The notes below the pieces were generated by a model. That model ran no database searches and was not told the DNA's origin. It was given only the letters and a program-made list of their open reading frames with translations. From Curvularia clavata (Eukaryota): 64,000 nucleotides of DNA. A program made the translations under genes and the position numbers. Shown piece by piece: positions 1-64,000 of this stretch. The stretch covers positions 2,852,001-2,916,000 of the forward strand of contig CP089276.1 of assembly GCA_023920165.1 (NCBI GenBank), read 5' to 3'. Position 1 is the stretch's first letter, and every line of letters starts with the position of its first letter.

Positions 1-411
1 TCTCTGTTCACTGGAAACTTCATTCAAGATAGTAACAAATATAGCCAAAAGCCGAATGAACATTTGCTGCATGCCGTTCGGAGTTCTTGGGAGAACGAAT
101 GAGGTGAAATGAGGAAGCCTAGGAAGTTCGTTACCGGGACTTTTCAACAGTACAACACTGGTAGAATTTCTTTGTAAAAGCAGTAGACCAATAGCAAACA
201 CTCCAAATATCGCCTGAAATTCCGTTTACAGCACATGCAAATCATTTGACTGAGTCTGTTCAGTTAGTTTTCGGAATGGTATATTGATCACATGACCATT
301 CTTTGCAACTGTGATGTTGATGCCTAAACTTTGGGATTTTCACACCATAGTTCAAAACGACCTCATCTTCGAAAGCCTCACATTCGATACTCCAAGCCCA
401 AACTCTGCATA

Positions 412-1437
412 ATGAGCAAGCAGTACTTCATCAGCATGGGCCCCTTAGGCCACATCACCGAAGCAAAATGCCACATGACCATCCTGCGCGGCCACACCCA
501 ATTCTCCATCACTGTTGAGTTCGCACGGATAAAAGGCACAAGCCTTGGCAAAACGCTCCTTCAAAATATGGAAATATGGAAAACGTGCCCTTGGACCAGA
601 GCCAACGATATGCTGCTTTTTAGCCATATTTACCAACACTGTCTCCCTTTGATTGAAAAGCTAGCACCACAGATGACTCTTGAGGATCTCAGTCTGGAAT
701 CCTTTCTCCACTCACCAACCTACAATCTAGCGCTTATTCAGGATGGCGTTGGCGACGAGATACACATCAAAGGCGAGGATGCGTGTCTTTACACACCCGC
801 GTTCGCCATGACCCCCATGCACACCACCGATCTACCCCAACTATGCGACACCATCCCCTTCCTGCACGCCCGAGATATCCAAATTGCACAAATGATATCC
901 GACGGCCAGCCCCTCGACACCCTCCAAGGAAAAGTCGTCACAATCGCCGGAGAAACCTTCTACTTCAAACCTTGCATCGACATGCGCGAGCAAGAGTTTG
1001 AGCGTGAACTCTGCATCTTATCACGTATTACTCAAACCGGGCTAGCTACTCGCCTCCATGTCCCCGCACTACGCGGTATCGTGGTATCGGGCGAGCACCA
1101 GCAGATAGCAATGGGCATACTGATAACGTATATCAGCGGCAGCCACCTGCGTACCCCGGCACTCCAGCGCAGATCAGATTTACATGCCAAATGGGAACAG
1201 CAAGTTTCGCATATTGTGAAGGAGCTGCATGCAAAAAGTATAGTATGGGGAGATGTGCACCCGATGAATATTGTTATCGACGAGGCGATGGATGCGTGGG
1301 CTGTGGATTTCGGAGGCAGGAACAATGTCGCGTTTGTAGATAATGAGAAGGCGGAGACGGAAGATAGGGATTGGCAAGGGGTAAGGAGGGTGTTCGGAGT
1401 GTGGTTGGCGGATCCGGAGATGTGGGAGACGATGTAG
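412..1437 (+). CDS. Fungal protein kinase-like protein (intronless)
   Basis: First ATG at 412 (the ORF track starts at a TTG). C-terminal kinase-like motifs: YFKP (beta3 Lys), RELCIL (alphaC Glu), IVWGDVHPMNIVID (catalytic-loop variant) and VDFGG. Confidence 0.75.
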   Translation: MSKQYFISMGPLGHITEAKCHMTILRGHTQFSITVEFARIKGTSLGKTLLQNMEIWKTCPWTRANDMLLFSHIYQHCLPLIEKLAPQMTLEDLSLESFLHSPTYNLALIQDGVGDEIHIKGEDACLYTPAFAMTPMHTTDLPQLCDTIPFLHARDIQIAQMISDGQPLDTLQGKVVTIAGETFYFKPCIDMREQEFERELCILSRITQTGLATRLHVPALRGIVVSGEHQQIAMGILITYISGSHLRTPALQRRSDLHAKWEQQVSHIVKELHAKSIVWGDVHPMNIVIDEAMDAWAVDFGGRNNVAFVDNEKAETEDRDWQGVRRVFGVWLADPEMWETM

Positions 1438-1946
1438 TGGCTTGAGGAGTTTGGGGGGAGAAGGAGGTGTAGTGTGGTGTGTCTTTGTAGATGCAGACCG
1501 AGTGTTTGTTCAGTTAGGCGGTCATTCGCTGGATTCTTTCTAGCGGTCTTATACTCGTTCACAATGTTGATATCCTGTCATCTTCGACAAACATCTATTC
1601 GATTAAAGCAGCATGCGCCTTCTCGTAAAATACATTCTTCACTTTTAGCCTTGCTAGATAAGGCACTGTAGGAAAAAAAATGGTGCGAGTACACGAGATT
1701 TGGACTCAAAAGTTCAATGGCCATATGCATACAGCTGCAAAACTGCTCCGTCACTACTTCCCAATATATGTTACAAGTCGTTACATCACACACAGAATCA
1801 GATGACATCATGACAGCCTGACAATGCTCTAGGCACAGCCAGTTCCTTTCATTCTTCCCGATGGTAATTGCAGTCTTCTGTCATGCAGCCCATGTCCGAC
1901 CAAACCTATCATAACTGTACAGCCCTCCCTTAGAGTCCCAGGTTCC

Positions 1947-3831
1947 CTACATCTGACCTGCCATTGCAGGGCTGCCGTGGCGTTGATCAAGGTGATCATA
2001 GTTCAGCTCAAATTCTCTCTGCTTCAAGTTAGACACTGGACTGTTTACATGAGTAAAGAAAGACGTACCCTTTCTCTCCTCCAGTTGTTGACGTCGAAGA
2101 AGAGATACCAACCCCGTTCTTCCTTTGGTGAAAGTCGGATTGGCGCTGGGAGATCTGGGTCCTTCATCATCCATTGTTGGAGTTTGATATGCCACCGCCA
2201 GTCGCGGTTATACAGTTCTTGTGCGGCAATCTCTTGCAGGATATCTCTTGGATACTGGTAGAAGATGGCGAGAAGGGTCTCTGCTGAGAAACTGGTCATC
2301 TTGGAATGCAGAGGCGGTACATTTGTCACGGTATACGCTGCCGGAAGCGTAAAATCCGGCGGTATCACTGGCTTGACATTCGATTCCACAAAGGGTGAGC
2401 CAAAAGTGGGATGTAGTGGTGAATTGCTAAAATGACTGTTAACAGCAGTATACCATAGATGGAAATTGACTTACTCAGGTCGACTCAGATCCAAGCCCAG
2501 CACGGTCAAATCTTGACCCATAGCTAGTGTAGAATAATCAGGACTCTCCATGGGAATCATTGACAAAAGTCCAGGCAGGCCATATCGCTCGGCATCGGTC
2601 ATTTCGGACAGCTTCTTGTGTGGCATAGTTTGCGCATTTGGCGAACCCAGAGCGTCACCTCCGAATGTCTGTTCGAATTGGCCTTGCTGAGGCCGTTGAG
2701 CTCCTGGAGCGAGATCGCCACCAGATCGCATCCCTAACTGGGGACCCAGGGAAAACATGTTGCCGGGCTGGCCTGTCCGTTGGTTGTTCTTGATAATGTT
2801 AGCTAGTGCGCTACATCCTCGGATAGGAAACTTACGTCTGTCGGGTTGCCTGCTCGCATGTTTTCAAACGGAGTTCGTGATGCTGGCTGGGTAAGTGACT
2901 GGATTGCGGTGCGATTTTGCATTTGCATACCTCCTCCTGGAAGCCCCCGTCCACCCACAGTGGGGTTGATGCCCCGATCTTGCTGGCTGTCCGTCGGACT
3001 GGATAGACCATTCCGTGTTTGTCCAAGCCCTGGGAATGCGTTCGCGTTGGTTCCAAATGCCGCAGCACTTTGTATCAGCCCCGCTCGTCGATCTGGAGCA
3101 ATGTCTCCGCCAGCGCCTCCTAACGGTGGGAACTCGTCAATATTGCCCGTCTGCGGCTGAACGCCTCCAAGCTGTCCGACACCTCCTTGTCCGCCGAATC
3201 GATAATCATCTCCGGCTCCTGAAAACTGACTTTGCGACGAATCGTCTTGGCCCTGGTTCTGATGTTGCTGATTCGCAGCTTGCCCGGCCTGTCCCTGACC
3301 CTGCTGTTGGCCTTGACCTTGTGGCCGCCCTATCGTATTCTGCTGGTTTTGCTGCGTGGTTCGTAGGGTTGGGTTCGCCCACATCTGCTGTGCAGACGTG
3401 TTCTGTTGCGTTTGCTGTGCGCCCGATAACGAGGGGAATTCCCTGTAACTGTTAACATCCAGCTCATGTTTCTTTGTCGCACGGGATTCCATATCGGAGG
3501 CTCGACTTCACCAACACAGTCTTGTCGTATTCTCTCCGTTATGGTCAAGGCTGACTCACTCAAGATTGAGCGGCGTATGTGGTTGTGAACCCCCCATTGC
3601 TTGTGCAAAGCTTGACATGGCGCCATTGTTTGTCCGTGTTTGCGCGTTCGATAGACCTGGCGCGCCCATAGGAGCTCCAAACCCCCATTGAGATCCGCCT
3701 CCTGCCACAAACCAGAGTCAGCCTACTGATGCATCTGTCCCTTGAAAGACAATCTCACCCATCTTCCCGTTTTGTAATCTGTTCGCGCCCAGTGGTGCCC
3801 CGCGGGCCGGGTTTTGCTGCGTTTGAAACAT
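1947..3831 (-). CDS. NOT2: CCR4-NOT complex subunit Not2 (NOT2/3/5 domain), multi-exon
   Basis: Spliced reading: MFQTQQNPARG... Q/G-rich region with EFPSL/EFPPL motifs ... YGLPGLL ... GQDLTVLGLDL ... FSAETLLAIFYQYPRDILQEIAAQELYNRDWRWH ... FFDVNNWRRERREFEL. Canonical GT..AG introns lie between the ORF pieces. An extra upstream exon cannot be excluded. Confidence 0.9.
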
Positions 3832-4844
3832 GCCTGAGGACGTATGTCGTGGCGATTGTGCGCTCTAGTCTGGAGGGATTGGACGGTCAGTGTGCTGTTG
3901 TCGAAATAGCAGTTCCGAGGTAGCGCGGCGGACGAGAGGACTGTATGGAGGAGGAGTGAGAAAGCATGCGCCAAGATAAAGTAGCAAACCAGGGACCTGG
4001 TGATGACGCAACTACTTCACAGGTGAGGTTGTGGGCACAGTAATGGGCAGCTTGGTTGCGACGTGCGGCGTGGTGTGAATCCGATCCAGAGTTTACGTGT
4101 CGCGGAGGAGCAAGGGGAGTGGGGGAGTTTTGCGCTCAGAATTGTCACGAACCTGGATACAGTATTACAAGCCCACTTCTGTATGCCTTGATGCGTCTGG
4201 CTCACGTTGTCCTGGTCCCCGTCTCGCGTGCATGAAGTTGGAGGTTCCGAAAGCCAGAGGACGCTAGGCCGAATCAGATCTAGCACAGAATGCGGGGGGC
4301 GGCAAACGGTGGATCATCCGCCACGAGCAAGTATCGATTGAGGCGAGTAGCTTAGAATGAAGACCGCACTTGCGATGCTCACAGTCATACTCAACTTCGT
4401 GGAAATGGGGTTGACTTTTATCTTGAGTCGTGTGGAATAGAGAGTATCAAAGGTAGCCCGTATCACAGGCAGCTAGGGACGATACACTGGTCTCTGAATA
4501 AGCATTTCAATGCCAAAGCAGACAACAAGAAGGCAACACTATTGCATAGCAATATCACTGGGGTGTGTTGAAGATGCTCCCACCCATAATCAAGCCGTTT
4601 ATGCATTATACGATAGCATCTTGGCAAGAAGTGGATAGACACTGCACCAAAACAAGAACAACTTGCATCTACAGCTGCTCATTCATTGTTCTTATATAAT
4701 AATATACAGGTTATTTTAGCTGCGTTTTCACGGCTGAAACTACAAACGGACATGTCCATACGCCTTGAGATGCTTTGTCCAGCAAAATGACGCTCAAGCA
4801 CTGTGTTGATTGAAAATATACGATAATGCTGAATTATTAAAAGC

Positions 4845-7800
4845 TTATGTAGGGCCCTGTTGGAACAGATGTGACATGTCCGTCTCGCCGTTGATACCAA
4901 AGAAATTGAACCTAGCCAAGAGTGTCAGTCATGTCAACACAGAGTTGAAGGTTTTACGTACCAGTCGTCTACATTTAAGCTCATAGGCACAATCGGATTG
5001 GGTCGACCTCCTGAGCTGTTGCTCCAAGCATCGTCCTGCCCGCCATGCTGTTGCTGATTCTGCGACATCATTTCCATTTGTTGCTGCCAGGCCTGGCTGT
5101 TGTTTTGGTCATATCCAGAGGGTATGCCCACATTAGATTGTGCTGTCTGCATGGACTGTTGACCACTAGTAGCCTGCTGTTGTGGAATGGACATGTTTTG
5201 TGGCTGACTTAACGCAGGATCCACAAGACTGTGATTCTGCATCGGTGACATTTGCGGGAAATTGACTTGGGTATCAGCAGGGAATAACTGATCCGGCTGG
5301 AAGTTTTGCCAAACCTCCTGGCTGATGTTGGGTGTATCACGGGTAATGAGGAATAGGTCTGGCGGGGTGCCTGGGTACGAGTAAGATGGGTTAAAAGGAG
5401 TGGTGGGACGTGTTCCCGATCGAGATGGGCCCATGAAAGCGTCCTGGTTTTGTCGGTTCATTTGGGGTGATCCTGTACTCATCTGGGGCATCGGTTGCTG
5501 AGGTTGCAAGTCTCGCGAAGGCGTAACGGCAGGAGTCTGTGGTCTCGATCGCTCATAGGATACCTGCGCTGCTGGAGGGCCACTTGGCACCGGAAAGCCC
5601 AAGTCCATGTCGTCGAACTTCCGCTTAGAAGATTCCTGGGCAGGTTTTGGCGGGGGTGGGGGTGGCGCAGAAGGAACCTTGTTTTTCTTATGGTTCCTGC
5701 CCGCAGCTTTCTGCAAGCGCTCTTCGAGATGCTTGTTGCCAAGAATAGACTCGAACAAGGTGTGGACCATCTTCGCAACGAGCCACACCTTTGAGACCTC
5801 CTTGAGTGCGTCCAAGCAGATCTGCAGCCGTTGTTCCGTTGCCGAAACAATGGACTTGTTTGAGGATTTCATCTGATACACGTGCATGATGAGCGCCGAG
5901 AACAAGCTGTAGACGATGAATGCAGGTGTGTAGCGTATCTCGTCATGAGCCCGTAGGTTCTCGATAATCGATGTGATCATGGCGGCTGCTTGATATGCAA
6001 TGTTTCTTGAAGGATAGGCATGCTCCTCGCCAAATCCGTCCAAGTTGTTGGCTTTTGGTGAGCCTGCTGGTGGCATATGTGCTCTGTGTAGAAGACACAG
6101 GGTGGTGCTGCGGGAGGGTTAGACTGGGCGTTTTCAGGCTGTGAATCAACTTACTAGTAGTTGGAGTGCAGCAGGGCAGCCCAGAAATGATGGCGACTGC
6201 GGTCCCACTGCACTTCTGGCGGACAGTGCTGTAGCCAATCGGCAAGAGCCATGTCGCTGTGGGTCAGGTCAATAGCATTTCCTCTGCGGTGTTTCGAAGC
6301 GACTGAGTACTGTTGCGACAGCACCAGCCCCATGATCTCGCTCAGCTTGACATAGTTGATGAAGAACTGGACGTGTACTGGATCTGGCGGGTATTCGGCA
6401 GGGTGATCCGTCTCGTCGTCAATGAAATCGTCTTCGGAGACCATCTCGACATCAGAATCCTCGGGGTCGATGGCCACAGGTCTACCGAGGGCGACAGCCA
6501 CCGAACGGTCCCGACTGTACAATGTCCACCAGATCCGCTTCCATAAGCGTTTGTCTGATCGGGAGAGCTGTGAACCCTCGACGCTTCGGTGCATACCTGA
6601 GCCTTGGGCTACAACAATGGCTACTCGTGTCCAGTAGAAGACGTTCTTAGTTACGTCCTCTGGACCTTCCCAGTACCAGCCCATAAGAATCAGCGCCTGT
6701 ACAATGGTGACTCTGTCATCCTCGAAGTTGGCATCGTACAGCGCCTTTGCACGCTTATAAAAAGTCATGGCGGCAGGTGTTGTCGAGCCACTGGAGTCCA
6801 TTAGTTGCGCATTTGTGCAGACACGTGACCCTGCCAGGAGAATGGCCTGTAGCAGCAGAAGTGAGGGAGGATTCTTAGGGTCCCGATATTGGCGCATGAA
6901 GCGGCTGCGGTTAATGACTGGCACGACGGGTGCCACCCATTTGAAAAAAGCTTCGACAAGCTCATCACACAGGGCACGCGGGGGGAGCAGGAAAGCGCCC
7001 CGCTGGTGTAGTATCTCAATTTCCATGTTGTCCATCTCATTTACTCGTGCCTTTGCGCCTCGTACGTTCTCAGGCAGCGGATAGTGCACAACGTCGGTGG
7101 TCCCATAGCGGTCGTGGACAAGCAGGGAGAGGTTGGAGGACTCGCCCAGATACGCAACGCGACCGGCTTCCTTGATGGGTGCTCTGGCAAATTTGGGCTT
7201 CATGAACTGCACATAGGTTCCATTATGGGTGGCCTGCTGGGCGGCATAGGCGGAGGATACGGTTGTCGATGGGGTGCCATCTTCGGTGTTGAATACAGAT
7301 GATCTCTCACGCGGCTCGACCGAGGTGCTCGCTGGAGAGCGGTCGTCGCTGTCTCCTCGTTCGCTGCTTCCGTGTCAGCACTTGGACCGGCAGTTCCGTG
7401 GTCTAGCGGAGGGTGGGCGACGGTACCTATCTCCATCTTTTGCGCGGGCCGTCTGCGTCTTCTTACGCTTGGGCTGGGGGATGCGGCACTCGATGCCAAA
7501 GGCGGTGCAGTTGGTGCAGGGGATGCCTAGCGAGGCAGCGTCGCATCGTACCTATGGCCAGGTTGAGTATGGTCGTGAGCAAGCGGAGCATCTGCGGTGG
7601 ATTACTCACCTTCCTGGCGTGGCATGCTGCGATGCGTCGTGGTTAGCATTCGTCATTCGTCTCTGTGGTTTGGGTTGACCGAGGTGCCGAGGCTCGTGCA
7701 GTAGATCACCTATCCCACCGACGTCGACGGGCACCCTCTCTCGTGCATCAGGGGACTTGCGCAGATGGTTTTGCACTCACTTTCGCACGCTCTACTGGCG

Positions 7801-8022
7801 CGTTGTCGCCGGAACGAGGCGTGGCCTGGGCCGGTGGATGCGGACTGCGCCTGCGCCTGCGATGCTGCGGACGGCCTGGCTGCTGGTGAGCATACTATGT
7901 CTCGCACTCGGGCGCGACAGCACCTACGGAGAGCCGTTGCTGGTGGGCTGGGCTGCCAGCGGCGGGGGAGCGGCCGACGGTGCAGGCACGCTGCTGGCCA
8001 TGAACGAGTGCTCGCCCGCCAT
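4845..8022 (-). CDS. farA: Zn2Cys6 transcription factor, cutinase transcription factor 1 alpha / FarA (fatty acid utilisation regulator)
   Basis: Zn cluster assembled across exons: RRQRASRACE|TCHARK|VRCDAASLGIPCTNCTAFGIECRIP. Fungal_trans domain (DRVTIVQALILMGWYWEGPEDVTKNVFYW...RLWKRIWWTLYSRDRSVAVALGRP). Last exon DDW|FNFFGINGE...GPT*, with TAA at 4845-4847. Confidence 0.92.
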
Positions 8023-8488
8023 GGTGTCGCGTTTGTTTCTTTCGCTGACGGCGCGGTCGTCGAGGGTTGAGGTTGTGATTCGCCCGCACTTGGTCGTCTT
8101 CAGGTAGGTATTGCCTAGTGCGGGCGCCGGGGGTGCACGGGAGCCTACGGCAAAAGCGCAAAAGCATCGATCACTGCTGCGACACGCGACTGTGCTTTTT
8201 CTCCTTCTGCCTGTTGCCCAGATCGATGGCTCTCTTACATAAGCGCGATGGCTTCTACGTTTCACATCAAGGCGCGTCTTCTCCTGGCTCATACACGCCC
8301 AGTTCGCTTGTGATGCTACCCTGTGCCTATTACACACACCACACCACACATATGCGGCGTCGCCTATCGACGGGGGCCGTTGTCACATGCTGCCACCCTG
8401 GCCTCCTGCAACCATGCCCCGACCCCCCTGAAGGATTACCATACACTCGCCAAATTGCAATCGACGCAGATTACTCGCCTCCCATACG

Positions 8489-9133
8489 CTAAGACGACAA
8501 AGCCTCCCTTCTTGCTCGGAACGCCGCCAGCTTGACCGCCTTGTTCTCAGGACTGACGTACTTGAGCTTCACCTCGCCCACCTGCTCATTGACAACCTCT
8601 TCCTCAGACGCAAAGACATAGTGCTGGTGCTCGACGGGATCGAGTACAATCGTGTCTGCGTTGTCCACTTGGACTTCGAAAATGAACTTCAACCACGTAA
8701 TCTTGGGTCGCCCGGCCTTCTCGCTCTCAAATGTAAACTGCGCCACTTTCCGAACCACGCGAGTCGCTTCCAGACCCGCTTCTTCCTTTAATTCACGCGC
8801 AGCAGCATGCAAAATGGTTTCGTCCGTATCATCGACTTTGCCTCCGGGAATCTCCTGTAATATGTTAATCCCCACTAGTAGCATGTGACATCTGATACAC
8901 TGGATCAAAAGCAATAACTACACATAGTAGATCCTTCACAAACTTACCCAGAAGTCAGCAAACGCTATCTCATCAGCTGCGCGCTGCACCAGCAGAAGTT
9001 TGCCTTCTCGGTTGAAAACTACTGCGCCAGTCACGAGCACGTTGTATTCGGGATGTTGGCGCAAGTATTCGGCCTCGGATATCGCAAACTCTTGCAAATC
9101 AGCAGAGTACTCTAACGACTTCGGAATAGTCAT
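8489..9133 (-). CDS. Nudix hydrolase (2 exons)
   Basis: GAVVFNREGKLLLVQRAA..FADFW|EIPGGKVDDTDETILHAAARELKEEAGL matches the Nudix box. Intron GTAAGT..TTACAG at about 8948-8855. Confidence 0.9.
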
Positions 9134-9593
9134 GTTGGTCGAGGCAAATCAAGATTGCACAAAATAGTATCTTTTTAGATTGCAAATTGCAGTCGTCTAT
9201 CGGGTGAGTTTTGTATGTACGCTATTGTCGCTGCCTGGAGCCCTCGCCCAGCGCACCTTGCCGTGTGCGTCATTAGCACTGGATAGAATGTCGGTGAAAT
9301 GCATTTCCTTTTTGCATCTGCACAGCCACTATGCGAGATAGGCGAGCTATTCGTGATGACAAGTCTCAGCCCCAGGTCGCGAGCACCAAGTTGTACCTAG
9401 CACGCACGTGAGCCAAGCTTTCGCGTGTCTAGTTCGGCGCTAGAGAGTGAATTCAGTGCGTCACGATATCGACGCGCCCTCGTCACCTTTGCTCTCGCAC
9501 GGTCACCCCTCAGTCCGATCCATCGCCCACCCTGTTTCCCGACTGCGCCCACTACTCATTGCCTCCAAAGCTTCACATTGGCCGCTCGCGAGA

Positions 9594-11210
9594 ATGCCTC
9601 GCCCACCCCGAGCGAAAGTCGCGTCGCGCGTCGCGAAACCAACCAAGCCAAGAGCTGCCCCCGCAGCCAAACAGCAACCAGAATCTATTCCAGCACCAAC
9701 AAAGAAAGCGAAAGACCCCGTCAACAGCTTCAGCGAGGATAGCGATGGCCTTGTCACCAGGACCAGATCAATGCGATCGCGGAGGGGAATGCCTGGCGAG
9801 CAGACACCAGAGGTCCATGAAGAAGCTGAGCTTACAATGACTGGCGCTTTGCCAACAGAAGAAGAACAACAACAACACTCCGTGTCATTAAGTAGCCATC
9901 GCACACCAGAGTCAAGCGCATCTAAGCGCGCGCGGACGACCAGGAGTAGCGGAAGAAAGTCTACAGGAAAGACATCGCCAGCTGTTACTGCAGCCGCGCA
10001 ACAAGACGTACAGGCAGAAAGTCCACATGTGGAAGAGGATAGTGGGTTCGGTGATCTGACCTTCTCGTCTCTCGGCTCAAACTCGCCAGCGCATGGTACG
10101 CGCCCACCATCCGCTGTCAAGGTCGGCGCAACGCCTGCGCACGAAAGGTCACTACTTGCCTTGACCAACTTCAAGCGGAGAGCGCGGCAGCCAAGTTTAC
10201 TGCGCATGGTGCAGCAGACGACCGACGTTGAGGACAATGATGAAGACACTCTGGATAACACTGACAACTTCGACTTTGACGACTTCCTTCCCCACGCCGA
10301 ATCAACCCCTCTCAATGTACGAAGACATGCGCCCGAGGAAGAGGTGCGAAATGACAGTGGGACCCATGTCTCAAGTTCCGGTTCCCGGGGCAGAAAGCGC
10401 AAACTATCGCCAGTAGTCCAGGTGCCTCGATCATCGCCACCACCGAGCAGCCCACAATCTGGAAGGGACACAGAACCGGAGCGATCTCACTCTCCCAGCT
10501 TGCCAGAAGTCATCTCATCGCGCGAGGTCGTTGAGCAATCTCAGGAGGACCAGGAGCCCATGAGCGATACATTGGCATCTCCCAAGTCAAGCAGCCCGAT
10601 ACGGGAAATATCGAGACCTCCGCCTTCGCCAACACAGATCCGCCGTAGAGGACGGCGAGTTAAGACTCCTATCATTGACAATGAGTCCGAGGGCGATGAG
10701 ACAGAAACGCCTGCGAAAGCCAGACGGGCGTCTAAGAAGAAGGCAGAACAAAGTATATCGACTGCACAGCTCAAAGACTTGCTGCCCCGTCGACGCAACC
10801 GCTTCCGTGATCGTGACGAGTTTGATATTGAGTCCTCAGAAGACGTCGAACAAAGCGACTCTGATCAAGATGAACTACAGATGCCTGAGCGAAGGATCCG
10901 CCAGCGGCAAAGAGCTGGGAAGTTGCCATCACCAAAGGCAACAAAGAAGACGATGGTTCGAGGAAACAAGACAGGGCCGGGGAAAGTATCAAAAGCGGCG
11001 CAAAAGGCAACCAGAACGTACAGCCGCAGAATTTCATCTGATAAGGAAAACGAGACCAGCGCACAAAACGAGGCAGAAACGACAGAGGTGTCTGCGATTG
11101 AGCACTCGGAGAAGCTAGCTGCCATAAGAAAGAAGTTCGAGGAGGTTGATGCATTTGAGCTGGAGTTTGAAGACGTGGATCCGACAACCAGTTCCAGTCC
11201 TTTCCGATGA
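9594..11210 (+). CDS. Low-complexity basic/acidic nuclear protein, Sororin (Sor1)-like
   Basis: Long intronless ORF with ATG at 9594 (MPRPPRAK). Carries RTYSR, KEN and a C-terminal LAAIRKKFEEVDAFELEFED helix, plus many SP sites and NLS-like RGRKRK. Confidence 0.7.
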   Translation: MPRPPRAKVASRVAKPTKPRAAPAAKQQPESIPAPTKKAKDPVNSFSEDSDGLVTRTRSMRSRRGMPGEQTPEVHEEAELTMTGALPTEEEQQQHSVSLSSHRTPESSASKRARTTRSSGRKSTGKTSPAVTAAAQQDVQAESPHVEEDSGFGDLTFSSLGSNSPAHGTRPPSAVKVGATPAHERSLLALTNFKRRARQPSLLRMVQQTTDVEDNDEDTLDNTDNFDFDDFLPHAESTPLNVRRHAPEEEVRNDSGTHVSSSGSRGRKRKLSPVVQVPRSSPPPSSPQSGRDTEPERSHSPSLPEVISSREVVEQSQEDQEPMSDTLASPKSSSPIREISRPPPSPTQIRRRGRRVKTPIIDNESEGDETETPAKARRASKKKAEQSISTAQLKDLLPRRRNRFRDRDEFDIESSEDVEQSDSDQDELQMPERRIRQRQRAGKLPSPKATKKTMVRGNKTGPGKVSKAAQKATRTYSRRISSDKENETSAQNEAETTEVSAIEHSEKLAAIRKKFEEVDAFELEFEDVDPTTSSSPFR

Positions 11211-11933
11211 TCAACGTATCCACATCTCTGCTATATACGTAGCAGTCTACTTCTTCCGCATGTTTTGCAGTATGACGACTGATGATTGCTTTTACACGTT
11301 TTGCATACAAGTAGCGTGGAGCTTGCTTTTACAACAGCCAGACGATCCAAAGCGATCTGATGGTCACGGCCTTTTGCTGTTAAAAAGAATACATATAAGC
11401 ACTAGCTGTGCGTGATTTAATACACCAGACCTTGATATTCCTCTCAGCAAGTGCACCAGAGTCTGAGTTCAATTGCAGTGCTTAAATGGTCCGAATGCGG
11501 CTTGGTCTGAGGCTGATCGTTATCTGTCCTTATCGTCACATGGCAAGCCCCAGTGGCTTTCAGGTGGAGGTGCGGTGCGGGCCCGCAAGCCGCAATTACT
11601 TACGTATCGAGTTCATTTGCACGATGTGCAAGTCTTTTCTTAGTGACGTGGCATGGCATGCATGTTCTGGCGGTCGGGCGGCACACTGCAGGGCCGTGCT
11701 TGATTGAAAGGGTCACTCTCCGGTTGCGTTACGTAGCGCTTCCTTTCCCCAGCTCCTCAAGCCCTCCCACACCCCGGCATCCGACCACACTCATACACTC
11801 CGCGCCCTCTGCACTTGCTCTTGACATCCGCGCAATGTTCCCGTAACCCTCATGTCATGCAGCCTCCCGACCACTCCAATCATTTGGCCTATGCAGCACC
11901 ACCCTTACCCACTCCGCCTGGCGTCCGCATGCC

Positions 11934-13772
11934 ATGAACCCCTCCAATGGCTCTTCGCTGTCCACTTCCCAGACCAGCTCGACATTGCGGCCGAGAACGA
12001 AGCGGCTGATCTCAGTCGAAGATGACATTTATGCGACTGACGGCAGTGACAGTGGACCAAGTAGGGGCACCTCGAGACTAGGCTCGCGGAATGCATCTCC
12101 CGGTCCGCATGCACACACAGGAACCACCTCGTCCTCTCGTTTCAGTGTCACTTCAGCACCTTCATCTTCCTTTCAGCGCTCTTCTAGCGCACAGACTCCC
12201 AAATCGCCCTCGCAAGCATTGTCAGGGTTACTTGGAAACTCATGGTCGGCGATCCAGGGCATCGCAGCCACCGTCATGGCTACCGACAGTCCTGACAGTA
12301 CTCGCAAGAGAAAGCCTGCCCATGGACGCCGCACATCGACAAGTGCACCTCCGCCGAAGCACTGGGGCCCCGCAGGTGCCGGTTCGCATGTAGGCGCTGG
12401 AACACAGGAAGAGAGGGAGGCTATGGTCAGGGCATTGAAGCGCAAAGATCTTTTGACCGCCAGCGAACACTTGGTTCCAGACTCTGTTGGCCGCATAAAA
12501 CGCCGGAATTCAGACGAACGAGAAAGCGCCTCCGCACCTCCCGGCGACGACGACGATCGAGATGCACTCGTTTACATCCATCATGTCCGGCCACAGGACA
12601 CGCTGGCTGGGTTGAGTATAAAATACAATTGTGAGCAGGCTGTCCTGCGCAAAGCGAATCGTATGTGGCCAAATGATAGCATACAAATCAAGAAGGAGGT
12701 GGTGCTACCAGTAGATGCTTGTGGTGTCAAAGGACGACCAGTACAGGGGCCAGATGAGCTTCCTACGGAAGATTTATTGTTGGGAGAATATGCGGATAGT
12801 TCGAGCAGCAATCATGTCAATACGAACACACAGGGCCTCCCCAATGGCTGGAACATCCCGAAGAAAAAAGACCAAGAAACTACGACGGCGGCTTCGTCTG
12901 ATACAGAGCCACCATGGAAGCATGACTCTTGGGTGTTGCTTCCCAACGACAAGAAACCGACAGAGATTGCACGAATGCCACGCAGAGCATTAGGTTTCTT
13001 TCCACCTGCCCGAAGGAAGTCGCTTGCTTATTCGGATGCCTCAACACCTCGAGCATCTGTCGATGTCCCTCGCTCTTCCACATCCACAAACCCTCTTACG
13101 AGTTCTCCTCAATCTGTGAGACCTCGTGCATCCAGTAATCTCTCTTCGACTTCAGCGCACAGCCGACAAAGGAGTACATCAGGCAAAGCCTGGGCTTTGC
13201 AAGGCCCGGGGGGCGTGGGTACACTAGGCAGAAATGTGCGAAGCCCAGGACCTGCGCAAGACGGTTTAAACAAGAAGTTTGCTCAGTATTTACCAAACGT
13301 GGCGCCACCACCTGGCCAGGAATACTTTACGCCATGGGCGCCGAGTTTGCTAGATGCGGGTGCAGGAACGCCAAGTCAATACGGCGGCTCTGGTGCTGTG
13401 ACACCGCTTGGTGGTCCCAGTCTGGACTTTCAGGAATTAGGGGGTGCAATTGAGGGCTGGGTGAGGAAAGTGGGTACACAAGCCCAAAAGCTTTTGAACG
13501 AGCCTGGAACACCTGGGCAAGGCAAACGGTCTGCTGTTCCTGTTATTGGAACCGTTGGTGGTGACTTGGGTGATTTGATAGAACTACAAGACGACGCCTT
13601 TGAAATTAGCGATGAAGAACGCAACAGGGGCAGGTCACGGGCTGAAGAGACGCTTGCATCAACAGAACGCTCGACGTCTAGGTCTGCGAAACAGTATCAA
13701 TCTGCCAGACCGGATATCAATCTTATCCTTAGAGATAGGACACGCAAGAGTGCAGGAAGCAAGAAAGACTAA
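11934..13772 (+). CDS. Intracellular LysM-domain protein
   Basis: 612 aa ORF with a single LysM: YIHHVRPQDTLAGLSIKYNCEQAVLRKANRMWPNDSIQIKKEVVLP. No signal peptide; Ser-rich flanks. Confidence 0.85.
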   Translation: MNPSNGSSLSTSQTSSTLRPRTKRLISVEDDIYATDGSDSGPSRGTSRLGSRNASPGPHAHTGTTSSSRFSVTSAPSSSFQRSSSAQTPKSPSQALSGLLGNSWSAIQGIAATVMATDSPDSTRKRKPAHGRRTSTSAPPPKHWGPAGAGSHVGAGTQEEREAMVRALKRKDLLTASEHLVPDSVGRIKRRNSDERESASAPPGDDDDRDALVYIHHVRPQDTLAGLSIKYNCEQAVLRKANRMWPNDSIQIKKEVVLPVDACGVKGRPVQGPDELPTEDLLLGEYADSSSSNHVNTNTQGLPNGWNIPKKKDQETTTAASSDTEPPWKHDSWVLLPNDKKPTEIARMPRRALGFFPPARRKSLAYSDASTPRASVDVPRSSTSTNPLTSSPQSVRPRASSNLSSTSAHSRQRSTSGKAWALQGPGGVGTLGRNVRSPGPAQDGLNKKFAQYLPNVAPPPGQEYFTPWAPSLLDAGAGTPSQYGGSGAVTPLGGPSLDFQELGGAIEGWVRKVGTQAQKLLNEPGTPGQGKRSAVPVIGTVGGDLGDLIELQDDAFEISDEERNRGRSRAEETLASTERSTSRSAKQYQSARPDINLILRDRTRKSAGSKKD

Positions 13773-14143
13773 GCAGAAATCAAGCAGCTTTGGAGTTAGT
13801 ATCGGAGTTAATAACTGCATGCATACATGGTTTGATAAGTGGGGATATTGAAGCGTTCTTGCGTATTCGCAATACATTATTCGGTAACACCTTCATGTCA
13901 TATTGGATTGGTTATCAATGCAAACGTGTCACGAGTATCGTCTTCTCCAGAAGGAATATACACCTACCTGCCATGCCAGTCTTCAATTTGGTTGCCGAAC
14001 ACCGTGCGCCTCCACCGAACTCACGTATCCGTACCGGGACTAGATCAAGAACAGCCTACGCGCACCCGCTGTCCGCACACGCACATGTGATACTCAGCTT
14101 TTTCGCCCGCACTAACACATATTTGCGAACGTGGGTACCCTAG

Positions 14144-16359
14144 ATGTTGGTCAAAAGTGCATTAGGCAGGTCGCTTGTTGCGCTGCGGCATCGATCGGCA
14201 TATCAAGCCACTCCACCCCGACTTGCTGGATACGTGACTCTAGCAGCTGGTTGTCCCCGCCCTCGCACACTGCTTTTACCGCTGGTGTGCCCAGACTCCG
14301 CAAGACAACAAGCTCGCACCGATTCTAAGACAAGCCTTTTCTTGCCGATACTAAGAGCACACTTTGCTACGACGCAAGACTCCCCCGCCGCCACTATGGT
14401 GACAAAATCTACCTCGGATCCATCCCGTGTTGAGATTCGCACACCACGGGATCCCAACACACTCTCCAATTATCACAACTTTGTGACCAGACACACGAGT
14501 GTGGACTTTGATATTGACTTTGAGCGGAAGAGGCTGTTTGGTAGTGTGGTTCTCAAGCTAGAGTCTTTGACAGACGAAGATGTGAGGGAAGTTGTGCTGG
14601 ATTCGAGGTACGTTTGGAATATGGGAAGAGCAATCAAATTGAAACCCTCGTTGACCATCCTAGCTACCTAGACATCTCTGTTGTAGAGGTTGAGGGCAAG
14701 AGCGTCAAGTTCAACGTTGGCGACCGTCTGGAGCCCTACGGAAGTCCACTCTCCATCATTCTTCCATCTCAGGTACCAAAAGGCAAGACGATTGACATCG
14801 AAATCAAGGTCGCCACTACCGACAAGTGTACCGCGCTCCAATGGATGACGCCAGCTCAAACTTCCAACAAGAAGCACCCCTACATGTTTTCGCAATGCCA
14901 GGCGATCCACGCGCGATCTGTGTTCCCTTGTCAGGACACTCCAGACGTCAAATCCACCTTTAGCTTTGCTCTGCGTTCACCCCTGCCGGTCCTTGCTTCG
15001 GGCTTGCCAACCGGCGCAAGTGATTATCAGCCACCCAAGAAGGACGGCGAGAGTGGTACTATGAAGTACACGTTCGAGCAAAAGGTTCCAATGACCGTCT
15101 ACCTCTTCGCCATCGCCAGTGGCGATCTAGCATGCGCTAGCATCGGCCCTCGCAGCACCGTTTGGACTGGTCCTGAGGAGCTTCTCAAGTGCAAGGACGA
15201 GCTTGATGGAGAAATCGAGCCCTTTATGAAGGCACTCGAGTCGATTGTTTCGCCTGCTTACCAGTGGGGACAATATAATGTACTCATCTTGCCTCCTTCG
15301 TTCCCTTATGGTGGTATGGAAAACCCCGTTTGGACTTATGCCACACCTTCTATCATCTCGGGCGACAAACAAAATATTGATGTAATTGCCCACGAGCTGT
15401 CGCACTCTTGGTCCGGTAACCTCGTCAGCGCAGCCAGCTGGGAACACTTTTGGTTGAACGAGGGTTGGACTACGTATCTTGAGCGCAGAATTGCCGCTGC
15501 CCTCCATGGCGAAGAACATCGCCATTTCTCTGCCATTATTGGCTGGAAAGCGCTTGAACAAAGCATCGAGAACTACGGCGAAGACCACCCTTACACTAAG
15601 CTGGTTTTGGATCTCAAGGGCCAGGACCCGGATGATGCATTCTCTTCTATCCCCTACGAAAAGGGATTCCACGCCTTGTATCAATTCGAGCTACTGCTAG
15701 GAAAGGACAAGTGGGATTCGTTCATTCCTCACTACTTTGATACGTTCAAGTTCAAGAGCGTGGACAGCTACGACTTCAAGAGCTGCCTGCTAGAGTTCTT
15801 TGAAAAGGATGCAGAATGCAAAGCAAAGCTGGATAACTTCGACTGGGACAAGCTCTTCTACGCTCCCGGCTACCCGGTTAAGCCAGATTTCGACCAGACT
15901 TTGGCCAAGAGCTGCTACGAGTTGGCGGACAAGTGGGAGGCACGGGTTTCATCTTCATCCGACTCGAGCGACTTTAACCCCAAGGCGTCAGATATCGAAG
16001 GATGGACATCCAGCCAGTCCGTCGTCTTCCTTGAGCGCGTGCAATCCTTTGCAAGCAAGTTTTCATCTGAAAACGTCCACTTGCTCGGCGCAACATACGG
16101 CTACGACAAGACTCAGAACATTGAGGTGTCGTCTCGGTACCTTAACATCGGGCTCATGGCCAAGGCCAAGGAGACTTACCAGCCAGCTGCTGAGCTGTTG
16201 GGTCAAATCGGCCGCATGAAGTTTGTCAGGCCCATGTTTAGGTTGCTGAATGAGGCCGATCGCGATCTAGCGGTCAAGACCTTTGAGAAGAACAAGGACT
16301 TTTATCACCCAATTTGCAGACAGATGGTTGAGAAGGATTTGTTTGGTCAGGAAAAGTAG
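14144..16359 (+). CDS. LAP2: Leukotriene A4 hydrolase / leucyl aminopeptidase (peptidase M1)
   Basis: RDPNTLSNY N-terminus, YMFSQCQAIHARS, GGMEN, HELSHSW...WLNEG zinc motif and PYEKG. Intron 14608-14663. Alternative start at 14396. Confidence 0.95.
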
Positions 16360-16795
16360 ATAAGAATCCTGCAGTAAATAATAAATCTCGGTGCAATCTA
16401 AAGTTTGTCATACAATACATGGATGTTATGATTCAAAAGATTTTGTTTTTCATGAGAAGATTTATATCATGAACACGTCATCATCCGGTTGGATAGAACT
16501 TTTATTGAGATCCTTCATAACGCTCTCGTCTTTACACCCTCGGAACACCCCCCGAACAGCCCCAACCCTCGGTGGCACTACGCCGAGAAACCACAGCTCT
16601 CTCGAGTCGAGACCCCGCCGGAATACCCAAACCGGCACTTCCGATCCCCGCCTCCACAGGTTCCAAGTTCTTGCATTACCCACGAGTCCCCGTGGCGGTT
16701 GTTTAACCCCTCATTCATCCGGAGAGCAACCCATCATTACCCTGCGTAGCCCGCCATATAAAAGGCTTCATCCTGTGCCGGCGCGAAGTGAAAAA

Positions 16796-17212
16796 ATGGG
16801 ACCACCCAAGCGCGCGCTTTTCTCTCTCAATCTCGACACCGACGCCGACCACGTCTACCAAAGAGTGGAAGACCACAGTAAACCCGGGGACGAACGCGTA
16901 AAAGTACTCGAGACCAAAGGACCTACCAAGGGCCACACGGATCTGAGCTTCATCACCAGGCCATTTGAAAGCACAGTAAACCGCGCCGTTGAAGAAGTAA
17001 TCGACGGAACAGGAAAAAGAATTGTATCCAAAGAAGGCGAGATCACTTATTCGACGTCGAGTTCTTCACGTACCAAGGGACATCGTAGTGTGAGAAGACA
17101 CGAGGACGAAGACGAAGAAGAAGAGCAGAGAGAAGAAAGAAGTAATCTCAACGTTGTCAGTAAAAGCAAGAGGAAGGCTCTAGAAAATAAATACGATACA
17201 TCTGAGCTCTAA
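16796..17212 (+). other. 138-codon ORF directly upstream of rpiB (uORF or orphan gene)
   Basis: TATAAAA at about 16757, AAAAAATGG start at 16796, stop 59 nt before the rpiB ATG. No recognisable domain. Confidence 0.3.
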
Positions 17213-17271
17213 GCGCACCTTTATCTTCTAATTTAAAAGAGCAAAAGAGAAGGGGAAAAAAACGAGAGAAG

Positions 17272-17787
17272 ATGGCCGACCAACTCACACCGCTCCGCCT
17301 CGCCGTCGGCTGCGACGACGCCGGCGTAGGCTACAAAAACACAATCATCAAAGACTTGGAATCCGATCCACGTGTCGCCAGCGTCACTGACGTGGGCGTC
17401 CCTTCCTCCTCTGACAAAACCGCCTATCCACATGTCGCCGTGTCCGCTGCTCAACTCGTCGCGCAGGGAAAAGCCGACCGCGCCTTGCTCATCTGCGGTA
17501 CGGGTCTTGGTGTCGCCATTGCTGCGAACAAAGTTCCTGGGATCCGGGCTGTAACTGCGCACGACAGTTTCTCTGTCGAGCGAGCGATCCTGAGTAATGA
17601 TGCTCAAGTGCTGTGTATGGGCGAGCGCGTGGTGGGCATTGAGCTCGCGAGGAGGCTGGTCAAGGAGTGGTTGGGGTATAGATTTGATAAGGGGAGTGCG
17701 AGTGCGAAGAAAGTGGAGGCGATTATGGAGCATGAGAAAAAGAACTATGAGGAGTTGGTTAAGGATCAGGGAGGTGTGAGGTGTTGA
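17272..17787 (+). CDS. rpiB: Ribose-5-phosphate isomerase B (RpiB/LacA/LacB family)
   Basis: [38 protein letters not shown] and [15 protein letters not shown]. Confidence 0.93.
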
Positions 17788-17989
17788 CGTTGGTTTAAAT
17801 CGGATGGTAATTCCCTGTTTGAGAGAAATAGTAGGAGGTAATTGAAACCATGGGCCATGTGATTTATCCGACTTGTTTGGAGTGTTCAATTGTTTTCCTT
17901 CTCTCTTTCTTGAACATCTTTGCTTCCTGCTTTCTTCTTCTTAACAAACTCTGGGGTCTTACATCATAGAAGCAAGGCACTCCATCTCT

Positions 17990-18508
17990 TCACGACCCAA
18001 ACTCCCAAATATCCTTCCTGTACCCCTCCGTCAACTCCTCATCCTCGCCATACTTCTCCTGCCACTCCGTAAACCCTCCCCTCAGTACTAACACCTTCTG
18101 TTCCCTCTTCCCCTCGCCTTCTCCCTCCTTCGCCTTTTCCACCCCCTCCCCCTCCTCCTTCACCTCCCCCTCAGACACCACCTTAGTCCCTTGCAATCTC
18201 TCCTTCTCCCTCAGATACCTCAACGCAGCACTCGGTCCCCGCTGCTGACTCAACGCACAATGAAAAACAACCGTCTCCTTATCCTTCAGCGTCCGCAGCA
18301 GCTCGGGTAATTTGAAATCCAAATCGCTGCTGGGAACCCAAGTTGAGCCGCGGATATGGCCGCCAATGTGGTCGCTGTCGCGGACATCGATTATAGCGGT
18401 GTTGGAAGGGAGACTGCGCTTGGATTCGGAAGAGGAGGAGGGTGTGAAAGACGAGGCAAGCGTGTCGCGATCGATGTAGGCGAGGTCGGAGAGTGAGATA
18501 CTGGACAT
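17990..18508 (-). CDS. Cdc25-like rhodanese-fold phosphatase/arsenate reductase (Ych1/Ibp1/Acr2 family)
   Basis: IIDVRDSDHIGGHIRGS, HCALSQQRGP (HCX5R) and VLRGGFTEWQEKYG. Confidence 0.9.
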   Translation of the reverse strand: MSSISLSDLAYIDRDTLASSFTPSSSSESKRSLPSNTAIIDVRDSDHIGGHIRGSTWVPSSDLDFKLPELLRTLKDKETVVFHCALSQQRGPSAALRYLREKERLQGTKVVSEGEVKEEGEGVEKAKEGEGEGKREQKVLVLRGGFTEWQEKYGEDEELTEGYRKDIWEFGS

Positions 18509-18974
18509 GTTGGCGGTTGTGCAGCGAGTGGGGTAGAGGGAGCGTGGGAAGAGTGTTCGTAGGAGGGCCAGATTGCGTAGTGTTTAACGATAGAGACAGG
18601 AGGGGTGATTTAGTACACTTTTTTTTTCTGGGCGTGTAGGACGGGCGGGTGAGTTCCAAGGAAAGTGGTGGAAGGTGGGGTGTGGAGGGGCAACGGGACG
18701 CGTGGGAGATGCAGCGCGTCGGTTCGCTGGATAAGACACCTTTTATGCGGGATATCGCGACATAACGCCACGAGGCTTGGGCTTTGATACACTTGAATAC
18801 ATATGTTCCTCTAGGCTGGACATGCAAGACTATGAATTGGACACCCGTGTCAAACGTCGAACTAAGTACTACATCTACCAATCCATATCGAGAGTAATAT
18901 TTCAAAATTCAACCCCCATGCAATCAAAGGTATAATACACGTATATCACCACTCAGAACGCCATTGCCAAGACC

Positions 18975-21256
18975 TCAATCGTGCTTTGCGCCCCCAAAGT
19001 TGCCGTTACCAAGACCGCCCAGCAAGCCGTCCTTCTCACCTAGCTGAAAGTACGATCCCGTACTGCCAAACTGCCTTCTTCGCCTCGACTTGCCGAACAG
19101 CGTGACTGCTGTGAAGAAACCGACAAACAGGCCTAACGAAATGAAGGGGTGGTTGCCGATGAAGCGGCGAGTAGACAGGTATGTGCCCATGACACGGCCA
19201 GTCGTAGACTTGGGTGTGATCTTGGGAGGGTTGGCGGTGACCATTTTAATCGTTTCCAGAATGGCGGCGCGTGAAAGACGGATGGGCTCGCCGGAGATGG
19301 TTCTGTCCCAGTAGCGACGGTTCTGTTTGTAGTTAGTAAATGTGGTAGATTCATACCAGTAGGGTGGCTTACATCTTCATCATTGATAATGACACTCTCG
19401 CCATCTTTGACATCAACGCCATACGTAGTCTTGACCCAGCGGTCCCAGAAGATTCCGTCGACCCACGCAAAGCCAACCTGGGCACGCTCAATCTTATCCA
19501 GGTTGATACGAATGTTCTTTGCGTTTTGCAGAGCACGTTCATCATTCTTGTCCTGAGCTTCTTCGATGCGGAGCTGCTTGGCGTCACGGAGCTCTTGTCG
19601 AGAGAGCTGGAATGCAGTTTCCTGCTTGTCAATCCATTCAAGCGCGGCGCTCTTCAACTCGCGCTTAGCGAGAATGAACTCGTCAGAATGATCGCGGTTC
19701 AGTATTCCCAGAACGACAATCTTGCCCTCTGTAATCTCGCGGGCATTGAGGGCAGTCATCTCTGGGACAATTGGCAGCCAGACCGATTTCATCCAAGTAA
19801 GGACCTTCTTGACATCACGCATCTCAAACGGCGTCCGCGGCGGGTAGTATGTTGGCTTTCCCTCTCGTGCAACCATCAAGCGCGGCCAAGTGGAAATCTT
19901 GAAGCGCTCAAACATTTCCTTGTCGTCTGTCTTGACCAACTTTGCATGGCCAACCAAGCTGAGAGGAAGTCGCTCTAGGGCCTGGAAGTCCTCCGAGGTG
20001 GTCGCGTGATCGTAAAAGTACACGAAGATGACCTCTTCCTTCTCCTCCATCTTCTTGAACTCTTCAGCAGTGACATCTGGTACACCAGCACCAATGGCTG
20101 ACGCTTTTTCAGCATAGTCAAGCAAGTCGCCCAGCCCACGAAGACCGTGGTATTCAACACGCTCACCGCCACGGAAGAAGAGCATAGTCGGGTAGCCCCG
20201 AACATGCGCCTCTTTGCACAGCTTCTTTTCCGCGTCACAGTTGACTTCTCCGATGTTGAGTTTTCCCTGCATCTGGCGCGCAAGGTTCGCCCAGGTTGGA
20301 GCAAGCGCCTGGCAGTGGTGGCACCATGGGGCATAGAATTTGATAAACCAGGGTTCCAGTGTGCTTGTAACATGCTTCTCAAAGGTCTCTGCGGTAAGTG
20401 TCGTGACAGTTCCAGATGGGTTCGCGGTTGAGGCAGGTTTCGCAGGTTTCGCAGGTGACGGCTTCGGCTTGGACTCCTTTGTAGGAGTTGCTTTTGAGGT
20501 AGCACTTGCACTGGCACTTGCAGCCGCAACTGAGGGCTTCTTCTCCATCTTCTCCTCCTTGTCTTCGACCTTGCCTTTCTCCTTCTTCTCTCCTTTGGCA
20601 ACATCCTCGGGATCAGGACCAGTCTCGACAGAGGTAGCGCCAACCTTGGGTAGCTTGGGACCACCCTCCTTGCGGGTACCAGGCCGGATGGATTCCAAAA
20701 GCCCCTCGACCCATTCGCTGAACTCCTTCATTTCTTTGACACCTTTGTGTTTTTGCTTTTCTGTGCCATCCTGGATGTACATCAGGGTCGGGTAGCTCTC
20801 GATGTTACGTTTCTTGCAGAGATCAGCGTAGGCGACACAGTCGACCTTTGCAAACTTGAAGTCATAGTATCGGGTAAAGGTGTTGAGGGAATCGCCCTCT
20901 GGCTCCTCTGCGGACAGAAAGGGTTTCGAGGTGTAGTAGAATTCGTATGCGGTCTGGTAGATGGGCTTGAAGTACATGCAATGCCCGCAATAGGGCGAGA
21001 AGAACTCGACTATCCTGCAGCTCAGTCAGTACGATACGCATTATGCTCGTCCGTTCGCCATGGCTTACCAGTTACCCTTTTTCGTTTCTGAATCCAGTGT
21101 ATCTGGCGTCAACTCTATCATAGGCGGGACTTTCTCGCCATTGAACGTAGTGTCTGCCGCCTTCTCGTCCCAGGCATCGTCTTTGCTTGAAGCATCTGCA
21201 GCAAAAGTCGAAGCTACTGTCGCCAGCGACAGCAGGGAGTATAGTGCGAAGCGCAT
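18975..21256 (-). CDS. Membrane-anchored ER protein disulfide isomerase, Eps1-like (3 exons)
   Basis: Signal peptide MRFALYSLLSLATVASTFA. Thioredoxin sites PYCGHC and PWCHHC. C-terminal TM (FISLGLFVGFFTAVTLF) and tail ..GAKHD. Introns 21068-21015 and 19372-19323. Confidence 0.88.
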
Positions 21257-21620
21257 CGTGGTGGTGGCGAACAGAGTGCGCTGTAAAGGGAGGGCTCCTC
21301 AGTCCAAAGGAGAGGACACACTGCGCCTGCAGAGTGTGGCGGGCAACGTGGCGCTGTATACGCTGCAACAAGCAGGGAGTTCACCGTCTCCCCAGGGCGA
21401 TTGAGTGCGAGGTTAGTCACTGACGCACAATAGAAAAGTCAGTGTGTCTGTCAGCGCATAGTGCGTGTGGAATGTCTACATGTCCGCAACCAGGGATCGC
21501 CGCGCCCCGGCTCCACATGGCTTGGCAAGTTGCATCTTCGTCCTGACGGCATCAGCACCGCACCGCCAGCAAAGCTACCCATTGCGCCGCGCCCCCACTC
21601 GCAACACGTTCCCCGCAACC

Positions 21621-22476
21621 ATGAGGGCAGCCTTCCGCCTCCTCGCCAGCGTCAAGCCCGGCCAATTCCTCGAAGCCGGCACCCCGACGGGTCTGACGGG
21701 TCTGCTCACTCACCCATCGCCGCGCTCCACGCTGCTCTACCACTACAACTCCACGCTCGACAAGCTCAAGCAGCTGCCCGAGTCGTCCGTCTACCGCCAG
21801 TCCACTGAGGCCCTGACCAAGCACCGCCTGTCTATTGTCGAGCAATCCAAGCCCGCAGGATGGGACGAGTGGCAGGAGAGAATCAAGCTACAGGTTAGCG
21901 AGGACCCGGAGAACTACAAGGTTATGCACACATCCGGTGGACAGACTATTGTTCTCCCCTCGCCAGAGCACATCGATGAGCGATCAAAGGCCGCAGAGTG
22001 GGATGGCGAGGTTCCGCAGACCTTCCCAGAGGGCATTCGCTCGTCCAAGGAGCGCCTGCCCCACGCCAAGAAGATGAAGGGCGATGTCGACTATACGCCT
22101 GAGCGTGTCTTTACCGATGCAAAGTTTGAGCCGGAGCCTCAGTACACTGTTGAAGCGTATGTTTGAACCAATGGTTTGACCTGGGACATGGGGACAGGAA
22201 GCTGACGTCTGTGATTTTTATAGCATCTCGGATCTTGAGAACAGGATTGGCGCCGGTCTGATTGAAGAGGTGATTCAAGTTGCTGAGGGTGAGCACAAGC
22301 TTGTGGAGGTCATGGCTCAAGCCAAGGTGTAAGTTATTTTTCCTTTGGTTATTACTGTTATTAGGAGTCTTCTAGTACTAACAAGCCATAGCTGGGAGCC
22401 TCTTGAGGAGCAAGCACCAGAAGGCCAGTGGTCATACTTTGAACGCATGTCGCACACAAACACGCAGAAGCCATAG
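21621..22476 (+). CDS. NADH:ubiquinone oxidoreductase 29.9 kDa subunit (NDUFA5 family), 3 exons
   Basis: PTGLTGLLTHPSPRSTLLYHYNSTLDKLKQLPESSVYRQSTEALTKHRL; exon 2 ISDLENRIGAGLIEEVIQVAEGE; exon 3 WEPLEEQAPEGQWSYFER. Confidence 0.93.
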
Positions 22477-22679
22477 ATGATGATTTCGCAATAAAAGAAA
22501 AGAAAGTCACGGTTGTAAATAGTAGAGTGTGTATGAGAGCGTGAAAGTGAATGAGAGAAAGCCATAATGATTCCATCGTACCCATCATGACTCGTTGTTA
22601 TAATACAAATGACCAAACACCCAGATATAGCATAACTAAGACCATGAACCATACCCCACATTTTTGACTTTCCTTTTCC

Positions 22680-23168
22680 TTACTTTTCCTGATTTCCCGC
22701 TGCCTCTTTCAACGCCTCAGTGCGGATCTGGTTCCGCTTGACCAGGATCCTCAGCGTATTCTGGCGCTCAATCTCTGTCATGGTCTCCCAGTTTGCAATA
22801 CGTGATAGGGTACCGTCCTTGTTGACAACGAGGGGACCCAAGTGATCGAGCTTGACGGCCTGACCACCTACGTTGAGCTGAGTGGTACCGTTTGTGGAAG
22901 TGGATGGCTCTGGGAGCGGGAGGGGCTGTGATGACTTGGTTTCCTGGTCTTTTTCTTCGTGTTGTGATGCAGAAGTGTTTGTGTTGACATTTTTTTCTTG
23001 CTGGTTCGGCACAGAAGACATTGTGCGGGATTGCAGTTGAAATCGCGGTTGTGAAGTTGTGCGGATGTTGCTGGTAAATTTACTGTAATTGATGGTAGCG
23101 CTTGTTGGATGAAAAATTCCTGTTTGACGGACGCGCAGAATTTGGGAAAATTGTCTTGCTGGTATCAT
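22680..23168 (-). CDS. Conserved uncharacterised small protein, possibly mitochondrial
   Basis: ATG at 23168 gives an Arg/Ser/Thr-rich, acid-free N-terminus. Ordered C-terminal motif VKLDHLGPLVVNKDGTLSRIANWETMTEIERQNTLRILVKRN. Confidence 0.75.
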   Translation of the reverse strand: MIPARQFSQILRVRQTGIFHPTSATINYSKFTSNIRTTSQPRFQLQSRTMSSVPNQQEKNVNTNTSASQHEEKDQETKSSQPLPLPEPSTSTNGTTQLNVGGQAVKLDHLGPLVVNKDGTLSRIANWETMTEIERQNTLRILVKRNQIRTEALKEAAGNQEK

Positions 23169-25111
23169 GAGCGGCAATGGAAGTCTACGGCAGTATCAAG
23201 ATGAGGTAGCAAATGCGATATATGAGCGGTGGGTGGTGTGTTGAGAGGATCACGGGAGAAGCTTCTGTGCGGTGCTTCTAGAAAGCTCCGAGCGCTAGGT
23301 ATAGAAGCTTCGCACATATGTGTACCAGAGTCGTTGGTATACACAAAAACATTACGCAGAGAACTTCGTCGTTTATTCCATAGTCCTATTTTGACAAAAA
23401 GTATTTGATGCGGGTCAACTACACAGCTTTTGCTGGGTTCAACTTCGAATGAATCAAAATAGCTGTTTTAGCCAAAAGCCAAGCTCTCATGAGCATCAAG
23501 TACCAAAACGCTACGTTGACTCAGTTGCTAAACTTAACTTGCCACAGCCTAATGATATCGAGTGATTTGGTCGAAACTAGTAGATGTTCCATGAACCCGT
23601 AAAGGACATCACCACTATCTGGAACTTGCCATGGTAAACCTCAACATCAGACAGTCACTTATCTGTGGGCCCAACGGAGATGGGCGGAGTGCTACAGTAG
23701 GGCCTCCGCTTTTGTGAATACATGGTACACAACGGCCCGCTAGGCTGCAGAGCACCGTCCTCCGTCTTACATGTCTTCTTTCTTCTTCGGCATTACGGTG
23801 TTGACGAAACGGGGAGCATACACCTTGCCGCTTGGCATGCACATAATGGCCCCCAAGAGGCTTGATTTCTAGAAGAGATCAATGGCGCAATCACGCAGCA
23901 CCGCCCTTGAAACAAGAAGCGTTTTGGCAATTGGAAAGCAGCATGCTTGGCACCGGAGATAGGCAGAGGGCGAAACGAGGCTGTACGGAGTAGACACAAT
24001 AGGGAGATGAGAATAGCACTTTGGCACGCTGTGCAAGGGCGACCCATGGAAACGGGTGTCAATGACAGCCGCTATACGGTCAGAAACACGGCTTGCCATG
24101 TTGCAGCAGGAACAGCGGCGTATCAACTGGTGAACCCCAGCCGCCCAAGCAAGCAACTCGAGGCGCATCGCAACGAGGTCGAAACAAGGCCGGGCAGGGT
24201 ACCGGAACTGTACATCCGCCCAAAGTCGGCAGCCAAGCGGCAGCAGGACAAGGGCGGTACGCAATGTGGACGTCAGGGGGTCGGTTCCAGGCCTGACCGG
24301 TCCCTTTTGCCAAAATTTTTTTTCTTTCGGGGGAGCGGGCAGACCAGAGAAGGAGAGTGAAACTCACAAGATGCAGGCGCCACGACAGACGGCGTGTGGG
24401 TCAAAGGCAGCTGCACGACATGGCGCTTGTGTGCGGCTGGGGCTTGGCTTGGGTGGGAGTTGTACGGCAGCTGGGTAGACGGCAGACAGCGCAGCCCACT
24501 TTCACGCCCACCCTCGGGTATCATCCACCCACACCCAGATCCGGGAGCGCAACCGCAAGTGGGACTGGAGCTTATTCCAACTTCGCACGCTGACGGCGGC
24601 AGTCCCAGCATCGTGGACAGCAGGGCGCGAGGGCGGCGACGCGTATACTTTGTGGGAGACAAAGTTGCCTGAGACGGCCTAGTGGTTTCGGGGATGGCTG
24701 GGCAGGCAGGGTGCGCAATTTCAGTGATGAGCAAGCACGCACGAGCACGGTGTCGCGTTCGCAACGAGGTTGGCCGGTGCTGGGTGCGGCTGCTGGGTAG
24801 GTTCGGCGGAGACAGGCCACAGTGCCATGGCGGATGGAACAACACGTGGGGTTCGCTGGCTGCAGTTGGGTCCGAGTAGGTTAGGCTGGACCAGGCCAGT
24901 GCCAGCGCGGCCACGGTCGCCGTGTTTCTTTCTTCGCCAGGCTGCCGCTTTGCCGGAGAAAACTTGGTGGAAGCTCGCCAGCCTGTCGTCTAGGCGTTGC
25001 AGGAAAAAGAAGCCTCGGCGTTTTGTTCCGCAAAAAGGCGCTTTGTATACTGCCAAGCATGCAACGTAAAGCGTCGGCAGGCCGCAAGCGAGAACTACCA
25101 AAGGGCCCTCC

Positions 25112-25127
25112 TGTGTGTGTGTGTGTG
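25112..25127. repeat. (TG)8 microsatellite
   Basis: tgtgtgtgtgtgtgtg. Confidence 0.85.
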
Positions 25128-27813
25128 CACGGGCACGCAGCCGCCTGTGCAGCGGCAGAGGACTGAGATATGCACGCATGGCAGTTGTCCATGTGTGTGG
25201 TGTGTATGTAATGTAATGTACGTATGTATAGCACGGCACTCTCCGATGCTACGTCGCTGGCGACACATAGCAGCATCGCCCACGACGGCATAGCACACTG
25301 AGACCTGACCCGAACGGGTGCCTGTCACCGTGGATAGTCGAGTCAGTCGCGCCATCGTGATCAGAAGACGCTAGCCGTGGTCTGTAAGCTGAATGGCCCG
25401 CCTATGTTCAACAATCTTCGCCGTTGCGGCCAGCAGCACCACGTCGCGCATTTTGCATTGCTGGCCAGCGCCGTCGTGCAGCATGCGCCGTTTCCATTCG
25501 ACACGAGTACGCCTCGGCCCTGCACGCGGCTGTATCCATCAAGTGCCGAGTCTTCGAGAAGCGGTCGTAGTGTTTCAAGGCCTGAGGTTTCATTCACCGC
25601 GACCAGAAGAGGATTGCCTGCCGACCGATTGACGAGCCGCCGAGGATTTAGCGGACGCCGTTGCTGGCTTGCAATCTCGTGCCAAGGGACCCCTGACCAG
25701 CGCTATGCCATATTCAGACCACCATACGTCACGCTCACCTCACCAGACTTTTCGTGCCAGCCTCGGCGGCTCCCAACAGCCACCACGCCACACGTGCAGC
25801 CAGCGCAGGGTGATGGCCAGCAGCCGGCAAGGGAGAAGAAGTAGTACTCAAACTCTGTATGTTGTGTGCATCGACCCATGGACGGTGGTGTCATCGTGCT
25901 GTTCTGCTCAGGCGATGGAGGCGACGACAGCAACGACGTCTGCTGGCTCTGGCCGGACGCCGTCGGTTTCATCGTCGGATATAACGACAGGATCCTAGCC
26001 AAAGCCACAGCCGCCAACGCGACAGCAAAGAGCAGCGCTCGGCCTCTGTCGGATCCATGCTCGGATGAGTTGCTTGCACTTGGACTTTGTCTTGCCTCGC
26101 GTCTCGCTGCTCTAAAGTACCGATCCGATGGCTCTGGCTCAGACTCTGACAAGTTGGTGCAACTAAGCCCTTCGCCGGCGGGCGGGTGCTGTGCTGGTCC
26201 AAGTAGTCATGGATGCGCGACCGTTTCCATGGGACCCCCCTCGCGCCCGTGGGATGTGAAAAGGAAAGAAAAAAAGAAGGCACCTGGGAAATTATTCAGG
26301 TTCGGCCAGGGCCGTTGCCGCTGACGCCCAGGCTGTGTGGTGCCGCGTCCAGCTCCTCCTCTTATCGATTGGCAGTGCGTGAAACCCCTAGGGCGACGTC
26401 GAGGAGCGGACGAAGAAGGGCTGTGGCTATGGACAGGCGTGGGTGTTCCGAAGGGGGTGGGTGGGTGGTAGACAAGCACGATTCAAGGGCGCGGCCAGCG
26501 CGTTGGCCTGAATGCTAAGGGCGTGGGAGCATGGGTGTGTAATTGGGTGCTTGCTCCGTTAGCACACGAACGGCTGTCGTCATTGGTAATGGTTTTGCTC
26601 ACCATACGCGCTCCAATGCAAGACACGGTGCGAATATAACGTACATGAACAAGACGAGTGCGCAGAACCCAATCACGTGCGGCCACAAGGAAACGGGCGC
26701 CGCCTAGGAGCCCTGGGATCCTTCCTTCCATCTCTACTGCTGCTGCTGCTACTACTCGATTCTGTAACGTCGAGCCTACGCATCTCCGACGCGCTTGCCG
26801 CGACATCACCTTGTCTCTTATTCACACCACACGCACACTACTTGTACACCACCACGACATCTCTGTCTGCAAGCGGGTCCTCGGCCGCCTTGCCCTCTTC
26901 CCCGTTGCTCATTACTCATCCCATCCGTTGCCACGCCACACGACACGACACACGATACTCTCCGACGCTGCTCCTGCTGCCCTGACCCAATCTGCGCGTG
27001 CGCGGGCGCTATCATCATACGTCGGCCAAGCTTCGGCTTACAGCAGCGCGCGGAAACAGGAAGTGCTTGGAACGGAAATCCGACGCTCGACTACAGCACC
27101 AGACTTTGCATATTTTTTTCGCCGACCGGTACCTCTCCTACCCCGACCGACCTTTACTTTGCACCCCCCTCCCCTCCGCCCCCTCGCCGCCCCCCAAGCT
27201 TCCCCCAACAGCCTTCACTCCTGTCGTGGGTCTTCCGTCCCTGCTTCGTGCCTTGCCCTCTCCACTTGGTCTATCCGCAAGCAGTCGGCTGAGGCTGAAG
27301 TGTGTGTGGGCCGCCGATCTGCACCAAGTCCCTTGTCTCCCTCGCGTGAATTACCGCGCCAGCCAGCCAAACCATCGCAGCGCTTTTTACTAGTGCTGCG
27401 CAAGAAAAGTTCCATCGTCACCGGCCCATCAACTTTTTTCAATTTCTGCGCCGTCGCCACGCCTTTCCCACTCCCATCTCTTGTCATTCACACCCACTGT
27501 GGGCACCTCCATTTCCCACTCCTCCCGCTCAAAAAAGGTACCCGCCGACGGACGCGAATCGACTGTCCATCGCAATCCCCCACACAGGCTCCACCCTTAC
27601 AAAGCTTCGTCGTGGGCCTGTCTTCCTTTCCCTGGCGACGTTAGTCCAACGGCCCTCTCTCTTGGTGCTGCATACCCAGCCGTTGCTCACGTTACTCCGC
27701 TCTGAGCTCCGTCGAATGGTCCCGTCACGAACCACAATTGGTCGCGTCTTCCCCATCAACTCACCCAGCCTCGACCCGCACACGCAGTAGCTACCACACG
27801 TGTGTGCGACGTT

Positions 27814-29026
27814 ATGGACAGTACAGACCGCTTCCGCCAGCCTGGCCTAGCCAACTACCCTTCCATCGGCCAGCAGTTCAACGGCTCCCAGAACCAGCTG
27901 CCCACGCTGCCGCCTCTCCAGAGCGGTGGCAGCCAGTATGCGCCGCCCATGTACGGCCACAATAGCAACCCTCATACGCCTCAGCCCCCCCATACGCCAG
28001 TCACTTCTGCCCCCAATGGTACCTCCACCATGCCGCCGCTGCAGCACCCGCCGCTGCGACCTCTGCAGCCCACCCCGTCGTCGTACCTGCCCATGAGCTC
28101 GGCCTACTCGCAGGCGCCTATGCTGTCCACTGCCGCCGCACACACCAACGGCCACCAGCTAGGCCCTTCCCCAGGCATGGGCTTAGCACACACGTCCATG
28201 TATGCCCATCCTCCCGTGCTCCCTAACCAGGAGCCTGAGCCAGTTCACGTCGTTGGCCAGCAGGGTCGTCGCGGCGTCTTGCCTACCCATCCTGGACGAC
28301 CTGCCCCAGCTGCTGGCAAGGCACCCACTACCGCGACCAAGAACGCCGAGGGCAAGTACGAGTGCCCTCATTGCAACAAGACATACCTGCACCTGAAGCA
28401 CTTGAAGCGCCATTTGCTGCGACGTAAGTTTACTCATCATCCCAAAAATAACAAAAAAATTACCGCAGTTCAATTACTAATGTTTCTTTTTGCATACAGA
28501 CACGGGCGAACGACCCTACCAGTGCCATCTCTGCAAGGACACTTTCAGCAGGAGTGACATCTTGAAGCGCCACTTCCAGAAATGCTCGATACGAAGGGGA
28601 AACCCAACTGGCGCCAACCATCTCCAGCATGCGCAACAGCATCTGCAGAAGAACAGACAGCCTACTGGCGCGGACCAGAACTCATACCTCAACCACATTG
28701 GCGCCAACGCCATGTCGTATGCCGATGCTGGAGGTTACTCCATGGGTCTGCCTCAGATGCCTGCTATGGCTGGTAATGGCTTTGGCGACAACCTGCCTTC
28801 GCTTGCCAACCACCAGACCATGTCGGCGCGTACCTCGCGTTCAAACAGCTTGATGCGCCCCAGCAGCGGCGTTGAGGATGGTGCTCACCGCCGGAGCATG
28901 TCTGCTATGGACTTTGCGAATGCCAGGATGAACTTCAATGACTACCGCCCAGATGGTGTTGCCAACGGTTATCCTCAACAGCAGCAGCAGCAACAGCAGC
29001 AGCAGCAACAACAACAACAGCAACAG

Positions 29027-29058
<32 letters not shown>

Positions 29059-30887
29059 GCAAACCCAAACCCAAACCAATGGCTCCGACCCCAACGCCCA
29101 CTACAACTACGAGCAGGCCTCTACAAATGGATCAATGGCACAAAACGGCATGACTGTCAAGAGCGAGGGCGCCGACCCAGCATCTTACGGAGTCTCCACC
29201 CTGCCCAACGTTGACGGCATGACCAACGGCCAGGATGGGTCGCTGTGGCGAAACGGATCGTTCAGCGGCGATATGAATAATTCCAGTACGGCAGGTGGCC
29301 CAACCTTTCAAAAACAGGCCCAGTTCTGACCGGAACTTTTAGACCTCAGATGATACACCGAATGATACTTTGTTTGGACTTTACTCGCACGTTCCCGGTT
29401 TGGTCGACTCTTCTCCGACACTCGATGGCTGGTTTATTGGCCAATCCACCTCTGATCCAGTGCACAATCTGGCTGCTTCGCTTGTGACTTTTTGCTCTCC
29501 GAACGCGACTTCAATCTCAAACCAACACTCCCCCGAGGCATATACCCATGAAAGGCTACAAAAAATGTTGACTGGAGACAATGTCAAGGAGTTCCTACAC
29601 GAATACAGGCACTATCACTCACATTTCCCATTGATACACATTGCAACATTTGATCCATTCACCGCCTACCCAGGTCTTGTACTGGCCATGTGTTGTCTTG
29701 GCGCTGTTTATTCTGACAAGATGAGCCCATCAGATGTCCGTTGGTTGATGGAGCGCGTCCGAGAGAATGTGCTGCGATCCAATCAAGTTTACGAATTGGC
29801 ACAAGCGCACCAGATGGCAGATTTGAACAATCAGCTAAGCTCCACGACCGAGGAGATTCAAGCCTTGGTTCTACTCCACTCCCAGTTTCTCTGGCATGGG
29901 TCACAGCAGCAACGTCAACAAGTGCGAGAGGAGGTTGGGGCTTTGGCCAACGTAACGCGTTGTGCTGCGCTTTTCCAACCTCTTCCAGCCGACAACATGA
30001 ATGCTAGTGCACTCCATCAACCGGGTCCAGTGACAGGTGAGGAAGTTGACTCTTGGAGCTGGCATCTCTGGATTGAGAACGAGAAGCGAGCTAGATTGGC
30101 AGCATATGTCTACCTCATCGATGCCTCGTCTACCATATTCTTCAACACACAGCCAAGATTCGACGCGAAGAATGTCACAGTTCCTTTGCCCGCTGACGAC
30201 GCGGCTTGGGAGGCGAGGACATCAGAAGATTGTGCCAGCGCCCTGGGTCTACGAGGACAGGCGGCACAGGCAAATAACGAATCTGGTAGCAGGCGTGCCA
30301 AGCAACTGGCCATGTCCGAAGCATTAAGCGTACTCAATGGGACCTGTCCAGGCCAGTTTCCCGAGCGGGCGACCAATGTCTTTGGCAAATTCATCCTCAT
30401 CCATGCGCTTCACACTCAAATCTACGACATCCAGCGACAGCTCATTCGTCGCCTTTCTTCGAGCGGTGCAAGCACGCCTCAATCTCAAGCCGGCACTTCA
30501 GTCAGTGGAGTCAACGAACAAGTGCAAAACCAGCTTCGCTCTACCGTGGGTGCTCTGAACCTGTGGAAGGCATGCTGGGACAAAGACTTGGCCATCCAGT
30601 TTACCCATCGCCAACGTCGACGTGGGTTCTGCCGGGATGGCATTCACTTCTACTTCTTAGCACAGGCTTTCCTGCGACAATCGCGCCCTGAAGATTGGGC
30701 AACCACGGCAGATGTGCGATGCAGACATGTTTTCCACCTCCTGAAGCAAATCAGGCCGTATGTCGCGTCGGATTCTGCACAAAAGGGCATTGAAATTGGT
30801 TCCATGACCGAAATCGCCGACGACTACGCCATCGCTGATCTCACCCTCAACATGCGGAATCTATTCACTCCTCTCGACGAAGTATGA
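27814..30887 (+). CDS. C2H2 zinc-finger transcription factor (RfeC-like N-terminus) with polyQ and a C-terminal fungal-specific TF domain
   Basis: YECPHCNKTYLHLKHLKRHLLR|HTGERPYQCHLCKDTFSRSDILKRHFQKC, with intron 28423-28499. The downstream exon has YHSHFPLIHIATF, LVLAMCCLGAVYS and WIENEKRARLAAYVYLID..VPLPADDAAWEA, typical of Fungal_trans. The second junction is ambiguous (see findings). Confidence 0.85.
28976..29062 (+). repeat. Mixed CAG/CAA trinucleotide repeat encoding Q29
   Basis: 87 nt of uninterrupted CAR codons in frame. Confidence 0.95.
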
Positions 30888-32745
30888 GCACCTCTCCAGA
30901 CTCAAACACTCAGACCTACAACCAATACAACCATCAAGTATCATTCCATCCACAACATCAAACCAAACCTGGAGCTGCAGTAACCAGCTCCCAACAAACT
31001 ATCCTCTTCGGCACATCATCCAAGGTTTAAAAAGATCGGTCTCTCGCAAACCGTCGTCATATCTCATCGTTTATCATCATCACAAACACTAGAATTACAA
31101 GCATCCAAGTTTTTCATTCTCTTAGCACGATCAAGTTCTTACTAGGTCTCGCATTTACATCGGAGTCCCTGGAGTCAACCTTTGCATGGGGGTCATTGGA
31201 CATGCAAGGTTTCACGAATCATCAACGGCGGTAAACTTTACGATCGACCTTTCAATCTCAAAAAAGCATTAGACAACTCCATATCTCATGGTCTCTTGAA
31301 CACAAAAAAAGCAACTCCGTTCACCGAACTTGGATGGCGGAAGAGGACTTTATCAGATCATGGACTGCCTCTCAATTTGCAGTGCAGATTAGGTTGTGTG
31401 GGACGTATTAGCTCGAAAATTCAGTGTACATGTTCATTTTGTTGTTTTTTCCTACATAGCTGCGAGGCTGCTCCAACTGCATCATCACGGTGTTACTGCT
31501 CTTATGGGGGAGACATAGACTAGAGACCGGATGTAAGGGAAGTGCGCCTAGAGCCTGCCCCATGAAAAAGTCCTCAATGAAAACATGTTTGCTTTAAACT
31601 TTGGTCTCCACGTGTGCGGGCTTGTGTATTATAAGGGAACCCAGCTAACCGTGGGGCGGGCGGGCGAGGGAGGAGCTTAGGGCTGGGCCACCTCCGCCCA
31701 TGTTTTGGCTTGGCCATGATACCCGGCTACGACTTGCATTTCGGTGACGTAATACTCGGCTCCGCTTGAACTGGAGCGCAGTACATTCCCCAGCCTTCCC
31801 GATGTCTTACACCGATCGTCCGAGAAATAACGACACGCGTCGCTGGCACTCAGCTGCTGCACACATACCGTGGTAGACTTTGGCCTCAACATGATGAGAC
31901 ACTACTTCAGCCATCTCGCTTGTGAAAACGTCATATCTCCAGGCCAAGTAGACCATGATGGTGCCGTCGGGCTATAGTTGGAGTAGATCGTAGTTCTGCA
32001 TAGGTTATACATTGATCGACTGAGATCTAGTCCTACATCCCTTACATACATTTACTCCCAACACTGCTGACGTTGCGTCTCAGTGCGGGCTATTGAGTTT
32101 ATAGCGCTCTAAAATGACAACACGAATGCAACGAGAGGTCCAAAGTTAACAGGTTTTTCTCGTGAGCGCAGAAATTGACAGTGAGCGAAGAAGCAACTAT
32201 ACCACGCGTGGATTTCTTCTGCTGTACCATATTCTAGCTCGCTCGAACCCCGCTTCTCACTCGTCACGGACCATGTCAAGCGCCCGGCACGCCGGCATGC
32301 TACTTTAGACTCTAACCAGCTCTATCAATTCGTATAAACGAAGCGAGTTGGCCAGGCGCCTGTGAGCGAGGGTTTCTCGACACTCAAGACACCTCCCGGC
32401 CGTCTGACCATCTTTCCCTGCCTAGGGAGAGCACACGGGCTCCTCTCTGGCTTCTCAACAAGGATCATGATCTACAAGAATGATCTTCCAACGGTCTTTT
32501 AGCAGGGAACTGTTACGATGGAGGTCGAAGAGCCTGTAATCAGCGCACACATCGCCCTTGCGTATGGTGAGAGCGCAAATTTTTTTCTGGATTCTGTTCA
32601 GACGCCTAGATGCCACCGAGCTGAGTATGTGAGAAAACAAAATGGCATGATTGGACCTAGCTGACAAGTCTTGCAACGCAGGGTTGGCACTGTGGAGAAA
32701 ACAACAACAACAACAACGCGTGACACCATTAACTCATCTACAGCA

Positions 32746-34338
32746 ATGGGAAAGGCCCTGGCGCATCCGGAAAGACCACGCAACGCGTTACATACATTTA
32801 ATAGTTTTTCATCGGGAGTCAATGCATCTCATGAATCGTTTGATTGCACGCTGGAGTATCACGTGCCTACATATCCCGCCATACCGCCATTGCATGCTGG
32901 AAATGCGACGAACAGTACCCATCGAGCTGGTGGTCTCAGCGCCTCTCGAAGCATGCGTGTACCGCGATCATCAGCCATGCACCTCACAACTGTTGTTGAG
33001 CACAAGCCACCTGTCCATGCGCCTGCACGGTTGACCGCAAAACGCAGTGTTGAGACGCTCGAAATTTACGAGATTGACAATGTTGCTGAGAAGAAAGAAG
33101 CTATCACCGGTTTCTTGAGTGTCCCAACACAAGATAGGGGCTCACGCACGTCTACCATGTCTTCAGTTGTATCAGCAAAATCTCATCAGGGACCTGGAGC
33201 TATTTACATCCGTCCCTCAGCACAGCTTCAGAACATGCAGTCTATCAGCGATCGGGACAGGAGATTACAAGACGCCGCAAAATTCTACAACTCAGCGCTG
33301 AGCTTGGTAAACAGCCGCGCGGTCTGTACGCCCACCGGGACCCCAGAATCCATTTCCAACATTCCCTTGAGCACCAGTGTGTACCAAGCACATGCTAAGC
33401 TGAACCGCTCCCTCAGCTCTGCCTCTGATTTTGCCAGCCGTAGGGGCATACAAAACTGGGCCAAGTCAAGCGAATGGGTCGAACCTTGCCAAGCAACAGA
33501 GGGCGCGACTGAATGGATTGAAGACTTTCTTACCCGCAAGGAGCAGGCAGATCGTGCCGAAGAGGAACAAACACGCAACGAGAAGAGAGAAAAAGTTACT
33601 GTCATGCGCGGAAACAGCATCAACAAGTTTAGGAGAAGATTGAGCAGGAGAAGGACTACGAGTGACAAGAGAAGCGCTGAACCACGGCGAGGAAAGCTAG
33701 ACAGTGTTGACATGCCCGAGTGGGCAAGAGCGTTCTCGTGGGATGTACGAGCCCATGACGATGAACTCAGACAAGACGGTCCTTCTAACCGGACCTCGAA
33801 CCGATCCTCGAACCGATCCTCGAATCGAGTTTCACCAGATCGCACGCCATCACCGCCACCTCCAGCACCACCCTCCAGCGAAGTAGCCAAACCATCACGC
33901 CGATCACCACCAGCACTCAGCAGATTCCCCACCTCTCAAAACCCTTTCGTTCCCTGCACACCCACCAATCCCAAACGCCGCTCCAAACACGATTCACCCC
34001 AGCTCTCACCCCGCACCTCCAAACACCCGCTTCAACGCCGTTCGTCGTCAAAAACCGGCAGCCTCCCCAAGCTCAAATCGCGATCTGTATCTCTGATAGG
34101 TACAGACGTTAAAAAGTCCTTTTCTACAACTGTTGTTCCTATCCTTGCGGAGGGAAAGAATAGTATCTCGGGGTTTGTGGGTAAGCTGGAGAGGCTGGGC
34201 CAAGGGTTGAACCTGGGTGTGGTAGGCAGAAAGTTGAGGTGGAGACGGAAGGGGAACGGGGGGAAGTGGAAAAGAAATGTGGAGAGGATGAAGTTGGAGG
34301 ATGAGGATGAGGATAGTGATATGGGGAATAGGGAATGA
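32746..34338 (+). CDS. Hypothetical Ser/Arg/Pro-rich protein
   Basis: Stop-free frame of more than 500 codons with first ATG at 32746. No recognisable domain; contains a 12-nt tandem repeat (NRSS) at about 33788-33829. Confidence 0.6.
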   Translation: MGKALAHPERPRNALHTFNSFSSGVNASHESFDCTLEYHVPTYPAIPPLHAGNATNSTHRAGGLSASRSMRVPRSSAMHLTTVVEHKPPVHAPARLTAKRSVETLEIYEIDNVAEKKEAITGFLSVPTQDRGSRTSTMSSVVSAKSHQGPGAIYIRPSAQLQNMQSISDRDRRLQDAAKFYNSALSLVNSRAVCTPTGTPESISNIPLSTSVYQAHAKLNRSLSSASDFASRRGIQNWAKSSEWVEPCQATEGATEWIEDFLTRKEQADRAEEEQTRNEKREKVTVMRGNSINKFRRRLSRRRTTSDKRSAEPRRGKLDSVDMPEWARAFSWDVRAHDDELRQDGPSNRTSNRSSNRSSNRVSPDRTPSPPPPAPPSSEVAKPSRRSPPALSRFPTSQNPFVPCTPTNPKRRSKHDSPQLSPRTSKHPLQRRSSSKTGSLPKLKSRSVSLIGTDVKKSFSTTVVPILAEGKNSISGFVGKLERLGQGLNLGVVGRKLRWRRKGNGGKWKRNVERMKLEDEDEDSDMGNRE

Positions 34339-34365
34339 TGTATAGGGAATAGGGAATGATGTATA
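34324..34365. repeat. Perfect 21-bp tandem duplication spanning the stop codon
   Basis: gggaatagggaatgatgtata x2. Confidence 0.9.
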
Positions 34366-34883
34366 GGGATGTTCTTTTCGCCGTTTTGGTGGGTTTCTTT
34401 TGTCCAGGACTTTTCGTGGCCTTTTCTTTTGTTTTCACGGCGCAAAGAGGGAAGTAAAATTGAGAACGAGGCTTCGGCACCGTTTAAGAGAGAGTTATTT
34501 TTATTACATTTCTTTTGTTGTTGGCTGCGGAGTTGGAAAAGGTTTTGGACGCTCCGTATTTCGCTTTTTCTGTACGTTTTAGTATGCTGCCTCCACCCCC
34601 TGTAATACTAATGGTTTTATAGCGGTAGGAACAAGCAAATGGCAAAAAAAGTTTATACCAACCTCGTCTATGGCCTTCTCATTGAATAGATGCCTGTTAT
34701 CTTGGTCAGATTTTTTATTTCCATGCTGGAAGATGGATATGACAGAAGAGGATAACAATCTCTTCTCAGCACTCGGAATCAAAATCTCAGTTTCATCACA
34801 GTGGCACGAATACACAGTCAATCATTTTGTCAGACCCAAGCAGAGCGTATTACATTACATTACTATTGCTACGCTAATGAAGC

Positions 34884-35862
34884 CTACGCAGTACCCGTGG
34901 CGGAGCTAATGGGCAAGGTAACTGGCATTGGGGTGTTGGAAGCCGAAGCAGTAGTCGAAGAGCCACCACCGCTACCGCCACCATTCTTCTTCTGGACTAC
35001 CGCCTGCACGACTTGGCCGGCCGTGTTGGTGATAATATCGACAAGCGCACCTAGTGGCTCGTACGAGTAGGTCTTCTGAGTCAGGCCCTGACCAATTTGC
35101 TTTGTGCTGTTGGCAACTTCCGTCATGTTGAGCTGGTGAGCGTTAGTAAGCTGCTGTGAGGCACGTGATAAGAGAGAGCACTTACTTTGTAGTTACCGAC
35201 AATCTGAGAGATGGCGTCTGTGCCGGCGCCGACAACTTCCTGGACAATGTTGCCCAGGTTGTCGACCAGGAAGCTGAGTGTCTTTCCGTTTTGCGTAATG
35301 GATCCAAGCTAAGCATTCTTTGTTAGTTTTGATATGTTTCCACGGCATTACGAAAACTCACCAAACCATCGACGGCTCCAATGACGTCTCCGACCAAATC
35401 CGTTACGTTGCTAATCAAGCCAATCAAAAGCGGGTTCAGGTCCAGCGAGTCAAAGACACGTTCGACAATCGAGACCAAGTTACCCAGGCGCACGACGAGC
35501 TCGAGGTTAACATCAACATCGGCAATGGTGATGTTGACCTTCTCGATACCAACTTGCACACCAGCATTGATCTGGACGAGACCAGCTACTTTGGCGTTGA
35601 GGTTGAGATCCGCTTGCAGCTTCTCTACGTCCAGCTCGATGCGGCCCACGTGCAGTTCAGGAACATTGAGAAGCACATCTGGAGGAGAAGATCCCGTGGG
35701 TGCAACCTCTGGAGGTCGCGTAGAGGTGCCATTGCCTGAGGGACGAATGCTACTCGAGGGTGGGGGAGTTGACGGGGCCCCCGATGAAGTTTGTGCGGTA
35801 ATGAGCGTAGCAAAAGTAAGAAAGATGCTGACGAGCAGTAGGCGGATAGAGAACGACGACAT
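34884..35862 (-). CDS. Secreted protein of unknown function, paralog A (290 aa, 3 exons)
   Basis: Signal peptide MSSFSIRLLLVSIFLTFATLITA. Exons 35862-35362, 35308-35186 and 35132-34884, with GTGAGT/GTAAGT donors and TAG/CAG acceptors, all in frame. Confidence 0.85.
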
Positions 35863-36556
35863 TTTTGGCAGTGTTGTTGACGCAAAAGACAGACGACAGT
35901 TGACAGCAACGACAGCGACAAGGGCAGTGTCAGATCAACAAAGAGGGGACGAAGCGCCGTACAAGTATATCGTTCGAGAGGGCCCCGAAGCGAATACGTA
36001 AAGACAATGGGCATATGGCGTTGGTAAAAAACCCAGGCCCTAACCAAAGGCGCGCACCATTATGCATTGTGGAGTAAATACCAGGATTTCCCGTTATAGT
36101 CAAATCTCGGATAAAGCCCCCTATTGCAGTGTCTGCAGGGGTGCTTACAAGGCGGAACCGCATGATCCCCGCAGCGCAAACATGCAGGAACCCAGATGTC
36201 AGGCACCAAATCCTGATTTTCCATCATGCTGTATCGAATCGCAGTGCGAGACCGGGATCCTCCTTAATCTTATTTTTTCTTCTGCTATTCAGTCGTGGGC
36301 TATGGTAGTTAGCGTATGGGGTGGGGAAAAAACGGGTGGATCGCGTAATGCATGCTCATGCTTTGACCGGGATAAACTACCCATCACGAGCGTTGGCGAT
36401 GATGTTGTTAACCGTCGCTCTCGCCCCCGTCTTTCTTTTGCTGATTGATTGTGTTGAGCAAGCCATTCGCTTCCCACTCTCTCCCTCTCGCTCTTTTTGT
36501 CTCTCAGCCAACCTTGGACTTTTTGCAGCCAGTCTCTCTTTTTGTTACCAGTCAAG

Positions 36557-37501
36557 ATGCTCTCCATACTTCGTAGCCTCACGCTCCTTACACTGCCCTT
36601 GCTGGCAGTAGCTCAATCCGCAGCCGATGGCTACACTGGCTACAAACTCGACGTCCGAGATGACGGTGACCCAACCGCGGTGCTGTACGAGACAGAAAAC
36701 ACGTCTTCATCCAATATCTCGGCCTTGAACCCCGTACCGGATGTCCTGCTCAACGCCTCGGTGCACGTAGGCGAGATCTTTGTCGGTGTCGACAATCTGA
36801 CGGCCAAGATCAATCTCGATGCCCAGGTGCTCAAGTTGCTGCAGTTCAACGCGGGCGTCGACCTATCCATCGACAAGGTCTCGCTCCTCATCCAAAATGT
36901 CACTGCCAAAGTCTATCTCGAGGCCCGCCTGGGTAACCTCGTGACCATGGTCAGCGACGTCCTCGACAGCATTGACCTCAATCCCATCATTGCTGAGCTG
37001 GGCAACAGCGTCGGTGAGATCGTCGGCGATGTAGGCGATGCCGTTGGCGGAATCGTAGGCGGCATTACCGGCGGTGGCAGCGGCAGCAACGGAACAAGCG
37101 CCCAAGCCCAAGCCAAACGCGACATTGACTTTCACCAATGGGACCTTCGTAACAACATCCTCTACTCAGTCAACAACTTCGAAGGCAACACCAACAAGCG
37201 TCGTGTCCTGGCGCAAAACGGCGATATTGTCGAGCAAATACTCGACAACTCCGGCACCATCTCGTCCAGCACTGTCGTTGGCAACTACCTCACCAACATG
37301 AAGTTCAACGGCTTCAACGAGTCCGTTACTTTCAAAGGCGAGGAGGTCTGGGAGGAGGAGTACATCTACGAGCCATTTTTGGGCTTGTACTCCATCTCTG
37401 GTGTTTTCAAGCGCAAGACCAACGGCGAGGTTGTCGGCACGCAGTTGCTAGCCGAGGCACGGGGTGGCGGTAGCGCGAGCATTGGGAATGAAAAGGCATA
37501 A
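36557..37501 (+). CDS. Secreted protein of unknown function, paralog B (314 aa, intronless)
   Basis: Signal peptide MLSILRSLTLLTLPLLAVA. Strong C-ending codon bias. Shares the PDVLLN...RLGNLV...DLNP domain with paralog A. Confidence 0.87.
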   Translation: MLSILRSLTLLTLPLLAVAQSAADGYTGYKLDVRDDGDPTAVLYETENTSSSNISALNPVPDVLLNASVHVGEIFVGVDNLTAKINLDAQVLKLLQFNAGVDLSIDKVSLLIQNVTAKVYLEARLGNLVTMVSDVLDSIDLNPIIAELGNSVGEIVGDVGDAVGGIVGGITGGGSGSNGTSAQAQAKRDIDFHQWDLRNNILYSVNNFEGNTNKRRVLAQNGDIVEQILDNSGTISSSTVVGNYLTNMKFNGFNESVTFKGEEVWEEEYIYEPFLGLYSISGVFKRKTNGEVVGTQLLAEARGGGSASIGNEKA

Positions 37502-39302
37502 GCTAATCGTGGTATATGCCCTTTCTACATAGTAGTTTTCCTTGTGGAATAAGTAAATTCACAGTTACGGAAATATTAATGTCTTTTCATGATTTTATCC
37601 AACTTGCTGCATCTTTTTCCACATGTCCTACTGCATATTTCCAGGTTCACACTGCATATTCACATACACACATACTTGCACAACCAATCCTACACTACAC
37701 TATCGCTTTCTTGCCTTTTTTTCCCACCGGCATCACACGTCCAAGGAAATGCTTTGCCGAAGGCAGCAAGTCAAGGCCTAGTCCAGCCCAAATCACCCCA
37801 CACGCATCCGCCCGCCCTGTCGAAGCGAAATTACCCATATCCCCCCCATCGAACATTGCATGGTTCCAGACCGGCAGATCGACGATGATGTCACGACCCG
37901 CTCTTGTCGCAAATCGCGAGTCTCGTTCGCTTTTAGGCACAGGCCAGGCCAAAAAAGCGGTCTGATTTCCTTCATGTGCCAATGTGCAAGGGGTTGTATT
38001 TTGCATAATGTGGGTACATAGGCACGTGGCCGATATGAGAGACATCCTGGTCTATAGTTGCTGGGGAAAGGGACGGTTTGGGAAAGGCGATATGGAGTCA
38101 CGTGAAATACTCGGAGCGCGTTGCGATGTGATAATGGGAACTTGGGCGGTGCGTGGGTGTAGAAGAGCCGGGAATGTTGTTGGTTGTTTTGACGCGTTGA
38201 TGGGTGTGCGACATAGGTGGAGAGATGGACGTTTTGTTTTGGATATATATAGATGGAAGTCTGGTCTAAGCAAGAATTACTTCACAGAATCAAAACTACA
38301 TCTTTGGCTAGAATCGAAGCACAACTCTTGGCTTTGTGTAGAAAACATGTACTCTTTGTGATGTAGCACCTAATCAAGCTTTGAGTATATGTAGAATGTC
38401 TTCTCGGAGGAGATGGTGCAGCAAGATACGAGGTACAACTCAAGAAACCAGGAGGCGGCCGACAATAAGAGTCTGAGTAGTAGTCGTTAGTAGTAAACTG
38501 GGTAAAGAAGGCGCCTATCTATACCTGGAAAGAAATCCCCAATATATGCCGGCGGTCTAGTCACGTGCTACAACACCATAATAGCCACCTTGTTGACTCA
38601 ATACAACACCAGCAATTGGGATTCGGATTTATCATTTATGCCTTGAATTGCAGGCTAGCTTTTGGTTGTCTGAGCCACATAAAGTATTGTGACATGGTAT
38701 CAATATTTGATTGTTTACCGGCATTTCCTATCACCAAGAGCTTTGGGAGATCCCTTGATTACTGCGCTGGGAAGAGTAGCATCACATTAAAAGACAGTTG
38801 CTGATACAACATCTCGGACGTCAGATATGGTGGCATGTGGGCGGTTCTAAGACATCGCCTTATTCCAGAATAAGAACCGGTAAATTTTTACATCAGCAGA
38901 CATGAGACGCGAAACAGTCTCTGTGCTTTCTACTGGAAGCAGGCATTTAGAAGAGAGCTTAGACTTTTCAGAGATGACCACACAAACTTGCTGGAGCAAC
39001 ATTTACGCCAAGAACCAGACAGGGTTTCACATGAACAATAGAAGATACAGCTCAATTAAAGTAGCCGGACATGGCAAGCAATATTAGAGAATCAATTTTA
39101 ACAAGCTCCTCATTCTTCGTACCACACTAATACGCTAATGATTCTATAGCATCAATATCAGCCAACGAAAACGCCTATCCGAACTCCCATGCTATGTCAT
39201 GAATGCATCCGAGAAAGCAAGCTCGGCCGTAGAGATGAGAGTCCCGTATCTATATCCCAAGACGAACCAAAACGCCTCGTAAAGATGAATATCTCAACCG
39301 CA

Positions 39303-40292
39303 TCATATACCTTCATCATCTTGCCTCTCCAGCCTCCCCATCAAACCCCCCCTCACTTTGGTATTCACCACTCCACCGACCCCAAACGCCGGCACAATCC
39401 GACAAATCCTCGCGGCGGCACTCTTTCCCCAATCCCTCAGGACTCTCGCCGCTCTTCCATCTTCACCACCAACAGACACGCCGGGCCTGTTGTATAAATC
39501 CAGCCCGAGCAGATGCAACGGGGTACTGAACAGCTGGACCGCCGCCGGCGTCACAAACTGCGCCACACTCAGCGCACCCACATACTTTTTCATATTCTCG
39601 CCCAGGCGCTGTTCCAGCGCGGGTGCCAGCAGCGGGGGCAGATTGAAACTGGCAAAGATGGTAAGACAGTCGCGGACGGTAAACAGGGCAAAAGTAGGCA
39701 AGGGGACGGGCCTAGGCTTGGATCCTGGCGCTGCAAAAAGCCGTGTGAATTGATTATCTTTGTACAAGCAGAGCGCCAGGTTGGCGGAGCTGGTCGCTAC
39801 GAATTTGCTTGTGCCGCTAGTTTGCAGCTGCAGGGACTGAGCAGGCGTCATGGTTGCGGCGGCGGTATCGATGCTATTGGCAGTGAGGTAGGTGCCAAAG
39901 TACAAGCTGAAGATGAGGGCGAAGGGCTTGCTGGCTAGGAAGCGATGCGGCTTTGTGAGGAGCTGCAGCGCGCTTTGCTTGAGGCTGGCGCCGAGTGTGT
40001 TTCTACCGCTGGCGTTCTCGATGATGCCTTTGTCAATCATGGTGATTATGGGCGCGACGAGGAGCCCTGCTGCGCCCGCAGAGACCATGTCTGCGCCAAT
40101 GCGCATGCCCAGCTTCGAAGTATTCCATTCGCGGGGCGTGTCCCTGGGTGTCGTTGCGGCGGCTTTGGTCGGCGCGCGCATGGTCGGGATGGGAAGTTTG
40201 GGTCTGGGAAGGGCGATGGCGGGCGCTTGGGGTCCCGTCTCTGTGGGCGCAGACGTAGAGAACTTCACACTGCTGGCTTGTTCTTCCCCCAT
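39303..40292 (-). CDS. Uncharacterised multi-pass membrane protein (mitochondrial carrier/sideroflexin-like)
   Basis: ATG at 40292. Hydrophobic segments with helix-breaking prolines (LLVAPIITMID, FSTPLHLLGLD, RICRIVPAFGVGGVVN). The family call is tentative. Confidence 0.7.
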   Translation of the reverse strand: MGEEQASSVKFSTSAPTETGPQAPAIALPRPKLPIPTMRAPTKAAATTPRDTPREWNTSKLGMRIGADMVSAGAAGLLVAPIITMIDKGIIENASGRNTLGASLKQSALQLLTKPHRFLASKPFALIFSLYFGTYLTANSIDTAAATMTPAQSLQLQTSGTSKFVATSSANLALCLYKDNQFTRLFAAPGSKPRPVPLPTFALFTVRDCLTIFASFNLPPLLAPALEQRLGENMKKYVGALSVAQFVTPAAVQLFSTPLHLLGLDLYNRPGVSVGGEDGRAARVLRDWGKSAAARICRIVPAFGVGGVVNTKVRGGLMGRLERQDDEGI

Positions 40293-41169
40293 TGTAGCTT
40301 CCTCCGGTGATTCACAAACTCTCTTCTCTTTCTGTGCTGCATGTGAAAGCCCGCTGATGCGCTCTGGTTGCACGGTCTTCGCTCAACGGCGCCTAGAGAT
40401 GGCCGGCCGTACGACGCTTCGAGGGAAGGACGAGATGTTAGCAAGCTGTGAAATCTGAGCGAGATAAGCAGCTATGAAGTGCTTGCGGGATTTGGGACAG
40501 CAGATCCGCTGACGAATACATATATCGGCGTTTAGCGGTGCCCAACATGATCCTCTCCGGCGTTCAAACACCGACGTCGGAGCAGAAGCAACCGAGTCGG
40601 CCTCTTTGCGCATTCATTGGTCAATTATACAAAACGCCAGATTCTCTATCAAGCCACACTTGGGGAAGATGGCTAGTATCGGCTGAGCCATGTTGCACTT
40701 GATTTCCCAGAAGAAACCTCATTCTTTGTAGAATTAAGAGCGGAGTGAAATTATCAGGTATATTCGATGAACAGACAAGCCATTTTGTCCCTTCCCCATC
40801 ATTGCTCATCCACCACATTGCTTAAACCAGAAGCCTTCCCTCATAAATCTATTCTCAAACCCCCTGTAGCAATGAAAATGACTGCAGACCCTCAAAAGAA
40901 CTGATCCTGAAGAAAGGAACCCGCTTGCCGTCATGCACTTATTGCTCCACAGACTCCGCAAACGCCGTTCGCTCCCGGAGGCATGGGACCCTTATGCAAC
41001 GCCGAAAGCAAGAAAAAAAAGGAGACAAGAAAGAACAGGGGCCAAGGTAGCGGGCCATGCCGAAGGGTAAAAGCTTTACCACTACCGCACAAAGGCACCA
41101 ACTGCCATACACGAAGAGAAAGGATAACAAAGGGGGGGAATTAGAACAAGAATAAGAAAAAGAACAGCC

Positions 41170-43402
41170 TCATCTTCTGCCCTTAACGAAAAGCACCAAC
41201 TTGGGGTTCCGCTCCACTGCAATCTCCAGATCCTCGTCGTTCTCAATCGGATAAAGGTAATTATCCTCCTCATCCCTGTACTCGACAAACAATTCCTCCT
41301 CGTCCTCGTCCGGCCTCTCCAGCTTCCTCCGCTCAACAATCTTGTTGTAGAGATCGACGAATTTGAGCGATATGGGCATGCGAATTACCACGCAGTCTTT
41401 GTTTTCGAAAAATACTTTGATCTTGAGAGCGGACGAAGTACCGGTGCCGGTTGTCGTAGAGACGGACGAGTGCGAATGGTTCATAGGCGGGGGATTGAGG
41501 CTTGTCGAGTACGCTTGCGAGGCATTGGATTGACCGCGCTGGTGCGAGGCATAGGTTGAGCCAGTCGAGAAAGGAGTCACCGGAGTGGTGGCCTGCAGTT
41601 GATCGGCAGAAGACTGTCGGCTCGCTGCTCCGTGCGAGGGAGTTGATGAGTGGTGTGATTGCTGGGACAAACGGTATTCTTCGGCGGCGATAACGTCGGG
41701 GTCGATTTCATAGTCGCCCTGTCGTGGGGCAAAGAAGCCCTTGACAAGGTGTCCCTGGGTAATGTGCGGGCCCAGTTTCAGGAGGTTCTTGATGTACTCA
41801 TCGAGATTGGCACGGCGACCATTAGAGATGTTGTCTGTGACGTAAGTAACGGGTCCTGGCATAAATGGCAGTGTTCGCTCTCCCGAACCACTTGTTCCAG
41901 CTTCCACCGGGTAGGAAGCGATTAATTGTATCTGCAGGTCGTAGAAATCCTGATACAGACGTTGCAGCTCCCAGTGGCGGCCGTCCTCCATTTGGCACTC
42001 GATGATGAACCAGAAGATGTCATCAGCAAAGCAGTAGCGTGGCACACATGCCTTGATAGGCGCGAGTAGACTGTCAGAGGAGCGATTCTGATTGCGGGCT
42101 TGGACCATGGAACCGTTGCGCGAGTGGGAGATCTACACGGGGTCAGTATTGCGCGAGGGATGCGGGTACAGAGCACCTACCGAACCAGTCTTCTGGTGAC
42201 CGCTGTTTTGGCCCCGCACGCTCAGGCGCTCCATGCCTTGTTGCAGTGACTGGCCCGAGTTTGTTTCCAGCTTGCCGAGTGGAATGCTGCCATTCTTGTA
42301 GTCTGCGGCCATCTTCTTCCACTCCTCGACCTTGGGCACGCCAGCAGCCGTGACGGCGGCTTGCGTGTCGGCGACTACCTGGCCAGTAGTCATGTCACGA
42401 ATCTCGATAAAAGAAACGGGTATCAGGCCGGGGCCGCCGAGTCTGGTAATGGGCTTTGCGACAAACCACTCGGGGTTGGACTGGGCAATGACAATGATGG
42501 CCTCGCCCTCTTTTGCCTCGAGCTCGTCCGGGCGCTCGGCGTGGAAGTCGTAGATGACGACGCCATAGACCATGGCGCCCGTCTTTCCGGAGCGTGACAT
42601 GCGCATTTGTTGGGTCATAATATCCTGGGCGGAGGGTTGCGGACTCGTAATGCGCTCTTGGTAGCCGGAGTCGTGGGGTTGTTGAGTTGCGGCACGAGGC
42701 GCTGGGGCGGCACCAGCACTGTCGCGCACTGTCTTGCCCACACCCTCAAAGTAGGAGACGGGAACCAGGCCACGGGTGCCGTGCAGCGGATTGCAAGCTT
42801 CGTACCAGTCGCTATCGTCCTCGCGCCCGACAACGTGCAGGAAATCGCCCTGGGAGAAGGCAAGGTAGACCGAGTTTGGGCTGGTGTCGGTGGGCGTGTA
42901 GTCGTATAGGGCTTTTATGACCTGAAATGAGATCGCCGTTAGCCTCGCGCTCATCTACCCCATCGGGAAGCGGGTACCGGGACAGAGCGCCTCGAGCAAT
43001 GAGCAAACGTGGAGCGACTTCAAGGGTTTGGGCACAGGGACTTGTGAAGCCGCTGTGCGCGCAACCGCTGAGGCCCAAGGGAGGGGGGTGGCCCGGAGGG
43101 AGGGGGGCCTAGAGGGCTGCTGTCGCCTGTGTCTTGGGCGGCCCTCGGTGGTTCGCAGATTGGATTCAGCGTCGAGGAGGGTACGTACCTTCTTTGGGGG
43201 CACAATGGCTATAGCATCCTTGGGGGGGATCGAAATGTGGTGTGGGCGGGTGTCCTTTTCGCTCTTGACACTCCTGCGGAACTAGAGAATACCGTTAGCA
43301 CGATGCGCGCCTTGACTCGACCAATGCCCCAGCGCCAGTGCAGGCGCAGGCGCAGGCGCAGGAGCGGGGGCAGAAAAAGCAAAGGGCCATGCATACCTTC
43401 AT
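41170..43402 (-). CDS. BEM1: Polarity scaffold Bem1/Scd2 (SH3-SH3-PX-PB1), 4 exons
   Basis: Coding exons: MK (43402-43397) | FRRSVKSEKD..VPPKK (43281-43189) | VIKALYDY..SH3..YDFHAERPDEL..GLIPVSFIE (42921-42181) | PX (RLYQDFYDLQ, LPFMPGP) and PB1 (LKIKVF..YRDEED..NDEDL). Confidence 0.95.
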
Positions 43403-45073
43403 CGTGGGTTTGGGAGCGATGAGAGCGAGGGTTGCGCAGAGAACGCAGACGACGACGGTGACGTGAGGAGCAGTCAGGAGGTGTCAGGAACTTGACTGGC
43501 TGGATGCTGTCTGACTGTCGACCGGGGATGGGGCGTGTGCGGGGGCGAGTACGCGGCGGATTGAGAGCAAGGTGGATCTGAGTCGTGTGGTCGTCTTGTG
43601 GCGAGCAGAGGCAAAGGAACAAGGGAAAGGGAAACGTCTGGGGCCGGGCACGGGGATTGTCGTCACGTCAGGAACGCAAAGAGGCGCAGTAGCGAAAAGT
43701 TTAGGAAATGAGTGGGTGCTTTCACTGCAAACGGATCCCAGCCCTGCATCACGGCCGACTTGGCAGCCTGCCCGCTGCCGACTGCTATACGAAATACAGT
43801 GCTACTTTACACCTACACCCACCACCACTACTGTGCGTACAGTGCCGCTGCAATATGCGCCAGCCAGCCGCTGACGACACTGCCAGCCCGCCACCCAGCC
43901 CGCCACGAGACCAAGTACCGCAGAAAAATAAAAATAATCCAAATATCGCCTCTTCCAAACGCCTGGCGCTCTTGTCACCGGCGGCATCCACCATCTTCCG
44001 TGCCCCATTCATGCGTTTCCACCCAATCACCGTCGCGTGCCAGACGACCCTGAAGAGCGCCCCAGGCGTACCTTGCTTCTTCTTCCTGCCTTGTCGTTGC
44101 ATGAACCTGTCATTGTCCCCATGCGAACCCACAATCGGTGCTTTTAATCAACGTCCCTACAGTAATCCCTCTGCTCGTCCGCGTGGGCCTGGCTTGGTCT
44201 AGCCCCACCAAACCCCATCCATGTACTTACTGTACGCCGGTACTACACATCCACCATCACAACGCGCCTTCCCACGCGCTTGCACCCTCGAGCAAAAATC
44301 TTCATGGACCAATGTATTCATCGCTACCATACATTACCCTCCGTGCAAGAGCCTACAGCTGGCGTCTACCACCACTGCATGTCTGCGCCTAGCCCAATCA
44401 CAAGCCCAATCCTCGCCTCCGCCCTGTGATTGGCTGGCTACCAGCGCCTCCAACTGGTGTCCCACAAAGAAGCACGCCTAGCCATCCATCCAACTATCCA
44501 CAGCCCTGCCTAGGCACAAGCTTCCTCTCATTGGCGTCCATGTAACAAACCCAATGTCGTGCCACACCTGCCCAACGCCAAAGCAATCCCGTCTCTTACT
44601 CCTTCGCAACCGGGTGCATCCGTCCCGAGTGCCTGAGACATGACCTTGGACAAGCCCAGTCAGGCCATCTCCAACACCCTCGTTCATCTGCTCCTCTTGT
44701 TCCCGAAACCACGTTTTCCGCTAGGGTTAATGACGTGCCAGGTTACCCCAACTGCGCAAACCCGGTTGATCAAGCGTCAAGCTGAAACTTTGGCTGTAGC
44801 AGAGAAGTCATCTAGAAACTTCCTTGCAGCTAGCGCATAGAACGGCTTCCCCATGTTCCGACTACTGCCATCCAGCAATCAACTGAACTGATACCAGCGC
44901 CCTCGTCCATGCAACCATGACGCTCCAGCTCGAGTAAAAAAGTCCAGACTATGCTGACAGCGACCAAAATGATCAAGTAGGATAATATAAACATTAGTAT
45001 AAACGGGGCACTCGAGCATCCACATCAAAAGGGCCTAGAAGAGACACCACGTAGTGCTGATTTGTCGCTCGCC

Positions 45074-46698
45074 TCATATCTGTCCTTTGATATCTACTTT
45101 GCTGAATGCGGCAGCACGGAGGCTTTCGATTTGCGCCGCTACGTCGCGGACCTTGACCCGATATTGGTGGTTGCCTTGGTCTTCAATAACGTTCTGTGCA
45201 CCGTGGGTTTCGAGAAATTCACGGCATGATTCATCGTTGTCGAAACCAAGCTCATCAGTGAGGAAACGAAGAGAGACATTCATATATCTGCGCCTGTCAA
45301 CAAACCGTTCGACAATAAAAAGAATCCCACAACAATAATAAAAAAATATCAAGCTTACCCGCGAGAAATATTAGCCAGCGCGTGGAGGCGTTCACGCTCA
45401 ACAAACATGTCCATGAGGTAAGCGCCCATGTTCTCGGCTGCAAGGTACAAGCGGAAAAACTTGTGGTAGTTGCCAAGAGCAAGTGAAGATCGGACATCAA
45501 GAGCATGTTTGATCCAGGGATGGGCTTTGTCTGCAGGGGTTAATTCGGCCAACATGTCGTTCATGTCGGTTTTGTTGCACGTATACACAAAATAAAGAAT
45601 GCGGTACGCTTTGAACTCGGCTGGGTTGCCGCCCAGGTTCTGCGCATACAGTGCCTTGAGCTGTGTCTGGCACTGGTTGTACTCACCCAAATCACCTTTC
45701 TCCAGTGATATCCGCGCGTGAATCTCGTATACCTTAACCGTAAAGGCATTCTTGATGTGTTGAACCGTGAGATCCTGGCGCAGGGACTTGAATTGATTAC
45801 AAATGTAGTTGTAGTTCTTTTCTGCCTTCCATTTCTCCATAAGCATGGCCAAAGTCTTCTTGAGCACATGGAGGGGGCGAACAGTCTCAGCCTTTGGAGG
45901 TGCGGTCAGACGGAAATAACTCTTTTCGAGGTTCTCGTTGGTTCCGACGACGGGTCCAGTAGGCATTTCGTCTTCGTCTTTGCGTGGCGAGCCCCAGGGC
46001 GGTGTCGTCTTGGTACTGTTGCTGCCGAGCTGAAAGCGTTGTCGTCGCTTGTCAAGCTCGGCCTGGTCAAACTTACTTGCGGTGCCCGTGAATCCGTTAC
46101 TCTTCTTTTGGCGCTTTTCGGTAGGTCCGTCGCTGTAAGTCATGCGAGATGCTAGGTTAGTTTTGCGCCAAGGTGGGACACTGTCTTGTGCTTGTTCAGC
46201 TGAGGCTTCCTCAACGTCGTGCGCATTGCGCTTCTTCGAAGGCGGGGTTTTCTGGTTAGTGTGCTCGGTAGAGCCGTTTACGTATAGAGATTGCTGCATG
46301 GTGGTTGCAACGCCATTGGCAGCTATGTTGTGCGCCGCCGCATCTCTCCGCTCCTGGAGCAGAAGCTGCTGGGGTAGGGGAAAGGTAGGCCAATGTACCG
46401 TATCATGAGCGTTGCGCTCGGCAAACCAGCCGATCGTGGTCTTGAGCCTCGCTTGCATCTCTGCTTGTGAGATGCCCGGAATCGCGTTGGCTGGGTCGAA
46501 GGCACGTCGAACGTACTCGCGTACTGCAGGCGGCCACTCGACCTTTTTCTTGGGCTGCTCAGGAGCCATACTAGACTGCATGTATGTATGAGTAAAGGCA
46601 GAAGGAACCAGGGAAGTATGAACACTTACAGATGAGGGTGCGGGAACTGGCTGGAGGGTGGTTCGTGGCGTGACGGTGTTGTATGCGGGTGACTGCAT
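45074..46698 (-). CDS. SAC3/GANP-family PCI protein (Thp3/LENG8-like)
   Basis: VVGTNENLEKSYFRLTAPP..VRPLHVL, YICNQFKSLRQDLTVQHIKNAFTVKVYEIHARISLEKGDLGEYNQCQTQL and C-terminal VDIKGQI. Start uncertain (46698 or 46737). Confidence 0.88.
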
Positions 46699-47088
46699 TG
46701 GTCGCGCCCAAGCAACGGTGGCAGAGGGCAGGGACATAGACAAAGGAAAGGGGGCGAAGAGGGGGACGGAAGCGTGAAAGCAGGTTGGGATATGAGAGGT
46801 CGACACAGCACACGCAGGCAGAGATATCAGAGGAGAGGATATACGGATTACGATGATTGTGGAGTCGAGGGTGAGGGTAGGAGGAGCGACGGCCTGTACA
46901 GCGAGGGTGAGTGATTTGCGTTGCGCGTGTGCTAGGCGGGCTGGCCGTTGGCACGCTAACTACAGGCGGCCTAGCGTCGGGCTTATGACGACGTGCCGGG
47001 CTGGGGGCAACAGGCAATGGGCCAGACGACACCAGATTGCAGTGCCATGGCTGTATCTTGCATACACGCTCACTTGCCCATGCTCTGA

Positions 47089-48983
47089 ATGTTCTTGCAC
47101 CAGCTCGACCTCACTACCGCACTGCGCCCGTCGCTCCTGCCGGAGGAGACGCTGCTGTTTGTCCAAGACGCCGTGGGGCTGTACGAGGGGTACGCGCATC
47201 CGCCCAGGACGCTCGTCTGCTGCTGCTGAACATGTGCATAGGAAATTCAAGATACCACAGTACCAGAACGGCCAGTCGTATCTGACCTCGCACCGGGTCT
47301 GCTATGTCGACCACAATGAGCCTCGCAAGAACTCCGTCGCTATCTTCCTGAAAGATGTCGAGAAGCCCGAATTCTATGTATGATTAATCGATATGGCTTC
47401 CTCTATAAGCATTGCAGCGACTGACAATTACAAAGGCTGGTTTCCTCAAATCCTCACCCAAGGTCACCCTCTACCCAAAGCCTTTGAAGCAGCTGACTCG
47501 AGGTGCTTCTGTTGCTCCCACGCCCTCGGTCTCATCCTCGTCAACTCCACCGCGACATAGCAGCCCCGCACCACCACCTCCTGCGAGTGCGACGTGGGTG
47601 TGTCCTATCTGCTCCTTTTCCAATCCCGTTCCTTCCAACTTCGATCCTGCTCTCGCATCTCGCACCCCCATACCGCCATGTCTGGCTTGTGGCATAAAAC
47701 CGCCGACTGTACATGTGGTGAAGGCAGCTATAGCGGCCATGTCGAACCGACCAGCCCCTGGTCCGCCTCCAAAAGACATCAAGAACGGAACACCGCCGCC
47801 TCCTTCGGTTTCCACGACATCACCGTCAGCATGCCCTCGTTGTACCTACCAGAATCACCCTTCTCTACTCAACTGCGAGATGTGCGGCGCATCCTTGACA
47901 ACGGCCATTGACAAGCGATTTGATATGCTTCAGGAGCCTAGCAGATCACAATCTCCGGGTCCGACGCTCTCATCACCATTACAGACTGAGACCATCGAGT
48001 GCATCAAGATTTCCTTCCGTGCTGGCGGGGGTCCCATATTCTTTGAGCGTCTAAAGAATGCCTTAGTGCAGCGCAAATGGCTTCTTCAGAGCGCTCCGCC
48101 TATTCCTAAACCACGACCAACTTCTGGTGCGTTTGAAGACGGGCATACTGCACAATCCGAGACGTCGTCCGCAGAAGTCGAGCGACCACGGGTGGTTGGC
48201 ATTGCTGGTTTGGAGCGACGCGGACTAGAACAGAGACAGAACAATGAGGCCATGATAGGCAGTGCCTTTGAGGATCTTGAAGCTTTGATGACTTCTGCAA
48301 AGGAAATTATCGCTCTGGCAGAACAGTTCGCATCACAAGCCAACCTGGGCACCAATAGCAGCTCCGAAGCAAATGCACTAGCTTCTCAGTCGGCATCTGC
48401 ATTGGGCCTGGTAACGACAAAGGACATGCTTGGCTCCGGCTCGGGTTCCGAATCACTATACGTGTCGGAGCTTTCTAGAAATCTTGCCGAGTGGCTCACA
48501 GACGATACTAATGGCATTCTTCGGAAAGAGGGTGGGATCATGACGCTTGTGGATCTCTGGGCCGTCTTCAATCGTGCCAGGGGCGGTGTTGAACTCGTCA
48601 GTCCCTCGGATTTTGAAAAGGCAGCACGGATGTGGGATACTTTGAAGTTGCCAGTGCGCCTGAGGAAGTTCAAAAGTGGTCTCCTCGTCGTGCAAGGTCG
48701 CGACCGTACTGACGAGAAGACGATTGCTAGTCTTCTGGCTTGGCTGAAGACTCTTCACCAAGAGCCGCCCAGCACGGAAGTCACATGGGATTGGCAAACA
48801 TTCGGCAGAGGAGTGACGGCACAGGAAACGGCAGAAAGGTTTGGCTGGAGTGTCGGTGTTGCGACAGAAGAACTAGAGATGGCTGAAGAAGCGGGTGCTC
48901 TCTGTCGGGAGCAGGGTATTGATGGGTTCCGTTTCTGGGAAAACTGGCTGGTCAAGATGCCGGAGGAGGCCACAGCCACTTGA
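47089..48983 (+). CDS. VPS36: ESCRT-II subunit Vps36 (split GLUE, two NZF fingers, EAP30 domain)
   Basis: MFLHQLDLTTALRP..VGLYEG|KFKIPQYQNGQSYLTSHR..|AGFLKSSPKV; WVCPICSFSN..CLACG; CPRCTYQNHPSLLNCEMCG; GIAGLE..AFEDLEALM; VFNRARGGVELVSP. Confidence 0.95.
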
Positions 48984-49805
48984 GTCAGACCGCACCCGTA
49001 CCCTAGATTTCATCAATACTGTTCCAACGAATGCTCTAGATATGACTGCTGGGATGAGTTTCAACATGTGGAACGAGGAGTATGCTATTTGCGCACACGA
49101 ATGATCCCTGTTGGCCTAACATCTTATCAAAGCAAATCGGCAAGACCACATTATGCCTGTAAAACTACATGCTGTTTCCCACTCAGCTCATCCCGCACTT
49201 ACCCTGGTCTTCTCAAAGACTGCATCCAATCCCCACCTACTTACGGCGCTCATTGGGTCCTTTCTCTCAAATCAGTATGCTGTTTTTTTATAACATAATA
49301 GGTAACTAGCTGTTTTAGATAATCTGTAGTCAGCCGAAACAACAATCTATGCAAATAGCCGACTGACATAAACAATGCTATTGAAATAATGAAAGTTATC
49401 AATGATTGATGTCACGGGGGAGACGGAAATGAAATGGTGGGACAAGTATATATTGGTATGGTTATCTGGACCAAGGGAGCAGAGGGAGGCCCCCCTTCAC
49501 GTGACAATTGATCAATCGCTGTGATCCAACTAGGCACCCACCGACTGATGTCTACCTAATGCATCACCTCTCGCTACCAGGGTCCAACGCCAACCACATT
49601 GCAACATTGGGTTTCACTTCCGCTGTCTGTCTTCTGAACCACACCATCTCCACCGACCCTCAGACAGCCCCCTGGTCTTAGTTATCAACAATCAGGTACT
49701 GTAAAACGATCCGTATAACTATATTGCACTTTGATGGCTAACCTCTAGGTCACAGGCCACGCAAAGGGCACAAGAGAACAACCGCAACAGTAAAAAAGTC
49801 AAAGC

Positions 49806-50697
49806 ATGGCCAAGACTGCAGGTAAAAAACGAAAAGCAGAAGAATCAATCGAGAGCCGTCCAACAAAAGGCCAAAAGGCCACTGTCGCTCGAGCAAATCG
49901 TCCAGATGGGGGCGCACAAGCTGGTTCTCGTGAGGTTTTTAGGTTCTTGGATCTACCTGGAGGCAAGTGATGCGTAATTCATGGTTGCCTAAAGTCCTGA
50001 AAATTGCTAACAGTAGTGCCTAGAGATTCGGAATCAGATTTATGAAGTCATTATGGAAATCAGCGAAAGAACATTTCCACACACCTGGCCAAATCGACGC
50101 CTATTACCGGAGTATAAAAGACCCCCTCTCAAGCCTCTCCCATTTATTGGTTTGACGCAAACTTGCCTAAGTATTCGGAAAGAGTTCCGCCCAATGTGGC
50201 TGTCGACCCATCGCTTTCCCCTCTTCTCCGTAGCCGGATACTGCAAAGCTTTCTTCCCAATTCGGATGCCCCCAGTATGCTACCACAACCCTGCAGGAAC
50301 TCTTAGGATTTGGATCAGTGAGGGGTGGCCGTTTGTAACAGACATGCTACCTCTTCTCAAATTTCGCCTCCGATTTCCCAAGTACAACCTTCATCTGGTC
50401 TCGGGACCACTAAACGTCGACTCCGAACTAATGCGCATTGCAGAGATTCTGGTCAACAACGCGAACACGACGTGGATACGATTCATTAAACAGCACATTA
50501 TTACGCAGGTGCTAGTAAAGGGAAGTGGCCGCATGCAAGGTACGGATCCAGTAAGGATCGTTATCAAAGAAAGGCACGCACCCGATTGGATGAGGAAGTG
50601 TATGGGTCACGCTCGAGACGACGTGGATACGTATGCAGAACGCCTAGGATTGGGACCTATTAGTTCAGACATTGGCTTTGGAGTTGACTACTCTTGA
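49806..50697 (+). CDS. F-box-like (FLDLPGEIRNQIY) hypothetical protein, with a GC-AG intron
   Basis: ATG 49806 (MAKTAGKKRKA). The intron 49963-50023 (GCAAGT..GCTAAC..TAG) joins FRFLDLPG|EIRNQIYE. Later GLTQTCLSIRKEF. Probable 5'-UTR intron 49696-49748. Confidence 0.78.
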
Positions 50698-51419
50698 GGC
50701 TAGATCCGTGACCAGGGTGCCGTATGCTGACTGCCCAAAGAGGTTCGGATAAGCTGGTTCTGGTTGTAGCTGTGTTTGAATACCCTGTAGCCTGTATACT
50801 TGGCTGCTGCGGCATATTGCATAAGGAGCACTTGGCTGCTAGTCATGTTTTCTTGGGTGGCACAAAATGTCCATCAATCAGGAACTAGGTTTGTGTGTAA
50901 TTAGTGGTGAAGCTATTTTTTGCTTCCAGAAAAGATACGAGAACTTTTTAATCATTAGTTCTACTTTGAGTAACGTGCCCTAACAAATACGACACCTATT
51001 CCGGCTTCCGTTTACTCCATTTGCTGAAGCTCGTCTGAAACTAGAGTGCCATCAAAGGCTACCAATCGGCACAAAGAAAGCAATATGTTCAGTCCAGCCT
51101 AGTAGATATTTGTTGCGTCATTGAAGGAATAAGTCGTCACTTTGGCTGACTGTTTTCAAGATTATTTTTTTCTCAAATTGATTCATTAGAAGATGGCCGA
51201 TCTTGCGATCGATCAGTGTGTATATAGGAGAAGATTACGTGTAGTGAAACCGAAGGAAAAGAAAATATCGAAGAATGCATTTCTTTTCGAACGAGTGTTT
51301 CACAACACCGGCATCAAGGACACGTCAGCCATACTTGTACTGTGGTGCTGGAAAAAAATTGCCAAATATTTGGTTATGTGGTATGCTACGGCCGTAGCCC
51401 ACGTCGTCATGTGACGTAT

Positions 51420-52035
51420 TCAAGACTGCATCTTGATGACTACCTTTGAAGGATGGGCTTGGAGAAGCGTCAGCAGCAATAGCGTATGTACATGGGTGCA
51501 GGTGGACTCACTACCCATGATATCTGCAAAGACACCGTCGTCTTGGGTCATTAGACCGGCGCCTAGTTATTGTTTATTAGTGTATGAGTTGTTAATTAGG
51601 AAGGAGAGTCAAGTCGACAGTGCACCGCCACAAGTGAAGCTAAGGCATACCGGAAAACTCGAGTTTGTAGGACTCGCCATCCTTGGTAGCGACGACGTCG
51701 TGAATGGGCGTTGCAGTGTCAGCTTTGAACCAGAATACCATTTTCGGCATCAAGCTGCGGTTCTCGGCCAGAGCTCGGGCGAGAACATGGCCGTTGGATT
51801 GCAGACGCTTGTCCTTGAGCTCGAAGACGGCGGGCTCGGAGCCTGTCTTTGCATGGGTGCGGTCTTGGGTATCCGCTTGGGGCTTCGCGACGGGGTGGCC
51901 GTCGATTTCGACGGTGAAGGGGGCTGGGAGTGAGTCCATTGCTTTTGCTGAGTAAAAGTGCAGGGAGAGCAGGATCAGGCAGAATAAGCCAACAGCCCAG
52001 GTTAGATTGCGACGTAGTTTTGGTTCGGCGGGCAT
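51420..52035 (-). CDS. Putative beta-trefoil serine protease inhibitor (I66/mycospin-like); 157 aa from ATG 52035 or 125 aa from ATG 51939
   Basis: Exons 52035(51939)-51651, 51562-51512 and 51457-51420. Motifs ARALAENRSLMPK and KDGESYKLEFSGAGLMTQDDGVFA. The gene model is well supported; the function is inferred. Confidence 0.65.
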
Positions 52036-53790
52036 TCGTGTTCAGACGTGAGTGGGGTGTTGCAAAGGGCTGGGTAAATGGATGGTGTGCGGTCAGGGTT
52101 ACTAGTAAGTAGTGAGCAGCTGCCTAATGACAGGTGCACTGTACCGCAGCATCACTACGGCCACGACAGCACAGCTACCCATTGCTGTGGCTCGGACCAC
52201 GAACCGGCGAGTCCGGAGAAAGGTACGTGTGGCACAAAACGGTGGATGCGGCTGAAGGAGTCGCTGTGCGAGTCTGGCGGTACGGCTATGTGCCCCAGAC
52301 CGGGCTATGCAGGAGGCAGTAGAAAAGCAACGACAGCTGACGTGCAGTGACGTTATTGCGAGGCGTAAACGCCCGGTGGGTGTTGTGCAGAGTTCCGCAG
52401 TTCGGCGGCGGACGACATAGATTGACTGATTGCAGGGCAGAGGAGGCAGAATTGCTTGTCGCCGGCTTTGGGCCAAGAGAGGCAGGAGAAGTGGGAGGAC
52501 GTGGTGGGGCAGAGTATAGGGCGGAGCCGTAAGCCTTGGCAGTGCGCGCGTGAGCCGGTCGTATACCCCGAAGCGAGCACTGATCATCGCCCAAACGGTG
52601 ACTACTCGCACCCTGCCCATAACAGCACAAACGAAACAGCATCGCCCTGGCGTACGACCCCGATCGTGGCGGCAAGACAGGAACAGCGCCAAGACACGCC
52701 CGGCACCTGTGAGCGCGTCCGTTGCGGCAGGTCCTTTGTGCCTTGCTTTGCATCCCAGGGCATCCTAAGCCAGCTCTCGCACGTCATTCGCCCAGCAACC
52801 CACTCGTGTCCCCTGCCAATCATGCCGGCCAATATACACGCTGCATCGCGGTTCGTCGTGGTCGAATTACTTACAGATCCCCCATCCATGCTCTGGTCGG
52901 TATCCGCGCCTGATGTGGCAAATCCTTAGGCAGCACCATGCCAACTAGACCAACAACACGACTCAGTTTGTACAACCAGAAGATAACATTGCAGCAGCAA
53001 CAAAATGCACCCGCCGGCCGCTGGCAATCCAGGACGACTGCTCGGAGATCGACAAGGGACGCACAATGCGAGCGTGCTTGGCATCTACGCCCAAACCTCA
53101 TCTCCTGCTTTCTCGGGAACAGCGTACGGTTGAAACACCAAGCAATACTGCCGTTGGCGCCTGGAAACCACGCCAGTAGCTGAGCTGAAAAAGGGAGGTA
53201 CAGCAACTTGCCATGGCCCAATTTGGCCGTCGTTGGCCAGTGGCGCAGTGACGAGGGCCTCTCACATTCCATACCGTGCCTACGCAGGGCCGGAAAAGCA
53301 ACAAGACGCTGTAACCGTGAGGCAAAATACACACACCCAGCGACTCTGATCCTGGCATTCGGGAGCAACCGCAAGATCAGCTGCCTCTTTCGGATTCGCT
53401 GCAGGGTATGCATTGCGAAAGCTTAGCCCATGCGTAGATAAGGTGCCTGCTAGGCTCGGGGTAATTGACACCCCACTGTTCGATCCAAGGCACGCAGCGG
53501 ACTACAGGTTAAGACTTTGCCAAGCAATGGCAGGTCCCAAATGGGAAGGACAAATCACACTCCTGGTAGATCAGTCTTGGTATGCCCTACCCGACACGAA
53601 GGGCAGGTCATGCTTCTAGTCTGTACACCATGTCTATAGTGTGTATGTGAGAGTACCACATACAACTATAAGTATCCAGCTGTCTTCCCTTCTTCGAAAT
53701 TCATCAGCCAGCTCATCCAGTCGCTTGTCTCTTCACATCCAGTCGCTTCTATACCAAAGAAAGCCTACCAGCTTCTCAAGACCATTCACC
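52036..53790. promoter_or_regulatory. Shared divergent promoter with 7 PacC-type GCCARG sites and a trypsin TATA box
   Basis: GCCARG on either strand at 52472, 52535, 52646, 52688, 53077, 53351 and 53519. TATAAG at 53667. Confidence 0.5.
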
Positions 53791-54651
53791 ATGCGTTTCG
53801 AATCTATCCTCGCTGTTGCCCTCCCCGCCCTCGTTGTGGCTGCTCCTGCCCCTCAGTGGGAGGATGCTCCTGAGGAGTCCATTGTTGGTGGAACTTCTGC
53901 CGCTGCTGGCGAGTTCCCCTTCATTGCCTCTATGCAAGTTGGCGGCAGACACATCTGCGGTGGTACCATCATCAACCGCAACACCATCGTAACTGCTGCC
54001 CACTGCTCCGTCAGCAGTGTTATTGGCTCTGTCAGCAACCTCCGTGTCCGCTTGGGCTCTCTGGTAAGTCCCGCTTGATTAATCCAGTTGCACATGCAAA
54101 AAGCAAAAAACCTTCACAGAACAAAACACTAACTCTTCTTCTAGTCCACCACCTCTGGTGGCACCACCTCCGCCATCTCCGCGGTCTACGTCCACCCCAG
54201 CTACAACCCTGATAGCCAGGACTTCGACATTGCCATCTGGAAGCTGTCCACCCCCATCTCCGCCGGTGGCAACATTGCCTACGCTAGCCTCGCCGCCTCT
54301 GGCAGCGACCCCGCTTCAGGATCCACCGTTACCGTTGCTGGCTGGGGCGCTACCCGTGAGGGTGGCAGCGCCTCCAGCTCCCTCCTCAAGGTCAGCGTTC
54401 CCGTTGTCGCACGCAGCACCTGCCAGTCTCAGTACAGCTCCGAGACTATCTCCACCAACATGGTCTGCGCTGGCCAAACCTCTGGTGGAAAGGACTCTTG
54501 CCAGGGTGACTCTGGCGGCCCTCTCGTCGATGCCTCCAAGACGCTTGTTGGTGTCGTCTCTTGGGGCTACGGCTGCGCCAGGCCTAACCTCCCCGGTGTC
54601 TACTCCCGCGTCGGTTCCCTTCGCTCCTTCATCACCCAGTACTCTTCTTAA
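53791..54651 (+). CDS. Secreted trypsin (peptidase S1A), 2 exons
   Basis: Signal peptide, short acidic propeptide, IVGG, CGG, TAAHC (His), DFDIA (Asp) and [12 protein letters not shown] (S1 Asp189 plus Ser195). Intron 54064-54144. Confidence 0.97.
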
Positions 54652-54917
54652 GAAGCGGTATTTGCCACAGATACTCTTCTTGAGTAGCCTGTATTCGTCA
54701 CAGATGAACTGCAAGCCTTTCTTTGTATCTTCTATTTTGGTATTTGGCTGGGACACGAGAGCACGCCTATAAGCGAGCGAGGATGAGATGGAATGACAGC
54801 GACTGGATGGAAAGCGGATTCTACCCTTTTCCCCCTTGCTTAATTCTGGCACTTGTAAATAAGTTTGCCTCGATGAGATTTGAATATATGACTGGATTTT
54901 CTTACACTTTGAGCATA

Positions 54918-55045
54918 TCATGGCCCTTTGTGACAATTACAGTGAAGTCTAAATTTTGGTACTAATAGCCCCTCGTGACAACTGCAGCGAACTATGCAAG
55001 CTAAAAATCATGAGCTCTTGTGACAACTATAGTAAGCTACAAAGT
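54918..55045. repeat. Degenerate 45-bp-period tandem repeat (3 units)
   Basis: GTGACAA at 54930, 54975 and 55020. Confidence 0.55.
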
Positions 55046-55713
55046 ACATATGCATGCAGCCTGTCGTGTGATGGTTTTTAACATTTTATCTCCGAACCCT
55101 TCGCTTTTGGCCCGAGCGTCTTTCTTATCGTGTACATCATTTAAAGTTTGATTGATGCCGGGCGAGGGTGTGTCTTCCTTCCATGCACCATGCTCTTCGG
55201 CTATCTAGCCGTCTTTTGTCTAGCGCCAGCGGGCCGCGTCCATCATTCTGTCATTGGATCCTCGGCATGCTACAACAACTTCTGGGAGGCGCTCATTTTG
55301 TAGCATGTACAAATTATTGCTTCAACGCAGTTTTGTTTTGATCGACTCCGAAGATGCGACAAAAGGCTAGGTTGAAGAGCATGGGGCATACACGGGTGCT
55401 TTAAATGTCCGGAGTAAGGTTGCATGTAGTCTTTCAAAGAGTTTGCTAAATGTAGCACGAATGAAAAGAGCATGCTTAAACATATACCCTACATGCACGA
55501 GCCTTTTCTGAGTATACTCATTCACATACTCTTCTGGTCACTTACCTACCCCCAGAACTTTTGTCAAAAGAGCATCCCTACGAGACTTCGATTACTCCAT
55601 ATGCAAATATGAGGGTAATCATTGTTCTGCCAAGTCTTTGAACAAGATGGCATATATGATAGAGATCTCCCCGGCTAAGAATGAATGATTATAGGAATTA
55701 TTCGATGCTACTT

Positions 55714-56970
55714 CTAACAGCTTATAGAACTCTGCTCATCTATTTGCACCTCCATGACAGCCAAATAACTACCAGTAGGCTGTTTCCATGATTTCAGATG
55801 TAGTCGCGGATCGGTCGCCGCAAAAAGCTGCTTCCACTCGTTTAATTCACGCTCCTTGGTATTAAAGAGTTGAGCCATGGTTAGGTCGCGAAAGCGTATG
55901 GTGGCTTCTTGAACACGACTGAGCGTTCCGGGTGCGGGGACAATTGCATCCATGATGATGAGGCGGGCTCGCGGATTACCCCCGTCCTGTATGGCGACGG
56001 CAAGATGCTGCAGAATCTCGTGTGCTTGCTCATCTGACCAATCGTGGAGAACTCTACGTAATAAGTAGATATCGGGCGCTGAGCCGCTATCTCGAGGTGG
56101 CTGAGGCATAAAAAAGTCGTGGGCAGCAAAGCGTACGCGCGAGGTCACGGCATCGCTGGCCAGTTGAGGGAGTACAGCCTTGCCTTGTTGCACTACCTCA
56201 GGAAGATCCTGGACGATGAATTGTAGGCGTGGAAAAGCGGAAGCAAGTGCCAAAGATGCGTGCGCGGTCGATCCGCCCACGTCGACTATAGTCGCTTCAC
56301 CTAGACTAGCCCAGTCGAAACCGTTAATAAGGTGCTGGAGCCGCCCACCTTCGCTCTGACTTGTTCCGCGCATATAACCTGAGAATACCTTCTCCATTTC
56401 TGGTTTCGTCTTCATATATTCCCACAAAGCCAAGTCCGTATCGAAAGCCACGTTGAAAGCAGTCTCATTTTTGGCTCCAGAGCTAGGCCATTTGGCTGTA
56501 GCTTCTGCAAATCGACACGCTATGGACATGCCATATTGCGTTGTCCAAGAGATCCAATTCTGGAAGGAGGTATCCGCTGCCAATGATGCTGAAAGCTGAG
56601 TGTGTGCAATTTCTGTGGCCGAGGGTTCAAAGAAAAACCCTTCCGTCATAGCCATGCGTGCGACTGACCGCAGCCGCATGATAGGTACACCTGCTTTCTT
56701 TGCGAGGTCCGTGTAGGAAATGGAACCAGAATCGGTGGGAACATAGTTGAAGATCCTAAATCTTACCAGCCAGTCAAGACAAGAGAGATATTGGTAGTGT
56801 AGTAAGTGTTCTTCGAGTAGTCTCGGTACTGTCATCACTGAGGTTTGTAGCTCCCGTGTCGCTTCGAATAGTGCTCTTGTTGAGTCCTCATTGACATTGT
56901 TATCTTCCAGTTTCTCTGCCTCTTCCAGAATCCGTCGCGCAAGTTTGACTAGAGAGCTCGATCGGTTCAT
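55714..56970 (-). CDS. SAM-dependent O-methyltransferase (secondary-metabolite tailoring type), intronless
   Basis: N-terminal winged-helix dimerisation region, NETAFN, GFDWASLGEATIVDVGGSTAH, FIVQDLP, AHDFFMPQP, YLLRRVLHDWSD and KERELNEW. Confidence 0.93.
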   Translation of the reverse strand: MNRSSSLVKLARRILEEAEKLEDNNVNEDSTRALFEATRELQTSVMTVPRLLEEHLLHYQYLSCLDWLVRFRIFNYVPTDSGSISYTDLAKKAGVPIMRLRSVARMAMTEGFFFEPSATEIAHTQLSASLAADTSFQNWISWTTQYGMSIACRFAEATAKWPSSGAKNETAFNVAFDTDLALWEYMKTKPEMEKVFSGYMRGTSQSEGGRLQHLINGFDWASLGEATIVDVGGSTAHASLALASAFPRLQFIVQDLPEVVQQGKAVLPQLASDAVTSRVRFAAHDFFMPQPPRDSGSAPDIYLLRRVLHDWSDEQAHEILQHLAVAIQDGGNPRARLIIMDAIVPAPGTLSRVQEATIRFRDLTMAQLFNTKERELNEWKQLFAATDPRLHLKSWKQPTGSYLAVMEVQIDEQSSISC

Positions 56971-58731
56971 ATTAGTGTAGGGTGTTTGGGCCAAAGAAGG
57001 CAGAGCTAGCGAATACTGGCGTGTAGCCTGGTACTGAAGTATTTAGAACATTTGACATTTTTATTTTATCCTTCGGAAGAGCACGGTAATCTCCTTACCC
57101 CGCAGCGGAATGTGCTCGGTGCTAAGGTTACGAGACTGCCTGGACGCAAAGTTAATGATGCCGACGCACGGGCTAAAACCACCATTTTCAATGTGACGCA
57201 GAGTCAGTAATGAACAATTAGAGTGAGACGTACCTCTGGCTTGTTCCATAAGTAATACGTGGTTAGCAGTAATATTAGAAGGAGTAAACAGCAGTTTCAG
57301 TGTGGGCAAATTAGTACACTAGTAATGCAGGCTCGATCAATCAACTTGTAGTGCTCATTTCAGCTGCTACATAGAGCTAAAAGAAAAAATCGTAGACCTC
57401 AGAGCCTCTACACTGTGCAAAGCCTCGATTAGACTATTTGCACGCTCTAGCGTTCACTGATATAGCCTCTTATGCGCAACCTTATAAACCACAAGAGGCG
57501 AATTTGCCGAGTGGATAGATACTAGGAACTTGGAAATTATGAACTACATTTCTGGTATCTCGTAGAATCTGATAATATTCAGCAAATGGACAAAACGCGC
57601 TCAAGACGGAAGGGTGGATGCTCGACCAAGCTGATTCAAGTGGAGCCATGACAACAAGGGCCCCACATTTGGCGACCAACTTACTTGCTTCGCAACTCCC
57701 CACTTCTGCGCTTATGTACGACTTGTCGGAAAGATATAAGTTAACACTATTAATTGCTAGGTTCATTGAGTATATACGAACGAACAACGACGTCAGCTTC
57801 ATAACGCGGAAGTACTTCTATCCAACTAAGTTTCCGTACATGGCGGAATGACGTTGTTGACACAGTGAGAATATCGATTGCTGCAGTATCTACAACTAGT
57901 AGCCGGGGGACTATCGTTCGATGTCTGCACCCTTGGACCAATGTCATTTGCCCCACCTGCTTCGTATCATCTCCGAACTTTATTTTTATACGCCCAAATC
58001 ATATCATGGCCGTGACATTTGTCAAAGCCCTGAATGACTCGATCGTTCAATCAGAACCGCTCGAGCAATTCACCTTGCAGAGCACATTTGCCGAGTTTTA
58101 ATATTACACATTCCCTGTATTCGCGCTCGGCCAGGACTTTCCATATCCGATCTTCAGGAAGCAATTAAAGTGGTCAATGAACAGGCTTGAGCACAGCTCG
58201 GCTTCGAGGACTTGGAGTTGGCAAATATGGGCTATGCCGCAGCTATTGCCGACCCTTGGCAGCTTCATGAGAGAAGTGCACCAGATATAGTGCATTGATA
58301 CTATAAGGAATTCAACAAAATCGGCTCGCGCACCGTCAATAACCCACAGCGGTATTCGCTTGGGTTTCTTGGGATTTTCTTTTTATGATTGAATGAAGGT
58401 GGATGCTGTGTTGGTGTTTTATGATGCTCGTCATAAACACCCTAAAGATGTGCTGGTTGCCGTAAAGGTGTACGCGGTAAACCCCGAAAAGATCGGGCTA
58501 GCTATCGTTAGACTAAGTCAAGGTGATGATACTTACGAAATGAGAAACGAGACAGCGCACTAGAGTGAAGCAAGAAAGAAGGTGAGTTGGTGAGTTCACA
58601 ACATTATCTGCTAGGACTGGCTTACAGCACAGTGCCAATTGGAAAGGCTAGGATGCTCGAATACAAAGTAATGAAGCCTAATTCCTGTATATCTAGAAAG
58701 CCTAGGTTTTGGGATTAACATGGCCCACTTT

Positions 58732-60726
58732 TCACTTCTCGTACATTTTCCAAGATTCATCATTCGTGATGCCTTCCTTTCCAACCTCAATGACTTGCAA
58801 TACTTCTTCAAGAACATTCTGTGTCAGGGTTGATTCCTGGCGTTCCCTTGCAATCGCACACCCCAGCCTGATCGCACTCTTGATCTGCCTACCATTCAGC
58901 TCATACTCTCCAAGCGTCGTCGGCTTGACGTCACTTGCGACCTGCAACGAAACCTGCTTGAGTAGGTTCGTCCAAATCTGTGCTCTGGCTTCGGGTTTTA
59001 GACTTTCATATCTCAGCGCAAGCGTTATCCTACTCTCAAAAGCCGGATCTAGAATGCGCACGCGGTTCGTTGTTAAAAAGAGTATACCTGAGTAGTACTC
59101 CAATAGGCGCAGTAGAACGCACACCATTGAGTTGCGGACCAAGTCAGAAGTGCGTCTTTGCTCGAGAAACACGTCAGCTTCGTCTAGGATTGTGATGGCA
59201 TTCCACTCTGAACATAGCTCTAACACATCTGTAACGCGGCGTTCCATGTCTTCTGCTGTCGTGCCTAGTTCACCCATTGTCACGTAGTATATCGGGCGAT
59301 GCAGAACTTCAGCAACGGCCTCGGCGGTCAGCGTTTTACCGACACCAGGAGGTCCATGTAACAGGAAGATGCTACCACCACGCTTGTTTCCGATGATGTC
59401 TTCAACATCAGAATCATTGCCGAACCGAACAAGAGCGCGAATGAGTTGCTTACGCTCCTCAGCTATGACAAGACGCTCGAACGCGGTATCTTGAAATTGG
59501 ATGGGTGAAAGGCCTGAGACCAAGACGTGGCCCCAACACTTTGCAGTGAAGCTGAAACCGACAAGTGCAGGCCAGCAATACGGAACAAACTCAGTAGGTA
59601 CTGTATCCCACAAGATAAGCGCTTCTGTTGCAGAGCTCCTGGTGGATGAAGTAGCAAGCCATTGCCGATAACGTTCGGCAATCTTGACCATCGCAAGCGT
59701 TGGCTCATCCATTCCTTGGCAAGCATGGTGACCCAAAGAAGCTCCTCGACTAGTATCGATCATGACACGGCCGTCCGAGTGCAGCTGGCTGCTCGAGTTG
59801 TTCGCAAGCGAAGAATAGTTTGGACGTGTAAGCCGAGCGTGGCGGAAGAAGGATGCGCTTGAGTATGCCAGAAACTTTGCTCCACCAGCGGCATAGTTGA
59901 CATATTTCTCACCTCGGTACCTCAGATCCTCCATCTGGTCAGATGGAATCAATGTATATGTGAGTTCTGAGAGCGATCGCGCGCGGACACCCGTCCAGCC
60001 ATTCAGTTGCTCACTAACGCTTACTACCGTGAAGTGCTGTCCCACGGTTGCGACAAACTCCATCTTCCAATTGAAGGTTTTTTGGATCCCGGTCAAGCCC
60101 CGATTTTCTTGATAGAAGGACTCTGTCACGAGGAAAATCGCGGTCGTACCTCCTGAGGCACATGCTGCCTTTACAGAAACTCCAGGTCGATATAGTTCGC
60201 CAAGAGCTTCGAAGGTGATGAAATTACGCTCAATCAGGTCATGCGCAGCCTGTATTTCATCGTGATAGGTGGTCTCGAGGAGCTGGATAAGTTCTTCTAG
60301 ACCTGGTATCTGAATTGCTTCCTCGGCGCGACTGAGGTGGAAACCGAACCCCGAGAAAAGATCTAGACAATGTCGTCTCCAGTAATTTAGAAATGCTGGC
60401 GTAGGTGATTCAATTCCTTCGTTGTATTTCATGGCGGCAAATTGTAGACCTCGTAGTCTGCCCAGTATATTGTACAAGTCATATGCGGGAAGAGAGGATA
60501 GTCGGGGTAAGCCCAGGTAATGACGGAGGATAGCCTTGAGGGAGATGGACCCAGTACTGTGTTCGATATCGTGAAATTCAAAGACTTGGTCCTCTTTTGT
60601 ACTTCCACTGACTGTGAAAGGGCGTAGAAAGGGTTTCGAGGTCATCTTTCCTGGAAGCCTAGCTATCGATTTCCCGGCTGGCAGCGATGGGGGAGGAGGA
60701 GGAGAGGGAGGAAGAGAAGTCTCCAT
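58732..60726 (-). CDS. Fungal AAA+ ATPase, intronless
   Basis: GRVMID, VGFSFTAKCWG, AFERLVI, Walker A LHGPPGVGKT, Walker B ILDEAD, EYYSGILFLTTNR, DPAFESRI and LNGRQIK. Confidence 0.92.
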   Translation of the reverse strand: METSLPPSPPPPPSLPAGKSIARLPGKMTSKPFLRPFTVSGSTKEDQVFEFHDIEHSTGSISLKAILRHYLGLPRLSSLPAYDLYNILGRLRGLQFAAMKYNEGIESPTPAFLNYWRRHCLDLFSGFGFHLSRAEEAIQIPGLEELIQLLETTYHDEIQAAHDLIERNFITFEALGELYRPGVSVKAACASGGTTAIFLVTESFYQENRGLTGIQKTFNWKMEFVATVGQHFTVVSVSEQLNGWTGVRARSLSELTYTLIPSDQMEDLRYRGEKYVNYAAGGAKFLAYSSASFFRHARLTRPNYSSLANNSSSQLHSDGRVMIDTSRGASLGHHACQGMDEPTLAMVKIAERYRQWLATSSTRSSATEALILWDTVPTEFVPYCWPALVGFSFTAKCWGHVLVSGLSPIQFQDTAFERLVIAEERKQLIRALVRFGNDSDVEDIIGNKRGGSIFLLHGPPGVGKTLTAEAVAEVLHRPIYYVTMGELGTTAEDMERRVTDVLELCSEWNAITILDEADVFLEQRRTSDLVRNSMVCVLLRLLEYYSGILFLTTNRVRILDPAFESRITLALRYESLKPEARAQIWTNLLKQVSLQVASDVKPTTLGEYELNGRQIKSAIRLGCAIARERQESTLTQNVLEEVLQVIEVGKEGITNDESWKMYEK

Positions 60727-61642
60727 GATTTGTGATGCCTGATGTGCGAATGTCTCGAGGCCTTATATATTGAAGCAGAATAACGCTTGGCCAGCTTCAT
60801 GTTATATTTGGGAATTGATTTAGAGTGCCCCATAATTGACAAAATCGGTTAAACTAATGTTCGGTAGCTTGTATTCATGATGGTGCAGTCGATGGATAGT
60901 AGCTGCCTGAATTGGACGCGCGTCGTGATGTGCAGCCATACGTAGGTACTTTGTTGCCATTGTATCGTAGTTTGTTTTACGCTATCACCACTCAACCCGG
61001 CCTACGGAATGGCAGAGGATACGCCGTTCTGTAGGATCTGTTTTGAGAGAAAAGTAACTCAGCGACAGATTGAAATTACATAATTCACGTGCATAAGACA
61101 ATTTACTGTAAATACGATGCTCAGCGTGAGCATTACTCGGACTCCGCGGTGTTATCTATCGTTCCCAACCTGACTGCAGTCTCTCTGGTTACCATGTGGG
61201 CCATAGTGATGGCAGTTTCAAGAGCCGAAAAAACGCAAGCCAACCGAGGTAAAAGGGGTTGACTGATCAAGGTCAAGAGAGGGTTTTGCTGCTGCCTGCT
61301 TTCACCCCCATCTTGCCAAGTTGCCAAGCCCGGACGCGGGCTGTAGTCCCTTCGCTAAGCCGATGCTAAGGTGTTGCTAGTAACTAGTTAATGGCTAGTA
61401 CTTCTTTAATGGCACTTGAGAGCGATCCTTGATGAAGGCTTCTACAAACCTCGTCTTGAATCATCATATCGAGGTTTTAGGCACCCTGAATTAGATAACT
61501 ACAGTTCATTGTGTAAAACAAAGGGAGCATATTGACCGCGATGAGCAGGTGAACGTAAGTCTTGATTGAAAATCATCTGTGTTTGTCGCGACTTCCGACG
61601 CTACCACAATTGCTTTTCTTTTCCAACAGATCGTACTACATA

Positions 61643-63147
61643 TCAGTAGCTAAACTCTCTAGCTGTGTTCGCTTCGCCCAGGCCCGATCTCTGCATCTTC
61701 TTGTTGCGCCATTGATAGTAAAAACGCAAGCCAACACAGCCAACAGCAACCATGATCAACATTGCAAAATTAGTCCAGTGTCCTGTCGGATAACCCTTCT
61801 CCTTTTCGTTTGCTTTGTAAATCCACACACCTACAATTTGACCGGGTGCTCCAAAAGAAACATTAAGCGCAATAGCAAGTCCTGCTGCGGCGGTACTATG
61901 CATGTTGCTGCTCAACCAGCCTAGGAGCGGTGGGATACATGAGAATGCACCGGTAGCCGCAACAATCAAGCACCCATACCGCGCATGATAAGCGTGAGCG
62001 GGAAGAACTGCCGATGCAAGAAATCCGATCGCACCAATGGTGGACAAGACAGCAGCATGCAATGCGCGAGCGTTGAAGTAGTCTGATGACCAGGCGGTGA
62101 TGAGGGAGATGACATATGCAACAGCATATGGGGGAACCGTCATAAGCTGAGCTTGCAGGTTCTCGTAACCCAAGCCAGCGGTGATGGTCGGAGTGAAGAG
62201 CGATAGCGAGCTGAAAGGTGCGGAAATACCAAAATAGATGATATAGTGTACCCAGAGGCGGCCATCAAGTATGGTTTCCTTGGCTGTCTCCCAGGTGAGT
62301 GAAGGCGCATTGCCTTTTGAACCCTCATTCTCCAAGCGTAACACCGCCAATTCGCGCTCGGATGTCGATAGCCAAGAGACTTCCTCGGGGTAGTCTGGCA
62401 AAAACAGCCACACTGCAATCGACGAGACGCAGGACGGAATCCCCTCGAGGATAAACAGCCATCTGAAAGCGGCAAGTCCCTGTACTTCTTTCATGTGCCC
62501 TACACCATAAGCAATCGCACCACCAAACGCACCCGCCAAAGTTGCGCTTGCCAAAATAATGGCGACACGTAAACTCCTTTCGCGTGCGCGATACCAGAAC
62601 GTCAGGTAGTAAACCAAGCCAGGAAAAAGACCAGCTTCGAACATGCCAAGCAGAAACCTGACCGCAGTGACAGTCGCGTAGTTTTTGGCACCACCGAGCC
62701 CGATTGTGCAAGCGCCCCATCCAAACATGAGGAAGGCAATCCATCGGCTCGGCTTTAACTTCTTGAGGAAATAATTGCTGGGCACTTCAAAGACGGCGTA
62801 GGCAACCAAAAATACCATGAGGGCGATTGTGTATTGATAGTTGGTCATGTGAGTCTCTTGCAGAAGGGAGTGTCCCTCGTTGGCGTTGAGGGTTTTGGCA
62901 TTGCCGATGTTGGAGCGGTCGAGGAAACACAGGAGGTAGATGGTGGCGGACAGAGGAATAATGCGCACATCTTGTTTCCAGATCAAAGCACGAACGGCAG
63001 GAGTATTGGTTTCCTCAATGGCGTCAATGTCTTGCGTACCCTGTTATTTGTGTCAGATCTGTAGTGGCGGTAAAATCTCATGCTGTCGCTTACCACGTGC
63101 TTGCCCAGTTCCTCGTCATGTTTTTCGAGTTCGTGCTGAAGAGCCAT
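61643..63147 (-). CDS. MFS transporter, anion:cation symporter (Tna1/Dal5-like) family, 2 exons
   Basis: DVRIIP..LCFLDRSNIGNAK, FEVPSN, RFLLGMFEAGLFPG, FWY, FRWLFILEGIP and LMTVPPY. Exon 1 MALQHELEK..KHV is followed by a GTAAGC intron. Confidence 0.93.
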
Positions 63148-64000
63148 CTTGTAGTGACACGGTGCAAACAGCGGATGCGAGTGCAAGCAGCAAAACAACA
63201 AATCAGAACTACAGCGAATATTTAAGCACCACCAAGCAAATGCTTGGTTCGCTTAACTGTATCCGTGCCCGAATATACTGATTTGTTCACCGCTGTGGAT
63301 TGACGCACCGAACAGTGGACATGCACGCGCTAAGCCGCTGATTGAGTTAGGCTGCCGGCAACGGCATGCTGTAACTAGTCAAACCCCGCATATTCCCAGA
63401 TGCAGCCTTCCTAAGCTGTTTGCTGCTTCTCCACAGGGTCTGTTACACTGCATGTGATTGGGACGAGACGGGTGTTTTTCAAGTCCCGAAATATCAAATG
63501 CTCCGGCAGGTAAATCCGAGTTGCGGGGCGACAGCCGAATATTGGTCACTTTATGTCGACTATAGACAATTGTTGTAACGCTGGTATCGAAGTCTTCCTA
63601 AACGACACTGCTTGGTGCTTTCCTCGCATTGGCGGTAGATAGACTCCATCTCCCCCAACCAGTAAAACCGGAAAATAAAAACGAACTCCCCTACGCTGTC
63701 AATGCATTAAACAACGCGTGACTGTGGCAACTACAGCTACTTTTGAAAGTAGAATCGTACGTGTGAAGAACACAGTAAACAATAAACAAATGTAACATAT
63801 ACAGCTACTTTTGGAAACAGTGATTCTGCTATGATACAAGATGGTCTTGTAAGCCGACCCTTTCTGGCTTCAACAGTTGTGCAGAAAAACTCGTTCCCCT
63901 TTTGCCTCCCTACCGCATAAACCGCGGCCTAATCCTCGTCCCATACATGTAGCCGAAATAATGACAAGGAAGCAGCTCATCCTCGCTGAACTCGTGGCGT

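What the first reader, a model, noticed from the sequence alone, without database searches (positions are those of the whole stretch)
51420..54651. Head-to-head trypsin and candidate cognate trypsin inhibitor: a protease/anti-protease locus
Seen: a secreted trypsin (53791-54651, +, Asp189 specificity pocket) diverges across 1.75 kb from a small 3-exon gene. That gene's product reads RLQSNGHVLARALAENRSLMPKMVFWF...KDGESYKLEFSGAGLMTQDDGVFA. Knowledge, with sequences recalled from memory: MEROPS I66 mycospins (LeSPI, cospin, cnispin) are beta-trefoil trypsin inhibitors characterised in mushrooms. They carry R-x-L-A-E-D-R-S-L-x-P-K followed by K-x-G-x-x-Y-x-L-x-x-x-G-A...VFA, and cospin inhibits through an Arg in the beta2-beta3 loop. 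Inference: the Arg of ENRSL (codon 51759-51757) is the P1 residue, and the two genes form a co-regulated enzyme/inhibitor pair. I know of no description of such a pair in ascomycetes.
Basis: partly seen in the sequence, partly recalled or inferred. Interest (0 to 1): 0.85.

Follow-up and report, generated by a model that had tools for sequence, protein, structure and literature searches.

The report
Fungal trypsin beside its candidate inhibitor
A plant-associated mould keeps a secreted trypsin gene back-to-back with a small gene for a mushroom-type trypsin inhibitor, a pairing kept in several related fungi, which suggests the fungus carries its own brake for this protease.

Summary
The window matches Curvularia clavata: proteins yc1106_04698 and yc1106_04699 are 100% identical.

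- **Trypsin.** A two-exon secreted S1 trypsin lies at 53791-54651 (+).
- **Small gene.** A three-exon gene on the minus strand diverges from it. RNA contigs confirm both of its introns.
- **Family.** Full-length members pass Pfam Inhibitor_I66: 7 of 9 scanned reach the cut-off. A family profile hits cospin (3n0k) at E 1.7e-8, and ENRSLMPK aligns with cospin's EDRSLLPK.
- **Fold.** AlphaFold gives a confident beta-trefoil, pLDDT 93.5.
- **Predicted binding.** A complex model puts the Arg in the trypsin S1 pocket. It scored 0.92 against a best control of 0.59, using a 90%-identical stand-in.
- **Linkage.** The genes are adjacent in 6 named Pleosporales species and in 7 of 7 informative metagenome loci.

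- The reading frame starts 32 codons further upstream and encodes a signal peptide or membrane anchor.
- Only the first half of the I66 profile is matched.
- The reactive loop sits one trefoil lobe later than in cospin.

Inhibition and co-regulation remain untested. I rate it a new variant of a known kind.

The parts
51651..52035 (-). I66-like gene, exon 1. ATG at 52035; the second, conserved Met is at 51939. It encodes the N-terminal hydrophobic signal and most of the trefoil.
   Evidence: The ORF is open from 52035. The GTATGC donor at 51650 and the splice joint appear in X1, X10 and X11. RNA contigs span both ATGs.
51940..52035 (-). 32 codons for a signal peptide or signal anchor (MPAEPKLRRNLTWAVGLFCLILLSLHFYSAKA).
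   Evidence: Translation. The same extension is present in 6 of 13 close homolog models. Of 111 family members, 40 have an extension of 15 aa or more, and 27 of those 40 are strongly hydrophobic. AlphaFold models a helix at residues 7-27. The region is conserved in frame in L001-L003 and L009.
51742..51765 (-). Candidate reactive-site loop E-N-R-S-L-M-P-K.
   Evidence: It aligns with cospin's EDRSLLPK. Of 111 family members, E is kept in 101, S in 92, P in 100 and K in 96.
51757..51759 (-). Candidate P1 arginine: residue 61 counted from the second Met, 93 in the precursor.
   Evidence: Arg is invariant in 13 of 13 close homologs, and the position is R or K in 78 of 111 family members. In the complex model it touches trypsin residues 209-214, 229-232 and 235, which form the S1 pocket.
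51563..51650 (-). Intron 1 (88 nt).
   Evidence: Joint seen in X1, X10 and X11 contigs.
51512..51562 (-). Exon 2.
51458..51511 (-). Intron 2 (54 nt, in frame, no stop). The public 143-aa gene model retains it.
   Evidence: Joint seen in X1 and X11 contigs. P0004 carries 18 extra residues here compared with its homologs.
51420..51457 (-). Exon 3 with the stop codon (TGA at 51422-51420).
   Evidence: The C-terminus VVIKMQS is shared with the homologs.
52036..52659 (-). Transcribed leader upstream of the ATG. The strand is inferred, since contigs carry no strand. It holds six upstream ATGs.
   Evidence: The X1 contig runs to 52659. X10 contigs cover 51963-52234 and 52240-52458, and an X17 contig covers 52175-52418. 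Upstream ATGs are listed.
53347..53749 (+). Conserved trypsin promoter and 5' UTR: TATAAGTAT at 53667-53675, a 35-nt invariant-rich block at 53701-53735, and AGATAA and GTTAAGACTTTGCCAAG blocks.
   Evidence: 68-73% identical to three other lineages. The pattern is blocks, not a 3-base periodicity. RNA contigs of the trypsin begin at 53714, 53742 and 53767.
53791..54063 (+). Trypsin exon 1: signal peptide, short propeptide, and the mature N-terminus IVGG at residue 31, including His71.
54064..54144 (+). Trypsin intron (81 nt).
   Evidence: Joint seen in 4 of 4 runs.
54145..54651 (+). Trypsin exon 2: Asp119, the S1 Asp208, Ser214, and the stop codon.

Best explanation
The minus-strand gene (52035 to 51420, three exons) encodes a 157-aa precursor. 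It has an N-terminal signal peptide or signal anchor of about 32 residues, followed by a compact 125-residue beta-trefoil.

The trefoil is a divergent, short relative of the mushroom I66 inhibitors (mycospins: cospin, cnispin, LeSPI). It most likely acts as a canonical, substrate-like serine-protease inhibitor. The exposed loop E-N-R-S-L-M-P-K would lie in the active-site cleft of a trypsin, with the Arg (codon 51759-51757) in the S1 pocket against Asp208.

Its most likely target is the secreted trypsin transcribed divergently 1.75 kb away. Both proteins enter the secretory pathway, so the inhibitor could hold the protease in check inside the pathway, at the cell surface or outside the cell.

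Shown: the gene structure, homology to I66, the predicted fold, conservation of the loop, conserved adjacency, and presence of both transcripts in the same samples.

Inferred: inhibition itself, the identity of the target, whether the signal is cleaved, and co-regulation.
For: Homology.
- Pfam Inhibitor_I66 scores 27.3-40 bits in 7 of 9 family members scanned, against a cut-off of 27.
- The 7-sequence profile hits cospin 3n0k at E 1.7e-8, and the loop and KDG..Y.L...GA...VFADL motifs are in register.
- hhalign against a canonical tandem I66 protein from Phlebiopsis gives E 6.8e-6.

Fold.
- AlphaFold2 gives pLDDT 93.5 and pTM 0.80, with 12 strands after an N-terminal helix.
- All Foldseek hits listed are beta-trefoils.
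- VIA-align gives Z 12.4 for the best trefoil and Z 10.9 for cospin, with 116 residues aligned at rmsd 2.7.

Loop.
- The Arg is invariant in 13 of 13 close homologs.
- Across 111 family members the P1 column reads R 70, L 12, K 8, Q 5, H 4, M 2, E 2, Y 2. The flanking E, S, P and K are kept in 92-101 of 111. A variable P1 inside a fixed frame is what canonical inhibitor families typically show (established knowledge).

Binding model.
- The window's own mature trypsin was paired with the 90%-identical homolog P0006, residues 33-157.
- The score was 0.92 in 3 of 3 runs, against a best of 3 controls of 0.59.
- This pass mark was reached by 51 of 78 solved complexes and 2 of 108 mismatched pairs.
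- The runs agree in at least 98% of contacts, and the partner's pLDDT is 91.
- Arg93 touches residues 209-214, 229-232 and 235. Residue 92 touches His71 and Asp119. Ser214 touches residues 93 and 94.

Linkage.
- The trypsin lies divergently 1759-1799 nt away in 7 of 7 metagenome loci that have enough upstream flank. These loci form 3 distinct sequence groups.
- Accessions or locus tags are consecutive in C. clavata, Stemphylium lycopersici (3 assemblies), Pyrenophora tritici-repentis, Alternaria arborescens (2 assemblies), A. burnsii and Plenodomus biglobosus.
- Alternaria has two pairs. A T1-clade trypsin sits beside a P0012-like inhibitor in L004. A T2 trypsin, which groups with the Parastagonospora trypsin at 97/92 support, sits beside a 45-54%-identical inhibitor.

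Targeting and expression.
- The hydrophobic N-terminal extension is conserved.
- mRNA contigs span the upstream ATG.
- Spliced contigs of both genes occur in all 4 runs laid. Three are metatranscriptomes from three separate studies.
Against: - No biochemical data exist for any member of this ascomycete family. No paper was found in the held library.
- Only I66 profile positions 13-80 of 146 are matched. Exon 1 alone scores 19.7 bits, below the cut-off.
- The complex model used a stand-in whose loop differs from the window's at five positions (ALGEDRSMRPKK against ALAENRSLMPKM, read).
- Many trypsin-inhibitor complexes are solved, including trefoil Kunitz-STI complexes that appear. The pass may therefore reflect remembered likeness rather than binding by this protein.
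- One control, with the partner kept and the trypsin replaced, reached 0.59.
- The inhibitor side of the window (40.9-52 kb) is collinear with the metagenome loci, so part of the conserved adjacency is ordinary synteny among relatives.
- More distant members are not next to the trypsin seen for the same genome:
  - Massarina eburnea, on different scaffolds;
  - Fusarium longipes, on different contigs;
  - F. decemcellulare, FDECE_1637 against FDECE_3025;
  - A. atra, LOCUS11177 against LOCUS1928;
  - A. panax, on different contigs.
- The family also occurs in Penicillium and Aspergillus.
- P1 is L, M, Q, H, E or Y in 27 of 111 members, so not all members can target trypsin.
- Mushroom mycospins are thought to act on foreign proteases, those of insects (passages read).
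Confidence: 0.55

Rival explanations
1. It is a real trypsin-type inhibitor, but it is aimed at foreign proteases: those of insects, nematodes, mycoparasites or competing microbes. This is the role proposed for mushroom mycospins. On this reading its position next to the fungus's own trypsin is inherited synteny or shared regulation, not a cognate pairing.
For: - Cospin and cnispin are described as defence proteins acting on non-endogenous proteases (passages read).
- The block on the inhibitor side is collinear among relatives in any case.
- Distant members are unlinked from the trypsin seen for their genomes.
- P1 varies across the family, as expected if targets are diverse.
Against: - Adjacency holds for two old trypsin paralogs in Alternaria and in Plenodomus, with inhibitors only 40-54% identical to one another.
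- The far side of the trypsin is not collinear while the pair itself is kept.
- The model docks the loop into this very trypsin.
Confidence: 0.25
2. It is a beta-trefoil with another job, such as a lectin or other binder. It keeps an I66-like loop but no longer inhibits proteases.
For: - Most structural neighbours are ricin-B-type lectins and designed trefoils, with Z 11-12.4, slightly above cospin at Z 10.9.
- Atlas neighbours include CCL2-like lectin clusters at 0.81.
- Only half of the I66 profile is matched.
Against: - Sequence homology points specifically to I66/cospin and not to lectin families.
- The best-conserved stretch of the family is the E-D/N-R-S-x-x-P-K loop itself.
- The complex model passes its controls.
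Confidence: 0.1
3. The short form that starts at the second Met (51939) is the real product. On this reading the protein is a cytosolic mycospin-like protein that guards the cytoplasm, and the upstream 32 codons are untranslated leader.
For: - The Met is kept in 104 of 111 family members, including 35 of the 40 that have an N-terminal extension.
- 71 of 111 gene models start at this Met.
- It has G at -3 and G at +4, whereas the upstream ATG has C at -3 (read).
- The leader may carry upstream ATGs.
Against: - The upstream frame is open and hydrophobic.
- It is conserved at the protein level in relatives.
- RNA contigs include it.
- One member has Leu at this position and can only be made from the upstream start (P0034).
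Confidence: 0.1

Closest known systems
Cospin (PIC1, Coprinopsis cinerea; PDB 3n0k, 3vwc), MEROPS I66 / Pfam PF16850
   Same: - Significant sequence homology: profile E 1.7e-8.
- The same loop motif, E-D/N-R-S-L-x-P-K.
- The same following KDG..Y.L...GA...(V/L)FADL block.
- A beta-trefoil fold, Z 10.9.
- Mycospins are canonical substrate-like inhibitors of S1 proteases (passage in PMC9104457).
   Different: - 125 residues instead of 150.
- Only profile positions 13-80 of 146 are matched.
- About 43 family-specific residues precede the homologous part, and cospin's last ~65 residues have no counterpart.
- The Arg loop therefore lies between strands 6 and 7, not in the first lobe. That cospin's P1 is Arg27 in the beta2-beta3 loop is recalled from Sabotic et al. 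2012, a paper that is not held.
- End-to-end superposition gives 12% identity, against 29% in the local 69-column match. This fits a shift of one lobe.
- It has an N-terminal signal sequence. That cospin lacks one and is cytoplasmic is recalled, not checked.
- It is ascomycete, not mushroom, and is genomically paired with a trypsin.
Cnispin (Clitocybe nebularis) and LeSPI (Lentinus edodes), other I66 members
   Same: Trefoil trypsin inhibitors of the same family. The family is known to use different loops as the reactive site (passage in PMC9104457).
   Different: No sequences of these proteins were compared here. That cnispin uses a C-terminal loop Lys is recalled only.
Kunitz-STI plant trefoil inhibitors (for example 9ct1 and 3e8l, complexes with trypsin)
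   Same: A trefoil scaffold presenting a canonical loop to trypsin. They appear among the Foldseek hits.
   Different: There is no sequence relation. They use a different loop, have disulfides and are larger (168-185 residues).
Protease and inhibitor gene pairs in bacteria (staphopain/staphostatin, alkaline protease/Inh) and the yeast cytosolic inhibitors of vacuolar proteases (IA3, IB2, IC). All are recalled, none was searched here.
   Same: The logic is the same: an organism encodes a specific inhibitor of its own protease. In the bacterial cases the inhibitor gene lies next to the protease gene.
   Different: These are unrelated folds and families. The yeast inhibitors are unlinked and cytosolic. 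I know of no described linked pair in filamentous fungi, and searches found none for I66.
Fusarium oxysporum trypsin (PDB 1fn8) and the SNP1-type trypsins of Pleosporales
   Same: The neighbouring enzyme is an ordinary member of this group: E 1.8e-81, 60-76% identical to Pleosporales and Fusarium trypsins.
   Different: Nothing unusual was seen in the enzyme itself.

Membership tests
MEROPS I66 / Pfam PF16850 (mycospins) | Sequence match to the family model above the curated cut-off. | tested here: met
   Seven of 9 proteins scanned score 27.3-40 bits against a cut-off of 27, including the window's own public model P0004 at 35 bits. The 2 that fall below are models truncated by intron read-through. 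Exon 1 alone scores 19.7 bits.
MEROPS I66 / Pfam PF16850 (mycospins) | Match over the whole domain (about 146 profile positions, about 150 residues). | tested here: not met
   Only profile positions 13-80 are matched in every member scanned. Cospin residues 13-82 of 150 are matched. hhalign to a canonical I66 protein covers residues 16-82 only.
MEROPS I66 / Pfam PF16850 (mycospins) | Beta-trefoil fold. | tested here: met
   The AlphaFold2 model has pLDDT 93.5. VIA-align gives Z 10.9 to 3n0k and Z 12.4 to the best trefoil. This is a prediction, not a solved structure.
MEROPS I66 / Pfam PF16850 (mycospins) | A basic P1 residue in an exposed loop homologous to cospin's reactive loop. | tested here: met
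   The ENRSLMPK/EDRSLLPK alignment. Arg is present in 13 of 13 close homologs. The loop spans residues 87-100, between strands.
MEROPS I66 / Pfam PF16850 (mycospins) | Tight, specific inhibition of trypsin. | not testable with these tools
   Only a structure-prediction proxy is available: score 0.92 against a best control of 0.59, with the Arg in S1.
MEROPS I66 / Pfam PF16850 (mycospins) | No signal peptide and cytoplasmic location. This is a recalled property of the characterised members, not a formal criterion. | tested here: not met
   The open, conserved, hydrophobic 32-codon extension lies within the mRNA. No signal-peptide predictor was available.
Peptidase S1A, trypsin type (the neighbouring gene) | The His-Asp-Ser triad, Asp at the base of S1, the IVGG mature N-terminus and a Pfam Trypsin match. 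| tested here: met
   Pfam E 3e-46. H71, D119, S214 and D208 are invariant in 69 of 69 aligned fungal trypsins. 1fn8 matches at E 1.8e-81 from residue 31.

The most novel reading that the evidence does not exclude
Pleosporales carry an old, heritable trypsin/anti-trypsin gene module. In it, a lobe-shifted (circularly permuted in effect) mycospin has been moved into the secretory pathway. It may be a membrane-anchored protein, or a dual protein made from two start codons (secreted and cytosolic). It would act as the dedicated brake of the pathogenicity-associated secreted trypsin. The module has duplicated, or been retained, as a unit: two pairs in Alternaria. If true, this would be the first linked endogenous protease-inhibitor pair described in filamentous fungi.
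Probability: 0.3. Interest if true: 0.78.

Novelty: new variant of a known kind. Interest (0 to 1): 0.62.

Why it matters
Secreted trypsins are a hallmark of plant-associated Pleosporales and Fusarium, yet how the fungus controls them is not known.

A dedicated inhibitor, genomically coupled to the protease, would give a direct handle on that control:
- knock-outs;
- Ki measurements;
- structures of the complex.

It would also extend the mycospin family from mushroom defence proteins to secreted regulators in ascomycetes. And it would add a natural example of a trefoil whose functional loop has moved by one lobe.

The practical by-products are modest. The public gene model needs correcting, and the finding supplies a family-wide annotation for about a hundred 'hypothetical proteins'.

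Tried and rejected
- **Own genome.** None is held for this window, so paralogs elsewhere in this genome could not be counted. Within the window there is one copy of each gene.
- **Earlier findings of this scan.** Nothing was found by sequence or by place.
- **Rfam on 51000-55000.** No family reached its cut-off.
- **Single-sequence PDB search with exon 1.** Cospin was the top hit, but only at E 0.66. A profile was needed.
- **Foldseek against PDB.** No hit reached E 0.001; the best was 6.2e-3. The fold call rests on VIA-align Z scores.
- **Origin of the N-terminal lobe.** I looked for homology between it and the third lobe of a canonical I66 protein, using the tandem Phlebiopsis protein. hhalign aligned residues 16-82 only. 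True circular permutation is therefore not shown; only the shift of the homologous part is.
- **Inhibitor tree.** It is unresolved: 6 of 11 inner branches are open and three branches are long. No co-phylogeny claim is made. Shared species history would mimic one anyway.
- **Expression level and co-regulation.** All four runs are contigs, so depth cannot rank the genes.
- **Coverage of the intergenic region.** Only X1 covers 52660-53713, so I draw nothing from the gaps in the other runs.
- **Cospin paper.** PMC3281701 is not held. The open papers I read do not state Arg27, the beta2-beta3 loop or cytoplasmic location.
- **Last protein search.** The 111-row profile returned only 23 proteins, too few to extend the locus-tag test to Didymellaceae or Phaeosphaeriaceae.
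- **Intergenic region as a hidden gene.** Conservation upstream of the trypsin comes in blocks (TATA, GATA-like and other motifs) without codon periodicity. I rejected a coding reading.
Full report
**What is there**

The window matches Curvularia clavata. The two gene products are 100% identical to yc1106_04698 and yc1106_04699, both on a 4.75-Mb contig.

The plus-strand gene at 53791-54651 is a two-exon trypsin.
- Exon 1 is 53791-54063, the 81-nt GT..AG intron is 54064-54144, and exon 2 is 54145-54651.
- The intron is spliced out in contigs of 4 of 4 runs laid.
- It matches Pfam Trypsin at E 3e-46 and Fusarium trypsin 1fn8 at E 1.8e-81 from residue 31, the IVGG start.
- His71, Asp119, Ser214 and the S1 Asp208 are invariant in 69 of 69 aligned fungal trypsins.

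**The small gene**

On the minus strand the quoted peptide is present. RNA contigs give the splice joints: an 88-nt intron at 51563-51650 (runs X1, X10, X11) and a 54-nt intron at 51458-51511 (X1, X11). This confirms a three-exon gene ending at 51420.

Two corrections follow.
- The public 143-aa model (P0004) keeps the in-frame 54-nt intron. Its homologs and the RNA contigs show that it is spliced out.
- The frame is open up to an ATG at 52035. This adds 32 residues, MPAEPKLRRNLTWAVGLFCLILLSLHFYSAKA.

Evidence that this extension is real:
- It is present in 6 of 13 close homolog models.
- It is conserved in frame in related loci.
- It lies inside the RNA contigs.
- AlphaFold models it as a helix at residues 7-27.
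- Across 111 family members, 40 have an extension of at least 15 aa, and 27 of those 40 are strongly hydrophobic.

I read it as a signal peptide or signal anchor. No predictor was available, so cleavage after A-K-A is inference. The second Met is kept in 104 of 111 members and has the better start context, so a second, cytosolic product cannot be excluded.

**Family**

- Exon 1 alone gives Inhibitor_I66 at 19.7 bits, below the cut-off of 27.
- Full-length proteins pass in 7 of 9 scanned, at 27.3-40 bits. The two failures are truncated models.
- A 7-sequence profile finds cospin (3n0k, 3vwc) at E 1.7e-8, with the next hit at E 0.25.
- hhalign to a canonical tandem I66 protein from Phlebiopsis gives E 6.8e-6.

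A profile search of 1.84 billion representatives finds 114 proteins at E ≤ 1e-3, of which 77 are at ≤ 1e-10. Nearly all are 100-200 aa and match from profile position 1. Named members come from Pyrenophora, Massarina, Fusarium, Penicillium and Aspergillus. This is therefore a distinct ascomycete branch of I66. UniRef already labels the Pyrenophora protein 'Inhibitor-I66 domain containing protein'. No paper in the held library treats it.

**Fold and the lobe shift**

I folded the 90%-identical homolog P0006. The window's spliced protein is not stored and I did not type a joined sequence.

I used 111 aligned rows. Eight of the 114 hits were left out:
- four long proteins, P0078, P0103, P0107 and P0113;
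- three fragments, P0111, P0114 and P0117;
- the canonical I66 protein P0124.

The model has pLDDT 93.5 and pTM 0.80, with a helix followed by 12 strands. Foldseek lists only trefoils, though with weak E-values, best 6.2e-3. VIA-align gives Z 12.4 for the best trefoil and Z 10.9 for cospin, with 116 residues aligned at rmsd 2.7. The 125 residues therefore form a complete, compact trefoil.

The homologous sequence, however, is mature residues 44-117 against cospin 13-82 and profile positions 13-80 of 146. About 43 residues precede the point equivalent to cospin's N-terminus, and cospin's last ~65 residues have no counterpart. The end-to-end superposition has 12% identity, against 29% in the local 69-column match. 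The Arg loop (residues 87-100) lies between strands 6 and 7.

I infer that the homologous part is shifted by one trefoil lobe relative to cospin. Whether the N-terminal lobe descends from a third lobe, which would be true permutation, is not shown. That cospin's P1 is Arg27 in the beta2-beta3 loop is recalled, because the paper is not held. An open paper does state that mycospins are canonical inhibitors that use different loops.

**Does it look like an inhibitor of this trypsin?**

The loop is the best-kept part of the family. Of 111 members, E is kept in 101, D/N in 96, S in 92, P in 100 and K in 96. The P1 column varies: R 70, L 12, K 8, Q 5, H 4, M 2, E 2, Y 2. This pattern is usual for canonical inhibitors (established knowledge).

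A complex prediction paired the window's mature trypsin with P0006 residues 33-157.
- It scored 0.92 in 3 of 3 runs, against a best of 3 controls of 0.59.
- The pass mark was reached by 51 of 78 solved complexes and 2 of 108 mismatched pairs.
- The runs agree in at least 98% of contacts, and the partner's pLDDT is 91.
- Arg93 contacts residues 209-214, 229-232 and 235 (the S1 pocket). Residue 92 contacts His71 and Asp119. Ser214 contacts residues 93 and 94.

Caveats:
- Many trypsin-inhibitor complexes are solved, so the pass may be from memory.
- The partner is a stand-in whose loop differs at five positions.
- One control was fairly high.

**Linkage**

Eleven metagenome loci encode relatives. 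A divergent trypsin lies 1759-1799 nt upstream in all 7 loci with at least 1.77 kb of upstream flank: L001, L002, L004, L005, L007, L009 and L010. These form three sequence groups. The other 4 loci are too short to tell. By their trypsins they are two Alternaria lineages (100% to P0149, 98% to P0186) and a Pyrenophora-like one.

Named genomes add pairs with consecutive accessions or locus tags:

| Species | Inhibitor | Trypsin |
|---|---|---|
| Pyrenophora tritici-repentis | EDU44172 | EDU44173 |
| Stemphylium lycopersici | KNG51986 | KNG51985 |
| Stemphylium lycopersici | RAR04604 | RAR04605 |
| Stemphylium lycopersici | RAR00847 | RAR00846 |
| Alternaria arborescens | AA0113_g6732 | AA0113_g6731 |
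| Alternaria arborescens | AA0111_g1282 | AA0111_g1281 |
| Alternaria burnsii | CAI9637195 | CAI9637194 |
| Plenodomus biglobosus | J1614_008723 | J1614_008722 |

In Decorospora (a 117-kb scaffold) and Dothidotthia the two genes share a scaffold.

The Alternaria pair identified by locus tags involves a different trypsin paralog. It groups with the Parastagonospora trypsin at 97/92 support, outside the Pleosporaceae clade, which has 100/98 support. Its inhibitor is only 44-54% identical to the others. Two old trypsin lineages therefore each keep an I66-like neighbour.

Evidence against linkage:
- The inhibitor side of the window is collinear with the loci over 11 kb, with Vps36 and SAC3/GANP genes. 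Some of the adjacency is therefore plain synteny, although the far side of the trypsin is not collinear.
- Family members in Massarina, two Fusarium species, and a third Alternaria subgroup (A. atra, A. panax) are not near the trypsin seen for those genomes.

**Expression**

Spliced contigs of both genes occur in all 4 runs laid. Three are metatranscriptomes from three studies; X1 is shown to be RNA by its splice joints. Contigs cannot rank or correlate expression, so co-regulation is open.

**Verdict**

| Claim | Probability |
|---|---|
| Homology to I66 and the trefoil fold | about 0.95 |
| Inhibitor function with Arg as P1 | about 0.75 |
| Neighbouring trypsin as the physiological target | about 0.55 |

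The main rival is a defence inhibitor aimed at foreign trypsins. The finding is a new variant of a known kind: a short, lobe-shifted, signal-bearing mycospin relative, kept beside a secreted trypsin across Pleosporales.

Noticed in passing
window 51458-51511 and 51940-52035: The public gene model (143 aa, P0004) retains the in-frame 54-nt intron 2 and starts at the second Met. RNA contigs and homologs support a 157-aa product. Many homolog models are truncated after '...FSG' because intron 1 is read through.
   Followed up: yes
window 52036-52659: RNA contigs extend 0.4-0.6 kb upstream of the inhibitor ATG: X1 to 52659, X10 to 52458, X17 to 52418. The stretch holds six upstream ATGs, including short uORFs starting at 52182 and 52152. 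It could be a long regulated leader or a separate transcript; contigs give no strand.
   Followed up: partly
window 52633-53790: In run X1 one spliced contig joins the whole intergenic region to the trypsin mRNA. The three metatranscriptome trypsin contigs start at 53714-53767. This could be an upstream start, an antisense RNA or read-through; it is unexplained.
   Followed up: no
window 53347-53749: The trypsin promoter is 68-73% identical to Alternaria-like and Pyrenophora-like loci, although the trypsin proteins are only about 60-67% identical. Conservation is in blocks: TATAAGTAT at 53667, a 35-nt block at 53701-53735, and AGATAA (GATA-factor-like), GTTAAGACTTTGCCAAG and CGGAAGGACAAA motifs.
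   Followed up: partly
window 52452-52558: A ~100-nt intergenic element matches the three other lineages at 71-74% identity, but in the opposite orientation (E 1e-9 to 1e-11). This suggests a small local inversion or a palindromic element within the transcribed leader.
   Followed up: no
window 45358-48980 and 55717-63043: The pair sits at a synteny boundary. On the inhibitor side, SAC3/GANP and Vps36 are collinear with relatives. On the trypsin side, an O-methyltransferase, an AAA ATPase and an MFS transporter have almost no counterpart in the related loci.
   Followed up: partly
proteins P0011 and P0024 (homologs from Exserohilum and Pleomassaria): UniRef names these fungal I66-like proteins 'LPS export ABC transporter periplasmic protein LptC'. 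This looks like an automatic mis-annotation.
   Followed up: no
family alignment A4, column of P0006 residue 33: The Met that begins the mature trefoil is kept in 35 of the 40 members that also have an N-terminal extension. This is unusual for a residue just after a signal sequence, and it hints at a second start codon or a structural role.
   Followed up: partly
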